DNA of 48,415 nucleotides. It comes from an uncultured Nitrososphaerota archaeon (GTDB lineage Archaea; Korarchaeota; Korarchaeia; Korarchaeales; Korarchaeaceae). The position numbers and the translations under genes were made by a program. Positions 1 through 48,415 of this stretch are shown piece after piece (within the stretch, counting starts at the first letter, position 1; each line of letters opens with the position of its first letter). The notes beneath the pieces are model-generated. The model saw only the letters and a list, made by a program, of their open reading frames with translations, made no database searches and was not told the DNA's origin. Location: NCBI GenBank assembly GCA_964594835.1, contig CAZQNA010000011.1, positions 1 through 48,415 on the forward strand. Direction: 5' to 3'.

Positions 1-225
1 TCTGGAAACTGATGATGCTATCGGTGGCGATGGTAACAATCGTTGGTGGAATGTGAGAGAGGGTAAACTCTTCGGAAAGCCTCGCTTTCCTAGTCCTCGT
101 TCCACTCGGAGAATATAACAGCGGATAATACGGTTCGCCTTCGGCTCCCCAAACCCACTTCGTGGGCTTATTCGCAATTGTTTATACCAACAATAAGTTA
201 ACAGAACCCACAACCGTAAGAGTGA

Positions 226-1367
226 GTGGTCGTCGTGAGGGCGACTTCGCTCCTGAAGGCCTCTCTCCTAGCCCTCGTCGTCTTGACTCCGACAATACTC
301 CTACTGGGAGTTCTCTCCAGGTCAAGTGAACCCACGGGAGTGGCAGGCGGCTTTCCTTCTACACCCGCAGCCCCCGGAGGCCGGGCAGAGAACTCCTCTG
401 GAGGCCCCCTGAGGGAGATCAGGGGGATTCAGCTGAGCCTGGATCAGCCTCCGGGTTCGGGTGTTCGGGGCCAGACTGGATCAACGTGAGCGTGGAGGAA
501 CTGAAAGGGCTGAAAAACTCGTCCTGTCCCGTGGGCTGGGGGCCACCCCCGGGACCCCCGCTCGACGAGCTGGTGGAGGTCCCTCGGGAGATTGTCCAAT
601 CGGTCATCAGGGAGCTGGAAATCCGCGTTCCGACGTATCACCCGGCTGGGCTCAGGCTGGTGGCCGTCGTGGTTCCGGGGCGTAGTGAGGATGACGCCCT
701 CCGCGTGGTCGGTCAGGCACTGAGGTACGGGGACCCTAGCCCCCTCATACTCCAGTTCGCCTTTGGGGGAAGGAATCTGTCCACCTACTACCGCGCGCGC
801 CGCGCGCGAGGCGACTGGACGTACGAGGTGTACGCGTACCTCCCCACCGGCGAGCTGGTGGAGTTCATGGGGTCCATGGTCCCGCCCGAGGGGTGCCGCG
901 AGCACGCGCTTGGGCCGAAGCCGGTCCGCGTGAGGGGAACCGAGATCCCGCTCGACTCGTTGAGGGAGTTTGACCCCAGGCTCCGATTCCCGTCCTGGCT
1001 GCCGGACAACCTCACGCTGGCGGGGGTGCTCATCCCAGAGAACAGCTGGAACAACTCGCTGCTGCTGGTCTTCTCGAACTACAGCGGAGGGGCCCTGAGG
1101 GAGGTTGGGTACTACAACGTCCCGGCTCCGTGGCTCCCCGACGGACCTCTGCTGGTCGCGTGGGTCGACAGGCTGGAGGAGGGAGCCTTCGTCTTCCCGG
1201 AGGGCGTGAGGGAGGTCGATGTGAGCGGGCTGAGGGTCTACGTCTGGCCGGAGGCGCCCGACAATCCGGTCAAGATCTCCGCCTGGATAGACGGGCTCCT
1301 GTACACGGTACAGGGGTACTACCCGCTGGACGACCTCCTCAGGGTGGTGGAATCGATCGCGGGATGA
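226..1367 (+). CDS. Secreted or membrane-anchored protein with two repeated outer domains; interrupted reading frame (226..489 and 486..1367)
   Basis: 226..489 supplies an N-terminal signal anchor. The frame of 486..1367 is open upstream to at least about 390. The C-terminus (VYVWPE...YTVQGYYPLDDLLRVVESI) is clearly paralogous to 31492..32676. The frame is restored by +1 C in the C5 run at 405-409 or by removing 405..433. Confidence 0.65.
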
Positions 1368-1511
1368 CCAGAGGAATCCCACGGATTTCTCCTGGAAATC
1401 GTATGAGGGGCCCTTGGTGCGGCGATCAACGGTCTCACGCGTCGCTGCCCGCCCACCTTCCCCGTCTCTCGAGAACTAACCCTCCACCAGTGCTTAGATC
1501 CGCGACTAAGG

Positions 1512-1547
1512 TTTAATTGGGAGTCATACCATATCGACTTGTATGAC
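1512..1547 (+). promoter_or_regulatory. TATA-like box and inverted-repeat operator of vapBC
   Basis: TTTAAT at 1512-1517; GTCATAC-N11-GTATGAC inverted repeat at 1523-1547 overlapping the antitoxin start. Confidence 0.5.
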
Positions 1548-1782
1548 AGTAATTACGGTAAGGATCGACGAGGAGACCAGGAGGCTGATGGAGCGGATCA
1601 AAATAAACTGGAGCGAGTTCATCAGGCGGGCTATCAGGGAGAAGATCGCCGAGGAGAGGAGGAAGAACCTGGCAAAGGCCGTCCTGATCAACGAGAGGGT
1701 GAGAAAGAAGAGCAGAGGTGAGGAGAGGGCCGAGGAGATAATCAGGAGGTTCCGAGATGAGAGGTACGGAGATCGTCGTTGA
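1543..1782 (+). CDS. vapB: VapB-type antitoxin (RHH/CopG-like)
   Basis: MTVITVRIDEETRRLMERIKINWSEFIRRAI; overlaps a downstream PIN gene. Confidence 0.85.
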   Translation: MTVITVRIDEETRRLMERIKINWSEFIRRAIREKIAEERRKNLAKAVLINERVRKKSRGEERAEEIIRRFRDERYGDRR

Positions 1783-2185
1783 TGCCAGCGTCGTGGTGAA
1801 GTGGTTCGTTGAGGAGGAGGGCTCTGAGGAGGCGCTGAAGCTGAGGGACAGGTACATCGACGGAGAGGTGGAGATAGCGGCCCCAGAACTCATCACGTTC
1901 GAGGTGCTCAACGCCCTCCTCTACAAGGGGCTGTTCACCGAGGAGGAGATGGCACAGATTCACGAGGCGTTGGAGGCCTACTCTTTTTCCCTCTACCCGC
2001 TCAGGGGGGACTATGCGAGAAAGACGCTGGAGCTGGCGCTCAGAAATCAAATAACGATCTACGACGCATCCTACGTTGCCCTGGCCCTGGTCAGGGGGAC
2101 TCACCTCTACACCGCCGATGAGAGGCTAGTGAGGAGGCTGGGGGAGCCCTACTCCAAGTACGTCAGGGGGCTGGGGGAGGTTTAG
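1757..2185 (+). CDS. vapC: VapC PIN-domain toxin
   Basis: IVVDASVVVKWF, E motif, ITIYDASYVALA, LYTADERL. Confidence 0.92.
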   Translation: MRGTEIVVDASVVVKWFVEEEGSEEALKLRDRYIDGEVEIAAPELITFEVLNALLYKGLFTEEEMAQIHEALEAYSFSLYPLRGDYARKTLELALRNQITIYDASYVALALVRGTHLYTADERLVRRLGEPYSKYVRGLGEV

Positions 2186-2343
2186 CCTCTCCCCCAGAGT
2201 CCCGACCTCTAAGCGCCTCGGGAGGGCCGAGTCGAAAGCGGCCCGGTGGCCCACGCCGGGGCAAAGCCAGCCCTGGGGGCTGGGGTACGGCGGGCCAGGG
2301 TCGTGCGTTGGCTGTGTGGGGCTAGGGACCGCTAAGGGAGCGG

Positions 2344-2739
2344 TCAGGGGAGCACCCTGACCCCCTCCTCTCCCGCAGCCCTGGCCTGGCCTGCGTCGAA
2401 GGTGAGCAGCGGCAGGGACTCTCTCAGCGCGAGGACCACGTAGATCGAGTCGTACACGGTGATCCCGTGCTTGAGGGCCAGCTCGAAGGCCGCGTCCACG
2501 AGATCCGACTGGGGGCGTGTCACCACGTTTCCGGCGAAGAACTCCCTGAGTATTGAGAGGGCTTCTCTGGACTCCGCCCTCGACAGCCTCCCTGATAGCG
2601 CGGCGGCCCAGACCGCGTTTGCGGCCTCCTTCAGGGCCAGCTCAACCGAGATGAAGAGCGCGGAGAGGTTCAAGAGATCCTCCCAGCCCTCCTCCTTCAG
2701 CACTATCGCGGCCAGGGCCGAGGCGTCAATGACTATCAC
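2344..2739 (-). CDS. vapC: VapC PIN-domain toxin
   Basis: MIVIDASAL, ITVYDSIYV, LLTFD. Confidence 0.92.
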   Translation of the reverse strand: MIVIDASALAAIVLKEEGWEDLLNLSALFISVELALKEAANAVWAAALSGRLSRAESREALSILREFFAGNVVTRPQSDLVDAAFELALKHGITVYDSIYVVLALRESLPLLTFDAGQARAAGEEGVRVLP

Positions 2740-2959
2740 GGTCCCCCCTCACGAGGCTCGCCGAGGTCCCCCTCGGGACCGACCAGCCGGCGCTCCTCAG
2801 CCTCGCCCTGACCCTCTCCCTGCTCCTCCGGGCCTCCACCTCCCTTATTCTCATCTCGACGAATTTTCTGAGTTCCTCAGGCCAGTTTACCTCTCCTTTG
2901 AGCTCCTCCATCTTCCTCTTTATCTCTCTTCTCACCTTGAAGGCAACTACCTCGGACAC
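2726..2959 (-). CDS. vapB: VapB-type antitoxin
   Basis: MSEVVAFKVRREIKRKMEEL..VNWPEELRKF..LVRGDRDSH, coupled to a PIN gene. Confidence 0.85.
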   Translation of the reverse strand: MSEVVAFKVRREIKRKMEELKGEVNWPEELRKFVEMRIREVEARRSRERVRARLRSAGWSVPRGTSASLVRGDRDSH

Positions 2960-3252
2960 ACATGGTTTACCATCTGGTTAAATTAAGGGTTAACCGCCCG
3001 CGAGCCGGGGGACCTAGCGAGGGCGCCATCCCAGTAGAAGGGTGACTGCTCGAGATCAGCCGCCTGGGGGACTCTCTGGGGCGACTCCATCTCTTCTCTC
3101 TCCCCAGTCCGGAGTGGCCTGAGCCTGGGCAGCCGGCAGGGGGTTCGGATGAGGTGGAGGCTCTTTGGAGTCAATCCCCCGTTAATACAAAAGTTAAAGG
3201 TGTTAATCGTATGTGAAGAGAAGCTTATATCCGAGAGAGCGCAGATATCGTA

Positions 3253-5535
3253 ATGGTCAGGCCTCCCGTCAGGTGGTTCTTGGCGGCGGCCCTCGCGGCC
3301 CTCCTGGCCCCGCCCGGGATACCCTCGCTGGGGGGAGGTCAACCCTCCGCGCAACCGGGGACGGTCTCCACGCAGCCACTGGTGGTGATCCTCGCCAACT
3401 CTATCGACAGGGAGCTTGCGGGAGACCTGATAGACCTCCTCTCGTTCATCGGGTTCGAGGTCCAGGTCGTGGGGGCGGGAGAGCTCTCCACGGTAGCCGA
3501 CGCGCCGAGGATCATAATCCTGGGAGGGCCTGACGCCTACGAGGGAGTCGGGGCTATCGTCAGGACCCTCCTGAACTCGAGCCTGCAGGAGGCTGTGAGG
3601 GCCCCAGGGGCCAGCTTCATCGTGGCCTTCAGGGACGTCTGGGCGGACGGGCAGGTAGTGGTGGTGGCCGCCGGGAGCGACAGGTACGGGACCCAGAGGG
3701 CCCACAGGGAGGGCCGCCAGAGCTTGCTCGAGAAGGTAGCCCCTCCCCTGGAGGTTCGGGGCAGAGAGGAGCTGGGGGGCGTCGTGATCACCACCGGCCT
3801 CGCGGTCGCCCCAGGGGGGAGGCTTGAGCTCTCGGACGACCTCCTCCTCGTGTCGCTCGGGCCAGTGTCGATAGAGGGGGAGGTCGTGGGGGACTGCAGG
3901 TCCCTGGCGATAGTCGCCAACTCCAGCGTTTCCCTGCTGAACTCCCTGGTGAACGTCTCCTGCGCGACCCAGAGGGTGCCGCCGGGGATCCCCGAGGAGA
4001 ACTACACCGGCCCGGGCCTGCTCATATGGGGGCAGGGGAACGTCACGATAGAGAACTCCACCCTGGTGGGAGAGGGTGACATTCTGCTCTCGAACGGGCC
4101 CAACCCGGCCGATCTGGCGAATGTCTCGATGTCAGGGGGCAACTTCTCCCACGGGATGGGCTGGCAGGCTCCCGCGCTGGGTGGGGCGATCCCCGCTTGG
4201 TGGAGGCCCGGCTGGCCCCTCCCGCCCATGTTTCCGCCAGGCCCCCCGCCGCAGCCCCCGGCAGGCGCCAGGATCCCGAGGAACTTCATCGTCAGGAGGG
4301 GGAGGGTGGTACAGCGAAACAGGTTCGGCTGCAGGTGGTTTGGCGGATCTCCGTACATCCTGTTCTCGGCGTTTGGAAACCTCTACCTCGACGGGGTGGA
4401 GATCCAGTCGAGGGACGGCAGGGATGGGTGTGACAAGACCGGCAGGGGGACCGTGAGGGCGGGTAGAGGGGAGAACGGGGCGTCCATATGGATATTCGTG
4501 GACGGCTGGTTCCCATTCGGGCTGGACATTTCGGGGAGGCTGATCATGAACTCGACGACTCTGGAGACGGGCTGGGGAGGGGACGGAGGAGACGCGACGG
4601 CCGAGCCGGGCCCCGACGGGAACGCCAAGGCCTACGGAGGAGACGGAGGCAGGGGGGGCGAGATAAGAGTCGAGGCGGTCGCAGGGATAGAGCTGCGCGG
4701 CCAGAACAGGTTCAAGGCTGGCTGGGGAGGGGACGGAGGAGACGCGGAGGCGCACGGTAGGGACGGGAACCCCGGGTGCCCCGGCGGAAGGGGAGGGAAC
4801 GCCGAGGCCTACGGCGGGAACGGGGGAGGAGGGGCCTGGGTCCTGATCAGGAGCCCCGGGGTCACCGGGCCGAACCCGGTGGTCACGGAGGGCCAAGGTG
4901 GTGATGGAGGAGACGCCTACGCCTTCCCGGGAGACGGAGGGCTGGGCAACGGACCCGGGTGCGCAGGCGGCAGGGGAGGAGACGCCGTGGCCGTCGGGGG
5001 AGATGGAGGAAAGGCCATCCTGCGTGGAGTGGCGCCGAGAGGGGGCTTCGTCGGAGGAGACGGGGGAGACGCCTACGTCAGGGGAGGGAACGGCGGCAGG
5101 GGAGGGAACGGTTGCGTGGAGGGCGAAGTGGGACCCGGCGGAGACGGAGGGAGAGGAGGAGACGTCAGGGCCTGGTCAGGCGCTGGCGGGAAGGGCACTC
5201 TGGGGAACGGGGAGCCGGGAGACGTCGAGCTGGAGAACGCGAGCAACGGGGGTAGGGGAGGAGACGGGAGCCCTCCGGGCTCCGGAGGGGCCCCAGGGAC
5301 GGCGGACCTGAACGCCAGGGGAGGGAGCGTCAGCAAGCCCGACTCGCTCCAGAAGGGAGGGGACGGGGCTCCCTGCGAGCTGCCCGGCCTGGAGTCCCGC
5401 CGCGCCGGCCCCGCGGGGAGGGGCGGGAGAGGAGTGGACCTCTTGACGGCCGGTCTACCGGCGCAGGCAGTCGCCCTGCTCACCGTGATCTGGCTGGCTA
5501 GGCGCAGGGGCCGAGAGGTCGGCGCGGGCGGGTAG
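3253..5535 (+). CDS. Cell-surface protein with S-layer/cell-wall-binding-like N-domain, long Gly-rich (GGxGGxG) region and C-terminal membrane anchor
   Basis: Signal peptide; IIILGGPDA...AGSDRYGT; many GGDGGDA/GGRGG repeats; hydrophobic helix followed by RRR near the C-terminus; TATA-like sequence upstream. Confidence 0.8.
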   Translation: MVRPPVRWFLAAALAALLAPPGIPSLGGGQPSAQPGTVSTQPLVVILANSIDRELAGDLIDLLSFIGFEVQVVGAGELSTVADAPRIIILGGPDAYEGVGAIVRTLLNSSLQEAVRAPGASFIVAFRDVWADGQVVVVAAGSDRYGTQRAHREGRQSLLEKVAPPLEVRGREELGGVVITTGLAVAPGGRLELSDDLLLVSLGPVSIEGEVVGDCRSLAIVANSSVSLLNSLVNVSCATQRVPPGIPEENYTGPGLLIWGQGNVTIENSTLVGEGDILLSNGPNPADLANVSMSGGNFSHGMGWQAPALGGAIPAWWRPGWPLPPMFPPGPPPQPPAGARIPRNFIVRRGRVVQRNRFGCRWFGGSPYILFSAFGNLYLDGVEIQSRDGRDGCDKTGRGTVRAGRGENGASIWIFVDGWFPFGLDISGRLIMNSTTLETGWGGDGGDATAEPGPDGNAKAYGGDGGRGGEIRVEAVAGIELRGQNRFKAGWGGDGGDAEAHGRDGNPGCPGGRGGNAEAYGGNGGGGAWVLIRSPGVTGPNPVVTEGQGGDGGDAYAFPGDGGLGNGPGCAGGRGGDAVAVGGDGGKAILRGVAPRGGFVGGDGGDAYVRGGNGGRGGNGCVEGEVGPGGDGGRGGDVRAWSGAGGKGTLGNGEPGDVELENASNGGRGGDGSPPGSGGAPGTADLNARGGSVSKPDSLQKGGDGAPCELPGLESRRAGPAGRGGRGVDLLTAGLPAQAVALLTVIWLARRRGREVGAGG

Positions 5536-5662
5536 GCCGTGGGGAGCGCCGGCCGGGGGGCGGGGCCGGCCGAGTTCGGAGCGGCAGAGCGACCCTCTGA
5601 GCCCCCCGGGCCGGGGGAACCGATAATAGGGAGCATCGCAGGAGTGGGCCAGGTGCGCTCGG

Positions 5663-6178
5663 GTGGGCAGCAAGCTCCTAGACTCGGTCGCCCTGGAGCG
5701 GGGCTTCAGGCTGGCGGTGGCGCCCCTCTCAGTGCCGGGGGAGGTCAGCATGGACCTCCTTCAGGACCTGTGCTCCGACCCAGCGGAGGAGTTCGCCCTG
5801 ATGGTCAGGTGGGAGGCCGTGGCCTCCTGGAGGCACGCGGCCCTCGCCGCCCGCAGGGCCCTGAGGGCCTTCAGGTCTGGGAGAGGGCTTGGCAGGACGC
5901 TCGCCACGGAGTTCGCGGCCTGCCTTGCGGGGATCCGCCAGCTGTCCCAGGCCCTTCGCCTGCTGAGCCCCTCCGGCGGGAGGTGCACGGCAGTCTGCCT
6001 GCTCAGGGACCTCGACCCCCTGGAGGAGAGGCTTAGATCCCTGGGGGCCGTCAGGATAGGGTACCCGAGCCCGACGGAGGTCCTGTCCCTACTGGGCTAC
6101 TCCGGGAGAGCGGGGTGCTCCGGGAGCGGTGAGGCGCTGGCCATGGAGGCGTCCGCGAGGGTTGAGCTCGAGAGGTAG
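5663..6178 (+). CDS. cgi121: KEOPS complex subunit Cgi121 (divergent)
   Basis: H..LAARRALRAF...RTLATEF...LAGIRQLSQAL pattern; bud32 nearby. Confidence 0.7.
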   Translation: MGSKLLDSVALERGFRLAVAPLSVPGEVSMDLLQDLCSDPAEEFALMVRWEAVASWRHAALAARRALRAFRSGRGLGRTLATEFAACLAGIRQLSQALRLLSPSGGRCTAVCLLRDLDPLEERLRSLGAVRIGYPSPTEVLSLLGYSGRAGCSGSGEALAMEASARVELER

Positions 6179-6221
6179 CCTCCCCCGCAGAACTTTTAGA
6201 TTGGAGATCGCCGCGCGCCCG

Positions 6222-6569
6222 GTGACCCTCTTGTCGGAGGAGGGACGCGAATACGTCGAGGCGAGGTACAGACAGCTGCTAGAGAGGCTCGAGACGCTGA
6301 GGAGTCAGATAGCCACACTGACCGCCACGGTCCAGTCTGCCAGGCAGGCGCTCCAGAGGCTGGAGAAGCTGGAGGGCGTAGAGACCGTGTACGAGAGGGC
6401 CGGTCACATACTGATCCCAAGGACGAGGGATGAGGCTCTAGAAGAGCTGAAGCTCTCCGTTCAGGCCTCCGAGTCCGTCCTGAAGAAGTACCAAGAGGAG
6501 GAGCGGGAGGTTCGGGCCGAGCTCAGGCAGCTGATAGAGGGCCTCAGCTCCGGCGGCGCGGGCTCCTGA
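6222..6569 (+). CDS. pfdB: Prefoldin beta subunit
   Basis: Coiled coil, then ETVYERAGHILIP hairpin, then coiled coil; start chosen at GTG 6222. Confidence 0.75.
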   Translation: MTLLSEEGREYVEARYRQLLERLETLRSQIATLTATVQSARQALQRLEKLEGVETVYERAGHILIPRTRDEALEELKLSVQASESVLKKYQEEEREVRAELRQLIEGLSSGGAGS

Positions 6570-6605
6570 CTCGCCGCTAGGGGCCAGATCGGACCCGGGA
6601 TCCGC

Positions 6606-8009
6606 TCACCGCCTCGTCGTCTCGGCGAGCAGGTCAACGAGCCTCTGGAGTCTGGACGCGGGGATCGAGAGGCCGGCCGCGGCCGAGTGGCCGCCCCCCT
6701 CCCCTCCCAGCTCCTCGGCCGCCCTCGAGGCGAGCTCTCCGGCGTCCAGGCCGGACTCTCTGCCCCACCGGGTTAGCCTCAGGGAGAGCTTGACGAGCCC
6801 AGAGCGCTCGGGCTCCTCCGCCGCGACCGCCACCAGCAGCACCCCCTCCTCAGGCGGGGACCTCGCCGCTATGGAGGCCACCGGGCTGGTCAGGGTGTCC
6901 CTCAGCCTCCCCCTGCCGTCGACGAACAGGACGCCGCCCTCGACCCGCTGGACCTCTCCCAGGACGTCGAGGAACTGGGCCAGCTCCCTCCTGTAGTCGG
7001 AGAGCACCCGAGTGGCCGCCTCGAGGGCGCGGCCCCTCCTGCCCAGGCCCAGGGCCAGGCCAACGTCGGCGCGGCCCATCCTGCCGCACGCGTTCAGCAC
7101 GGTGGCGAAGGTGCCGAGATCCCTCAGGGGGGACCCGGGGGGCTCGGTGAGGAGCGTGTAGACCGTCCCGAGGAGCTGATCGGGCGTCGCCCTGTGGCCA
7201 CGAGCTGAGAGCCTCTTCACGATCTCACTAAGGAGGGCGCTCCTCTGATCCTCGGTAAGGTCGGAGAGCGTCGTCATGCGGTCCCCCGTCTTCGGGGGGA
7301 TGCCCAGGCTCTCCAGCATCTCGAGGGCGCCGGAGGAACTCCCGGACGCGCCGGGTATCGGGGGGTCGACGGTCCTCTCGAGGGCGAGGAGGAGGGGGTA
7401 CTCCGGTCCCCCGAAGAGCCTGAGCTCCGTTCGCGCCTCCACGAGGCCCATCTCCGCTGCCTGCCTGAGTATCTCCTGGTTCACGCCCGAGAAGCCGTTC
7501 CTCGACTGAACGTCCCCTATGGCGCCCAGCAGGGCGAGGTGAGCCGGCCTCGGCCCGTCGGGGAGGGTCGCCCGGAAGAGGGCGTAGGCCACACCGGCGG
7601 CCGAGACCTCCTGTCCGCCGTCGATCCCCAGGTCGTGCGGGTTCAGCTCCTCCACGCCCTCGGGGGTCTCCCCGACCGGCTCGTGGTGGTCGACCACGAC
7701 CACCCTCGCACGAGAGGCCGCGCCGGAGAGGCGCTCCCTGTAGCCGGACCCCATGTCGGACACGATCAGGAGACCGTATTCGCCCAGCTCCCCGGCCAGG
7801 TCCTCGGGGAACCTCTTGACGAAGGAGGCGTGGAAGGGCCTTCCGAGCTCCAAGAGGAGCCAGGCCAGGACGGACGCCGAGCTTATGCCGTCGGCGTCTA
7901 TGTGGGAGAGCAGGCGGGCGGGCCCCCCGGGGCTCCGCAGGGCGGAGGCCGGGCCCTCTGATGCCCTCTCCACCAGCAGCCTGAACCTCTCAGAGGGCTC
8001 AGCTTGCAA
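6606..8009 (-). CDS. RecJ/GAN-like DHH phosphoesterase
   Basis: HIDADG, SDMG, VVDHH, GDVQ, GGGH motifs; typical location downstream of rps15. Confidence 0.9.
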
Positions 8010-8454
8010 GCAGCTCTGCCCTCTTCGGGTCGTACTTCCAGTCGGCCGGGAGCTTTCCGACCCTCTTGTAGTACTTCACCAGCCTGTGGATCTTGGACTC
8101 TATGAGCTGGAGCCCCCTCCTGGAGTGGAGGTCCTTCCTGTGGGTCTCGAGGTGCCTCCTGATCCTGAGGGCCCTCCTGATCAGGGCCTGCAGGTCCTCC
8201 GGGATCTCGGGGGCCGCGCCGTGCTCCGCCAGCACCCTGGTCAGCCTCTTGCCCAGGACCCTCCTGACCAGGGGGACCCCGTAAACGTCCCTCAGTATCA
8301 TGCCTATCTGGCTGGGCGGGACTCCCCTCTTGCCGAGCCTGACTATTATGTCCTCTATCTCCTCCCTGCTCAGGGAGACCCAGTCGAGGGGGACGCTGGC
8401 GGGGGGCCTCGTGGACTCGGACTTGCCCCGCTTCCTGCTGTGCATCCTGGCCAA
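7999..8454 (-). CDS. rps15: 30S ribosomal protein S15 (uS15/S13e)
   Basis: [14 protein letters not shown]...IPEDL...[24 protein letters not shown]; TTG start. Confidence 0.97.
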
Positions 8455-8496
8455 CCGCATCACCCGGCTTCCTTCCCGGCTCTCGGGCCCTCCCCG

Positions 8497-9093
8497 TTAT
8501 AAATGCTTGCGCCCCTCCGAGAGCCACTCCCCGAGCCTCCTGAGGGCCCTGTAGCGGTGCGAGTACCTGTTCTTCTCCTCCCCCAGCTCCCCGTAGGTGA
8601 GGCCGCCCGGCTCCAGGGGCTCGAAGATCGGGTCGAACCCCCACCCCCCTCCCCTGACGGACTCCGCTATCCTGCCAGGGGTCTCGCCGACCAGGGCGAC
8701 CGGCTCCGACTCCGCGTCGAGGACAACGGCCACAACCGACCTGAAGGTGGCCCTCCTGTCCCTGACTCCCCGCATGAGCCTGAGGATCCCCTCGTTGCCT
8801 ATGGTCCTGAAGGCGAAGGAGGAGTAGGGCCCTGGAAACCCCCCCAGCTCGTCTATGAAGAGGCCGGCGTCCTCCACGAAGAAGGGGGGGTCGACCCGAC
8901 CCAGGAGCCACCTGGCAGAGAAGAGGGCCACCTCCTCGAGCGTGTCGGCCTGGACCTCCGGGTACTCCATCTCCACCCACTCAACCCGGATCCCAAACCG
9001 CGCCAGGATGTCCCGGGCCTCCAGGAACTTGTGCCTGTTGTGGGTGACGAACCTGATCCATCCGCCTCCGCCCACGCGAGATCCCTCCGCCAT
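8497..9093 (-). CDS. rdgB: Non-canonical purine NTP pyrophosphatase (Ham1/RdgB)
   Basis: FVTHNRHK, EDAGL, GFPGPYS, WGFDPIF, KNRYSHR. Confidence 0.95.
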   Translation of the reverse strand: MAEGSRVGGGGWIRFVTHNRHKFLEARDILARFGIRVEWVEMEYPEVQADTLEEVALFSARWLLGRVDPPFFVEDAGLFIDELGGFPGPYSSFAFRTIGNEGILRLMRGVRDRRATFRSVVAVVLDAESEPVALVGETPGRIAESVRGGGWGFDPIFEPLEPGGLTYGELGEEKNRYSHRYRALRRLGEWLSEGRKHL

Positions 9094-9717
9094 CTAGCCG
9101 ACCCAGCTCCTGTACCTCCCCCTCCTCTCGACGGCCTCCAGCCTGACCAGCACGAGGTCTGGCATGGGGGCCGTCTCCCCGTAGCCCGAGAGGAACCTCT
9201 GGAAGAGCCCCGGGGCCTTCTCGGGGAACAGGGCCTCCAGGGACTTCTTGAGGACGTGGAGGTCCACGGCCATGTCCTCCTCGCTCTTCGAGAACTCCCC
9301 GAGCCCGAAGTCAATGAGGCAGGTCCTCCCCCCCTGGACGACCACGTTCAGCGGGGTCAGGTCGTTGTGGACGACGCCGGCAGAGTGCATCAGGCCGACC
9401 TGCCGCCCGAGGTCCTCCATGACCTCCCCGATGTCCCCTCCGCCCCGGGAGAGGAGGTCCAGCAGCGTCGGGCCCTGCACCATCTCCAGGAGCAGGGTGT
9501 CTCCCCAGACGTCCAGCACCGCCGGGCACCTCACCCCGCGGCCCTTGAGCCTCATGAGTATCCTGGCCTCGAGCCTCGTCCTGGAGGTCCTTATCCTCCA
9601 GTCGAGGTCCGGGTGCCTGTAGGCCTTCTCCACCCTCCTCTTCTCCACCGCGGGCAGCCCCCAGACGTCGACCTCGTAGACCTCCGCCTCGGCCCCCCTG
9701 TGGATCAGCCTGGCCAT
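9094..9717 (-). CDS. bud32: KEOPS kinase Bud32
   Basis: GAEAEV, KAYRHPDLD, RTRLEAR, HNDLT, LIDFGL, RGRY. Confidence 0.93.
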   Translation of the reverse strand: MARLIHRGAEAEVYEVDVWGLPAVEKRRVEKAYRHPDLDWRIRTSRTRLEARILMRLKGRGVRCPAVLDVWGDTLLLEMVQGPTLLDLLSRGGGDIGEVMEDLGRQVGLMHSAGVVHNDLTPLNVVVQGGRTCLIDFGLGEFSKSEEDMAVDLHVLKKSLEALFPEKAPGLFQRFLSGYGETAPMPDLVLVRLEAVERRGRYRSWVG

Positions 9718-10407
9718 CCGTACCTCCCCCTCAGCGGCACAAACGCGACCGGGGTTATCTCCGCCCTCTTGAACCTGCCCTCGCCCTCCTTCTCTATGAC
9801 CACCAGCACCTGACCTCCCCACCAGGAGGGCTCCCCGACGGGGATCACCATCCTCCCGCCGACCTTCAGCTGCTCCAGGAGGGGCTCCGGGGGGCCGGGA
9901 GCCGCCGCGGTCACGAGCACCCTGTCGGGCCTCACCCTGAGCGGGAACCCCGCGCTGCCGTCCATGGCGAGCACGGTGACCCTGTCGGAGTAGCCCGCCC
10001 GCCTGAGGTTGGACCACGCCCTCCTGGCGAGCGAGGGGACTATCTCCGCGGAGTAGACGTGCCCCCACTCCGCCGGGTCCCCCTCGGCCGGGGCCACTAT
10101 CTCCGCCACGGTGGCCGCGTGGTACCCGCTGCCGGCGCCCACCTCGAACACCACCATCCCCCTCCCAAGGGCGAGGAGCTCGTCCATCATGAACACCATG
10201 TGTCGCCCGGCCTCAGCGGCCGTGTGGCGCGCTGATGGTCTGCCCCTCGCCTATCGGGAGGGGGGTGTCCCGGTAGGCGTCCCTCCTGAGGTGCTCGGGG
10301 ACGAACTCCTCCCTCGGCACGGCCAGGGCGGCCCTCCTCACCTGGGGGGTGCGGATCACGCCCATCATCTCCAGCCTTTTTACGAGCTCGGCGCGCTCCT
10401 CCTCCAG
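9705..10407 (-). CDS. pcm: Protein-L-isoaspartate O-methyltransferase, interrupted by a 22-nt BHB insert (10202..10223)
   Basis: [27 protein letters not shown] | [47 protein letters not shown]. The start is uncertain: CTG at 10407 follows GGGGAGGGG. The spliced product would be 226 aa. Confidence 0.92.
10202..10223 (-). other. Candidate mRNA intron with canonical bulge-helix-bulge motif
   Basis: G-CGCC-AC^A-CGGCC-GCUGA-GGCCG-GGCG-AC^A-C; removal gives GCG CCA CAC AUG (A-P-H-M). Confidence 0.85.
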
Positions 10408-10452
10408 GGTCCCCTCCCCCCGCGCGGGTGGGGTCTCGGGGAGGCTATAGAG

Positions 10453-11001
10453 TTGAGGTTCGACTCCGGGGGGGCGTTCGCCGTCAGGGCCAGGGGGCAC
10501 CCGAACGTGAGGGCGAGGCACCGCACTACCATGGAGGTCACCCGTGACGACTACCTGACCGAGAGGGGGGACTGCATCCTGGCTATAGAGGCCGACGCGG
10601 CATGCTCGGACGTCCCGGACTGGCTGAGGGAGCACCTCAGGTCCGGAGGGTGGGTGCTGATCGAGCTGGAGGTTGAGCCGGGGGAGGGAGGGGGGATGTT
10701 CTCGTTTCGGGCCAGGGGGGACCCCAGGCTCACCCTGGCCAGCGACAGGAGCATCGTCATCAGGAGGTCGAGCTACGTGGACGACCGCACCCTGGCCGTC
10801 CTGGCGGAGGCGGCCGCGGCGGACGTGCCGAGGAGCATGGTGAGGGCCCTCAGGGCCGGGGCCGGGCTCACCCTGATCGTGCGGCCCCTGGCGGGAGAGG
10901 AGGGCCAGGGGAGGATCACAGGAACCCCTGAGAAGCTGGGTCGCGCGGGAGCAGGGCCTCCCTCATCAGGGAGGTCGCGTAGGACCCCCGATCGAGGGTG
11001 A
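10453..11001 (+). CDS. DUF371 family protein
   Basis: [46 protein letters not shown]; start taken at TTG 10453; the 3' end overlaps the truD end. Confidence 0.85.
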
Positions 11002-12062
11002 AGGACGCCAGGAGCGAGTCCCCCCTCTCCCAGATCCTCAGGCCCCTCGCGGGAACCCAGGCGGGCCTCAGCCCACCTGCCAGGTTCAGGCCCAGCTCGG
11101 GGAGGCGGAAGCTCTCGGGGGACAGCCCGTCTCGCCTGATTATCTCCAGGGCCTCCTCGCCGGCCGGCCCGCGGTAGGCGTCGGGGTCGGAGCCGGGCAG
11201 CGGGAGGGCGAGCGACTCTCCGCCCCCGGGTAGGGGGATCACCCTGTCCCCCGGGCGAGATCCGTCGGTCGAGGAGCCTCCCGGACAGGATTAGATTGAA
11301 CACGTGGGCCTGGTAGGAGTGCAGCATCATCTCCAGGGCCCCGCGCGGGATCTCCCCAAGGGCCTCCAGCCCCCCCGACCCCCTGTCCAGCGCCTCCGCC
11401 ACCCTGGACTCGTAGCCCCTCCCGCCCTTTCCCGCCAGGAGCCTGGCCGCCCGGTCGAACTCCCTCCTCAGCAGCAGGAGGCCGATCTCGTGGTTGAGGG
11501 GCGGCCTGTCCCCGAACCTCTGGTAGGAGAAGAAGTTGGGAAAGCCTCCGGCAAGCTCCGTCAGCCTGCGCGAGAGCTTTCGGGGCTCCGTCTCCCTCAC
11601 CCTCAGGGTGAACCCGTTGAGATCGTTGGAGCCCCTGTAGACCGGCTCCACCGACCTGCAGACGAACCTGGCCCTCACCCTGTGGGCGCTCACGACCTCG
11701 GGGGGCCTGCCGAGGGGGGCGCTCATGAACTGGGCCGAGACGGACCTCCTGTCCTTTAGCCCAGCGTAGGACACCCTGCTAGCGGGTATCCCGAGGGCCC
11801 TTGCCAGCAGCCTAGAGGCCTCCCCGGTGGTGAGCCCCACCTTGACGACAGAGAACACCGCGTGAGGCCCCTCCGGGACCTCGGGGGACTCGAGGCCCGC
11901 GGCCGCCATCAGGGCGGAGGCTCCTCGCCACACCTCGTCAACCAGGAAGTCCGACGGCCTCTCCCTCAGTCTCCCAGGGAGCGGATCCCATTCGGGCCTA
12001 GCATAGGTCAGCATGCCGATCCGGACATCCAGCTCCGGGTGGCTCGCCACTCCCCTCGTCAC
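10916..12062 (-). CDS. truD: tRNA pseudouridine synthase TruD/Pus7, frameshifted near 11250
   Basis: [44 protein letters not shown] in one frame; [23 protein letters not shown] in the next frame. Confidence 0.9.
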
Positions 12063-12430
12063 CTCAGAAGGGGGAGCCCGCCGGTGACCTTGTCGACCTC
12101 GCCGGCCCTGTGGGGACCCACGGCGACCGCGGTGAGCGTCCCGGGGGGCAGCTCAGTCAGCCCCGCGTCCCTGACGACGCTCCTCGGCAGACCCAGCCTC
12201 TCGGCCTGATTGTAGACCTCGAGGAGCTCGTCCTCGGAGCCGACGGCCACCACCACCTTCTTGGCCCCCTCCCTCTTCCAGGCCTCGTAGACCTCGGGGC
12301 ACCTCTTCATGGCCATCTCTGCGGCCATGCAGGCCGCGTGGGCCACCTGCACCGCCAGCTTTCCGGGGCTCATCCTCAGGTCCTTCCTCACGGCTATGAC
12401 CTGCTTGTGGGCGAACCTGCCGGCCGTCAC
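12059..12430 (-). CDS. pth2: Peptidyl-tRNA hydrolase Pth2
   Basis: KQVIAVRKDLRMSPGKLAVQVAHAA, KKVV, DAGLTEL, DKVTGGLPLL. Confidence 0.95.
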   Translation of the reverse strand: MTAGRFAHKQVIAVRKDLRMSPGKLAVQVAHAACMAAEMAMKRCPEVYEAWKREGAKKVVVAVGSEDELLEVYNQAERLGLPRSVVRDAGLTELPPGTLTAVAVGPHRAGEVDKVTGGLPLLR

Positions 12431-13497
12431 GACACCACCTCCTCCAGCAGGGACTCGAACTCCCCGGCGACGGCGTCCCACCCCCTGGACAGGGCGAACT
12501 CCCTCGCCCCCCTGGAGACGCGCTCCAGCCCCTCGGGGTCCGAGAAGACCTCCCTAAGCCTCTCCGAGATGGCCTCCAGGGACCTGTCTGCCAAGAACCC
12601 TGTGTGGCCGTCCCTCACGAGCTCCGGCAGGGCGCCGACCCTGGTGGCCAGTGGCGGCGCGCCTGCGGCCATCGACTCGAGGGCCGAGAGGCCGAAGCCC
12701 TCCCACCTCGGGGTGTGGAGGGTCAGGTCGCAGGCCCTCAGCACCAGCGGGATCCTCTCGTGTGGGACCTTTCCAAGGAACCTCACCCTCCCGGCCCCCT
12801 CGCGCCTGGCCAGCCCCTCCAGCCTGGGCCTGAGGGGCCCGTCCCCGGCCACGAGGACCAGGGCGTCGGGGTGAGAGAGGGCAGCCCTGAGGGCGAGCTC
12901 CGGGTCCCTCACCGGCACCAGGGAGCCCACGATCCCAACCACCCGGGCGTCGGCGGGGATCCCCATCCCCTCCCTGACCTCCTCCCTCCCCGGGAGGGAC
13001 CTGAAGGTCTCGACGTCCACGCCCCCGCGGACGACCCTGGGCTCGACCCCGAACCTCTCCCTGACGACGCCCGCCAGGTGTGAGCTCACCGCCGCGACGG
13101 CCGGGGCCGACCTGCACGCTCGCCGCAGCAGCCAGGCCCCCGCCCCGGCGAGCGCGTCCGTCCCGTGGAAGACCGGAACGTATGGAGGCCCCCCCAGGAG
13201 GCGGCCGATCCACGCGGCCACGCCGGAGGTCTTGGCGTACTGCGCGACCACGGCGTCCGCGTCCCCCAGGCCCGCCAGCCTCAGCGCGGAGGCGGCCATG
13301 AAGCTGGCCCCCCTCACGCCGGGGACCCTCGGGGTCGGGAGCCGGATCACCCTCTCCCCCCACCTCGACCTGGCCCAGCCGTAGGAGACCACCGTGACCT
13401 CGTGACCCCTCCTCACGAGTTCTCCGGCCAGCATGGTGTTGTAGACCTGGACTCCGCCCACGTCCGGGTGGTAGGGGCCCAGGAGGACTATTCGCAC
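12427..13497 (-). CDS. Glycosyltransferase family 4
   Basis: GGV, AVS, GDGPL, EGFGLSALESMAAG (EX7E). Confidence 0.9.
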   Translation of the reverse strand: MRIVLLGPYHPDVGGVQVYNTMLAGELVRRGHEVTVVSYGWARSRWGERVIRLPTPRVPGVRGASFMAASALRLAGLGDADAVVAQYAKTSGVAAWIGRLLGGPPYVPVFHGTDALAGAGAWLLRRACRSAPAVAAVSSHLAGVVRERFGVEPRVVRGGVDVETFRSLPGREEVREGMGIPADARVVGIVGSLVPVRDPELALRAALSHPDALVLVAGDGPLRPRLEGLARREGAGRVRFLGKVPHERIPLVLRACDLTLHTPRWEGFGLSALESMAAGAPPLATRVGALPELVRDGHTGFLADRSLEAISERLREVFSDPEGLERVSRGAREFALSRGWDAVAGEFESLLEEVVS

Positions 13498-13558
13498 CTC
13501 CCAAACGGCCGGACCGCTGATTTAAGTTTCTCGCGGCCCCCTGCCCGGAGGACCCGGG

Positions 13559-14584
13559 ATGGGGGTCAAGCTCGGGGACATCGTGGTCGGCAGGGAGGTG
13601 GACCTCAGGGACCTGGGGGGTAGGAGGCTGGCCCTGGACGCCTACAACGCCCTCTACCAGTTCCTGGCCAAGGTCAGGCAGCCCGACGGCACCCCGCTCA
13701 TGACTAGCAGGGGGGAGATAACCTCCGTGCACTCGGGCATATTCTACAGGACCGCGAACCTCCTGGCCCTGGGGATCACGCCGGTCTACGTCTTCGACGG
13801 GGAGCCGCCGGAGTTCAAGAGGAGGGAGCTGGAGGAGAGGGCCGCCAGGAGGGAGGAGGCCAGGGAGAAGTGGGCTGAGGCCGCCCAGAGGGGCGACGTT
13901 GAGGAGATGCGGAAGTACGCCCAGGCGGCGCTGGAGCTCACGGAAGAGATGGTCGAGGACGCCAAGAGAATACTGGAGCTCATGGGAGTCCCCTGGGTCC
14001 AGGCGCCCAGCGAGGGGGAGGCCCAGGCGGCGCACATGGCCGCCAGGGGGGACGTGTGGGCCGCGGCGAGCCAGGACTACGACTCTCTCCTCTTCGGGTC
14101 CCCCAGGCTGGTGAGGAACGTGACCATAACCGGGAGGAGGAAGCTCCCCGGGAAGGACGCCTACGTCGAGGTCAGGCCCGAGGTCATCTCCCTGGGGGAG
14201 ACGCTGAGGTCGCTGGGGATCACCAGGGAGCAGCTGATCCTCGTGGGGATACTCGTCGGCACGGACTACAACCCCGGGGGCGTGAGGGGCGTGGGGCCGA
14301 AGAGGGCTCTGGAGATCGTGAGGCGCCACGGGACGGTGGAGGAGGTCGAGGGGGCGGTCAGGTGGGAGTTCGACGTCCCTCTGAGGGAGATCTACGAGTT
14401 CTTCCTCAACCCCCCGGTGACCGACGAGTACGACGTGTCGCTCAGGAGGCCCGACGCCGAGGGGCTGCTGAGGTTCATGGTCGACGAGCACGAGTTCTCC
14501 GAGAAGAGGGTCAGGAAGGTCCTGGACGAGATAACCGAGGCGTACAGGATGCACGCCGGAGGCGGGCTGGAGGCCTGGTTCTGA
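13559..14584 (+). CDS. fen: Flap endonuclease 1
   Basis: [45 protein letters not shown]; degenerate PIP box LEAWF. Confidence 0.97.
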
Positions 14585-14591
14585 GCGCGGG

Positions 14592-14846
14592 TCACTCCTC
14601 GTCCGGCGTCAGGTAGGCGTGCTCCCCCTCCGCGGCCTCTATGACCAGGGTCCCGCCCTTCCCCCCGCTGGACACCCTGATCACCCCGGCCACCTCGAGC
14701 CTCATGAGGGCCCTCTCGAGCTGGTCGAGGGAGAGGGTGGGGTCCTTGGACCTGAGGGTCTCGTACAGCTCCCTGTCGGTGACGGTTCCCCTCCTCTTCC
14801 TTATCTCCTCGAACACGACGTGGGTCAGGGGGAGGTCTAAGGGCAA
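14592..14846 (-). CDS. Small conserved winged-helix-like protein
   Basis: TDRELYETL...LERALMRLEVAGVIRV; follows EF-1beta. Confidence 0.65.
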   Translation of the reverse strand: MPLDLPLTHVVFEEIRKRRGTVTDRELYETLRSKDPTLSLDQLERALMRLEVAGVIRVSSGGKGGTLVIEAAEGEHAYLTPDEE

Positions 14847-14850
14847 GAGA

Positions 14851-15120
14851 TCACCCGCCCCTCGACATGGTCTCCAGCTCCACCGAGCTGACGCCCGGGA
14901 TGCTGGAGAGGGCCTCCTCGACCCTGTCGGTTATGCCCTCCTCCTCGGGGGTGGAGAGCAGGATCGTCAGGGCCACTATCCCGAAGGCAAGCTCTGCCTG
15001 CCTCCTGTCCATGAGCTGGACCCCCAGGGGGCTGAGCGACTCCTGGATCCTCCCGGCGACCTCCTCCGGGTCCGCGCCGGGGTCGACCAGGACCCTGAAC
15101 TGGGCTATCACCCTCGCCAT
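14851..15120 (-). CDS. ef1b: Elongation factor 1-beta
   Basis: ELAFGIVAL, EGITDRVEEALSSIPGVSSVE; follows the Zn-finger gene. Confidence 0.9.
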   Translation of the reverse strand: MARVIAQFRVLVDPGADPEEVAGRIQESLSPLGVQLMDRRQAELAFGIVALTILLSTPEEEGITDRVEEALSSIPGVSSVELETMSRGG

Positions 15121-15139
15121 CCCGAATCCCTCCGGCGGA

Positions 15140-15343
15140 TCAGGGGCCGACGAACCCGCAGTTGGGGCAGACGTACTCGTTGGCCTGCTTCCTGCAGATG
15201 CGGCACCTCACGATTATGTACTCGCCGCAGTTGGGGCAGGGGAACTTGACCACGCCCCTCTCGTACGTCACCCTCCTGCCGCACGACGTGCAGTAGAGCT
15301 CCTCCGCGGCCGAAGGGCCGTCCACCTTCACCTCCTGCGCCAT
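15140..15343 (-). CDS. Zinc-finger protein (DUF1610/HVO_2753-like)
   Basis: CTSC, FPCPNCG, RCRICRK, YVCPNCGFVGP. Confidence 0.9.
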   Translation of the reverse strand: MAQEVKVDGPSAAEELYCTSCGRRVTYERGVVKFPCPNCGEYIIVRCRICRKQANEYVCPNCGFVGP

Positions 15344-15346
15344 CTC

Positions 15347-16399
15347 TCAGCCCTCTCCGACCTGACGGCCTCCCTCCGCGGCCTTAAAAATCTTGGCCGG
15401 GTAGAGCACGTAGGTCTTCCCCCGCCTCTCCCTCTCGATCAGGCCCCTGTCGACCAGCTCCGTGACCAGCCTGCTGACCTTGGGCTTGGAGAAGCCCGTC
15501 AGCTCCGGGAGCCTGTCCTGGGTTATGTGCCCCCTCTCGACGACCGCAGAGAATATGGCCCTCTCGTCCGACGTCAGGAAGCCCTCCAGTAGGTCCAGGG
15601 GGCTCCTCCCGGCCCGGGTCCCAAGGCGGGAGGCGAGCAGGTAGGCCGCGAGGGCCCCCAAGGCGGCCCCCACGGCCGTGCCGGGGGTCAGGAGCGCCGA
15701 CGAGATAGCGCTCAGGGTGCCCCTCTCAGGCCACTCACCCGGGGCCTCGGCCGGGGAGACCCTGACCACCTGGTAGGAGGCGGAGAGCCTCGACAGCTCG
15801 TCCTCGGAGAGGGGGTCCCCTATCAGGATGACCCTCTCCAGCCTCGGGAGGTATGTGGGGGCGGAGGCCCAGAACGAGTCCGGCAGCCTCCCCCCGCTGG
15901 AGTAGACTATGGGGGCCGAGTGCTGCCTGGACCAGAGGAGGGCGGGGAAGTAGAGCTCGGGCCTGGTGCCGTCCACCACCACGAGGGTCTCGGCGTCCCC
16001 CCACAGCTGGGTGGTCACGTAGATCGCCGTGTCGAACCTGGTGGGCCCGCCGAACCTGCTGACCGCCACCCCCCGGGACTCCAGCCTGACCACGAAGTCG
16101 TCGGGCACCGCCCTCCTGTCCCCCACGACCATCACCCTGGGGGTCTCGTCGAAGGAGGCGAGGCCGAGCAGCATGCTGACCACCTCGTCGTCGTTTATCC
16201 CCGGGAGTATGGTTATGACCGGGATGTCCCTGTGGAGGCCGTAGGCCATGGCCACGGTCCAGTCGGCGTAGATGTCTCCCCTGACCACGATCGCCTCGAA
16301 CTGGCCCCCCGCCGGCTGCGCGCGCGCCGGGGCGGCGGCCGCCGTCAGCGCGGCGAGCATCAGCGCGAGCGGCGGGACCCAATCCCTGGGCATCTTCAC
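15347..16399 (-). CDS. Membrane-spanning regulator: extracellular cell-wall-binding-like domain, TM helix, C-terminal wHTH
   Basis: Signal peptide; GDRRAVP..FGGPTRFDTA; TM helix; LTSDERAI..ITQDRL..GFSKPKVSRLVTELVDRGLIERERRGKT. Confidence 0.75.
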   Translation of the reverse strand: MKMPRDWVPPLALMLAALTAAAAPARAQPAGGQFEAIVVRGDIYADWTVAMAYGLHRDIPVITILPGINDDEVVSMLLGLASFDETPRVMVVGDRRAVPDDFVVRLESRGVAVSRFGGPTRFDTAIYVTTQLWGDAETLVVVDGTRPELYFPALLWSRQHSAPIVYSSGGRLPDSFWASAPTYLPRLERVILIGDPLSEDELSRLSASYQVVRVSPAEAPGEWPERGTLSAISSALLTPGTAVGAALGALAAYLLASRLGTRAGRSPLDLLEGFLTSDERAIFSAVVERGHITQDRLPELTGFSKPKVSRLVTELVDRGLIERERRGKTYVLYPAKIFKAAEGGRQVGEG

Positions 16400-16443
16400 G
16401 GGGACCCGTCGGTGGCCCGATAAAATAGGTTGACAGGTTCGGG

Positions 16444-16539
16444 TGGCGGGCCCGGGGGGACTCGAACCCCCGACCTGCGGCTCGCCCCGGCCAGGGCCGT
16501 AGGAGGCCGCCGCTCTAATCCATGCTGAGCTACGGGCCC
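16444..16539 (-). tRNA. tRNA-Arg(CCT) with 17-nt intron at 37/38 (16483..16499), CCA encoded
   Basis: GGGCCCG acceptor stem; GCGGC-CTCCTA[intron]A-GCCGC; CTCC/GGGG central helix with 3-nt bulges; TTCGA T-loop. Confidence 0.93.
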
Positions 16540-16601
16540 AGCCGAACTCTACCCCTTCCTAAGCGTTATATAAGCTTTGGCGAGGCGCCGCCAGTGAGCC
16601 G

Positions 16602-17885
16602 ATGCCCGTGAGGACGCTCAGGGGTTTCAGAGACCTGCTCCCGGACTACCTGGAGGACTTCAGGTGGGTCGAGGCCAGGGCCAGGGCCGTGTTCGAGAGG
16701 GCCGGATACGCGGAGGTGCTCACCCCGACCGTCGAGCCCTTCGAGCTCTACGAGGAGAAGGAGGGGGAGCAGATCGAGGAGAGCATGTTCGTGTTCGAGG
16801 ACAAGGCCGGGAGGAGGGTGGCGCTCAGGCCGGAGTTCACGGCCTCCCTGGCGAGGCTATTCGCCGCCATGGGGGGAGAGTTCAAGCTGCCCGTGAAGTG
16901 GTTCTACGTGGGCAACGTGTTCAGGTACGACGAGCCCCAGAGGATGAGGTACAGGGAGTTCTGGCAGGCCGGCGCGGAGCTGATAGGGGCCTCGACGCCG
17001 GAGTCCGACGCAGAGATCATGGCCCTCGCCTGGAACACCCTGAGGGACGTGGGCCTGGGGGGTGAGGCGCTGATCAGGCTGAACAACGTGGGCATAGTGA
17101 GGTCCATGCTGGAGGCCTGGGGGGTGACGGGGGAGAGGCAGTCCAGGGTCCTCACGTGGATGGACAAGCTGGGGAAGGTGGAGAGGTCGGAGGTGGAGGC
17201 CGGGCTCGCCGAGCTCCTGGGAGTGGAGAGGGCGTCAAGGCTCATGGGCCTGGCGGAGGTCGAGGGGGAGGACCCCTCAGAGCTGGAGCCTGTCCTTAGG
17301 GGATTCGAGGGTGCGGTGGAGGCCCTCGAGAACCTGGAGGAGGTCTACGACGCGGCCAGGGCGGTGGGCATGAGGGTCAGGCTCACGCCGTTCCTCGTGA
17401 GGGGGCTGGCCTACTACACCGGCACGGTCTTCGAGGCCTTCGTCGAGGACGTGCCCTACGCGCTGGGAGGGGGAGGGAGGTACGACGAGCTCATAGCCGA
17501 GTACGGCGGGCCCCCCACACCGGCGACCGGCCTGTCCCTGGGGCTGGACAGGATCGTCGACGCGGTCAGGGAGAAGGGGGTGAGGGGAGGGAGGGGGAGG
17601 TCGGGCGTCTTCGTGGCCGTCGTCTCCGAGGACCTCCGCAGGAGGGCGTTCGCGCTGGTGGAGTCCCTGAGGGCGGCCGGCGTCAGGGCCGACCTGGACC
17701 TGAGGGGAGGGAGGTCCCTGTCGAAGCAGGCTGAGTACGCGGACAGGACCGGCTGGAGGTACGTGATCTTCCTCGGCCCCAGGGAGGTGGAGAGGGGGGT
17801 GTACGTCGTCAAGGACCTGGAGAGCTGGGAGCAGGTCGAGGTGCCCGAGGGTCAGCTCCTGGACTTCCTGGCGGACCGGGCCTGA
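16602..17885 (+). CDS. hisS: Histidyl-tRNA synthetase
   Basis: RGFRD, LRPEFTAS, FRYDEPQ..RYREFWQ, RGLAYYTG, GGGRYD, GLDR. Confidence 0.97.
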   Translation: MPVRTLRGFRDLLPDYLEDFRWVEARARAVFERAGYAEVLTPTVEPFELYEEKEGEQIEESMFVFEDKAGRRVALRPEFTASLARLFAAMGGEFKLPVKWFYVGNVFRYDEPQRMRYREFWQAGAELIGASTPESDAEIMALAWNTLRDVGLGGEALIRLNNVGIVRSMLEAWGVTGERQSRVLTWMDKLGKVERSEVEAGLAELLGVERASRLMGLAEVEGEDPSELEPVLRGFEGAVEALENLEEVYDAARAVGMRVRLTPFLVRGLAYYTGTVFEAFVEDVPYALGGGGRYDELIAEYGGPPTPATGLSLGLDRIVDAVREKGVRGGRGRSGVFVAVVSEDLRRRAFALVESLRAAGVRADLDLRGGRSLSKQAEYADRTGWRYVIFLGPREVERGVYVVKDLESWEQVEVPEGQLLDFLADRA

Positions 17886-17927
17886 CCGGGGGTCACCGTT
17901 TAATACCTGTGGGGCCCAAGTCACCCC

Positions 17928-18002
17928 GCCGGGGTGGCCGAGCGGCATAGGCGGCGGGCTGCAGACCCGCAGACCCGGGTTCGAATCCCGGCCCCGGCTC
18001 CA
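17928..18002 (+). tRNA. tRNA-Cys(GCA), CCA encoded
   Basis: Cloverleaf, GCGGG-CTGCAGA-CCCGC, U73; TTTAATA about 25 nt upstream. Confidence 0.95.
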
Positions 18003-18078
18003 CTGCTCACGCCTCCTTGCGGGCTCCTGCGGGGGAGCGGGGACGCAGGTTAATATAGAGGGGCCTCAGGGTCCGACC

Positions 18079-18102
18079 CGGCGGGCGCCCGGGCGCCCGC
18101 CG
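18079..18102. repeat. Perfect 24-bp GC palindrome in the tRNA-His leader
   Basis: CGGCGGGCGCCC|GGGCGCCCGCCG. Confidence 0.85.
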
Positions 18103-18108
18103 CGAGCT

Positions 18109-18185
18109 GGCCGGGGTGGGGCAGCCTGGCAGCCTGGGGGCCTGTGGAGCCCCAGACCCGGGTTCAAATCCCGGCCCCGGCCCCA
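18109..18185 (+). tRNA. tRNA-His(GTG) with encoded G-1 and CCA
   Basis: GGGGC-CTGTGGA-GCCCC; G at -1 opposite C73. Confidence 0.95.
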
Positions 18186-18288
18186 CCGCCTTCCGGCGGG
18201 CTCCGGGGGCCGATCCGCTCAATCGCCAGAGGCGTCCGGTCGCGGGTCGTCCGACTCCGTTTCAGGGGGAAGATCGAAGGAGCAGAGA

Positions 18289-18365
18289 TGGTGGACCGGG
18301 CGGGATTCGAACCCGCGACCTCCCGCGTGCGAGGCGGGCGCTCTACCGAGCTGAGCTACCGGCCC
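18289..18365 (-). tRNA. tRNA-Ala(CGC), CCA encoded
   Basis: CCCGC-CTCGCAC-GCGGG; G3:U70 pair present. Confidence 0.95.
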
Positions 18366-18415
18366 GACCCCAACCGGCCGGGCGGCGTATAAAAGGCCTA
18401 CCCCGACGGGCCCGA

Positions 18416-19645
18416 CTAGGACGAGAACTCGTACCTGAGCAGGGCCGCTATCCCGCCCAGCGCGGCCAGCTGCTCGCCCCACTCTGACTTGGGGCTCACT
18501 ATCGAGACCTCCGCCCCGCTCTGCTTGGCCAGCTCACCCACGTACTCGATTATGTGGGTCCTCTCCTCCGCGAAGGTGGTCGCCCCGCACCTCGGGCAGG
18601 TCCACCCCCTCTGCTGCTCCCGGGATGCCCTCCTGATCTCGGACTCCTGGTACCCGCAGTTCTGGCAGGTCCTCACCACCAGCTCGTAGTCCACGTCCTC
18701 CAGCACCAGGACCTCCTCGGCCGCGCCGGCCTGGAGCGCCCTGACCACCTCCTGCACGCCGTACGCCACGGCCCCGGGCCTGGTGGCCAGCATCGTGAGC
18801 AGCCTCTCGACCTTCCTCCTCTCCTCGTACAGGGAGGCCTCCCTCATGTAGTCCTGGGCCTTGATTATGAGCTCCCTCAGGCCCTGCTCCTCCGTGTAGG
18901 AGAGGGGAAGGTTGGCCAGGATCCTCTGCTGGAGCCTGTAGTCCATGAAGTTGCCCTCCTCGAACTTCTCCCTGGCGTCCCCGGGCCCGCCTATGATTAT
19001 GCCCTCCAGCTCGTCTAGGTAGGGGAGGAGGGCCCTGCTCGCCCTGGCCCCGAGCCTCTTGAAGAAGTCGTGCACCCTCTCCTCCCTTATCCTCTCGAAC
19101 CTCCTCTGCGACTGGCCTCCGGCGCTGTGCTTGGGCGGTATGTCGGCGGTGACCCACTCCAGGATCTGGTAGGTGCTCCCCCTGAGCAGGGCCACCAGCC
19201 CCCCGCCCCTGTCCATCACTATGAGGCCGTAGGCCTTCTTCTCCCTGGCCATGTCCTCCAGGGGCTCCAGGTAGAACTCGTGGTCACAGACGTACATGAA
19301 GGACGGGACGGGCTCCGGCGGCTCTATGACGTAGATCTCGATCTTCTCGGTCCCCCTGTCCGAGCCCTGAGGTATCGCGCCGCAGAATATGACGAGCCCG
19401 TTGGGGGGCACCTTCCTGTACAGCTTCAGCCTCTGCATTATGCTCTCCAGGGCGCTCTGCACGTTCTTCCTGGTCAGCTTGTCCTTTATGTTGCCCGCCT
19501 GGTCGTACTCCTTCCTCAGGTAGCGCATCACGTCGGCGACCGGCCTCCCAGGGGGTATGTAGAGGGAGATCAGCTCCGTCCCCCTGCCGTGCTTCTGCCG
19601 CAGCTCCCTCAGCAGCTTCCTGAACTCGTACATCTCGTAGGTCAT
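18416..19645 (-). CDS. prf1: Peptide chain release factor aRF1
   Basis: GTELISLYIP, NIKD, YVCDHEF, AGGQSQRRF, Zn-ribbon insert, LGGIAALLRY. Confidence 0.97.
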   Translation of the reverse strand: MTYEMYEFRKLLRELRQKHGRGTELISLYIPPGRPVADVMRYLRKEYDQAGNIKDKLTRKNVQSALESIMQRLKLYRKVPPNGLVIFCGAIPQGSDRGTEKIEIYVIEPPEPVPSFMYVCDHEFYLEPLEDMAREKKAYGLIVMDRGGGLVALLRGSTYQILEWVTADIPPKHSAGGQSQRRFERIREERVHDFFKRLGARASRALLPYLDELEGIIIGGPGDAREKFEEGNFMDYRLQQRILANLPLSYTEEQGLRELIIKAQDYMREASLYEERRKVERLLTMLATRPGAVAYGVQEVVRALQAGAAEEVLVLEDVDYELVVRTCQNCGYQESEIRRASREQQRGWTCPRCGATTFAEERTHIIEYVGELAKQSGAEVSIVSPKSEWGEQLAALGGIAALLRYEFSS

Positions 19646-19717
19646 GGCCAATTTTCCCCACACCTCGCTCAGGTCGGCCGAGTCGCGTTTTAAAGAGTCT
19701 CGGGTGGTAGGGGCTGG

Positions 19718-20980
19718 ATGCTCCTGCTCTTCGAGGACGAGGGCGCCGCCCTGCTGAGGCCCCCCGCCGACCTGACTCCGGTCCACGAGCTGGTGATCGG
19801 GAGGGAGACCATCCTCCAGAGGGTCAGGAGGCTCTTGAGGTACGAGGGGGAGGTCGCGAGCCTCGTCAGGCCGCACCTCGTGCCCAAGGCGAGGGACTCA
19901 GAGGCCCCTCCCCTGGGCGGGGCCGAGGAGGAGGTCCTAGCGGTCAACTCCAGGTGGGTGATAGGCGAGGACGAGGCGAGGCTCGCGCTTTCGCTGGACG
20001 CGGGGGAGGCCCTGGCCGCCCCGAACGGCGCGGTGCTCTGCGCCAGGCTGAGGCCCCGGGAGGTTGACGAGGTCCTCCCTCCGGGGAGGGGCGGGGTCTC
20101 GGGCGTGAGCCAGGCCCTTCACGCCTCGGCGGAGAGGGTGAGGGTCCTCGAGGGGGCCGAGCTGATCTCCCACCCGTGGGACCTGCTCCACGCCGCCCTG
20201 GAGGCCCTCAGGGAGCCGGTGAGAGCCGAGGGGTCAGCAAGGGTCCCGGATCGCGTGAGGGTCCTGGGAAACCCGGGGATGCTCTCGATGGGAGAGGGGG
20301 TGGAGTTCGAGGGCCCCGCCGTGCTGGACGCGAGGGGGGGCCCGATCCACCTGTCGGAGGGCGTCACCGTGGGGCCCCACGTCACCCTCTCCGGCCCCCT
20401 GCACGTGGGTCCTGGGTCGGTGATCCTGCCGGGGGCCCAGGTCTCCAACTCCTACGTGGGCCCGGTCTGCAAGGTGGGCGGGGAGCTGGCCGACTCCGTC
20501 GTGCTCGGGTACAGCAACAAGGCCCACTACGGATACGTGGGCCACAGCTACGTCGGCAGGTGGGTGAACGTCGGCGCCGGGACGGCGACGTCGGACCTCA
20601 AGAACACCTACGGGGAGATCAGGAAGACCGTGGGGGGCAGGAGGATCGGGACGGGCACGATAAAGCTCGGCTCATTCCTGGGGGACCACGCGAAGACCGC
20701 CATAGGGGCCATGCTCTACACCGGCCTGTTCGCCGGAGCCGCCAGCCACCTGCACGGGTTCGTGCTGGAGGACGTGCCGCCATTCACCATCTACGCCGTC
20801 ACCCTCGGCTGGGGCAAGGTGGAGCTGGAGCTGGAGTCCGCGATCAGGACCTACGAGAGGATGGCCGCCAGGAGGTCCGTCAGGCCGTCGGAGGGTGAGG
20901 AGCAGTCCATGAGGCTGCTGTTCGAGCTCACCCGAGGTGAGAGGGACGGGGCTGGGGTGAAGAGGGGCAGGATCAGGTGA
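19718..20980 (+). CDS. Putative sugar-nucleotidyltransferase (GlmU-like, with left-handed beta-helix)
   Basis: LLFEDE, PWDL, LDARGGPI, NKAHYGYVGHSYVGRWVNVGAGT..SDLKNTY. Confidence 0.85.
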   Translation: MLLLFEDEGAALLRPPADLTPVHELVIGRETILQRVRRLLRYEGEVASLVRPHLVPKARDSEAPPLGGAEEEVLAVNSRWVIGEDEARLALSLDAGEALAAPNGAVLCARLRPREVDEVLPPGRGGVSGVSQALHASAERVRVLEGAELISHPWDLLHAALEALREPVRAEGSARVPDRVRVLGNPGMLSMGEGVEFEGPAVLDARGGPIHLSEGVTVGPHVTLSGPLHVGPGSVILPGAQVSNSYVGPVCKVGGELADSVVLGYSNKAHYGYVGHSYVGRWVNVGAGTATSDLKNTYGEIRKTVGGRRIGTGTIKLGSFLGDHAKTAIGAMLYTGLFAGAASHLHGFVLEDVPPFTIYAVTLGWGKVELELESAIRTYERMAARRSVRPSEGEEQSMRLLFELTRGERDGAGVKRGRIR

Positions 20981-21058
20981 TGGTGCGGCCGCCGGGATTT
21001 GAACCCGGGTCTGGGGCTCGGGGGGCCCCAATCCTAGTCCAGGCTAGACCACGGCCGC
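20981..21058 (-). tRNA. tRNA-Gly(CCC), CCA encoded, atypical C33
   Basis: GCGGCCG acceptor; GGGGC-CCCCCGA-GCCCC; TTCAA T-loop. Confidence 0.9.
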
Positions 21059-21125
21059 ACCGTCCCTGGAGGGGCGGGCAGGTCATAAAAGGTTTGTGGC
21101 GGAGCCGTGAGTAGGCCGGGAGGAG

Positions 21126-21204
21126 TGGCGGGCCCGGCGGGACTTGAACCCGCGACCTCCGGCTCCGCAGGCCGGCGCTCTGATCCATTCTGAGCTACGG
21201 GCCC
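21126..21204 (-). tRNA. tRNA-Arg(GCG), CCA encoded
   Basis: CCGGC-CTGCGGA-GCCGG. Confidence 0.95.
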
Positions 21205-21359
21205 GGGCCTACGAGGCGCCCTGGCTATTTAACTGTAGACCGCCTCCATTTAGGTCATTAAGAATAAGGGGCTATCCACGAGTAAGTTTTTATTAAGTAA
21301 AAATAAGTAGGATTTGATTGTCCTGATGCTTTCAAAATTTTAAAGTCAGGTTAGCACAA

Positions 21360-22241
21360 TCATAGCCTTACCCTAACTATGTGTTTCCTTCCTCCGGTAG
21401 GGGCGGGTGATAGAATATATTCAATCTTTCGGAGAGAAGATAGCTTTCTCACAATAAATATGTGCTCCTTTATCTCGAGATCTAACCCCAATTTCAGGTT
21501 TATCTTATCAGAGATATCCTCGAGCGCAACGAATTTCCCCCCAGATACCTCTTTTAGGACCTCTAAGTAGTGATCCAGCAAGGTTCTAGGGTGAGGAATC
21601 CCTTCCATGACTTCTGGGTTGATCACGAGCCAGTCCCCCTCTACCTTTATTAGATCAAGCCCTAAGGATCTTAGAAACTTCTCCAAGGAGTAGATAGCCC
21701 TCCTAAACCCCCTAATTGAAGAGACAATCATATTGGGTGGAACTCCAGATTCCCTGAGTTCCTTCTCAGTAAGGTTAGTAACATCTCTTAGAGGTACTTT
21801 CTTTAGATTCAATCTAACAAGATCCCAGATAACAAAGGGCCACACTGGAGAATTCTTAAAGAAGGAGATTTTCGGATTTCTCACATCATCGGACACTTTG
21901 GCTAGGGCGCCTCGGGGCCAGGACGGTGTCCTAGACCAGTGAATCGGGGTCATGTATCCCCGCACCTGGATATAAAGAGATGGTTCAACAAGTCCAGCTC
22001 TTCTTAAATCATTTACTACTTCAGACCTATTTGAGTTTTTCCATTTCTCAATTGACCTAACTAATATTAAAAGTTCCTCTCTCTCAAGAAATTCCGACGG
22101 CGGGAGCCTACTAGCGACTTCGCTCACTACACCATTCCAATCTAGCCTGAACCTGAGCGGATTGAAGTATCTATTGAGAGCTGAGGCAGTATTCTCTGCT
22201 TTTCTAGCCATTTCAGAAATCTTTTTAAGCACCTCTTCCAC
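21360..22241 (-). CDS. Hypothetical protein (island)
   Basis: 293-aa ORF in AT-rich DNA, divergent from the ATPase operon. Confidence 0.7.
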   Translation of the reverse strand: MEEVLKKISEMARKAENTASALNRYFNPLRFRLDWNGVVSEVASRLPPSEFLEREELLILVRSIEKWKNSNRSEVVNDLRRAGLVEPSLYIQVRGYMTPIHWSRTPSWPRGALAKVSDDVRNPKISFFKNSPVWPFVIWDLVRLNLKKVPLRDVTNLTEKELRESGVPPNMIVSSIRGFRRAIYSLEKFLRSLGLDLIKVEGDWLVINPEVMEGIPHPRTLLDHYLEVLKEVSGGKFVALEDISDKINLKLGLDLEIKEHIFIVRKLSSLRKIEYILSPAPTGGRKHIVRVRL

Positions 22242-22300
22242 AGGAGGAAGAACTGCCGTAAGAGATTAAAGCATTCCTCGAGATTCTCAGCGGGGGGCAT

Positions 22301-23875
22301 ATGCGCAGAGCGCTAGAATGGGAAAGATACTGTCTTAGTGAGGACCCCTTTTTCCCTCTTGAAGCAGAGAGAAGGGTGGAAAGAGGAAAACCAGTAGTTC
22401 TGGTTGGATATGGCAGAGAGATAGCTGAAAAAATGCTCGGAGAATTAAGAGATAGAATGAATAACGGAGAATTCTATGGGTCATTTCTTTATGGATTGAG
22501 AGGGATCGGAAAAAGTGCTATACTACTGAATTTGATGCAAAAAATTAAAGAGAAAGATCCCAATATCGATGTAAAGTACATAAGAATAGACACTCCTTGC
22601 TATAATCTTTCAGACCTCATATCATTCCTCTCAGATGAACTTGGAGTAAGGAAAGGTTCGGTGAATTCGGTAGAAGCACTAACAGGCATGCTTAGGGAAG
22701 TCAGACCCATAGTTCTTATGCTGGATCAATTTGAAAACTTTGATCCGGAAGAGGAAGAACTAGAGAACTTCAGGAGGGTTCTTAGGGAGGTCACTGGCTT
22801 AGAACGTGTGGGTCTGATAATCTCTGTCACAAGTGAAGCCTACGCCTCTATTATCCCAAGCGAAGAACACAGAAGTTATCTGAGAACCTATGACGCGTAT
22901 GAAGTACGGCCTCTGGCCGCACCTGAAGAGGCTGAAGACTTACTTAGGACTCTGATGGATCCTCTCAGGACGGAAGAGCGGTGCCGAGGGAAGCTTTACC
23001 CATTCAAAAGGGAAGCTGTGAAGGCTCTACTGGTACTTTCTCGAGGGATCCCCGGAATCTTGATGAAATACTGCTCAGAATTACTTCGGGAAGGACTGGT
23101 GTCTGAGGTAGAAGAGATAGGTAGATACGAAGTCTTGGTGCTCACTAGGCTATATGAACCGGAATGGATAGACTACTGCAGAAAGACCATCAGAACAGCA
23201 GCTCGGGGACAGACCGTCCTAGCAAATGGTCTAATGATGCTAGAAGAGGTAGTTAGATTCGCTGGAGGTCTAGAGGAAATAAACGGAATCCTAGTACTTC
23301 CCCTTTATAGAGAGGGAAGAAAAGATGAAGAGAGCATCAGGAGTTTAGCTAAAATAATAAGAAGAAAGAAAGGAGTTGGAGAATCCAAGATAATTGAACT
23401 ATTTACTGGTGTAGGTAAACTTGCAGATTCCGCTATCTTGGTAAATAAAGAGAATATGGAATTTGAACTCATACTAGTTAGGTATGTGAGGCGAAGGGGG
23501 CTTAGGGAAATGGCCGAATCTCTCGAGCGAGTATCAGAACTCCTAGAGAGCGTAGTGTATGGTGGGAGAGAATACTCGCTTCAAAGCGTAAAAATGGTCC
23601 TCCTCCTAAGAGGAGAGCCTCCCCCCTCTCTACTACAGAGAATCAAAGTTGCTGGTGGGATTAACGGAATAACGGTTTTGACGCGAAAATTTGAACAATG
23701 TGCCGATCCGGCTCTATATGGTGCTACCCATGTCCTCTCAAGCTACTGGGAAGATATGAAGAAAGAGAGCATTGGACTAGAGGATCTTCCCTATCTTGAA
23801 TTTCAAAAACTCCTGAGAGCGTCGGAGAGTGTGCTCAGCAGGCTAGGTGCTGTAAGGAGGGTAGAGGAAAGGTGA
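22301..23875 (+). CDS. P-loop ATPase (AAA+/STAND-like) with uncharacterised C-terminal half
   Basis: Walker A GLRGIGKS, Walker B VLMLDQFE, SRGIPG motif. Confidence 0.85.
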   Translation: MRRALEWERYCLSEDPFFPLEAERRVERGKPVVLVGYGREIAEKMLGELRDRMNNGEFYGSFLYGLRGIGKSAILLNLMQKIKEKDPNIDVKYIRIDTPCYNLSDLISFLSDELGVRKGSVNSVEALTGMLREVRPIVLMLDQFENFDPEEEELENFRRVLREVTGLERVGLIISVTSEAYASIIPSEEHRSYLRTYDAYEVRPLAAPEEAEDLLRTLMDPLRTEERCRGKLYPFKREAVKALLVLSRGIPGILMKYCSELLREGLVSEVEEIGRYEVLVLTRLYEPEWIDYCRKTIRTAARGQTVLANGLMMLEEVVRFAGGLEEINGILVLPLYREGRKDEESIRSLAKIIRRKKGVGESKIIELFTGVGKLADSAILVNKENMEFELILVRYVRRRGLREMAESLERVSELLESVVYGGREYSLQSVKMVLLLRGEPPPSLLQRIKVAGGINGITVLTRKFEQCADPALYGATHVLSSYWEDMKKESIGLEDLPYLEFQKLLRASESVLSRLGAVRRVEER

Positions 23876-24879
23876 TGTGGAGATCTATTAGATTCGAAGC
23901 AGATCTGAAAATTTCTTCAATTCTCTGCCGAGAACTATCCAATGAAAGAGCACTTTCGTTATCTATTGCGACTAGAATACTTTCATCGCTGGGATATTAC
24001 GTCCCGCCAGTCACAGACTATCCCATTGTGCTACTCAGCGGGGTCACAGGAGAGAAATATCCATTTCACATAGTTGGGAGAGTATGGCCGCCTCGGACAG
24101 AACAAAGTGGTAATTTGCAAGATCCCTATCATGGAAGATTTGACCTCTTAGCTACCATTGATAAGCTGGGGGCCTTCCCAGGAAGTCCTCTATTCATGGT
24201 GTGTGAAGTAAAGAGAGAGGAAGCCTTAAGAAGTGGAAAAATCCCAGAAAAGATAGAAAATCTCACAGATGCCTTCGGAACCGGTCTACATATCATAGTA
24301 CTCTCGGGGGGATGTCACTCAAAAATCCCCACCTGGGAAATGACTGAGCGAACTCTAAAGGGGTGGACGGGTCCAAGTGGCCCGCTCAGCAAGAGAAATG
24401 TGATTTTGGCAAATTTCGCGCTTGAGGAAAGTGGAATGGGTTCCGGGATATGTCACGTAAAGGTTATTTGGAGGTATAAGAGATACACCAAAGATGAAGC
24501 AAAGATACTTTTTTATGCTATATCCTCAGTCCTTGCCAGAAGGTTCCCCGGAAAAAAGGCAATAGTCCCTGGGCATGAATCTCTATTAAAGCTCGACTAC
24601 TTTAGGAGGGAAATAGGCTTAAGCAGCCATCTTCAGCATGCTTCTGCTCAAGCTATCTTCAATTTTATACTATTTCTGCACCACGGGACCGCTGTGCTAG
24701 AATCGGGCCGTCGAGAACTTTATCTCTCCGATGCAAAAGAAATCGTTCAAGCATGCCGCGATCTTATAGATTCTCTTAAATCAGGAGTGGATATGCCTAT
24801 AACTCTTCCACCAGATATAAGGAGTAGAATGTCCTTAGTTTTATCAAAGATGGAGGAGCTCTCAGGTGGGGTTAGGTGA
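23872..24879 (+). CDS. Hypothetical protein with possible PD-(D/E)XK nuclease fold
   Basis: GRFDLLA...FMVCEVKR; GTGA overlap with the ATPase gene. Confidence 0.55.
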   Translation: MMWRSIRFEADLKISSILCRELSNERALSLSIATRILSSLGYYVPPVTDYPIVLLSGVTGEKYPFHIVGRVWPPRTEQSGNLQDPYHGRFDLLATIDKLGAFPGSPLFMVCEVKREEALRSGKIPEKIENLTDAFGTGLHIIVLSGGCHSKIPTWEMTERTLKGWTGPSGPLSKRNVILANFALEESGMGSGICHVKVIWRYKRYTKDEAKILFYAISSVLARRFPGKKAIVPGHESLLKLDYFRREIGLSSHLQHASAQAIFNFILFLHHGTAVLESGRRELYLSDAKEIVQACRDLIDSLKSGVDMPITLPPDIRSRMSLVLSKMEELSGGVR

Positions 24880-25604
24880 ACTCTCTAGCCCTAAGGGAAA
24901 TAGAGAGGGCAAGGAGAGAAGGGAGGCCAATTTTAGTAGCGTTTAGTGGGGGAAAAGATTCATTAGCTGCTCTTACGCTTGTTTCAGAGGTAGTTCCATC
25001 TGGTGGAGTTGAAGCTTTCATTGTTGAGGTTCCCGGAAACACGCATGTCGAGACCATAAGATACGTTAAGGAGGTCTCAGAGAGATTTGGGGTTGAGTTA
25101 AGGGTTCTACGGGCTGATCAGACCATATGGGAGGCCATTAGAAAATGGGGTTTCCCAAGTCCGAGAAGAAGATGGTGTGCCACATTTTTCAAAATGAAAG
25201 TGGTTAAGAAGTTCTTAAGCGAAAATTACGAAGAAATTCCGTTAGTTATCACAGGAGAAAAGAGGAGCGATTCGAAGAGGAGGAAAAATCTTCCCCCGAT
25301 CGAAAGGAGAAGAGATTGGGGACAGGTTACAGTTCATCCTGTATTAGAGTGGACGGACGAAGAGGTTATAAGATATTTAACCAAGAAAGGCGTAAACATT
25401 TGTCCGCTTTACCACAGAATAGGAGCGTCTGGTGGATGCCTCTATTGTCCCTTTAAAACAAAACGAACCTACTGGCTAGCCGTTGCGCGAGAAATCCCAT
25501 GGATCGTAGAAAAGATATCCTCACTCGAAGAAGAGACTAGAGGAAAAGCTTTCTTAATTAAGGGAAAGCCGGTAAGCATAAGAGAATTAGTAAAAGAGCC
25601 GTGA
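24876..25604 (+). CDS. PAPS-reductase family protein (DndC/SspD/CysH-like)
   Basis: VAFSGGKDS PP-loop, RRWC, GEKRSDSKRR, HPVLEW, GCLYCP. Confidence 0.9.
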   Translation: MNSLALREIERARREGRPILVAFSGGKDSLAALTLVSEVVPSGGVEAFIVEVPGNTHVETIRYVKEVSERFGVELRVLRADQTIWEAIRKWGFPSPRRRWCATFFKMKVVKKFLSENYEEIPLVITGEKRSDSKRRKNLPPIERRRDWGQVTVHPVLEWTDEEVIRYLTKKGVNICPLYHRIGASGGCLYCPFKTKRTYWLAVAREIPWIVEKISSLEEETRGKAFLIKGKPVSIRELVKEP

Positions 25605-25738
25605 ATTCCATTTCTACTTAGATCATCTATTAGTGATCCTCTGCTGAATGCCTGGCTTAAAAATATTACCACAGGAAGAGCTTTAATGCACATATGCTCA
25701 TTCAATATCCAGAAAAGCAAGAAAATATAGGTGAGGAG

Positions 25739-25903
25739 TCATCTCCTGGCGAGCTTCGTCCTCTTCAGCCTGAGGTTCTTGCTCCTGCAGCGCCTGCACT
25801 TGGTGGCGCTCACGGGGTTCCGGGCCCCGCAGCGCCTGCAGATCTTGTAGCTGAGCAGGGCCTTCTGGGCTATCCGTCGCTTCACTGGATCCTCTATGGG
25901 CAA
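25739..25903 (-). CDS. rpl40e: 50S ribosomal protein L40e
   Basis: KICRRCGARNPVSATKCRRCRSKNLRLK; TTG start. Confidence 0.95.
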   Translation of the reverse strand: MPIEDPVKRRIAQKALLSYKICRRCGARNPVSATKCRRCRSKNLRLKRTKLARR

Positions 25904-25966
25904 GTCTAAGACCTCCCCGGCCCGGCCCCCCTTGCGATTCATAAATATTAGCCCAGCCCGATAACG

Positions 25967-26320
25967 GTGGGAATGTCCAGAGTCGACGAGGTCTCCCAGC
26001 AGATAGTGAGGATGCTGGAGAGGGGGGAGACCGTCCACCTCAGGCTTCTCCTCCAGAGGCTCCCGTACGGCCTGAGGGAGATCAAGAGGGCCCTGGCCAG
26101 GCTGGAGGCCGAGGGCAAGGTGGAATCCTTCAGGCACGGGGGCTACACGTTCTACAGGCTGGCCGGGAGGGGTGAGGAGGGGGAGGAGGAGTGGTCCTGG
26201 CCGAGCCCCGCGGGCGCCGGGGCGTCCGACGCTGAGGATTCCTCGGAGACCCAGTCAGGGGCCCCCGGTGCGGAAGGAGGGGAGGGCCCCGGCTCACCTC
26301 CTGAGGAGGCCGGAGAGTAG
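25967..26320 (+). CDS. Small winged-helix protein with acidic tail
   Basis: REIKRALARLEAEGKVESFRHGGYTFYRL. Confidence 0.65.
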   Translation: MGMSRVDEVSQQIVRMLERGETVHLRLLLQRLPYGLREIKRALARLEAEGKVESFRHGGYTFYRLAGRGEEGEEEWSWPSPAGAGASDAEDSSETQSGAPGAEGGEGPGSPPEEAGE

Positions 26321-27175
26321 ATCGGGGATCTCGAACGGAGTCCTGGCCACGGGTATTCCCGCCTCGTTCAGGGCCCTGAGCTTCGAGTCGTAGGTCCCCC
26401 TGCCGCCCGAGATTATCGCGCCCGCGTGGCCCATCCTCCTGCCCGGCGGGGCGGTCCTGCCGGCGACGTAGGCCACCACCGGCTTGGGGTAGTGGGTCGA
26501 CATGACGTACTCGGCCGCGTCCTCCTCGGCCCTCCCGCCGATCTCCCCCACCAGGACGACCGCCTCGGTGTCCTCGTCGTCCCTGAACATCTCGAGCACG
26601 TCCGTGAAGCTCAGCCCTGTGACGGGGTCCCCGCCTATCCCGACCGTGAGGGGGGTGCCCATGCCGCGCCTCTTCAGGGAGAGGGCTATCTCGTAGGTCA
26701 GGGTGCCGCTCCTGGAGACTATCCCAACTCCGCCGGGGGCGAAGACGTCCCCAGGCATGATCCCGAGCTTGACCCCCTCCCTCGGGGCAATTGCCCCGGG
26801 AGTGTTCGGGCCCACTATCGTGGCCCCCCTGAGCCTGGCGTACTCGACGAACCTGGAGGCGTCGTGGACGGGGATGTGCTCCGTTATCACGACCACAAGC
26901 CCTATCCCAGCCTCGAGGGACTCCATGACCGCGTCGTAGGCGAAGGGGGCTGGGACGAACACCACAGAAGCGTCCACGGGTCCGACCTGCTCCACGGCCT
27001 CCTCGACCGAGTCGAAGACGGGGACCCCCTCGACCTCCTGTCCCCCCCGGCCCGGGGTCACCCCCGCCGCTATCTCGGTCCCGTAGGCGAGCATGAGCCT
27101 GGTGTGCGTCCGGCCCTGGCGGCCGGTCGCCCCCTGGACGATGACCCTCATTCCCCTCCTCAGGAGCGGAGGCAT
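26294..27175 (-). CDS. sucD: Succinyl-CoA synthetase alpha subunit
   Basis: VQGATG, ITEHIP, GPNTPG, SRSGTLTYE, GIGGD, GEIGG, MGHAGA. Confidence 0.95.
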   Translation of the reverse strand: MPPLLRRGMRVIVQGATGRQGRTHTRLMLAYGTEIAAGVTPGRGGQEVEGVPVFDSVEEAVEQVGPVDASVVFVPAPFAYDAVMESLEAGIGLVVVITEHIPVHDASRFVEYARLRGATIVGPNTPGAIAPREGVKLGIMPGDVFAPGGVGIVSRSGTLTYEIALSLKRRGMGTPLTVGIGGDPVTGLSFTDVLEMFRDDEDTEAVVLVGEIGGRAEEDAAEYVMSTHYPKPVVAYVAGRTAPPGRRMGHAGAIISGGRGTYDSKLRALNEAGIPVARTPFEIPDLLSGLLRR

Positions 27176-27235
27176 CTCGACCCCGGCCCGTCCAGGCTCA
27201 CAGGCTTTAATTGTTCGTTGCCCTCGGGCGGTGCG

Positions 27236-28366
27236 ATGAGGCTCCTGGAGCACGAGGTCAAGGCCCTGCTGGCGGAGGCGGGCATACCCGTCCCGAGGGG
27301 AAGGGTGGCCAGGACGCCCGAGGAGGCCAGAGAGGTCGCCAGAGAGCTCGGCGTGCCCGTCGCGGTCAAGGCCCAGGTCCCGGTGGGCAGGAGGGGGAAG
27401 GCCGGCGGGATAAGGCTGGTGAACACCCCCGACGAGGCGGAGGAGGCGGCGAGGGCCATCCTCTCCATGGAGGTGTGGGGCCACAGGCCCGAGTCGGTGC
27501 TGGTGGAGGAGGCAGTCCGGGTCGGGGCGGAGCACTACCTGGGGACCATCCTGGACAGGTCGGCCAGGAGGATGGTCCTGATGACCACCCCCTACGGCGG
27601 CATGGACGTGGAGGAGTCCGCGGCGATGCACCCGGAGGCCATGGCCAGGGTCGAGGTGAATCCCCTCGTCGGCCTGGCCCAGTTCCAGGTCAGGAAGCTC
27701 GCGTGGAACATCTCGAGGGATCCGGAGGTGGTGAAGCAGCTCGCAAGGGTTATATCGGCGTTCTGGGATCTGGTGGTGAAGCACGACCTCCTGATGGCGG
27801 AGATCAACCCGCTGGCCGTGACGGAGGACGGGAGGGTTCTGGCGCTGGACGCGAGGGCCGAGGTGGACGACAACTCCCTCTTCAGGCACCCGCAGTTCTC
27901 CAGGAGGGCCCACTCGACCAACCCCAGGGAGAGGATGGCGGAGGAGGCCGGCGTCACCTACGTGGAGCTGGACGGCGAGGTGGGCACGATGGCCAACGGG
28001 GCCGGCCTGGCGATGGCGACCATGGACCTCGTGGCCGAGGCCGGGGGCAGGCCGGCGAACTTCTGCGACGTCGGCGGGGGGGCGTCCGCGAAGGCCGTAG
28101 AGGCGGCCATGAGAGTCATCACGTCCAACCCAAGGGTCAGGGTGGTGCTGGTCAACGCCCTGTGCGGGATCACCAGCGGCGAGGACGTGGCCAGGGGGAT
28201 AGCAGGGGCCGTCTCCAGCCTGGGGCTGAGCCCCGACGCGCTGGTTGTCAGGCTCGAGGGGTTCAAGGCGGAGGAGGGGGCCGAGATACTCAGGGAGGCG
28301 GGCATTGAGGTCTACAAGGACCCGATGGAGGCCGTGAGGGAGGCCGTCAGGAGGATCTCGGGGTAG
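27236..28366 (+). CDS. sucC: Succinyl-CoA synthetase beta subunit
   Basis: MRLLEHE, KAQV..GRRGKAGG, EINPL, NGAGLAMATMD, PANFCDVGGG. Confidence 0.95.
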   Translation: MRLLEHEVKALLAEAGIPVPRGRVARTPEEAREVARELGVPVAVKAQVPVGRRGKAGGIRLVNTPDEAEEAARAILSMEVWGHRPESVLVEEAVRVGAEHYLGTILDRSARRMVLMTTPYGGMDVEESAAMHPEAMARVEVNPLVGLAQFQVRKLAWNISRDPEVVKQLARVISAFWDLVVKHDLLMAEINPLAVTEDGRVLALDARAEVDDNSLFRHPQFSRRAHSTNPRERMAEEAGVTYVELDGEVGTMANGAGLAMATMDLVAEAGGRPANFCDVGGGASAKAVEAAMRVITSNPRVRVVLVNALCGITSGEDVARGIAGAVSSLGLSPDALVVRLEGFKAEEGAEILREAGIEVYKDPMEAVREAVRRISG

Positions 28367-28403
28367 CCCGAGGGTTGCTGGAAGGTATCCTCTGAATGCC
28401 AGA

Positions 28404-29174
28404 ATGTTCGAAAATTTATCTCCTAAACTTGGATTAGTGTTAATGATGGGCAAAGGTCGGGCCAAAGGAGCCGCGTTCATGTTCACGGTGGTGCTCGCGT
28501 ACTTCGCCGTCATGTGGCTGTCGGAGACGGGGCACGAGGTGATCTCGGCGCTCCTCCTGTGGGCAGTCATTCTCTACTCCCTCTGGGAGTTGAGGGTCGA
28601 CCCGCTCTACCTCTACGAGCCGCTCGTGGGAGGGGAGATGCGGCTCAGGGCCGGGTGGTGGGCCCTCGCAGGGGGGCTCGCGGGAGTGCTGGCCGGCTGG
28701 CTGGCCTCGGAGGCCGCCGGGCTGATTCGTGGAGTCGAGCCCCCCATCGGACGCTGGGAGCTAGGGGTGCTGGTCGCCATCCTGATGCTCGGGCTCGTCC
28801 CCTCTCCCTTGAGGGAGGGGAGCGCCAGGCGCGCGGCGCTGGAGGCCCTCTCTGAGGCGCTGAGCGACCTGAAGCCTGCGCCGTCCCGGCGCAGGGTCGT
28901 CGACGCCTGGCTGAGGGTCGTGGACGGAGAGGGCGCCGAGCTGGCGAGGGAGGCCGCCAGGCTCCAGAGGAGGCTGAAGAAGCTCCGAGACCAGGCGGAG
29001 ATCTTCAGGGCCCGCTTCCACCTGCACGAGACCAGGGGAGTCCCCCTGGAGGACTGGATCCCACAGAAGGCCGAGGAGGTCGAGGCGGAGATTCTAGAGG
29101 TCGAGCGGAGGTTGGAGGAGGTCAGGGCCGAGCTGGTGGAGAGGTTCAGGCAGGCGCTCTCTTCGGCCTCCTGA
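28404..29174 (+). CDS. Hypothetical membrane protein with C-terminal coiled coil
   Basis: Four hydrophobic segments followed by a charged helix. Confidence 0.65.
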   Translation: MFENLSPKLGLVLMMGKGRAKGAAFMFTVVLAYFAVMWLSETGHEVISALLLWAVILYSLWELRVDPLYLYEPLVGGEMRLRAGWWALAGGLAGVLAGWLASEAAGLIRGVEPPIGRWELGVLVAILMLGLVPSPLREGSARRAALEALSEALSDLKPAPSRRRVVDAWLRVVDGEGAELAREAARLQRRLKKLRDQAEIFRARFHLHETRGVPLEDWIPQKAEEVEAEILEVERRLEEVRAELVERFRQALSSAS

Positions 29175-29180
29175 CGGCCT

Positions 29181-29520
29181 TCAGGGGGCGACCTCCACGG
29201 TGACCCTGGCCCTGGACAACCTGAACGCGTAGTAGCCGAAGGAGCCCTGCACGTAGGGCACGATGACCTCGAGCTCCACCCGGCCCGGCCGGGCCTCCTC
29301 GGGAACTCTGAGCCTGAACTCGACGACGAGAGACCACTCCTCCTCCAAGGCGGCCGGGGGCGCGCCCTCCCACCCCACGGGCGAGAGGCCCCGCTCGAGG
29401 TCCAGCCAGACCGCGGCGTGGTCCGACCCGCAGGCCGACGACGCGACCTGCCACCGCCTCGCGCCGCGCGTGAGCGTCCGCCCCAGATGTCCCGTCTCCA
29501 GCGCGAGAGGTCCGTCGATT
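29181..29520 (-). pseudogene. 3' fragment of a gene lacking its 5' end
   Basis: Coding-like frame (...VVEFRLRVPEEARPGRVELEVIVPY...) extends upstream without a convincing start. Confidence 0.4.
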
Positions 29521-29736
29521 TAGAAGACCCTCCTGACCCAAGGGATCAAGTCGAAGTCGCGGTCGTTCGACTGTCGGAGGTGGGACACGAGGTTATCTCG
29601 ACGCTCCTCCTCTGGGCGCGCTCGTCGTCTTCACCCTCTGGGAGCGGCAGTCCAAGACCGGATGGCGGCCCGCCATATTTCCTCAGCGAAGCCAAATTTT
29701 GGCGTAGCCGCACGTCCACCGTTATCAAAAGTCGCA

Positions 29737-30225
29737 TCAGTCACTTTGAAACCTTCCATCATCTTTTGATGATGATAGTTTGTTCACATTTTTCTCAAGC
29801 CATCCTATTTTTTCAACCGATCTCACATCAAATTCAGGAACATATGGCTTAATATCCAAGAGAGGCGTTCCATCTATAACATCTACATCTCTGATGTATA
29901 AAATATTTTTCTCAATTTTAATCAATCTTACTATCGAAATGCCAATTGGATTCGGTCTGCTTGGAGCCCTTGTTGAGAAAACTCCGTGTATCTGATCATC
30001 CATAAATGGCTTTACTTTTAATAGCGGTTTTTTGGAAAGATGGAAGTGATATATCAAAATGATATGGGAGAATCCATCAAGATCTTCCAAACCCTCAACG
30101 TATTCTGGGAATACCTCAACTGTTCCGTTAACTCCTTTAGCAGCTGTGGGTTGTATAGGCGTTCCTCTCGGCTCTTTGAAGGGAGAATGAATAATTCCTA
30201 TTGGATTATACTTTATTTCCTCCAT
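29737..30225 (-). CDS. tsaA: tRNA m6t6A37 methyltransferase TsaA/TrmO
   Basis: PIGIIHSPF, LDGFSH, GVFSTRAPSRPNPIG, DVIDGTPLLDIKPY; very AT-rich relative to the host. Confidence 0.93.
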   Translation of the reverse strand: MEEIKYNPIGIIHSPFKEPRGTPIQPTAAKGVNGTVEVFPEYVEGLEDLDGFSHIILIYHFHLSKKPLLKVKPFMDDQIHGVFSTRAPSRPNPIGISIVRLIKIEKNILYIRDVDVIDGTPLLDIKPYVPEFDVRSVEKIGWLEKNVNKLSSSKDDGRFQSD

Positions 30226-30276
30226 AATTTCACCACCTCATAGTACGATTTCTGCTAACACCGGCGCGCGACCTGA

Positions 30277-30373
30277 TCAGACCGCCTCCCCGAGGTGCTC
30301 CCTCGTCTTGGGCCCGTACCTCAGGTCGGCCATGAGCACGTATAGGAAGATGTTCAAGTCAACGAACCTCCTC
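30277..30373 (-). pseudogene. Truncated VapC N-terminus
   Basis: RRFVDLNIFLYVLMADLRYG...stop, directly behind an AbrB antitoxin. Confidence 0.6.
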
Positions 30374-30592
30374 GCCCGAGAGGGAGGACTCGACCTCCTC
30401 AATCTCCACCTCCTCCCCACCCGCCAGGCCGTAGAGGCTGTCCACCGTGACCCTCCTCTTCGGAACCAGGATCAGGGAGTCGCCCTCAACCCTGAGGGTA
30501 AGCATTGATCCCTCTCTCAGCCCGAGGAGCCTCCTGACCCTAGCCGGGATCAAGATGCGGCCCTTTCTCTCGAGCCCGACCTCGTGTTCCAT
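30359..30592 (-). CDS. AbrB/MazE-type antitoxin
   Basis: KGRILIPARVRRLLGLREGSML. Confidence 0.85.
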   Translation of the reverse strand: MEHEVGLERKGRILIPARVRRLLGLREGSMLTLRVEGDSLILVPKRRVTVDSLYGLAGGEEVEIEEVESSLSGEEVR

Positions 30593-30712
30593 TGGTGGGG
30601 TCGCATGGAGTGGGAGATCCCACCTATATATGTCCCACTACAGCGACGCCAGGCGCACTCCTCTCGCACCGTGTGAGCGTCTGCCTGAAGGTTCCGTCTC
30701 CCGCGTGAGAGG

Positions 30713-31129
30713 TCAGGGGGCCACCACAACGCCGATCTCCCTCAGCGCGTCCCTCAGCTTGGCATCGAAGCTGACCAGCTTGAACCCCCTCCTGAAGGCG
30801 AGGGTGACGTAGGCCGAGTCGTAGACCGTGATGCCGAACCTGTAGGCGTTGTCCAGGGCCTCAGGTATGACCTCCCTCGCCTCCACCACCTCGCCCACGC
30901 TGCTCTCGATCAGGGGCACCACCAGGGTCCTGAGCCTCCTGTAGCTCTCCTCAGGTATCCTACCGAGCACGCGCGCGTGCTTCCAGAGGACGTTGGCGGT
31001 CTCCACAAAGGCGAGGTCCACGGTTACGAGCTCCGACCTGCCGTGGGATGTTAGGAAGGACTCGGCCCTATCGGAGAACTCGTCCTTTATCACCAGGCTG
31101 GAAAAGATCGAGGCGTCGACCACGTACAC
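30713..31129 (-). CDS. vapC: VapC PIN-domain toxin
   Basis: VVDAS, ETANVLWK, ITVYDSAYV, VSFDAKL. Confidence 0.92.
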   Translation of the reverse strand: MYVVDASIFSSLVIKDEFSDRAESFLTSHGRSELVTVDLAFVETANVLWKHARVLGRIPEESYRRLRTLVVPLIESSVGEVVEAREVIPEALDNAYRFGITVYDSAYVTLAFRRGFKLVSFDAKLRDALREIGVVVAP

Positions 31130-31357
31130 CTACCTGCCCTCCCTGAACTCCCTGACGGTCCTCCAGGCGGGCTCGCCGGAGGGATCAACGTCCCTCAGCG
31201 CCTCCTTCACGGACCTGATCGCCTCTCTGAGCTCTTCCTCTCTCAGCCTCTCCTCTATGAACCTCTCTATCTCGGCCCTCCAGTCCACCCCGACCCTCTT
31301 CATCCTCTCCCTGAGCTCCCTGCGAATCCTGACGCTGAACACGACCGTCTCGGTCAT
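31130..31357 (-). CDS. vapB: VapB-type antitoxin
   Basis: VFSVRIRRELRERMKRVGVDWRAEI...VREFRE. Confidence 0.85.
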   Translation of the reverse strand: MTETVVFSVRIRRELRERMKRVGVDWRAEIERFIEERLREEELREAIRSVKEALRDVDPSGEPAWRTVREFREGR

Positions 31358-31364
31358 CGCATGT

Positions 31365-31397
31365 TGTCTACAATTACGTAGTTAAAAATTGTAGACA
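31365..31397. promoter_or_regulatory. Inverted-repeat operator and promoter of vapBC
   Basis: TGTCTACAATT-N11-AATTGTAGACA overlapping an AT-rich TATA-like element. Confidence 0.65.
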
Positions 31398-31399
31398 CC

Positions 31400-31491
31400 A
31401 CGAATCTCAGGCCTCCCAGGAGCCTCTCCAAGGTCTCAAACGGATCCTCGACCTTCTCGAGCACGATCCTGTCGCCCCTCGTGGAGACCCT
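31400..31491 (-). pseudogene. AbrB antitoxin C-terminal relic
   Basis: RVSTRGDRIVLEKVEDPFETLERLLG with no start. Confidence 0.45.
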
Positions 31492-32676
31492 TCAGGGAGA
31501 TATTATCTCGCGGGCCACCTCCAGGAGGTCCTCGACGGGGTAATACCCCTTGACCTCGTAGTGCAGCCCTCGGAACCAGAAGGTGACGCCGTTCGGCAGG
31601 TAGGCCCCCTCGGGCCAGACGTACACCTTAACCCCGTCGACCTGAACAGAGTACTGGAACCACTCCATGGCGGTGGCGTTCACCGGGAGGGTGTCGATCA
31701 GGACGGTCAGGTTGGGCGCTCGCTGATCCCAGGGCGCCGGAGGAGAGTAGGGGCCGCACTCGTGGTCGCAGTAGAACAGGGTGACCTCCCTCAGGGACCC
31801 GCCGCCCAGGGTGTCCTGCACCGCCAACCTGAGCTCCAGATCACCCAGCAGGACCTTTGGAAAGCTGAGATTTACGCCGAAGACGTCCGGGACGTCCTCG
31901 ACCGGTATCACCCTCCCGCTCACCCTGCGGACCTCCGGCCTCACGTCCTCCGGCCTGCACCCCGACTCGGGTATCATGGACTCAGCCATCATGACCAGCT
32001 CCTCGGTCGGCAGCAGTCCCAAGATCCTGTAGGTCAGGTTGCCCACCTGGAACGTGACCCCGGCCGGCAGGATCGTCCACCGGTGCGTCCAGTAGTCTAT
32101 CCCCTCCCCCGGGGAGCCGACCTTCATGGGGCACCCACGAACTAGGGTCACCTTCCCCCTCCCGACGAGCCTCCCCCAGTCCATCCAAACGATCACGTCG
32201 GGCCCCGGGAGTAGCCTGGAGACCTTCCCGTGGACCGAGACGTTCTTGCCCTCGAGGGCGTACTCCAGGGCGATCAGTTCCGGGTCATTTAACGCCCCCT
32301 GCCTCACACCCTCCATCCCGTAGTAGCAGGCGACGCCCAGGAACCTCAGGCCCTCAGGCACGTAAGTAGGCAAGACCCCTCCGAGGTTCCTCCAGGCCTC
32401 CAGCCCCATCCCGGTCGGTATGAGGTCCCAGTAGTCATCGGGGATGGGAGCCCATATCGGAACGAAGGACCCGGGCTCGATCGAGGAGTTTCGGTCGGGC
32501 GGGGTGACCTGAGCGGGCCGGAGAGGGGGCGCCGTGGACGGGGGCTCGGTAGAGGGGCCCTCACTAGGCGGAGTCGCCGGGTGGGGGTGAGATCTGTGGT
32601 AGACTTCGACGTACGCGAGCGAGAGTGAGAGCGATAGCGAAATCAGGATCAGTAGGAGCTTGATTCTCCTGCTCAT
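31492..32676 (-). CDS. Membrane-anchored secreted protein, paralogue of 226..1367
   Basis: Signal anchor, Pro-rich linker, LPTYVPEGLR, SMIPESGCR, VYVWPE, GYYPVEDLL. Confidence 0.8.
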   Translation of the reverse strand: MSRRIKLLLILISLSLSLSLAYVEVYHRSHPHPATPPSEGPSTEPPSTAPPLRPAQVTPPDRNSSIEPGSFVPIWAPIPDDYWDLIPTGMGLEAWRNLGGVLPTYVPEGLRFLGVACYYGMEGVRQGALNDPELIALEYALEGKNVSVHGKVSRLLPGPDVIVWMDWGRLVGRGKVTLVRGCPMKVGSPGEGIDYWTHRWTILPAGVTFQVGNLTYRILGLLPTEELVMMAESMIPESGCRPEDVRPEVRRVSGRVIPVEDVPDVFGVNLSFPKVLLGDLELRLAVQDTLGGGSLREVTLFYCDHECGPYSPPAPWDQRAPNLTVLIDTLPVNATAMEWFQYSVQVDGVKVYVWPEGAYLPNGVTFWFRGLHYEVKGYYPVEDLLEVAREIISP

Positions 32677-32763
32677 ATCCCTCCGTTCCCCATCAGCCTA
32701 GGGCTCTGAGAGCGATGGGGGTGCGCACCAAAAATAAATCCCTCTGGCTCCGGGTCCCCTCCA

Positions 32764-33015
32764 CTACCCAACCCCTATGATCGACTCGGCGACCCTCAGG
32801 ATCTCATCGAGCGGGTAGTAGCCCTGGATCGTGTAGGCGAGCCCCCTGAACCAGAACTCCACCTTGGTTGGATAGTACTCGACCATCGGCCACACGTACA
32901 CCGTCACTCCGTCGATCACGATCTCTTCTGCCGACCCCCTGCGCTAAGCCCACAGCGCTCCGAGGATCGCCAGCCCAACCAAGAGCGTCACGAGTATGAA
33001 GCGGGCCCCCTTCAA
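32764..33015 (-). pseudogene. Internally deleted third paralogue (signal anchor, TAG, C-terminus)
   Basis: MKGARFILVTLLVGLAILGALWA*RRGSAEEIVIDGVTVYVWP...FWFRGLAYTIQGYYPLDEILRVAESII in a single frame. Confidence 0.75.
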
Positions 33016-33018
33016 CCC

Positions 33019-33732
33019 TCACCCCCGACCCGGAACCACCTCGATGTCGCACGTCTCGATTGAGGTTCCACCGTCGGAGAGTGCCCCCTTCACTATGATG
33101 TTGATCCTGTAGCGCCCCGGCGGCACCGCGGGCCCAACCTCCAAGGTGGCGTTCAGAACTCTGACCTCTCCCTCCCTCATGGTGAACGCAGGGAAGGGCC
33201 GAATCGCCAGCCTGATCCTGGAGTCTCCCTCTCCAGCCACCAGCTCGAATACCTCGCCCCCTACTAGCGACTTCGTGGAGAGGTTCACCTCCAGGGGGCC
33301 GGAGAAGCTCTCAGGGGTCAGCTCCTCTGGAGGCGGGAGATTCCTGAGGAGCGTTAGGGTTATCGTGGGCCTGAACTCGCACTCCGGCTTGAAGCAGTAC
33401 ACCTTGATCGTGAATGAGACCTTCTCTCCCTGCCTTATCCTCTCGGGGAGGCCCTCCACGCCGGTGGTGAGCAGGAATATTGGGGTCTCGGGTATGTCCC
33501 CCGGCAAGATGGTGGGAGACCCCTCGGCGCCCGAGACCTCCGATCCAGATCCGACGAGCCGCAGCGTGATGAGAGACCCGACGAGGGCGGCGAGGAGGAG
33601 TGCAGCGATGAGGGGGACTGCCCCAATGGTCCAGCCTCCGCCGCACGAGCCGGGGGTCGAGGTCAAGGCACCCCGCTGAATCAGCCGGTGGGAGGATAAA
33701 AAGGCCTGTGAGGAACGCCGCCGCGTCTTCAC
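33019..33732 (-). CDS. Secreted or anchored hypothetical protein with an Ig-like beta domain (true start probably downstream)
   Basis: TM segment, then LEVGPAVPPGRYRINI. Confidence 0.6.
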   Translation of the reverse strand: MKTRRRSSQAFLSSHRLIQRGALTSTPGSCGGGWTIGAVPLIAALLLAALVGSLITLRLVGSGSEVSGAEGSPTILPGDIPETPIFLLTTGVEGLPERIRQGEKVSFTIKVYCFKPECEFRPTITLTLLRNLPPPEELTPESFSGPLEVNLSTKSLVGGEVFELVAGEGDSRIRLAIRPFPAFTMREGEVRVLNATLEVGPAVPPGRYRINIIVKGALSDGGTSIETCDIEVVPGRG

Positions 33733-33845
33733 GTCGATCTAAGGTTTCTCGACATCCTTGCCGGGCAGTGGGGGTCTGTCGCTACCCTTGAAGGGCGACG
33801 ATGCGCGACTGGGGTAGGTGGCGTTGCAGGAGCCCGGCCTGGAGG

Positions 33846-34403
33846 TCATTCCCAAACCAACACGAACGTGAACAGGGCCACGGCGACGGCGACGAGGGCC
33901 GTTGACACGTATCCGGCTTCCCTCCTCCCCTCCCCGAGGAGGCCGGATGCCACGGCCGCCCCGAACCCCCAGGCCAGGGAGAGAGCGAGGGCTATTTCGA
34001 AGAGCGGGCTGGTGAGTGCCTTGCAGAGGAACTCCAGGGAGATCTCGGTAGGGAGCCAGCGGAGTTCTGGGCACAGGAAGGGAGAGGTCAGGATGGAGAA
34101 CACGCCGAGTGAGCCCAGCGCGAACGCCAGCAGCGGTCTCCCCCTGAGCCAGCCCGAGGACGCGGCAAGGAGGGCCTCGAGCCAGATCAGGCAGACGATA
34201 GGCTGAAGGAGCCTTCCCAGCTCCACGAGGAAGAACGGACAGTCCCGCCAGCCGCAGGCTAGGGACCAGGCGAGCGGTGGAAGCAGGATCGTGAGCACCC
34301 AGGGGGCCAGCCGACGGCCTGTTACCTCATCCATCACGTCACGACTCCCCGTCGAGATGCAAAAAGCATGGGGGCCGATCGTCAGCCTGCGGGATGGAGT
34401 CAC
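33846..34403 (-). CDS. Hypothetical multi-pass membrane protein
   Basis: Multiple hydrophobic helices; GRPLLAFALG resembles GEPLAAFLLG in the 39428/40046 family. Confidence 0.6.
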   Translation of the reverse strand: MTPSRRLTIGPHAFCISTGSRDVMDEVTGRRLAPWVLTILLPPLAWSLACGWRDCPFFLVELGRLLQPIVCLIWLEALLAASSGWLRGRPLLAFALGSLGVFSILTSPFLCPELRWLPTEISLEFLCKALTSPLFEIALALSLAWGFGAAVASGLLGEGRREAGYVSTALVAVAVALFTFVLVWE

Positions 34404-34408
34404 CTGGG

Positions 34409-35623
34409 CTAATCAGGTCTGCCCTCCGCCTCAATCCTCGGGAGGGTTAGGCTCACGGCCAGGGCAAGCGCCTCCAGCCCGGCGGAGGCGGCGAAGGCGA
34501 CCTCCAGCCCAGGGCTGGACAGGAGTCCCGCGAGGGCGGGCCCCAGGGCCCCGAAAGCCCTGGTGAAGGTCCCCTCTATCGCCACCGCCTTGCCCCTGTC
34601 CTCCTCCGGGAAGGCGTCCATCGTGTAGGCCAGCAGGCCGGGGGAGAAGAGGGGCATCAGCGCGCCGGCCAGTAGGGCGCCGTAGAAGAGTACCGGGATC
34701 CGGGGGGTCAGCGTCAGGCACGCGAAGACGGATGTGGCGACGACGTAGGTCGCGGAGTAGAGCCTCCTCCTGTCCACCCTGTCCGCCAGCGCCCCGCCTG
34801 CGAGGGACAGGATGGCGCGGGCGGCGTACCCGGCGGAGTAGGCGGAGAACATCTGCGTGGCGGAGAGGCCGACCGACTCGCCGAGTAGGGGGACCAGGGG
34901 GTAGGAGCCGTAGGCCAGGGCGTCGAGGGACTTGATGACGCAGAACCTGGCCAGCAGCCCGCGGTTCGCCATGGAGCGGAGGTCGGACAGCGCCGAGAGG
35001 GGGTTGAACCCGCCCGAGCCCGAACCTGAGCTCGGCCTCCCCGAGCCGTAGCGTGGGAGCCTCAGGGTGGCGAGTCCGGCCAGGGCGAGGGGGAGTCCGG
35101 CCAGCGCGAAGGTCCACCGCAGTCCGAGCCTCGAGGCCACCAGGGCCGAGCCGGCGGTGCCGAGGGCCATGGCCGAGGAGAGCAGGAGGCCCCACACGCC
35201 GAAGGGGAGGCTCCTCCCGCCGCTCAGCCTCGCCAGCATGGGGGCCGTCGGAATCCTGGCCACCGACCCTGCGGCGTAGGAGGCCAGGTAGAGGGCGGCA
35301 GCGGCGGCGACCCCGGAGGCCGCACCGAGGGCCGCTGAACCGAGGCCAGACGCAATCGATCCTAAGGCCAACTGGATAACTCCCCCGAGCCTGTCGGCCA
35401 GGACCCCTGCAGGCACGCCGATCGCCATGCCCAGGATCCTGGAGGCCGAGACGAGGGCGCCATAGGCCTCGGCGGAGGATCCGAGCTCCCTCAGGTAGAG
35501 GGGGAGCGACACGCCGACGACAGACCTGGAGAGGGCGTCGGCGAAGATGAGGAGGTACAGGGTAAGGAGCTCCGGCGTCAGGATCCCCCTGACCCTCAAC
35601 CCGTCGCCCTCCGGTCGAGCCAA
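34409..35623 (-). CDS. MFS transporter
   Basis: GVLADRLG and GALADRVDRR motif A copies; about 12 TM segments. Confidence 0.9.
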   Translation of the reverse strand: MARPEGDGLRVRGILTPELLTLYLLIFADALSRSVVGVSLPLYLRELGSSAEAYGALVSASRILGMAIGVPAGVLADRLGGVIQLALGSIASGLGSAALGAASGVAAAAALYLASYAAGSVARIPTAPMLARLSGGRSLPFGVWGLLLSSAMALGTAGSALVASRLGLRWTFALAGLPLALAGLATLRLPRYGSGRPSSGSGSGGFNPLSALSDLRSMANRGLLARFCVIKSLDALAYGSYPLVPLLGESVGLSATQMFSAYSAGYAARAILSLAGGALADRVDRRRLYSATYVVATSVFACLTLTPRIPVLFYGALLAGALMPLFSPGLLAYTMDAFPEEDRGKAVAIEGTFTRAFGALGPALAGLLSSPGLEVAFAASAGLEALALAVSLTLPRIEAEGRPD

Positions 35624-35722
35624 GCGGGACCGCCGGAGGGTGGCGCGAGCGCATTAAACTCCTGAGCGCCTGGAGCCCGGGTCTTCAGAGGCCCTTTGTT
35701 TGGTGGCTGAACACCCGGCCCC

Positions 35723-35875
35723 TCAGTCCACCATCAGGAAGGGCACCCGCCAGGCGAAGAGGAGCAGAGAGTAGCCCAGGAGCGCGCTCAGGCCCCAGGG
35801 CCTCTCGGACCTGGCCACTAGCGCCGCACCCAGGGCGAAGGGCAGGCTCAGGGCGAGCCCCACGAGGTCCTCAGC
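35723..35875 (-). pseudogene. C-terminal fragment of the 39428/40046 membrane-protein family
   Basis: LSLPFALGAALVARSERPWGLSALLGYSLLLFAWRVPFLMVD* versus LSLIWDLGASLAAGSEDPGDWRAALG...LMLD*. Confidence 0.55.
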
Positions 35876-35931
35876 AGGGGAGCGAGAAACTCACCCCCGC
35901 GTGGAGTTTCTTAAGCCCGTGTGCGAGGAGA

Positions 35932-37245
35932 TCAGTAAGTCAGCCGGTACCTCCTGGCCCTTCCCCTGCCGACCGCCTCCACGACCCCCCTAGAGGCGAG
36001 CGACTCCAGCGCCCTGAGAACCGTGGGCTTGCTGACCCCCAGGAGCTCAGCCAGGGCGCCGCTGGACATCTCCCCCCTCTCCTCGAGCAGCCTGATGACG
36101 CCGGCCTCCACCCTGCCCCCGGCCCTGCTGAAGGAGACTCTCGTAACGCCCGACGACCACTCCTCGATCCTGAAGATAAGCCCGGCCCTGGCGCACGCCT
36201 CCCTCATCCTCCTTATCCCGGTCCCCACCTCCTCGACCAGTCCGACCAGGTACATCAGCCTGGCCAGCCTCGGGTTCCTGGGCTTGGAGATCGGCCTGCC
36301 GGGCGTGACCCCCGGCGGGAACCCCCCGGGGTTCTGGACGGACAGGCCGGCGGGGTTCACCCTCACGACCACCCCTCCGGGCGCCATGTAGTTCCTGTGG
36401 GTCAGGGCGTTAACCACGGCCTCCCTGACGGCCGCCAGTGGGTAGGCTGGCCTCTCAACCCTCCTGAGGTCACCCGCGACCTCCCACCCTATGGGGATCA
36501 CCCTGGCCCTGAGGTGCTCGACCACATCCTCCACGAGCAGCCAGAGCGGGCCCCTGAGCGTCCGGTCGTCCGCCACCCTCCCCCCCGCCTCCACGACCAC
36601 CCTGACCTCGGCCCCGCCGACGTGCTCTGAGGGATCCTCCGAGAACATGAGGATACCCGCGTTGGTGGGCCTCAACTCCCCGTCGACCCTGGCGGCGGCC
36701 CCCAGCGAGACGGCCGCCTCCAGGGGATCTGCCTCCAGGAGCCGCTCGGACGCCCTCCCCCTCCCGCAGGCCTCCCTGAGAAACCTCTCCAGCAGGTCGG
36801 GGCTCAGGATGTCCGCGCTCAGGCTCCTCCTGACCACCTCGTCGAACCTGAGGGCCCTCCTCTCGGCGAACAGCTCCGCAATCTCCTCCGGCCTGGCCCT
36901 CCTGGTGCTCGCGCCAACCCTCACGTAGATGTCGTCTCCGAAGGCAACGACCCCCTGGCTCGGCCTGACCCTGACCACCAGCAGTCGGCCCCCCGGGGCG
37001 TCGACCCACTCCACCTCGACCTCCGGCCTCGGCACCAGGGAGCCGAGGTAGGACGTGAGCCTCTCCAGCGAGTCCCTCGGCGCGCCCACCACGTCGCCCG
37101 AGTCGCTTACTCCGACGACGAGAACCCCCCCTGAACCGTTTGCGAACGCCGCAATAGTCTTGATCGCATCTTTGCTAATAGAACTCTTGAATTCCACATT
37201 TTCGCTCTCTCCCAAGCTTAAGATCCTCGAGATCTCCTCTCCCAT
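35932..37245 (-). CDS. Schlafen/AlbA_2 domain + HATPase_c-like + HTH protein
   Basis: ESENVEFKS, AFANGSGG.LVVGVSD, REAVVNALTHRNY, NPGG, PRNPRLA, E.GTGI, C-terminal wHTH. Confidence 0.9.
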   Translation of the reverse strand: MGEEISRILSLGESENVEFKSSISKDAIKTIAAFANGSGGVLVVGVSDSGDVVGAPRDSLERLTSYLGSLVPRPEVEVEWVDAPGGRLLVVRVRPSQGVVAFGDDIYVRVGASTRRARPEEIAELFAERRALRFDEVVRRSLSADILSPDLLERFLREACGRGRASERLLEADPLEAAVSLGAAARVDGELRPTNAGILMFSEDPSEHVGGAEVRVVVEAGGRVADDRTLRGPLWLLVEDVVEHLRARVIPIGWEVAGDLRRVERPAYPLAAVREAVVNALTHRNYMAPGGVVVRVNPAGLSVQNPGGFPPGVTPGRPISKPRNPRLARLMYLVGLVEEVGTGIRRMREACARAGLIFRIEEWSSGVTRVSFSRAGGRVEAGVIRLLEERGEMSSGALAELLGVSKPTVLRALESLASRGVVEAVGRGRARRYRLTY

Positions 37246-37356
37246 TCGCCCCCTCTGGCTTTACGAATATTATATAAAGATTGACGAAAAGTTAGCGCTT
37301 CGCCGCAGGGGGCCCGCGGCGGGGGCGGGTCGGATCCCCCCGAGAGGCCGGGCTAG

Positions 37357-37386
37357 CAACCGTTAACCGCTATCAGTTAACGGTTG
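37357..37386. repeat. Inverted repeat 11-8-11
   Basis: CAACCGTTAAC-cgctatca-GTTAACGGTTG. Confidence 0.8.
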
Positions 37387-37500
37387 ACCGGAGGCTGGAT
37401 TCAAACTGCTTCGAACCTCACGGAGATTCGAGTCACTCAACGCGATAGAGGCGAGATCTCCACACACAGGGGGTTCTCCCGCACTCCGGAGTTCGCGCGC

Positions 37501-37986
37501 TCATCCGTTCCCCGAGGGTCCTCCCTCCGGGAGGCCTTGCGCGATCAGGTCGATGTTGGCCTCAACCAGGGCCTCCAGCTCCCCAAGAGTTCTTCCCTCC
37601 ACGCCCTCCAGGCCGAATAGCCAGACCACCTCTCCCTCCAGCACCGTGTTCGGGTGGTTCACCGCCCAGTTCCTTACAGCGTTGGCCGTGCGACAGCAGA
37701 TGACGACCGTCCCGCCGGCCAGCTCGGCCTCCCTCCGGATCATGTCGAGCAGGTCCTTCCTCCTCTCCCAGTCCGCCGCCTCAGACTCGATCTTCGACCT
37801 CGCCTCCTCGATGCTCTCTAGCCTGATGGCGTAGCATCTGTCTGGGTCGACCCCCTGGAACACCTCCTCGAGGCTGTGCTTTGGACAGAACACCGATATC
37901 TCGTCCCTCCCCGTGAGGAAGTCCCCGAGATGCATGGGCACTGGAGACCCGCACAGCGCGCACCTGGCCACATAGATGTCGCACAT
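37501..37986 (-). CDS. Hypothetical Zn-binding protein
   Basis: MCD...CALC...H...CPKH and a C-terminal NHPN. Confidence 0.6.
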   Translation of the reverse strand: MCDIYVARCALCGSPVPMHLGDFLTGRDEISVFCPKHSLEEVFQGVDPDRCYAIRLESIEEARSKIESEAADWERRKDLLDMIRREAELAGGTVVICCRTANAVRNWAVNHPNTVLEGEVVWLFGLEGVEGRTLGELEALVEANIDLIAQGLPEGGPSGNG

Positions 37987-38011
37987 GTCGGAGATTCTCC
38001 GGCCGGGGCGC

Positions 38012-38320
38012 CTAATAACCCTCTTTCTCGCACCTAACCACTTCATATTCTATCCCGAGCCTCTCCGCCAGCTGCCTCGCCATTCGCTCGTTCCGTGTCA
38101 GCTTGCTCCCTCCGGCCTTCGCTTCGATGAAGATTATTCTTCCGTCATCGGTAAGGCAGAAGAAATCTGCTCCCTTCCTGAGGGGGAGGAGGATCCGGCA
38201 CCTCCTCTCAAAGATCCTCTTGGTGGCGAGTTCGCACGCGGCGCCGAACTCACGCGGCGACGGGCGCCCCCACCTAGCGGCTATGCGCACCGTCGGTGTT
38301 CGGCCCATATGGTAATTCAA
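38012..38320 (-). CDS. Small PD-(D/E)XK nuclease (Hjc/VRR-NUC-like)
   Basis: GADFF...IIFIEAKAGGSKLTRNE...LGIEYEVVR. Confidence 0.7.
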   Translation of the reverse strand: MNYHMGRTPTVRIAARWGRPSPREFGAACELATKRIFERRCRILLPLRKGADFFCLTDDGRIIFIEAKAGGSKLTRNERMARQLAERLGIEYEVVRCEKEGY

Positions 38321-38355
38321 GAAACGTCAGACTAATAAATCTGATTGTTCCTTTC

Positions 38356-38383
38356 GAATTATCTGGCACCTGCCAGATAATTC
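38356..38383. repeat. 28-bp near-perfect palindrome (13-2-13)
   Basis: GAATTATCTGGCA-cc-TGCCAGATAATTC. Confidence 0.85.
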
Positions 38384-38485
38384 TTGGCTGTAACCTTATC
38401 GGTTTAGGTCGGCGCTTGAATGCGGCTGATGCCGCGCCGGGGGTATTTATATACCTAAGTCAGTATCGATTAACTGATTATATCC

Positions 38486-39424
38486 ATGAATCGATACAGG
38501 TTCCTGAGGCTGGAACTCGCCGAGAGCCCGCTCTGCCCCCGGAGCCTCCTCGACAGGCTGGACGAGGGGGTCGAGAGGCTGAGGGAGTCTCGACCCCTAA
38601 GGGGGCCGGCCCTGGAGAGGCTCAGGAGGCACCTGATCGTCGAGTACATCTACAACTCCAACGCCGTGGAGGGGAACACGCTGACCCTGGGCGAGACCAG
38701 GCTCGTCCTCGAGGAGGGCGTGACCGTCTCGGGTAAGCCCCTCAGGGATCACCTGGAGGCCAAGAACCACCTCCCCGCGCTGGAGTACGTCGAGGAGCTG
38801 GCGAGGGGGCGCAAACCCATCGAGGAGTTCGACCTGCTGAAGCTGCACCACCTGCTGATGCTCGGGATAGAGGAGGCGAGGCCGGGAAGGTACAGGGAGG
38901 GCCTCGTGCTGATAGCGGGGTCGAGGTACGTCCCTCCCCCGGCTGGGGAGGTGCCCAGGCTCGTTCGGCGGTTCCTCGACTGGCTGAACTCCGGCCCCGA
39001 CCTGCACCCCGTCGAGCTGGCGGCCGTGGCCCACGCCTACCTCGTCGCGATACACCCGTTCGAGGACGGGAACGGGAGGACGGCCAGGCTGCTCATGAAC
39101 CTCCTGCTGATGAGGGCGGGCTACCCGATGGCCGTGATCAGGAGGGAGCGCAGGAGGAGCTATCTAAGGGCCCTCGAGGCGGCAGACTCGGGGAACGCGA
39201 GGCCGATTGCCAGGCTGGTGGCGAGGGCCGTGGACGAGAGCCTGACCCTCTACCTTGCCGCGGCCACGGGGCTGGTGCCGCTGGCGAGGGTTGCGAGGGA
39301 GGCGGGGCTGAGCGTGGACTACCTCGGCCAGCTCGCCAGGAAGGGGTACGTGAGGGCCACGAAGCTGGCCGGCAGGTGGTACGTTCCCCCTGAGGAGGCT
39401 GAGAGGCTCAGGTCGAGCCAATAG
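38486..39424 (+). CDS. fic: Fic family protein (class II-like) with C-terminal HTH
   Basis: HPFEDGNGRTAR; N-terminal inhibitory motif SNAVEGN; C-terminal DYLGQLARKG..KLAGRWYV. Confidence 0.93.
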   Translation: MNRYRFLRLELAESPLCPRSLLDRLDEGVERLRESRPLRGPALERLRRHLIVEYIYNSNAVEGNTLTLGETRLVLEEGVTVSGKPLRDHLEAKNHLPALEYVEELARGRKPIEEFDLLKLHHLLMLGIEEARPGRYREGLVLIAGSRYVPPPAGEVPRLVRRFLDWLNSGPDLHPVELAAVAHAYLVAIHPFEDGNGRTARLLMNLLLMRAGYPMAVIRRERRRSYLRALEAADSGNARPIARLVARAVDESLTLYLAAATGLVPLARVAREAGLSVDYLGQLARKGYVRATKLAGRWYVPPEEAERLRSSQ

Positions 39425-39427
39425 TCC

Positions 39428-39928
39428 CTAGTCCAGCAGGCCACCGAGGGAGAGCCACCAGGTGATGAAGAGGACGAGGTACCCCACGCGGGCCCAGGGG
39501 TCCCTTGGATCCTCCGCCTTGGTCAGGGAGGCGCAGCCCAGGCCCCAGAAGGCGGAGACGGCGAGCATAACGAGGTTGTAGGGCGGCCTGGCGCGCAGCC
39601 AGCTGAACGGGCTCAGGGAGTACGTGAGGAACCCCAGGAGGAAGGCGGCCAGGGGCTCGCCCCTCAGGGGCCTCGCCAGGGAGGCCAGGGCGGCCACGAG
39701 TGGGGGGACGAACAGGAAGATGGACAGCTCGTACGCGAGCCTGAGGTCCTCGGGGACCGTGAAGAGGAGCCCGGGAGGGCGGTACTCCGGGTCGCCCGTC
39801 AGGGTCCAGGCGACTCCCATGGCGGTCCTGCACCTTGTGAGGAGGCTGGCCAGGGGAGGGGCGATTGCCATGAAGAGGAGAAGGGCCAGCCAGATGCAGA
39901 GGAAGGCCGAGGTGTCTCTCCAGCCCAC
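39428..39928 (-). CDS. Hypothetical membrane protein (paralogue of 40046..40519)
   Basis: W..L.LLF, PP..AAL, PL.GEP.AAFLLG, EDP shared. Confidence 0.7.
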   Translation of the reverse strand: MGWRDTSAFLCIWLALLLFMAIAPPLASLLTRCRTAMGVAWTLTGDPEYRPPGLLFTVPEDLRLAYELSIFLFVPPLVAALASLARPLRGEPLAAFLLGFLTYSLSPFSWLRARPPYNLVMLAVSAFWGLGCASLTKAEDPRDPWARVGYLVLFITWWLSLGGLLD

Positions 39929-40045
39929 GCGGATCAGGTGGTATCCTGAGGTAATAAGATTGCCCCAATGCTCGATCTCAGGAAATAGCTGGGAGAATGC
40001 GTGGGGTCTTCATTGCATCCACCGACGGTTTTGGTCGTCGCGGGT

Positions 40046-40519
40046 TTAGTCCAGCATCAGCCCGATTGGGAATATCCGGGTGACGAACAGCAGGAGGATG
40101 CCCAGGGCAGCCCTCCAGTCACCCGGATCCTCGGACCCGGCTGCCAGTGAGGCGCCGAGATCCCAGATCAAAGACAGGAGCAGCAGGGCGCCTGCCCACA
40201 CCTTGGCGGGGGTACCCCATGGGCAGCTCGTGACGAGGCAGCCGAGCGGGGGAAAGGACGTGCCGAAGGAGAGCAGGTAAGTTGACGCCCCCAGCAAGAA
40301 CGCGGCCGACGGCTCTCCATTCAGTGGAGGGGAGAGACAGGAGAGCGCCGCTAGGATCGGGGGGATCATCAAGATCAGGAGGAAGAAGTTGAGGAACTCC
40401 ACGGGCTCCAGGGTTGGGTAGCCCAGAGAGCCGCTCCTCAGGAGGATGGCGCGCACGGCGTAGAACAGGAGGATCAGCAGCCAGAGGGCGAGGAACGCCG
40501 GGGAGCGGCGCCAGCTCAC
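40046..40519 (-). CDS. Hypothetical membrane protein (paralogue of 39428..39928)
   Basis: Same motifs as the neighbouring gene. Confidence 0.7.
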   Translation of the reverse strand: MSWRRSPAFLALWLLILLFYAVRAILLRSGSLGYPTLEPVEFLNFFLLILMIPPILAALSCLSPPLNGEPSAAFLLGASTYLLSFGTSFPPLGCLVTSCPWGTPAKVWAGALLLLSLIWDLGASLAAGSEDPGDWRAALGILLLFVTRIFPIGLMLD

Positions 40520-40581
40520 GGGTATCCTGGGAACGGGGCCGACACCCTATAAGCCAACCGCTCAGGGCTACAAACGAGGGC

Positions 40582-41559
40582 TCAGCCCCGCTCGAACCCG
40601 GCCGACGCCCACAGGAAGAGCCCGGGCGGCAGCGACGAGGCCGAGATCACCACCGTCCCGACGACCGTGTCGAAGGACAGCGTGGGTATCGAGAACGAGG
40701 GCTCGAGGGACAGCCTCCCGGTCAGCCTCGCCTCCCGGCCGGGCGCCAGGTCGAGCCGGCCCGACGAGTCGAGCTCAACGCGGAGGCCGTGCACCTCCAG
40801 GGGAGAGAGCGTCACGACCGCTCGATCCCTGCCCGAGTTCCAGAGCTCGAGCGTGAACTCTCCCGATCCCCCACTCAGGCGCCTCCCGACCTCCCGGACC
40901 CTGCAGCCCAGGCCCGCTCCCCCCAGCCTGACGGAGCACCCGGCCACCCTCGGCATCGTGCCCCCCTCGGGCTGGCCCGGCTGCCCCCGCAGGACCAGGT
41001 CGAGCCTGTCGCCGGAGGGGTGCTCCCAGGAGATCCCGTACAGGGAGCCACCTTCGAGCCGACCCCGCCAGCGGAAGCCCGAGCCCCGTCTGAGGGACTG
41101 GAAGACCTTGGGCGGAGACTCCCTCGAGAAGCGGATCAGCCAGCAGTCTCTCCGCTCCCCCTCGGAGGGCGCGATGGCCGGGAGGAACCCGCGCGACCTG
41201 TAGAGCCTGGCCGCAGGCTCGTTGCGGGGGTCGGTCATGACCAGCTGCGCCCAGAACCCCTCCCGCTCCGCCAGCCGTATGGCGGCGTCGAGCAGGGCCC
41301 CGCCCACGCCCCTCCCCCTGTGGGAGGGGTGCACGAGGAGGTTGACCACCTCGGAGTAGGGGCTGTAGGCCAGGTCGACCGTGACCTTCCCAAGGACGCG
41401 ACCGCCCGCCTCGGCCACCAGGACCCCGCTCCACCTCCCGCCAGCCAGCCAGCGCTCAAACGCGGACTCGCTGAAGGGCCACCCCTCCAGCCTGTGCAGC
41501 TCGAGCAGGTCCTCCAGGTCTCCCTTCGAGACCTCTCTCACCCTCACCCCCGCTCTCAC
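40582..41559 (-). CDS. GNAT N-acetyltransferase with C-terminal beta domain
   Basis: LLVHPSHRGRGVGGALL, NEPAARLYRSRGF; start approximate. Confidence 0.85.
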   Translation of the reverse strand: MRAGVRVREVSKGDLEDLLELHRLEGWPFSESAFERWLAGGRWSGVLVAEAGGRVLGKVTVDLAYSPYSEVVNLLVHPSHRGRGVGGALLDAAIRLAEREGFWAQLVMTDPRNEPAARLYRSRGFLPAIAPSEGERRDCWLIRFSRESPPKVFQSLRRGSGFRWRGRLEGGSLYGISWEHPSGDRLDLVLRGQPGQPEGGTMPRVAGCSVRLGGAGLGCRVREVGRRLSGGSGEFTLELWNSGRDRAVVTLSPLEVHGLRVELDSSGRLDLAPGREARLTGRLSLEPSFSIPTLSFDTVVGTVVISASSLPPGLFLWASAGFERG

Positions 41560-41858
41560 GCCAACACCCACGCCCACGCCCGTCCTCGCCCTCCCCCAGA
41601 GTCCACGCCACGCCTCGACCTCGGGCCTTGCGCCGATCCCGCGACCCTCGCTCGGGTTTAAGGGCGCGTGCCGGCGGTGGGAGATGATGACAGGCGCCGC
41701 CCTCAGGACGGGGACTGGAGATAGGCTTATCTTGAGCGCGAGGCGGCCACATCCCGCTTCTGGATCGACGGGGGCGTCTGGGCCGCCGACTGAAGGGGAC
41801 CGACCAGGTGGCTCCCCGGGGGCAACATTTTTATCCCGGGACCGCTGAGGGCGAGTTG

Positions 41859-41932
41859 GGGCCCGTAGCTCAGTATGGTAGAGCGCCCGGCTCTTAACCG
41901 GGAGGTCGGGGGTTCGAAGCCCCTCGGGCCCG
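41859..41932 (+). tRNA. tRNA-Lys(CTT), CCA not encoded
   Basis: CCCGG-CTCTTAA-CCGGG; TTTTTAT upstream; followed by a pyrimidine tract. Confidence 0.93.
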
Positions 41933-42005
41933 TTCTCCTTCCTTTTCTCGCAATTTCGGGCATTTTCCTTCAAAATCTCGGGAAATAAAGACGTCTCGTT
42001 CCGAT

Positions 42006-42575
42006 TTATCGCTGGCCCCCTTGGGCGGCCCTGGTCGCTGGTCCGCCCCCGCCCATCCTATCTCGAACCTCGCGCCTGGCCAGCCTGTAGGCGTCGTAGG
42101 CCGAGAGTATGGGGGCCAGACCAGTCGGCAGGACGAGGATCGTGGCCACGTCAGACACGACCTCGGGGAGTTCAAACCCGTAGGAGACCTCGAAGAGCAC
42201 CCAGACGACCGAGACGGAGCCCCAGATCTTCCAGGCCCTGCCGTCCCTCCCGACGTAGGCCTGCCCCAGCCCGGGCAGGATGAGGGAGAGCAGCGCGGCC
42301 CACCAGGGGCTGGGCGGGGACGGGGGGCCGCTCGCCGTCCTCTTGGCGTCGATCAGGGACCACGGGTACAGGAAGATCAGCGTGAAGGCGCACATCAGCT
42401 CAGCGGCGTAGGCCTCGGCCCTCTCCCAGCCCCCCAGGGCGACAGCGGAGGCTAGCAGCGCCCAGAAGGCAGCCCAAATCTTGAGCCCCCTGGTCCTGTC
42501 CCCGGCGTACGCCGTCCCGAGCCCGGGCTGGATGGCCGAGATGAGAACGGCAAGCCAGGACCTCTTGCCCACCAA
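42006..42575 (-). CDS. Membrane protein with an internal duplication
   Basis: AVLISAIQPGLGTAYAG...DAKR and AALLSLILPGLGQAYVG...DAYR. Confidence 0.75.
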   Translation of the reverse strand: MVGKRSWLAVLISAIQPGLGTAYAGDRTRGLKIWAAFWALLASAVALGGWERAEAYAAELMCAFTLIFLYPWSLIDAKRTASGPPSPPSPWWAALLSLILPGLGQAYVGRDGRAWKIWGSVSVVWVLFEVSYGFELPEVVSDVATILVLPTGLAPILSAYDAYRLARREVRDRMGGGGPATRAAQGGQR

Positions 42576-42669
42576 AGCCCATCACCGCGACCCGGCGTCC
42601 GCGCGCCGCCAGACTGGCGGGGAGGGAGGTGAACCTTATTAGGCATTTGCCTTGAAATTATTCCCCCTA

Positions 42670-45450
42670 ATGGGGGGTAGGGTCAGAACATTCCTCGCCG
42701 CCCTCCTGATCTCGCTGGCGTTGTCCCCCTCCGCGGGGGTCGGCCTGGCGTCCCCCAACCCGGCGCGCATCTCCCTATACGTCCGCCCCCGAAACGTGCG
42801 GCCGGGCCGGGCGGTGTCGATCAGGGCCTCCGCGTGGTCCGCCGACGGATCCCTCCTGGTCGAGCTGACGGTCTTCGTCCAGGGGCCCGGCTTCACCAGG
42901 ACCCTCGGCTCCGCGGGCGGCTCTGGGAGGGCGTCCTGGTCGGGCTCGTGGAGGCCCCCGGCGAGGGGGAGGTACGAGGTCTGGGCCATCGCCAGGGTCA
43001 GGAGGCCCGGGGGCGGGCTCAGGGGATCCGCCACCGCCCACGCCTCGATAAGGGTGGCCGAGCCGTCGGCCTGGAGGCGAGCGCCCCGGGCGGCCGGGCG
43101 CCCGCGTCCACGCCCGCGCCTTCACATGCGCCTGCGCCGGGACCTCGCTGCCGGGGTGAGGCGCGCCGTCTCGAGGGCGCGCCGCCTTGCCGGGAGGGCC
43201 TTCGGGCTCCTCAGGAGAGTCGGGACGGGGGTCAGTCACCGCCTGGCGGGGATCAGGTACCGCCTGGACCGCCTGAGCTACAGGGCCTCGAGCGCTGTGA
43301 GGAGGGCGTCTTCTGGCCTCGTCCGAAGGTACTGGGGGGCGGTCCACGCGGTGTCTGGGGCCGCGGACAGGTCCAGCTCGCCGGCGGCCGTCTTCGCCCT
43401 CTCGGCCGCCGAGGCCATCGTAGAGGCCCCGGGAGGGACCGCGCTGGGCTTCGCGGTTGGGGCAGGCAGGTGGTACCGGCTCACCTCCCGAGCCAACGGG
43501 GCCCTGTCCCGGATCGACCGCCGCCTCGAGCGGTGGGCCCGGCGGAGGCTGCCCAGACCGGCCGCCAGGCTGGTCTCCTGGGCTGCCCGGCTCGACTCCT
43601 CCGCGCGGTCCAGGGCCGCCTTCGGGCTGGCCGGCCTCATGGAGGCGGCCAACTTCCTCTCCTTCGGCCTGCTCGGGGCCGTCAGGGACGCTGCCGCCAG
43701 GGGGAAGAGGGTCGGCTACCGCAGGGCCCTGAGGGAGGAGCTCAGGGCCCAGACCCTCCCGGGGCAGGTCGCGTGGCTGCTGGAGGAGTCCCTCGGGCCC
43801 AGGAGGAGCTGGAGGGAGAGGGCCAGGGCGGCCGGGACGCTCGCCGGCCTGGCGATCCTCGCCGCCTCTACCTCCAGGAGGAGGGCGTCGGGGCTCGAGT
43901 CCAACCCGCGGGCCAGGGCGCTCCTCAGGAGGATCAGGCTCAGGCTGGGGGGCAGGAGGGCCGGGATAATCAAGAAGAGGGCGATAGAGGTCGCTGAACT
44001 CTTCGGGGAGGAGGAGGCGATCAGGTACCTCAGGGGAGACGCCAACTTCGTCAGGCTGCTGGGGAAGGAGAGGATAATCAGGGGTGAGAAGAGGGTCAGG
44101 ATCTACCTCAAGCTTAGCTCCTACGAGATTGGGAGGCTCGGCCTCAAATCCGAGGAGTACGCGAACCTCGTCTTCAGGACCGCCGACGGCAGGACCTTCG
44201 AGGTCAGCCTGAAGGTTCCGAAGGAGATGAGCAACGGGAAGATGGAGATTGTGATCCCCTACCTGTCGGACATGCACCCGGAGCTGGCGAACCAGCTGGT
44301 CGAGCTGGAGGTCAGGCCCCCGAGGGACGTGGGGTGGCTGATGAGCATCACCGACGACAGGGGGTACAGGAAGCTCAAGGTGAGCTCCGAGTACACCAAG
44401 ATGAAGGGGGCCCTCAGGGAGGGGCTGGCCCCCGATCGGCTGGTCAGGGTGGAGGTGGACGGCCGCGGGTACTACGCGGTCCTGAGGAGGTCCGGCGACG
44501 ACCTCACCCTCACCCTCCCGAGGGATGTGCCCCCGGGGCGCCACCTCGTCAGGATCAGGGAGGCCCGGCTGGGCGAGGTCTTTCCGTCTGAGCCGGTGCC
44601 CGGCCTCAGGCTGGAGTACTCCGGGGAGACCATGTCGGTCAGTGCGGTCGGGGACGGGGGGAGGCCCCTGACCATCGCCGAGGGGATAAGGCCCGAGCTG
44701 GATCCCTACACGGGTGAGCTTAGGCTCCTGTTCAGCGTGAACGGCGTCGAGTTCGCTCTGGGGGTGGATGGAGGCCTGATGGTCAGGGTCTGCAGGAAGT
44801 GGGTCGGGGTTGAGAGAGTGAGGGTGGTGGGCGGCGAGGTGTCCGTGGTAACAGGGCTGGGCGAAGTCTCACTCGGCGGAAGGATGAGAGCTGGGCTCTC
44901 CACGGTCAAGGAAGATCTCACCCTGAACAGCCCGATCGTCGTGCCCGACGAGATCCTGAAAAGTCCCGAGATTCAGGCCGGAATCTCGGAGTATGTGAAC
45001 TCTCTGAGGGGTGGGGAGGAAGGCACTTTCCGAGTAGAACTTGGAGATCTCGGGGAGGATATTGCTAAAAGATACTTTAGACTAAAAGGGTTTGAATTCG
45101 AAGACCACGGGAGGCGTTCTTCCATGATTGATGGCTTTGTTATAGAGAATGGAGTGAAGATCCCCGTAGAAGTCAAGACCTCCGCCGTCGACGATTTCTC
45201 GACTCTGATCAGCAGGGCCATAAGGGGAGATGTAAGATCTAGCGGAGAGGTTAGGGGCGGCGCGCTCAACAAGTACTTCAGGAGCCACCCTGAGGTGCCG
45301 TACGGATACGCCGTGGCGGTGAAATACGAGGATGGGAGGCTGCTCATGCTCATAAGGAAGGTCGTGAACCCATTCAGCAGGACCGCTGGCTCCGGCCCAC
45401 CGACGCGCCCGCCAGACCGCACCCGCCTGCCTGAGAGCATACCGGGGTGA
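42670..45450 (+). CDS. Large secreted multidomain protein with C-terminal restriction-endonuclease-like domain (candidate polymorphic toxin)
   Basis: Signal peptide, Ig-like domain, Arg/Ala-rich helices, C-terminal GDLGEDIA...IDGF...PVEVKT. Confidence 0.65.
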   Translation: MGGRVRTFLAALLISLALSPSAGVGLASPNPARISLYVRPRNVRPGRAVSIRASAWSADGSLLVELTVFVQGPGFTRTLGSAGGSGRASWSGSWRPPARGRYEVWAIARVRRPGGGLRGSATAHASIRVAEPSAWRRAPRAAGRPRPRPRLHMRLRRDLAAGVRRAVSRARRLAGRAFGLLRRVGTGVSHRLAGIRYRLDRLSYRASSAVRRASSGLVRRYWGAVHAVSGAADRSSSPAAVFALSAAEAIVEAPGGTALGFAVGAGRWYRLTSRANGALSRIDRRLERWARRRLPRPAARLVSWAARLDSSARSRAAFGLAGLMEAANFLSFGLLGAVRDAAARGKRVGYRRALREELRAQTLPGQVAWLLEESLGPRRSWRERARAAGTLAGLAILAASTSRRRASGLESNPRARALLRRIRLRLGGRRAGIIKKRAIEVAELFGEEEAIRYLRGDANFVRLLGKERIIRGEKRVRIYLKLSSYEIGRLGLKSEEYANLVFRTADGRTFEVSLKVPKEMSNGKMEIVIPYLSDMHPELANQLVELEVRPPRDVGWLMSITDDRGYRKLKVSSEYTKMKGALREGLAPDRLVRVEVDGRGYYAVLRRSGDDLTLTLPRDVPPGRHLVRIREARLGEVFPSEPVPGLRLEYSGETMSVSAVGDGGRPLTIAEGIRPELDPYTGELRLLFSVNGVEFALGVDGGLMVRVCRKWVGVERVRVVGGEVSVVTGLGEVSLGGRMRAGLSTVKEDLTLNSPIVVPDEILKSPEIQAGISEYVNSLRGGEEGTFRVELGDLGEDIAKRYFRLKGFEFEDHGRRSSMIDGFVIENGVKIPVEVKTSAVDDFSTLISRAIRGDVRSSGEVRGGALNKYFRSHPEVPYGYAVAVKYEDGRLLMLIRKVVNPFSRTAGSGPPTRPPDRTRLPESIPG

Positions 45451-46082
45451 GGGCGATGCCCAGGAGGGACGTTGAGGGGATAGAGAAGCTCGAGAAAGAG
45501 GTTCTTGACGCCATCCTCAGCGAGTACGGGTCTGCCAGAGAGAGAATGAGCGACAGACTCAGAATGGAGTTCAGCAGACTGGCGAGGGCCTCAGCCATCG
45601 TGATAGCCGCCTACGGATCTGAAGAGTGGTTCGTGAAGTACGGAGGGGCGCTTGTGGCGCTCCCGGACGTGGATCCGGTGTGGACCGTGCACATAAACAG
45701 CGCAGTACTTCCGAGGCCGGGCCCGACCTACGTCGTCCTGAGCAGGGGCCTCTATGCTGAGGGGAGGGAGTACGTGCCGTTCGACGTGCCCGGGCTGGAG
45801 CAGGTCTCCCCAGCCGAGCTTGATGTGGACTCATGGGAGAAATACGCCTCTGAGCACCCAGAGGCAGCCAGGCACCTCGACACCGCCCTGAGGCTCGCCT
45901 GGGCCGCGACCCACAGATTCAACCTGCCTGTGCTAGTGGTGAGGTGGCGCAGGCCTCCCCTGTCTTACCGGGTCCTCCTGCCCATCGAGGACTTCAGGGA
46001 CGAGGACGTCCTGAAGTCGCTGGAGGCGATGGAGTGGATGCTGGAGCAGCTGAGGCGGACCGACTTTCCTCTGATGAAGTGA
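45447..46082 (+). CDS. Hypothetical protein (candidate immunity protein)
   Basis: Acidic cytoplasmic 211-aa ORF with GTGA overlap to the upstream gene. Confidence 0.6.
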   Translation: MRAMPRRDVEGIEKLEKEVLDAILSEYGSARERMSDRLRMEFSRLARASAIVIAAYGSEEWFVKYGGALVALPDVDPVWTVHINSAVLPRPGPTYVVLSRGLYAEGREYVPFDVPGLEQVSPAELDVDSWEKYASEHPEAARHLDTALRLAWAATHRFNLPVLVVRWRRPPLSYRVLLPIEDFRDEDVLKSLEAMEWMLEQLRRTDFPLMK

Positions 46083-46226
46083 ACCCGACTGAGGATCGGA
46101 GACAGGGGGAAGTGGGCTTTCCCCCAGCCAGCGGGGTGAAGGCTAACCTCTGGATCCCAGCCGTTCGGCAGTCGCCCGGACCCTAATACGCAATGCCCTC
46201 ACGGCGGGGCGCGGGTAGGATGGGGG

Positions 46227-47324
46227 ATGAGGTGCAGCGAGCTGCTCGCTCTTCTGGCCGCGGCGGTCCTCTTGGCGGCCTCTGCAGGCGTTCTCCCCGC
46301 GACGCACGGACTCGGCCGCGGCTCTCCGGAATCGGCCCGCCCCGGCGAGCACCTCAGCCTGAGGGAGTTCCCCCGCCCGTTCGTCAGGAACGGGACGGTG
46401 GACTACGACTGGGACGGTTCGCCAGACGTCGCCATAGTCGTGGGCACCCACGGAGGCTCCTGGGTGGCGCCGGAGGACCTGAAGGCCGCCGTCCTCCTGG
46501 GCGCGAAGGTGGGGTCCCACCTCTCTCACGCGCGCCTCTGGGACTCCTACGCGAACCTCACGGGGGAGTGGAGGGGGACCAGGCTGCTCGACCCGCGGAA
46601 CGGGGACGCGACTCCGCCTGGCGAGGTGGACCTGATCTACGAGGGAGAGGACGTCTTCAGCTTCGTCAGGGCGCCGCTGGTCTGGTCGGACGTCGAGTTG
46701 CTAGACGAGAACTACGAGCCCACTCAGGCGGCGCTGGAGCTAGGCCTGCTGGACAGGGAGCTGATACTGGTTGGAGGGCCCAGGGCCAACCGCCTAGTGG
46801 ACTACCTGAACGACTCAGGCCTCCTGTGGATCCCCTTCGTCGGGGACAGGCCCTACGACGCCGGGTACTGCGCCGGCGCCGGAGGGGGCGGGGGCTGGGG
46901 ACACGTGGACCTAGAAGGCCTCGCCCAGGTCGTGCCCCAGCTGGCGATCGGCCACGTGAGGGGGATCGGGGTGATCCAGTACGCCAGGGGAGACCCGTGG
47001 GGTGAGAGGAAGAATGACATACTCGTGGTGGCCGGAGACAACAGGTACGGCACCCTCATGGCGGCCGTGGCCCTGGCGGACCCCACAAGGATAGTTAGTG
47101 TGCCGAGGGACTCCGCGGTGGCGTTCTACGATCCCTCGAGGGTATGCGGTCGTGAGTTTCCGGCGGTGATCGTGGCCGGCGTCGTCGAGGTCCCGGGGAG
47201 CCCAGGTCCGTGCCCGCCTCCCAAGGCCGCGCCTTCAGCGAGCCGGATCCCGATCGTCGTCATCCTGTGGCCCTGGCCAGCCGAGACGGCTCCCGTGGGC
47301 CGAGCGTGCGCCGGTGGGGGGTGA
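46227..47324 (+). CDS. S-layer-domain-like secreted protein
   Basis: Signal peptide; FPRPFVRNG, IVVG...ED..AA, LILVGGPRANRL, ILVVAGDNRYGT. Confidence 0.75.
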   Translation: MRCSELLALLAAAVLLAASAGVLPATHGLGRGSPESARPGEHLSLREFPRPFVRNGTVDYDWDGSPDVAIVVGTHGGSWVAPEDLKAAVLLGAKVGSHLSHARLWDSYANLTGEWRGTRLLDPRNGDATPPGEVDLIYEGEDVFSFVRAPLVWSDVELLDENYEPTQAALELGLLDRELILVGGPRANRLVDYLNDSGLLWIPFVGDRPYDAGYCAGAGGGGGWGHVDLEGLAQVVPQLAIGHVRGIGVIQYARGDPWGERKNDILVVAGDNRYGTLMAAVALADPTRIVSVPRDSAVAFYDPSRVCGREFPAVIVAGVVEVPGSPGPCPPPKAAPSASRIPIVVILWPWPAETAPVGRACAGGG

Positions 47325-47390
47325 GGCGCAGTCGGCGAACTGACATCGCCGCGGATCCGCCTGGGTGGGTGCCGAGCGAGGGTACCATTT

Positions 47391-47639
47391 TTGAGGCCGT
47401 CTGGGACATCTGAGACATCGAGAATGCGGGTGCTCGTCAGGCTCGCAGAGGAGATGAGCAGGCTTCTGAACAGGGTGGCCCGAGGTCTCGGCGTCATCAG
47501 GGCCGAGGTCGTGGGGAGAGCCCTCATGCCTTACCTGGCCAGGGAGAGGGGGAGGACGACCAAGAGAATGAGGGGCATGATCAGGCCCAGGCTATCAATG
47601 GAGGAGCTGGAAGATCTCTACTGGGAAGGCGCCCGTTGA
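47391..47639 (+). CDS. RHH-type antitoxin (possibly degenerate)
   Basis: VLVRLAEEM..LLNRVAR.LGV.RAEVV.RAL; SMEELEDLY. Confidence 0.6.
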   Translation: MRPSGTSETSRMRVLVRLAEEMSRLLNRVARGLGVIRAEVVGRALMPYLARERGRTTKRMRGMIRPRLSMEELEDLYWEGAR

Positions 47640-47783
47640 GAGGCCGAGGAGATCCCGAGCGCGGTGGAGGTAGAGAGCAGGATACCTCTGTGCACCGCGT
47701 AGGTGCGCCTCAAGCTCGGGCTCAAGATGGCGACGTTCGACTCCGACTTCAGGAGGGTTCCCGGGCTGGAGGTCGTTCCCTGA
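47636..47783 (+). pseudogene. VapC relic (C-terminal part only)
   Basis: LGLKMATFDSDFRRVPGLEVVP* preceded by an in-frame TAG. Confidence 0.65.
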
Positions 47784-47947
47784 GGGCCGCGGAGAAGGGT
47801 AAGGGGAGGCCGGCCCGTGTGTGGTTGGTCACCGCGGAACTCGCTCGCCGGGCCGGCGGAAGGGCGCCCGGGGGGTCGGGGCCTCCTAAGACCTACCTCC
47901 TCAGCCCCCTGTGACTGACCGGCCTGGCGGTGATTGACCCCCTTGCA

Positions 47948-48072
47948 TCACCGGAGAATGCAGGAGCCTGTGGGACCTGAGGGTCCTGTCGAGGCGAGTT
48001 GGCTCAACCCCCTCATCCTGATGCCGAGGTAGGAGAGCAGGTACGTCGTGTCCATCAGGAGCAGGAGCTCAC
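47948..48072 (-). pseudogene. Truncated VapC N-terminus
   Basis: LLLLMDTTYLLSYLGI followed by early divergence and a stop. Confidence 0.55.
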
Positions 48073-48305
48073 CCGACCGCTCCCCTCGAGAGCTCCTCGC
48101 CAACCCCCTCAACCCCCTCTGGGGTGACCTCCGCCCAGTACTCTCCAAGCCTGGGTCTCTTCACCGGCCTCAGCCTGAGCTCCCCGTTCCTGACCTCCAT
48201 GGCGACGAGGTCTCCCTCCTCGATGCCGAGGGCCTCGGCCACCCTCTTGGGGATGTACAGGGCGTACCTCCTCCCGACCCGAGCGGTCACGCTGGTCTGA
48301 CTCAT
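48069..48305 (-). CDS. AbrB-type antitoxin
   Basis: RVGRRYALYIPKRVAEALGIEEGDLV. Confidence 0.85.
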   Translation of the reverse strand: MSQTSVTARVGRRYALYIPKRVAEALGIEEGDLVAMEVRNGELRLRPVKRPRLGEYWAEVTPEGVEGVGEELSRGAVG

Positions 48306-48415
48306 CAGACGTTTCCGAATGATCTGGCGGCCTTAACCTTTGGGTCCGTCGCCCCGCGGCGGGCCCGACCCCCCGGGGTCAAGGATCCAGCTCCAACAGC
48401 AGCCTGGCGGCCTCG

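Follow-up and report, generated by a model that had tools for sequence, protein, structure and literature searches.

A predicted bulge-helix-bulge intron in the mRNA of archaeal pcm genes

The pcm locus

The window, by which we mean the whole 48,415-nt stretch of DNA analysed, comes from the metagenome-assembled genome of an uncultured korarchaeal organism. Its minus strand carries pcm, the gene for the protein-repair methyltransferase PIMT, and as read from the sequence the gene is interrupted by a 22-nt insert (10223..10202) that splits the SAPHM motif (SAPH|M). The features discussed below are as follows.

9705..10201, minus strand: pcm exon 2 (PCMT profile positions 59-208; PDB alignment)
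10195..10199, minus strand: AUGGU, which can pair with ACCAU 10239-10235 over a 4-nt bulge and may thereby extend the outer helix
10200..10200, minus strand: C of the outer closing pair, with G 10230 (G-C in 66/66 sequences)
10201..10203, minus strand: 3' bulge ACA, with a cut predicted from the sequence between 10202 and 10201
10202..10223, minus strand: predicted bulge-helix-bulge (BHB) intron (same-site insert in 66 distinct sequences)
10204..10207, minus strand: 3' strand of the central helix, GGCG, intronic (sequence and homologue comparison)
10208..10222, minus strand: inner stem-loop of the intron (stem 10222-10218 with 10212-10208, 5 bp; loop 10217-10213)
10223..10225, minus strand: 5' bulge ACA, with a predicted cut between 10224 and 10223 (sequence; cut rule from the available text of PMC2738675)
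10224..10395, minus strand: pcm exon 1, as far as the Pfam PCMT match reaches (10222-10395, profile positions 3-60)
10226..10229, minus strand: 5' strand of the central helix, CGCC, exonic, pairing with 10204-10207
16447..16539, minus strand: tRNA-Arg(CCU), in which the anticodon is followed by an insert of about 17 nt, an expected further substrate of the same machinery

The two halves of the gene can be recognized by their protein homology. The Pfam PCMT profile (PF01135) matches them at consecutive profile positions, 3-60 (50.5 bits) and 59-208 (113.5-115.3 bits); the second match, at 9723-10205, lies on the same strand and adjoins the first, so that the whole domain is covered. Exon 2 aligns from residue 79 of PDB chain 1jg1_A, and the best PDB relatives are PIMT chains. 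The first in-frame ATG of exon 1 is at 10368-10366, yet conserved residues are found upstream of it. A profile search of the 24-contig genome found no second pcm.

Without splicing, the frame would run from GQTISAPH into GGC CGC TGA, giving a fragment that ends three codons past the His at a stop inside the insert (10215-10213); ATG GTG TTC then follows in a different frame. The last letter of exon 1, C 10224, is the first letter of the His codon (intron phase 1), and exon 2 begins with AC, the last two letters of that codon, followed by 164 codons and a stop. When 10223..10202 is removed in silico by cutting after the second nucleotide of each bulge, Ala-Pro-His-Met is rebuilt. The insert falls inside the active-site motif and its removal would be needed for function, as for a cbf5-type intron.

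In the RNA, CGCC (10229-10226), made up of the last two letters of the Ala codon and the first two of the Pro codon, can pair with GGCG as a 4-bp central helix. Two ACA bulges flank this helix, the inner stem has 5 bp, and a G-C pair closes the structure. An earlier sequence-only reading had described the letters, stop, frameshift, helix and bulges at 10197-10240, and its description matches the sequence exactly. The minimum-energy fold includes the inner stem and the central helix. Compared with shuffled sequence, the folding energy of the region is not unusual for G+C-rich DNA (z = -0.66); thus, the case for a structure beyond chance is made from comparative data and not from folding energy.

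The insert in independent assemblies

The same insert can be found in DNA that was assembled separately. A contig assembled independently from run X5 spans 10056-10264 with 0 differences, and a relative's contig from run X19 spans 10168-10430 with one extra loop base. Over all runs, the insert is present in separate contig assemblies of four, of which two represent other samples, and among the assembled contigs covering the site none is without it.

Same-site inserts in other archaea

Inserts at the same codon position occur in 14 of the 42 pcm-bearing genomes of the window's phylum; 29 loci from relatives were inspected, with the insert present in 14, absent in 14 and one locus unparsed. For Bathyarchaeia, 151 genomes were sampled, 139 of which have PCMT, and at least 31 of these 139 carry the insert (31 of the 35 interrupted loci that were fetched). 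Among 151 sampled Asgard genomes, 18 match the intron model, and all 12 of the loci fetched from this group were confirmed. Finally, scanning 185,579 species for the DNA pattern yielded 45 matches. Of these, 8 are chance matches in bacteria; the other 37 lie in pcm context and come from records with the labels Bathyarchaeota, Thermoproteota, Baldrarchaeota and Atabeyarchaeia. These 37 sequences and the model-found Asgard matches were ascertained by the motif itself, and only the relatives and the Bathyarchaeia sample are unbiased in this respect.

Geometry was compared in 66 distinct insert sequences, the boundaries of which were fixed by protein homology alone. In every one of them (66/66) there are four of four central pairs, 3-nt bulges, a G-C closing pair and a cut site after the second bulge letter, and when the cuts are placed in silico between nucleotides 2 and 3 of the bulges, both the His codon and the PIMT frame are restored. 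As central helix, 60 sequences have CGCC/GGCG, 5 have the compensated form CACC/GGUG, which recurs in two Asgard loci, and 1 has CGCC/GGUG. The 5' bulge reads ACA (58), TCT (4), ACT (3) or TCA (1), always with C at position 2. At the 3' bulge, the second letter, which would be removed, is A in 25, G in 19, C in 11 and T in 11 of the 66, whereas the third, which would be kept, is always A. The same holds for 12 further Asgard loci, with A, C, G or T at the second position and A at the third.

Length is far less constrained. The inserts measure 20-57 nt, and their lengths modulo 3 are 0 in 19, 1 in 22 and 2 in 25 of the 66. Translation by reading through is impossible in 65/66; the exception, the 27-nt insert of relative L022, is in frame and free of stops and could in principle be translated.

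The inner stem changes in sequence while its pairing is kept. In an ungapped alignment of 11 sequences, 9/9 modelled inner pairs change on both sides, 97.4% of cells pair (72.6% when shuffled, 30-38% in slid controls) and the covariation score is 0.749 against 0.219, a value reached by 0/500 shuffles and by none of the slid controls. A 69-row alignment, which was fitted to the structure and includes two weak non-intron rows (L042 and L021), gives 97.1% against 78.3% for pairing and 0.456 against 0.156 for covariation, again with 0/500 shuffles reaching the score. In these covariation comparisons the central pair is GC in 62, AU in 5 and GU in 1. Over 39 sequences the inner stem averages 6.7 consecutive pairs, compared with 0.68 in shuffles. 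Comparison with the pcm genes of relatives, which the sequence-only reading had proposed, reveals same-site inserts together with compensatory changes.

The outer helix is the weak element of the motif, because it has only 1-3 contiguous pairs (a single pair in 33 of the 66 sequences, two in 19 and three in 14). The sequence-only reading had extended it by ACCAU/AUGGU. The extension is present in the window, and all five pairs form in 35 and four of five in 27 of the 66 sequences, that is, 4-5 pairs in 62/66. We rejected it as independent evidence, since most of the pairs are dictated by the Thr-Ile/Val and Met-Val codons. The one free letter, the third of the Thr codon, is pairable in 36/66 intron-bearing but only 4/23 intronless genes, a difference that is suggestive as extra support and is confounded by relatedness and base composition.

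Interpretation and alternatives

Taking these comparisons together, we consider it highly probable that the 22 nt at 10223..10202 are a BHB intron in the mRNA of the genome's only pcm gene. In the proposed mechanism, the exon letters G-CGCC-AC and the intron letters of the transcript would fold into the 4-bp helix with its two 3-nt bulges, along with the inner stem-loop of the intron and a short outer helix between the exons. The splicing endonuclease EndA would cleave each bulge behind its second nucleotide, and joining of the exons by the ligase RtcB would rebuild the His codon of SAPHM and a continuous PIMT frame. The insert is very likely an mRNA intron spliced by EndA and RtcB. The structure with its conservation and covariation, the selection on both exons and the enzyme genes are observed; cleavage, ligation and the protein product are inferred.

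Several other explanations for the insert have to be weighed. A sequencing or assembly artefact might be suspected, given that the source is a metagenome-assembled genome in 24 contigs, but independent assemblies of four runs, two from other samples, hold the insert and homologous inserts are found in dozens of unrelated assemblies, leaving this explanation a negligible chance; the remark in the sequence-only reading that the insert is not a typical sequencing error agrees with the contig data. The in-frame TGA and the frameshift, for which annotation pipelines would call two ORFs, are also what one would see if pcm were a decaying pseudogene broken by an incidentally structured 22-nt insertion. 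Against this, the codon position is identical in 66 distinct sequences from three phyla, motifs are conserved on either side, the stems covary, and the gene is the only pcm of its genome while PCMT is found in 31/31 relatives. In addition, dN/dS is 0.07-0.42 in both exons wherever dS is unsaturated, which points to purifying selection on both. The pseudogene-like decay of the two halves that the sequence-only reading had named as counter-evidence is not seen, and we regard a pseudogene as extremely improbable.

Two further explanations would keep the gene functional without joining its exons. Ribosomes are known to hop over gaps in a programmed manner, as in gene 60 of phage T4, and the ribosome might hop or frameshift over the insert, with the stem-loop as stimulator and no RNA splicing. 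The gap is indeed short and structured, a stop follows soon after the take-off site, and the window has CAC on both sides. For a matching CAC landing codon, though, the 3' bulge must have C as its second letter, which is the case in 11/66, the gaps range over 20-57 nt and all three frames, and the conserved geometry, with its compensatory change, is that of an EndA substrate (4-bp helix and 3-nt bulges), which hopping does not require; we give it very little probability. Slightly more credible, if still very unlikely, is a truly split gene, in which an N-terminal peptide of about 50-65 aa and a C-terminal protein of 164 aa assemble, and the BHB serves as a cleavage or regulatory site without ligation. 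Exon 2 happens to start with ATG, and in Haloferax EndA is known to cleave the leader of an mRNA (available text of PMC7714728). On the other hand, relative L027, of the same genus, has ATT in place of this ATG, relative L086 has Ala instead of Val after the Met, and the break lies inside the contiguous active-site motif SAPHM; a split gene would also leave unexplained why 66/66 sequences keep the rebuilt His codon although the length removed varies freely. The BHB intron with cuts after the second bulge nucleotide, as the sequence-only reading had it, is the interpretation that conservation and covariation in three archaeal phyla strongly support, and the position of the cuts agrees with the rule given for cbf5 introns (available text of PMC2738675).

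Splicing machinery and other introns of the genome

The sequence-only reading had supposed that the machinery for such splicing exists in this organism, and the genome does contain genes for EndA (363 aa, two units) and RtcB; the insert in tRNA-Arg(CCU) is seen as well. Splicing of pcm would require this fused two-unit EndA to accept an mRNA substrate with a short outer helix, a point that counts against the interpretation. The same genome also has a 21-nt BHB intron in cbf5, directly after the first letter of the catalytic Asp codon, which is the position described for crenarchaeal cbf5 in the available text of PMC2738675.

The genome was also searched for further mRNA introns. A scan for BHB shapes with open frames on both sides was useless (24,441 candidates against 21,193 in the reversed genome), and with filters on codon-position G+C it still returned mostly junctions between neighbouring genes. 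Under strict settings the scan returned 7 candidates (control, 2), and under relaxed settings 25 (control, 10). With flanking translations judged by eye, and introns >70 nt, relaxed motifs and short genes outside the reach of the scan, no candidates except pcm and cbf5 resembled one gene cut in two. This is the outcome of the genome-wide scan suggested in the sequence-only reading.

Origin of the intron

The intron is old or has been repeatedly inherited. Its site is shared by Korarchaeota-type genomes, Bathyarchaeia and Asgard archaea. It has also been lost at least once, in the clade holding genera g3 and g5. One korarchaeal clade, including a genus with a closed 1.6-Mb genome, has neither the pcm nor the cbf5 intron. 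A pcm tree of 97 rows, which leaves out motif-parser misses (including 11 of the 20 intact Bathyarchaeia loci fetched for the tree), sequences of <170 aa and duplicates, needs at least 5 changes of intron state. Because the deep nodes of this tree are unresolved, one ancient origin and several gains are indistinguishable.

Discussion

The cbf5 pre-mRNA intron of Crenarchaeota was reportedly first described by Watanabe in 2002. Like it, the pcm intron is tens of nucleotides long and has its predicted cut between bulge nucleotides 2 and 3, and its distribution is patchy with secondary loss (Yokobori 2009, available text of PMC2738675). The two differ in several ways. Whereas cbf5 encodes an RNA pseudouridine synthase, pcm encodes a protein-repair methyltransferase; the pcm motif is near-canonical, with a 4-bp helix and two 3-nt bulges in 66/66 sequences, whereas cbf5 introns have been described as often relaxed. 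The cbf5 intron is found in Desulfurococcales and Sulfolobales and its splicing was confirmed by cDNA, whereas the pcm intron occurs in Korarchaeota-type genomes, Bathyarchaeia and Asgard archaea and is known here from DNA sequence.

The pcm intron also shares its recognition motif, and presumably its enzymes (EndA and RtcB), with the BHB introns of archaeal tRNA and rRNA, but its host is an mRNA. Since one strand of the central helix and two letters of each bulge are coding, the BHB structure is constrained jointly with the Ala-Pro-His codons. A very short intron is likewise removed from a mature mRNA in the case of XBP1/HAC1, where a protein endonuclease, IRE1, acts with an RtcB-type ligase and the frame is changed. 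We draw this as an analogy only: the endonuclease and the recognition structure differ, and stress regulation is a feature of XBP1/HAC1. For eukaryotes, unconventional mRNA splicing by IRE1 and RtcB is mentioned in the available text of PMC13149111. In Haloferax volcanii, the mRNA of HVO_1309 is, like that of pcm in our interpretation, processed by the splicing endonuclease at a BHB, but its intron is in the untranslated leader and the reading frame is uninterrupted (available text of PMC7714728).

According to the available text of the same 2020 paper (PMC7714728), cbf5 was then the sole reported case of a BHB intron in the coding region of an archaeal mRNA. Our search of the literature, subscription journals and supplementary files aside, found nothing linking pcm or isoaspartate methyltransferase to a BHB intron, which agrees with the suspicion in the sequence-only reading that the pcm intron is undescribed. 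The gene would be only the second protein-coding gene known to be spliced via a BHB.

That the intron ties PIMT expression to the activity of EndA and RtcB is speculation. A stronger proposition, which we think unlikely, is that the intron predates the split of Korarchaeota-type archaea, Bathyarchaeia and Asgard archaea and has been kept as an obligatory EndA/RtcB gate on PIMT synthesis. If true, the gate would correspond in prokaryotes to the RtcB-dependent unconventional mRNA splicing of eukaryotes and, in Asgard archaea, might be its precursor; pcm and cbf5 would together make up a small, conserved group of archaeal mRNAs spliced by the endonuclease.

With a second host gene whose motif is near-canonical, endonuclease-mediated mRNA splicing would no longer be a peculiarity of one gene. 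The pcm intron is conserved in three major groups of archaea, among them the Asgard relatives of eukaryotes. At 20-57 nt it would be a compact, well-defined substrate for work on the action of EndA and RtcB on mRNAs, and the korarchaeal clade that lacks the pcm and cbf5 introns alike makes it a natural system in which to follow intron gain and loss. The intron would also account for the frameshifted or split appearance of pcm in many metagenome-assembled genomes, an annotation error that can be corrected.

The insert in pcm

On the minus strand of the window, the gene for protein-L-isoaspartate O-methyltransferase (PIMT), pcm, is split within its SAPH/M motif by a 22-nt insert (10223..10202). 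The frame runs through the ten residues preceding the break into GGC CGC TGA, with the stop at 10215-10213, and the remainder of the protein (MVFMMDELL...) is read from 10199 on, in another frame. The Pfam PCMT profile (PF01135) matches the two halves at consecutive positions (3-60 at 10222-10395 and 59-208 at 9723-10205), and the second half scores 113.5 bits on its own. Exon 2 begins to align with the solved PIMT 1jg1_A at residue 79; thus, the break lies within the conserved SAPHM stretch.

The sequence-only reading interpreted the insert as a bulge-helix-bulge (BHB) mRNA intron, and its transcription of the region matches the window letter for letter. The 22 nt and a few exon letters are drawn as follows.

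Elements of the BHB drawing of the pcm insert
10230, minus strand, outer G
10229-10226, minus strand, CGCC, 5' strand of the central helix
10225-10223, minus strand, 5' bulge ACA
10222-10218, minus strand, inner stem CGGCC
10217-10213, minus strand, loop GCUGA
10212-10208, minus strand, inner stem GGCCG
10207-10204, minus strand, GGCG, 3' strand of the central helix
10203-10201, minus strand, 3' bulge ACA
10200, minus strand, outer C

Both the inner stem and the central helix appear in the minimum-energy fold of the region. Its folding energy is unexceptional at such G+C (z = -0.66), so in this G+C-rich region thermodynamics alone is no proof of the motif.

Geometry and covariation

To compare loci, the 5' boundary was set between letters 1 and 2 of the His codon, and the 3' boundary solely from the restored His codon and the downstream protein motif. 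The 81 loci parsed in this way reduce to 66 distinct sequences. All 66 have four central pairs, two 3-nt bulges, both boundaries after the second bulge letter and a G-C pair closing the 3' bulge, which bears out the motif and cut positions originally proposed. Cutting after the second bulge nucleotide is also the rule given for cbf5 introns (PMC2738675).

Compensatory changes, which the sequence-only reading had suggested looking for, are present. Sixty sequences have CGCC/GGCG as their central helix, five have CACC/GGUG (seen again in two Asgard loci) and one has CGCC/GGUG. On the exon side an Ala codon shifts synonymously from GCG to GCA, and the intron compensates with a C-to-U change; CGCC/GGUG, with its G-U pair, is the intermediate. 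The 5' bulge is ACA (58), UCU (4), ACU (3) or UCA (1), its second position invariably the C that begins the His codon. The 3' bulge varies freely at its second letter (A 25, G 19, C 11, T 11), which splicing is predicted to remove; its third letter stays in the His codon as the middle base and is A in every sequence.

The inner stem differs wholly in sequence between lineages and keeps its pairing. Eleven sequences with 29-nt introns align without gaps; among them nine of nine inner pairs are changed on both sides, pairing holds in 97.4% of cells (72.6% when shuffled) and the covariation score is 0.749 against 0.219, a value reached by none of 500 shuffles; with partners slid by 1-3 columns, pairing is only 30-38%. 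A 69-row model-fitted alignment, which is biased towards the structure and contains two weak non-intron rows, gives 97.1% against 78.3% pairing and 0.456 against 0.156 covariation (0/500 shuffles). Counting pairs from the stem base without any alignment gives a mean of 6.7, compared with 0.68 for shuffled sequences (39 sequences).

Intron lengths range from 20 to 57 nt and leave remainders of 0, 1 and 2 modulo 3 in 19, 22 and 25 sequences, so keeping the frame is not preferred. A stop is present in 18 of the 19 in-frame inserts; thus, 65 of the 66 cannot be translated through. These comparisons argue that the pcm insert is a BHB mRNA intron, and from them we infer that it would be spliced out, the exons ligated and the protein made.

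State of the gene and alternative explanations

An assembly artefact is excluded: independently assembled contigs from four public runs, two of them from other samples, all carry the insert, as do genomes from the pattern scan, Bathyarchaeia and Asgard archaea described below. One run contig is identical to the window over 10056-10264, insert included, and another is a relative's pcm with one additional loop base in the insert. A pseudogene is likewise excluded by the conserved insert site, the stem covariation and selection on pcm. In intron-bearing pairs with unsaturated dS, dN/dS is 0.07-0.42, exons 1 and 2 alike, and deeper pairs share 48-75% amino-acid identity, in keeping with a functional gene. 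The genome has no second pcm; its other PF01135 matches are weak and to other methyltransferases.

Two further possibilities do without joining of the exons. Ribosomal hopping across it requires matching take-off and landing codons, which only 11 of the 66 sequences have, and would leave the exact endonuclease geometry unexplained. A truly split enzyme, with the halves as separate products, gives no reason for an invariant rebuilt codon next to a removed segment of free length, and in one relative of the same genus exon 2 opens with ATT. The BHB intron is the reading we retain.

The start of pcm (10366-10440, minus strand) has a 13-residue stretch, conserved in the genus, upstream of the first in-frame ATG (10368). 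In the window, about 33 codons separate this stretch from the nearest candidate start upstream of it, a GTG; of two loci in the same genus, one (L029) has no ATG, GTG or TTG upstream of it before the frame-opening stop, and the other (L027) has none for some 35 codons. A non-canonical start and a shorter protein are both possible. A Bud32/RIO-type kinase gene (9094-9726, minus strand; Pfam RIO1, Kdo and Pkinase matches) has its start some 20 nt ahead of the pcm stop codon, an arrangement suggestive of an operon with pcm.

Splicing machinery and other introns

The tRNA-splicing endonuclease (EndA) and ligase (RtcB) that the sequence-only reading expected are both encoded in the genome, and the tRNA-Arg gene it cited has an insert. 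Its further idea, that the pcm intron could tie PIMT expression to the activity of these two enzymes, is speculative.

EndA, tRNA-Arg and cbf5 features in the genome
Contig C4, 1462-2553, minus strand, EndA, fused, 363 aa with two endonuclease units
Window, 16447-16539, minus strand, tRNA-Arg(CCU) with an insert of about 17 nt after the anticodon
Contig C1 (outside the window), about 53095-53075, minus strand, 21-nt cbf5 intron with BHB motif and in-frame TGA

The C-terminal unit of EndA is nearest to catalytic alpha subunits of crenarchaeal heterotetrameric endonucleases (3p1z_B, 3ajv_B, 2zyz_B). A tRNA-Arg(ACG) at 34988-35825 with a 743-nt 'intron' (ARAGORN, intron mode) is probably spurious. 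Positions 20001-28000, which adjoin a tRNA gene cluster, have a G+C of 0.52-0.58, compared with 0.61-0.70 elsewhere in the window.

The cbf5 gene reads GHCGTL-EAL*GRG-DPKVTG, and its insert has the textbook form: a 3-bp outer helix, CCCU/GGGG, two AGA bulges and a GGCC/GGCC stem. It interrupts the catalytic Asp codon between letters 1 and 2, where crenarchaeal cbf5 introns have been described (PMC2738675). The pcm intron resembles it in being phase 1 and within an active-site motif.

Distribution and evolution

A PCMT search of the genome and 30 relatives shows that a break near profile position 60 is common. Among 29 relative loci read, 14 have an insert at the same place, 14 have none and one was missed by the motif search. 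Two of the 14 (21 nt with TAG; 27 nt without a stop) seemed uninterrupted in the profile search because their inserts are in frame. Across the phylum (43 genomes examined), the insert is present in 14 of 42 pcm-bearing genomes. By coded genus, it is in all pcm-bearing members of g1 (4/4, the window's own genome counted), g2 (5/5), g4 (1), g6 (2) and g7 (2); pcm is uninterrupted in g3 (21, of which 17 were scored solely from uninterrupted, normal-length profile matches), g5 (4) and g8-g10 (3).

A degenerate DNA pattern run against one genome per species (185,579 species) gives 45 matches. Eight are chance matches in bacteria, and 37 lie within pcm with the expected flanking protein motifs, labelled Bathyarchaeota/Bathyarchaeia, Thermoproteota ('Kor', vent MAGs), Baldrarchaeota, an Atabeyarchaeia complete genome and a few unclassified archaea. 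The pattern presupposes the BHB motif; therefore, 151 Bathyarchaeia genomes were taken as an unbiased sample. A PCMT match is found in 139, and the 35 interrupted or partial loci read comprise 31 same-site inserts, two other PCMT-like genes without an insert and two running off a contig end, a frequency of at least 31/139. A covariance model built on 11 sequences has matches in 18 of 151 genomes of an Asgard-phylum sample, with a same-site insert in 12 of 12 loci read.

Three loci look like binning or labelling faults in public MAGs: L074, labelled a bacterium (Krumholzibacteriaceae) on a contig with a Bathyarchaeia-like, intron-bearing pcm; L124, from the Asgard sample, which groups with Bathyarchaeia in the pcm tree; and L076, labelled Nitrososphaerota, with the intron and flanking residues of a korarchaeal genome (G009). 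A divergent PCMT-like gene in one Bathyarchaeia genome (L117, G089:C40:11400-12500) is interrupted by an in-frame TAG at a different site, near profile position 97.

The pcm tree has 97 rows, 74 with the intron and 23 without. Korarchaeal families f1-f3 fall into one clade (support 96), and intronless g3 and g5 form a single clade nested within it (support 96), which points to one loss there. Another clade (support 96) holds the 48 rows that carry the intron and group with Bathyarchaeia, two of them labelled otherwise ('Krumholzibacteriaceae' and Asgard sample); nine intronless Bathyarchaeia rows are placed elsewhere. The tree requires at least five changes of intron state, and because its deep nodes are not resolved, one ancient origin and several gains both fit. 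Within the phylum, reading 12 cbf5 loci from g1, g2, g4 and g6-g10 showed the intron in each of these genera, whereas the 2 loci read from g3 and g5 lack it; one clade is thus without either intron.

Relation to known introns

According to a 2020 splicing-endonuclease study (PMC7714728), cbf5 was at that time the sole other reported archaeal mRNA BHB intron besides its own 5'-UTR case; Yokobori et al. (PMC2738675) described introns in other protein-coding genes as predictions so far. The introns discussed in the Atabeyarchaeia genomes paper are tRNA introns only. As the sequence-only reading had supposed, a pcm intron appears to be undescribed: the freely available main texts searched hold no report of such an intron in pcm or an isoaspartate methyltransferase gene. 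The inferred mechanism is the same as for cbf5, whereas the host gene is new, the motif is more canonical and the distribution is much wider, Asgard archaea included. From its motif and comparison with the literature, pcm would be a new host gene for a cbf5-type BHB intron.
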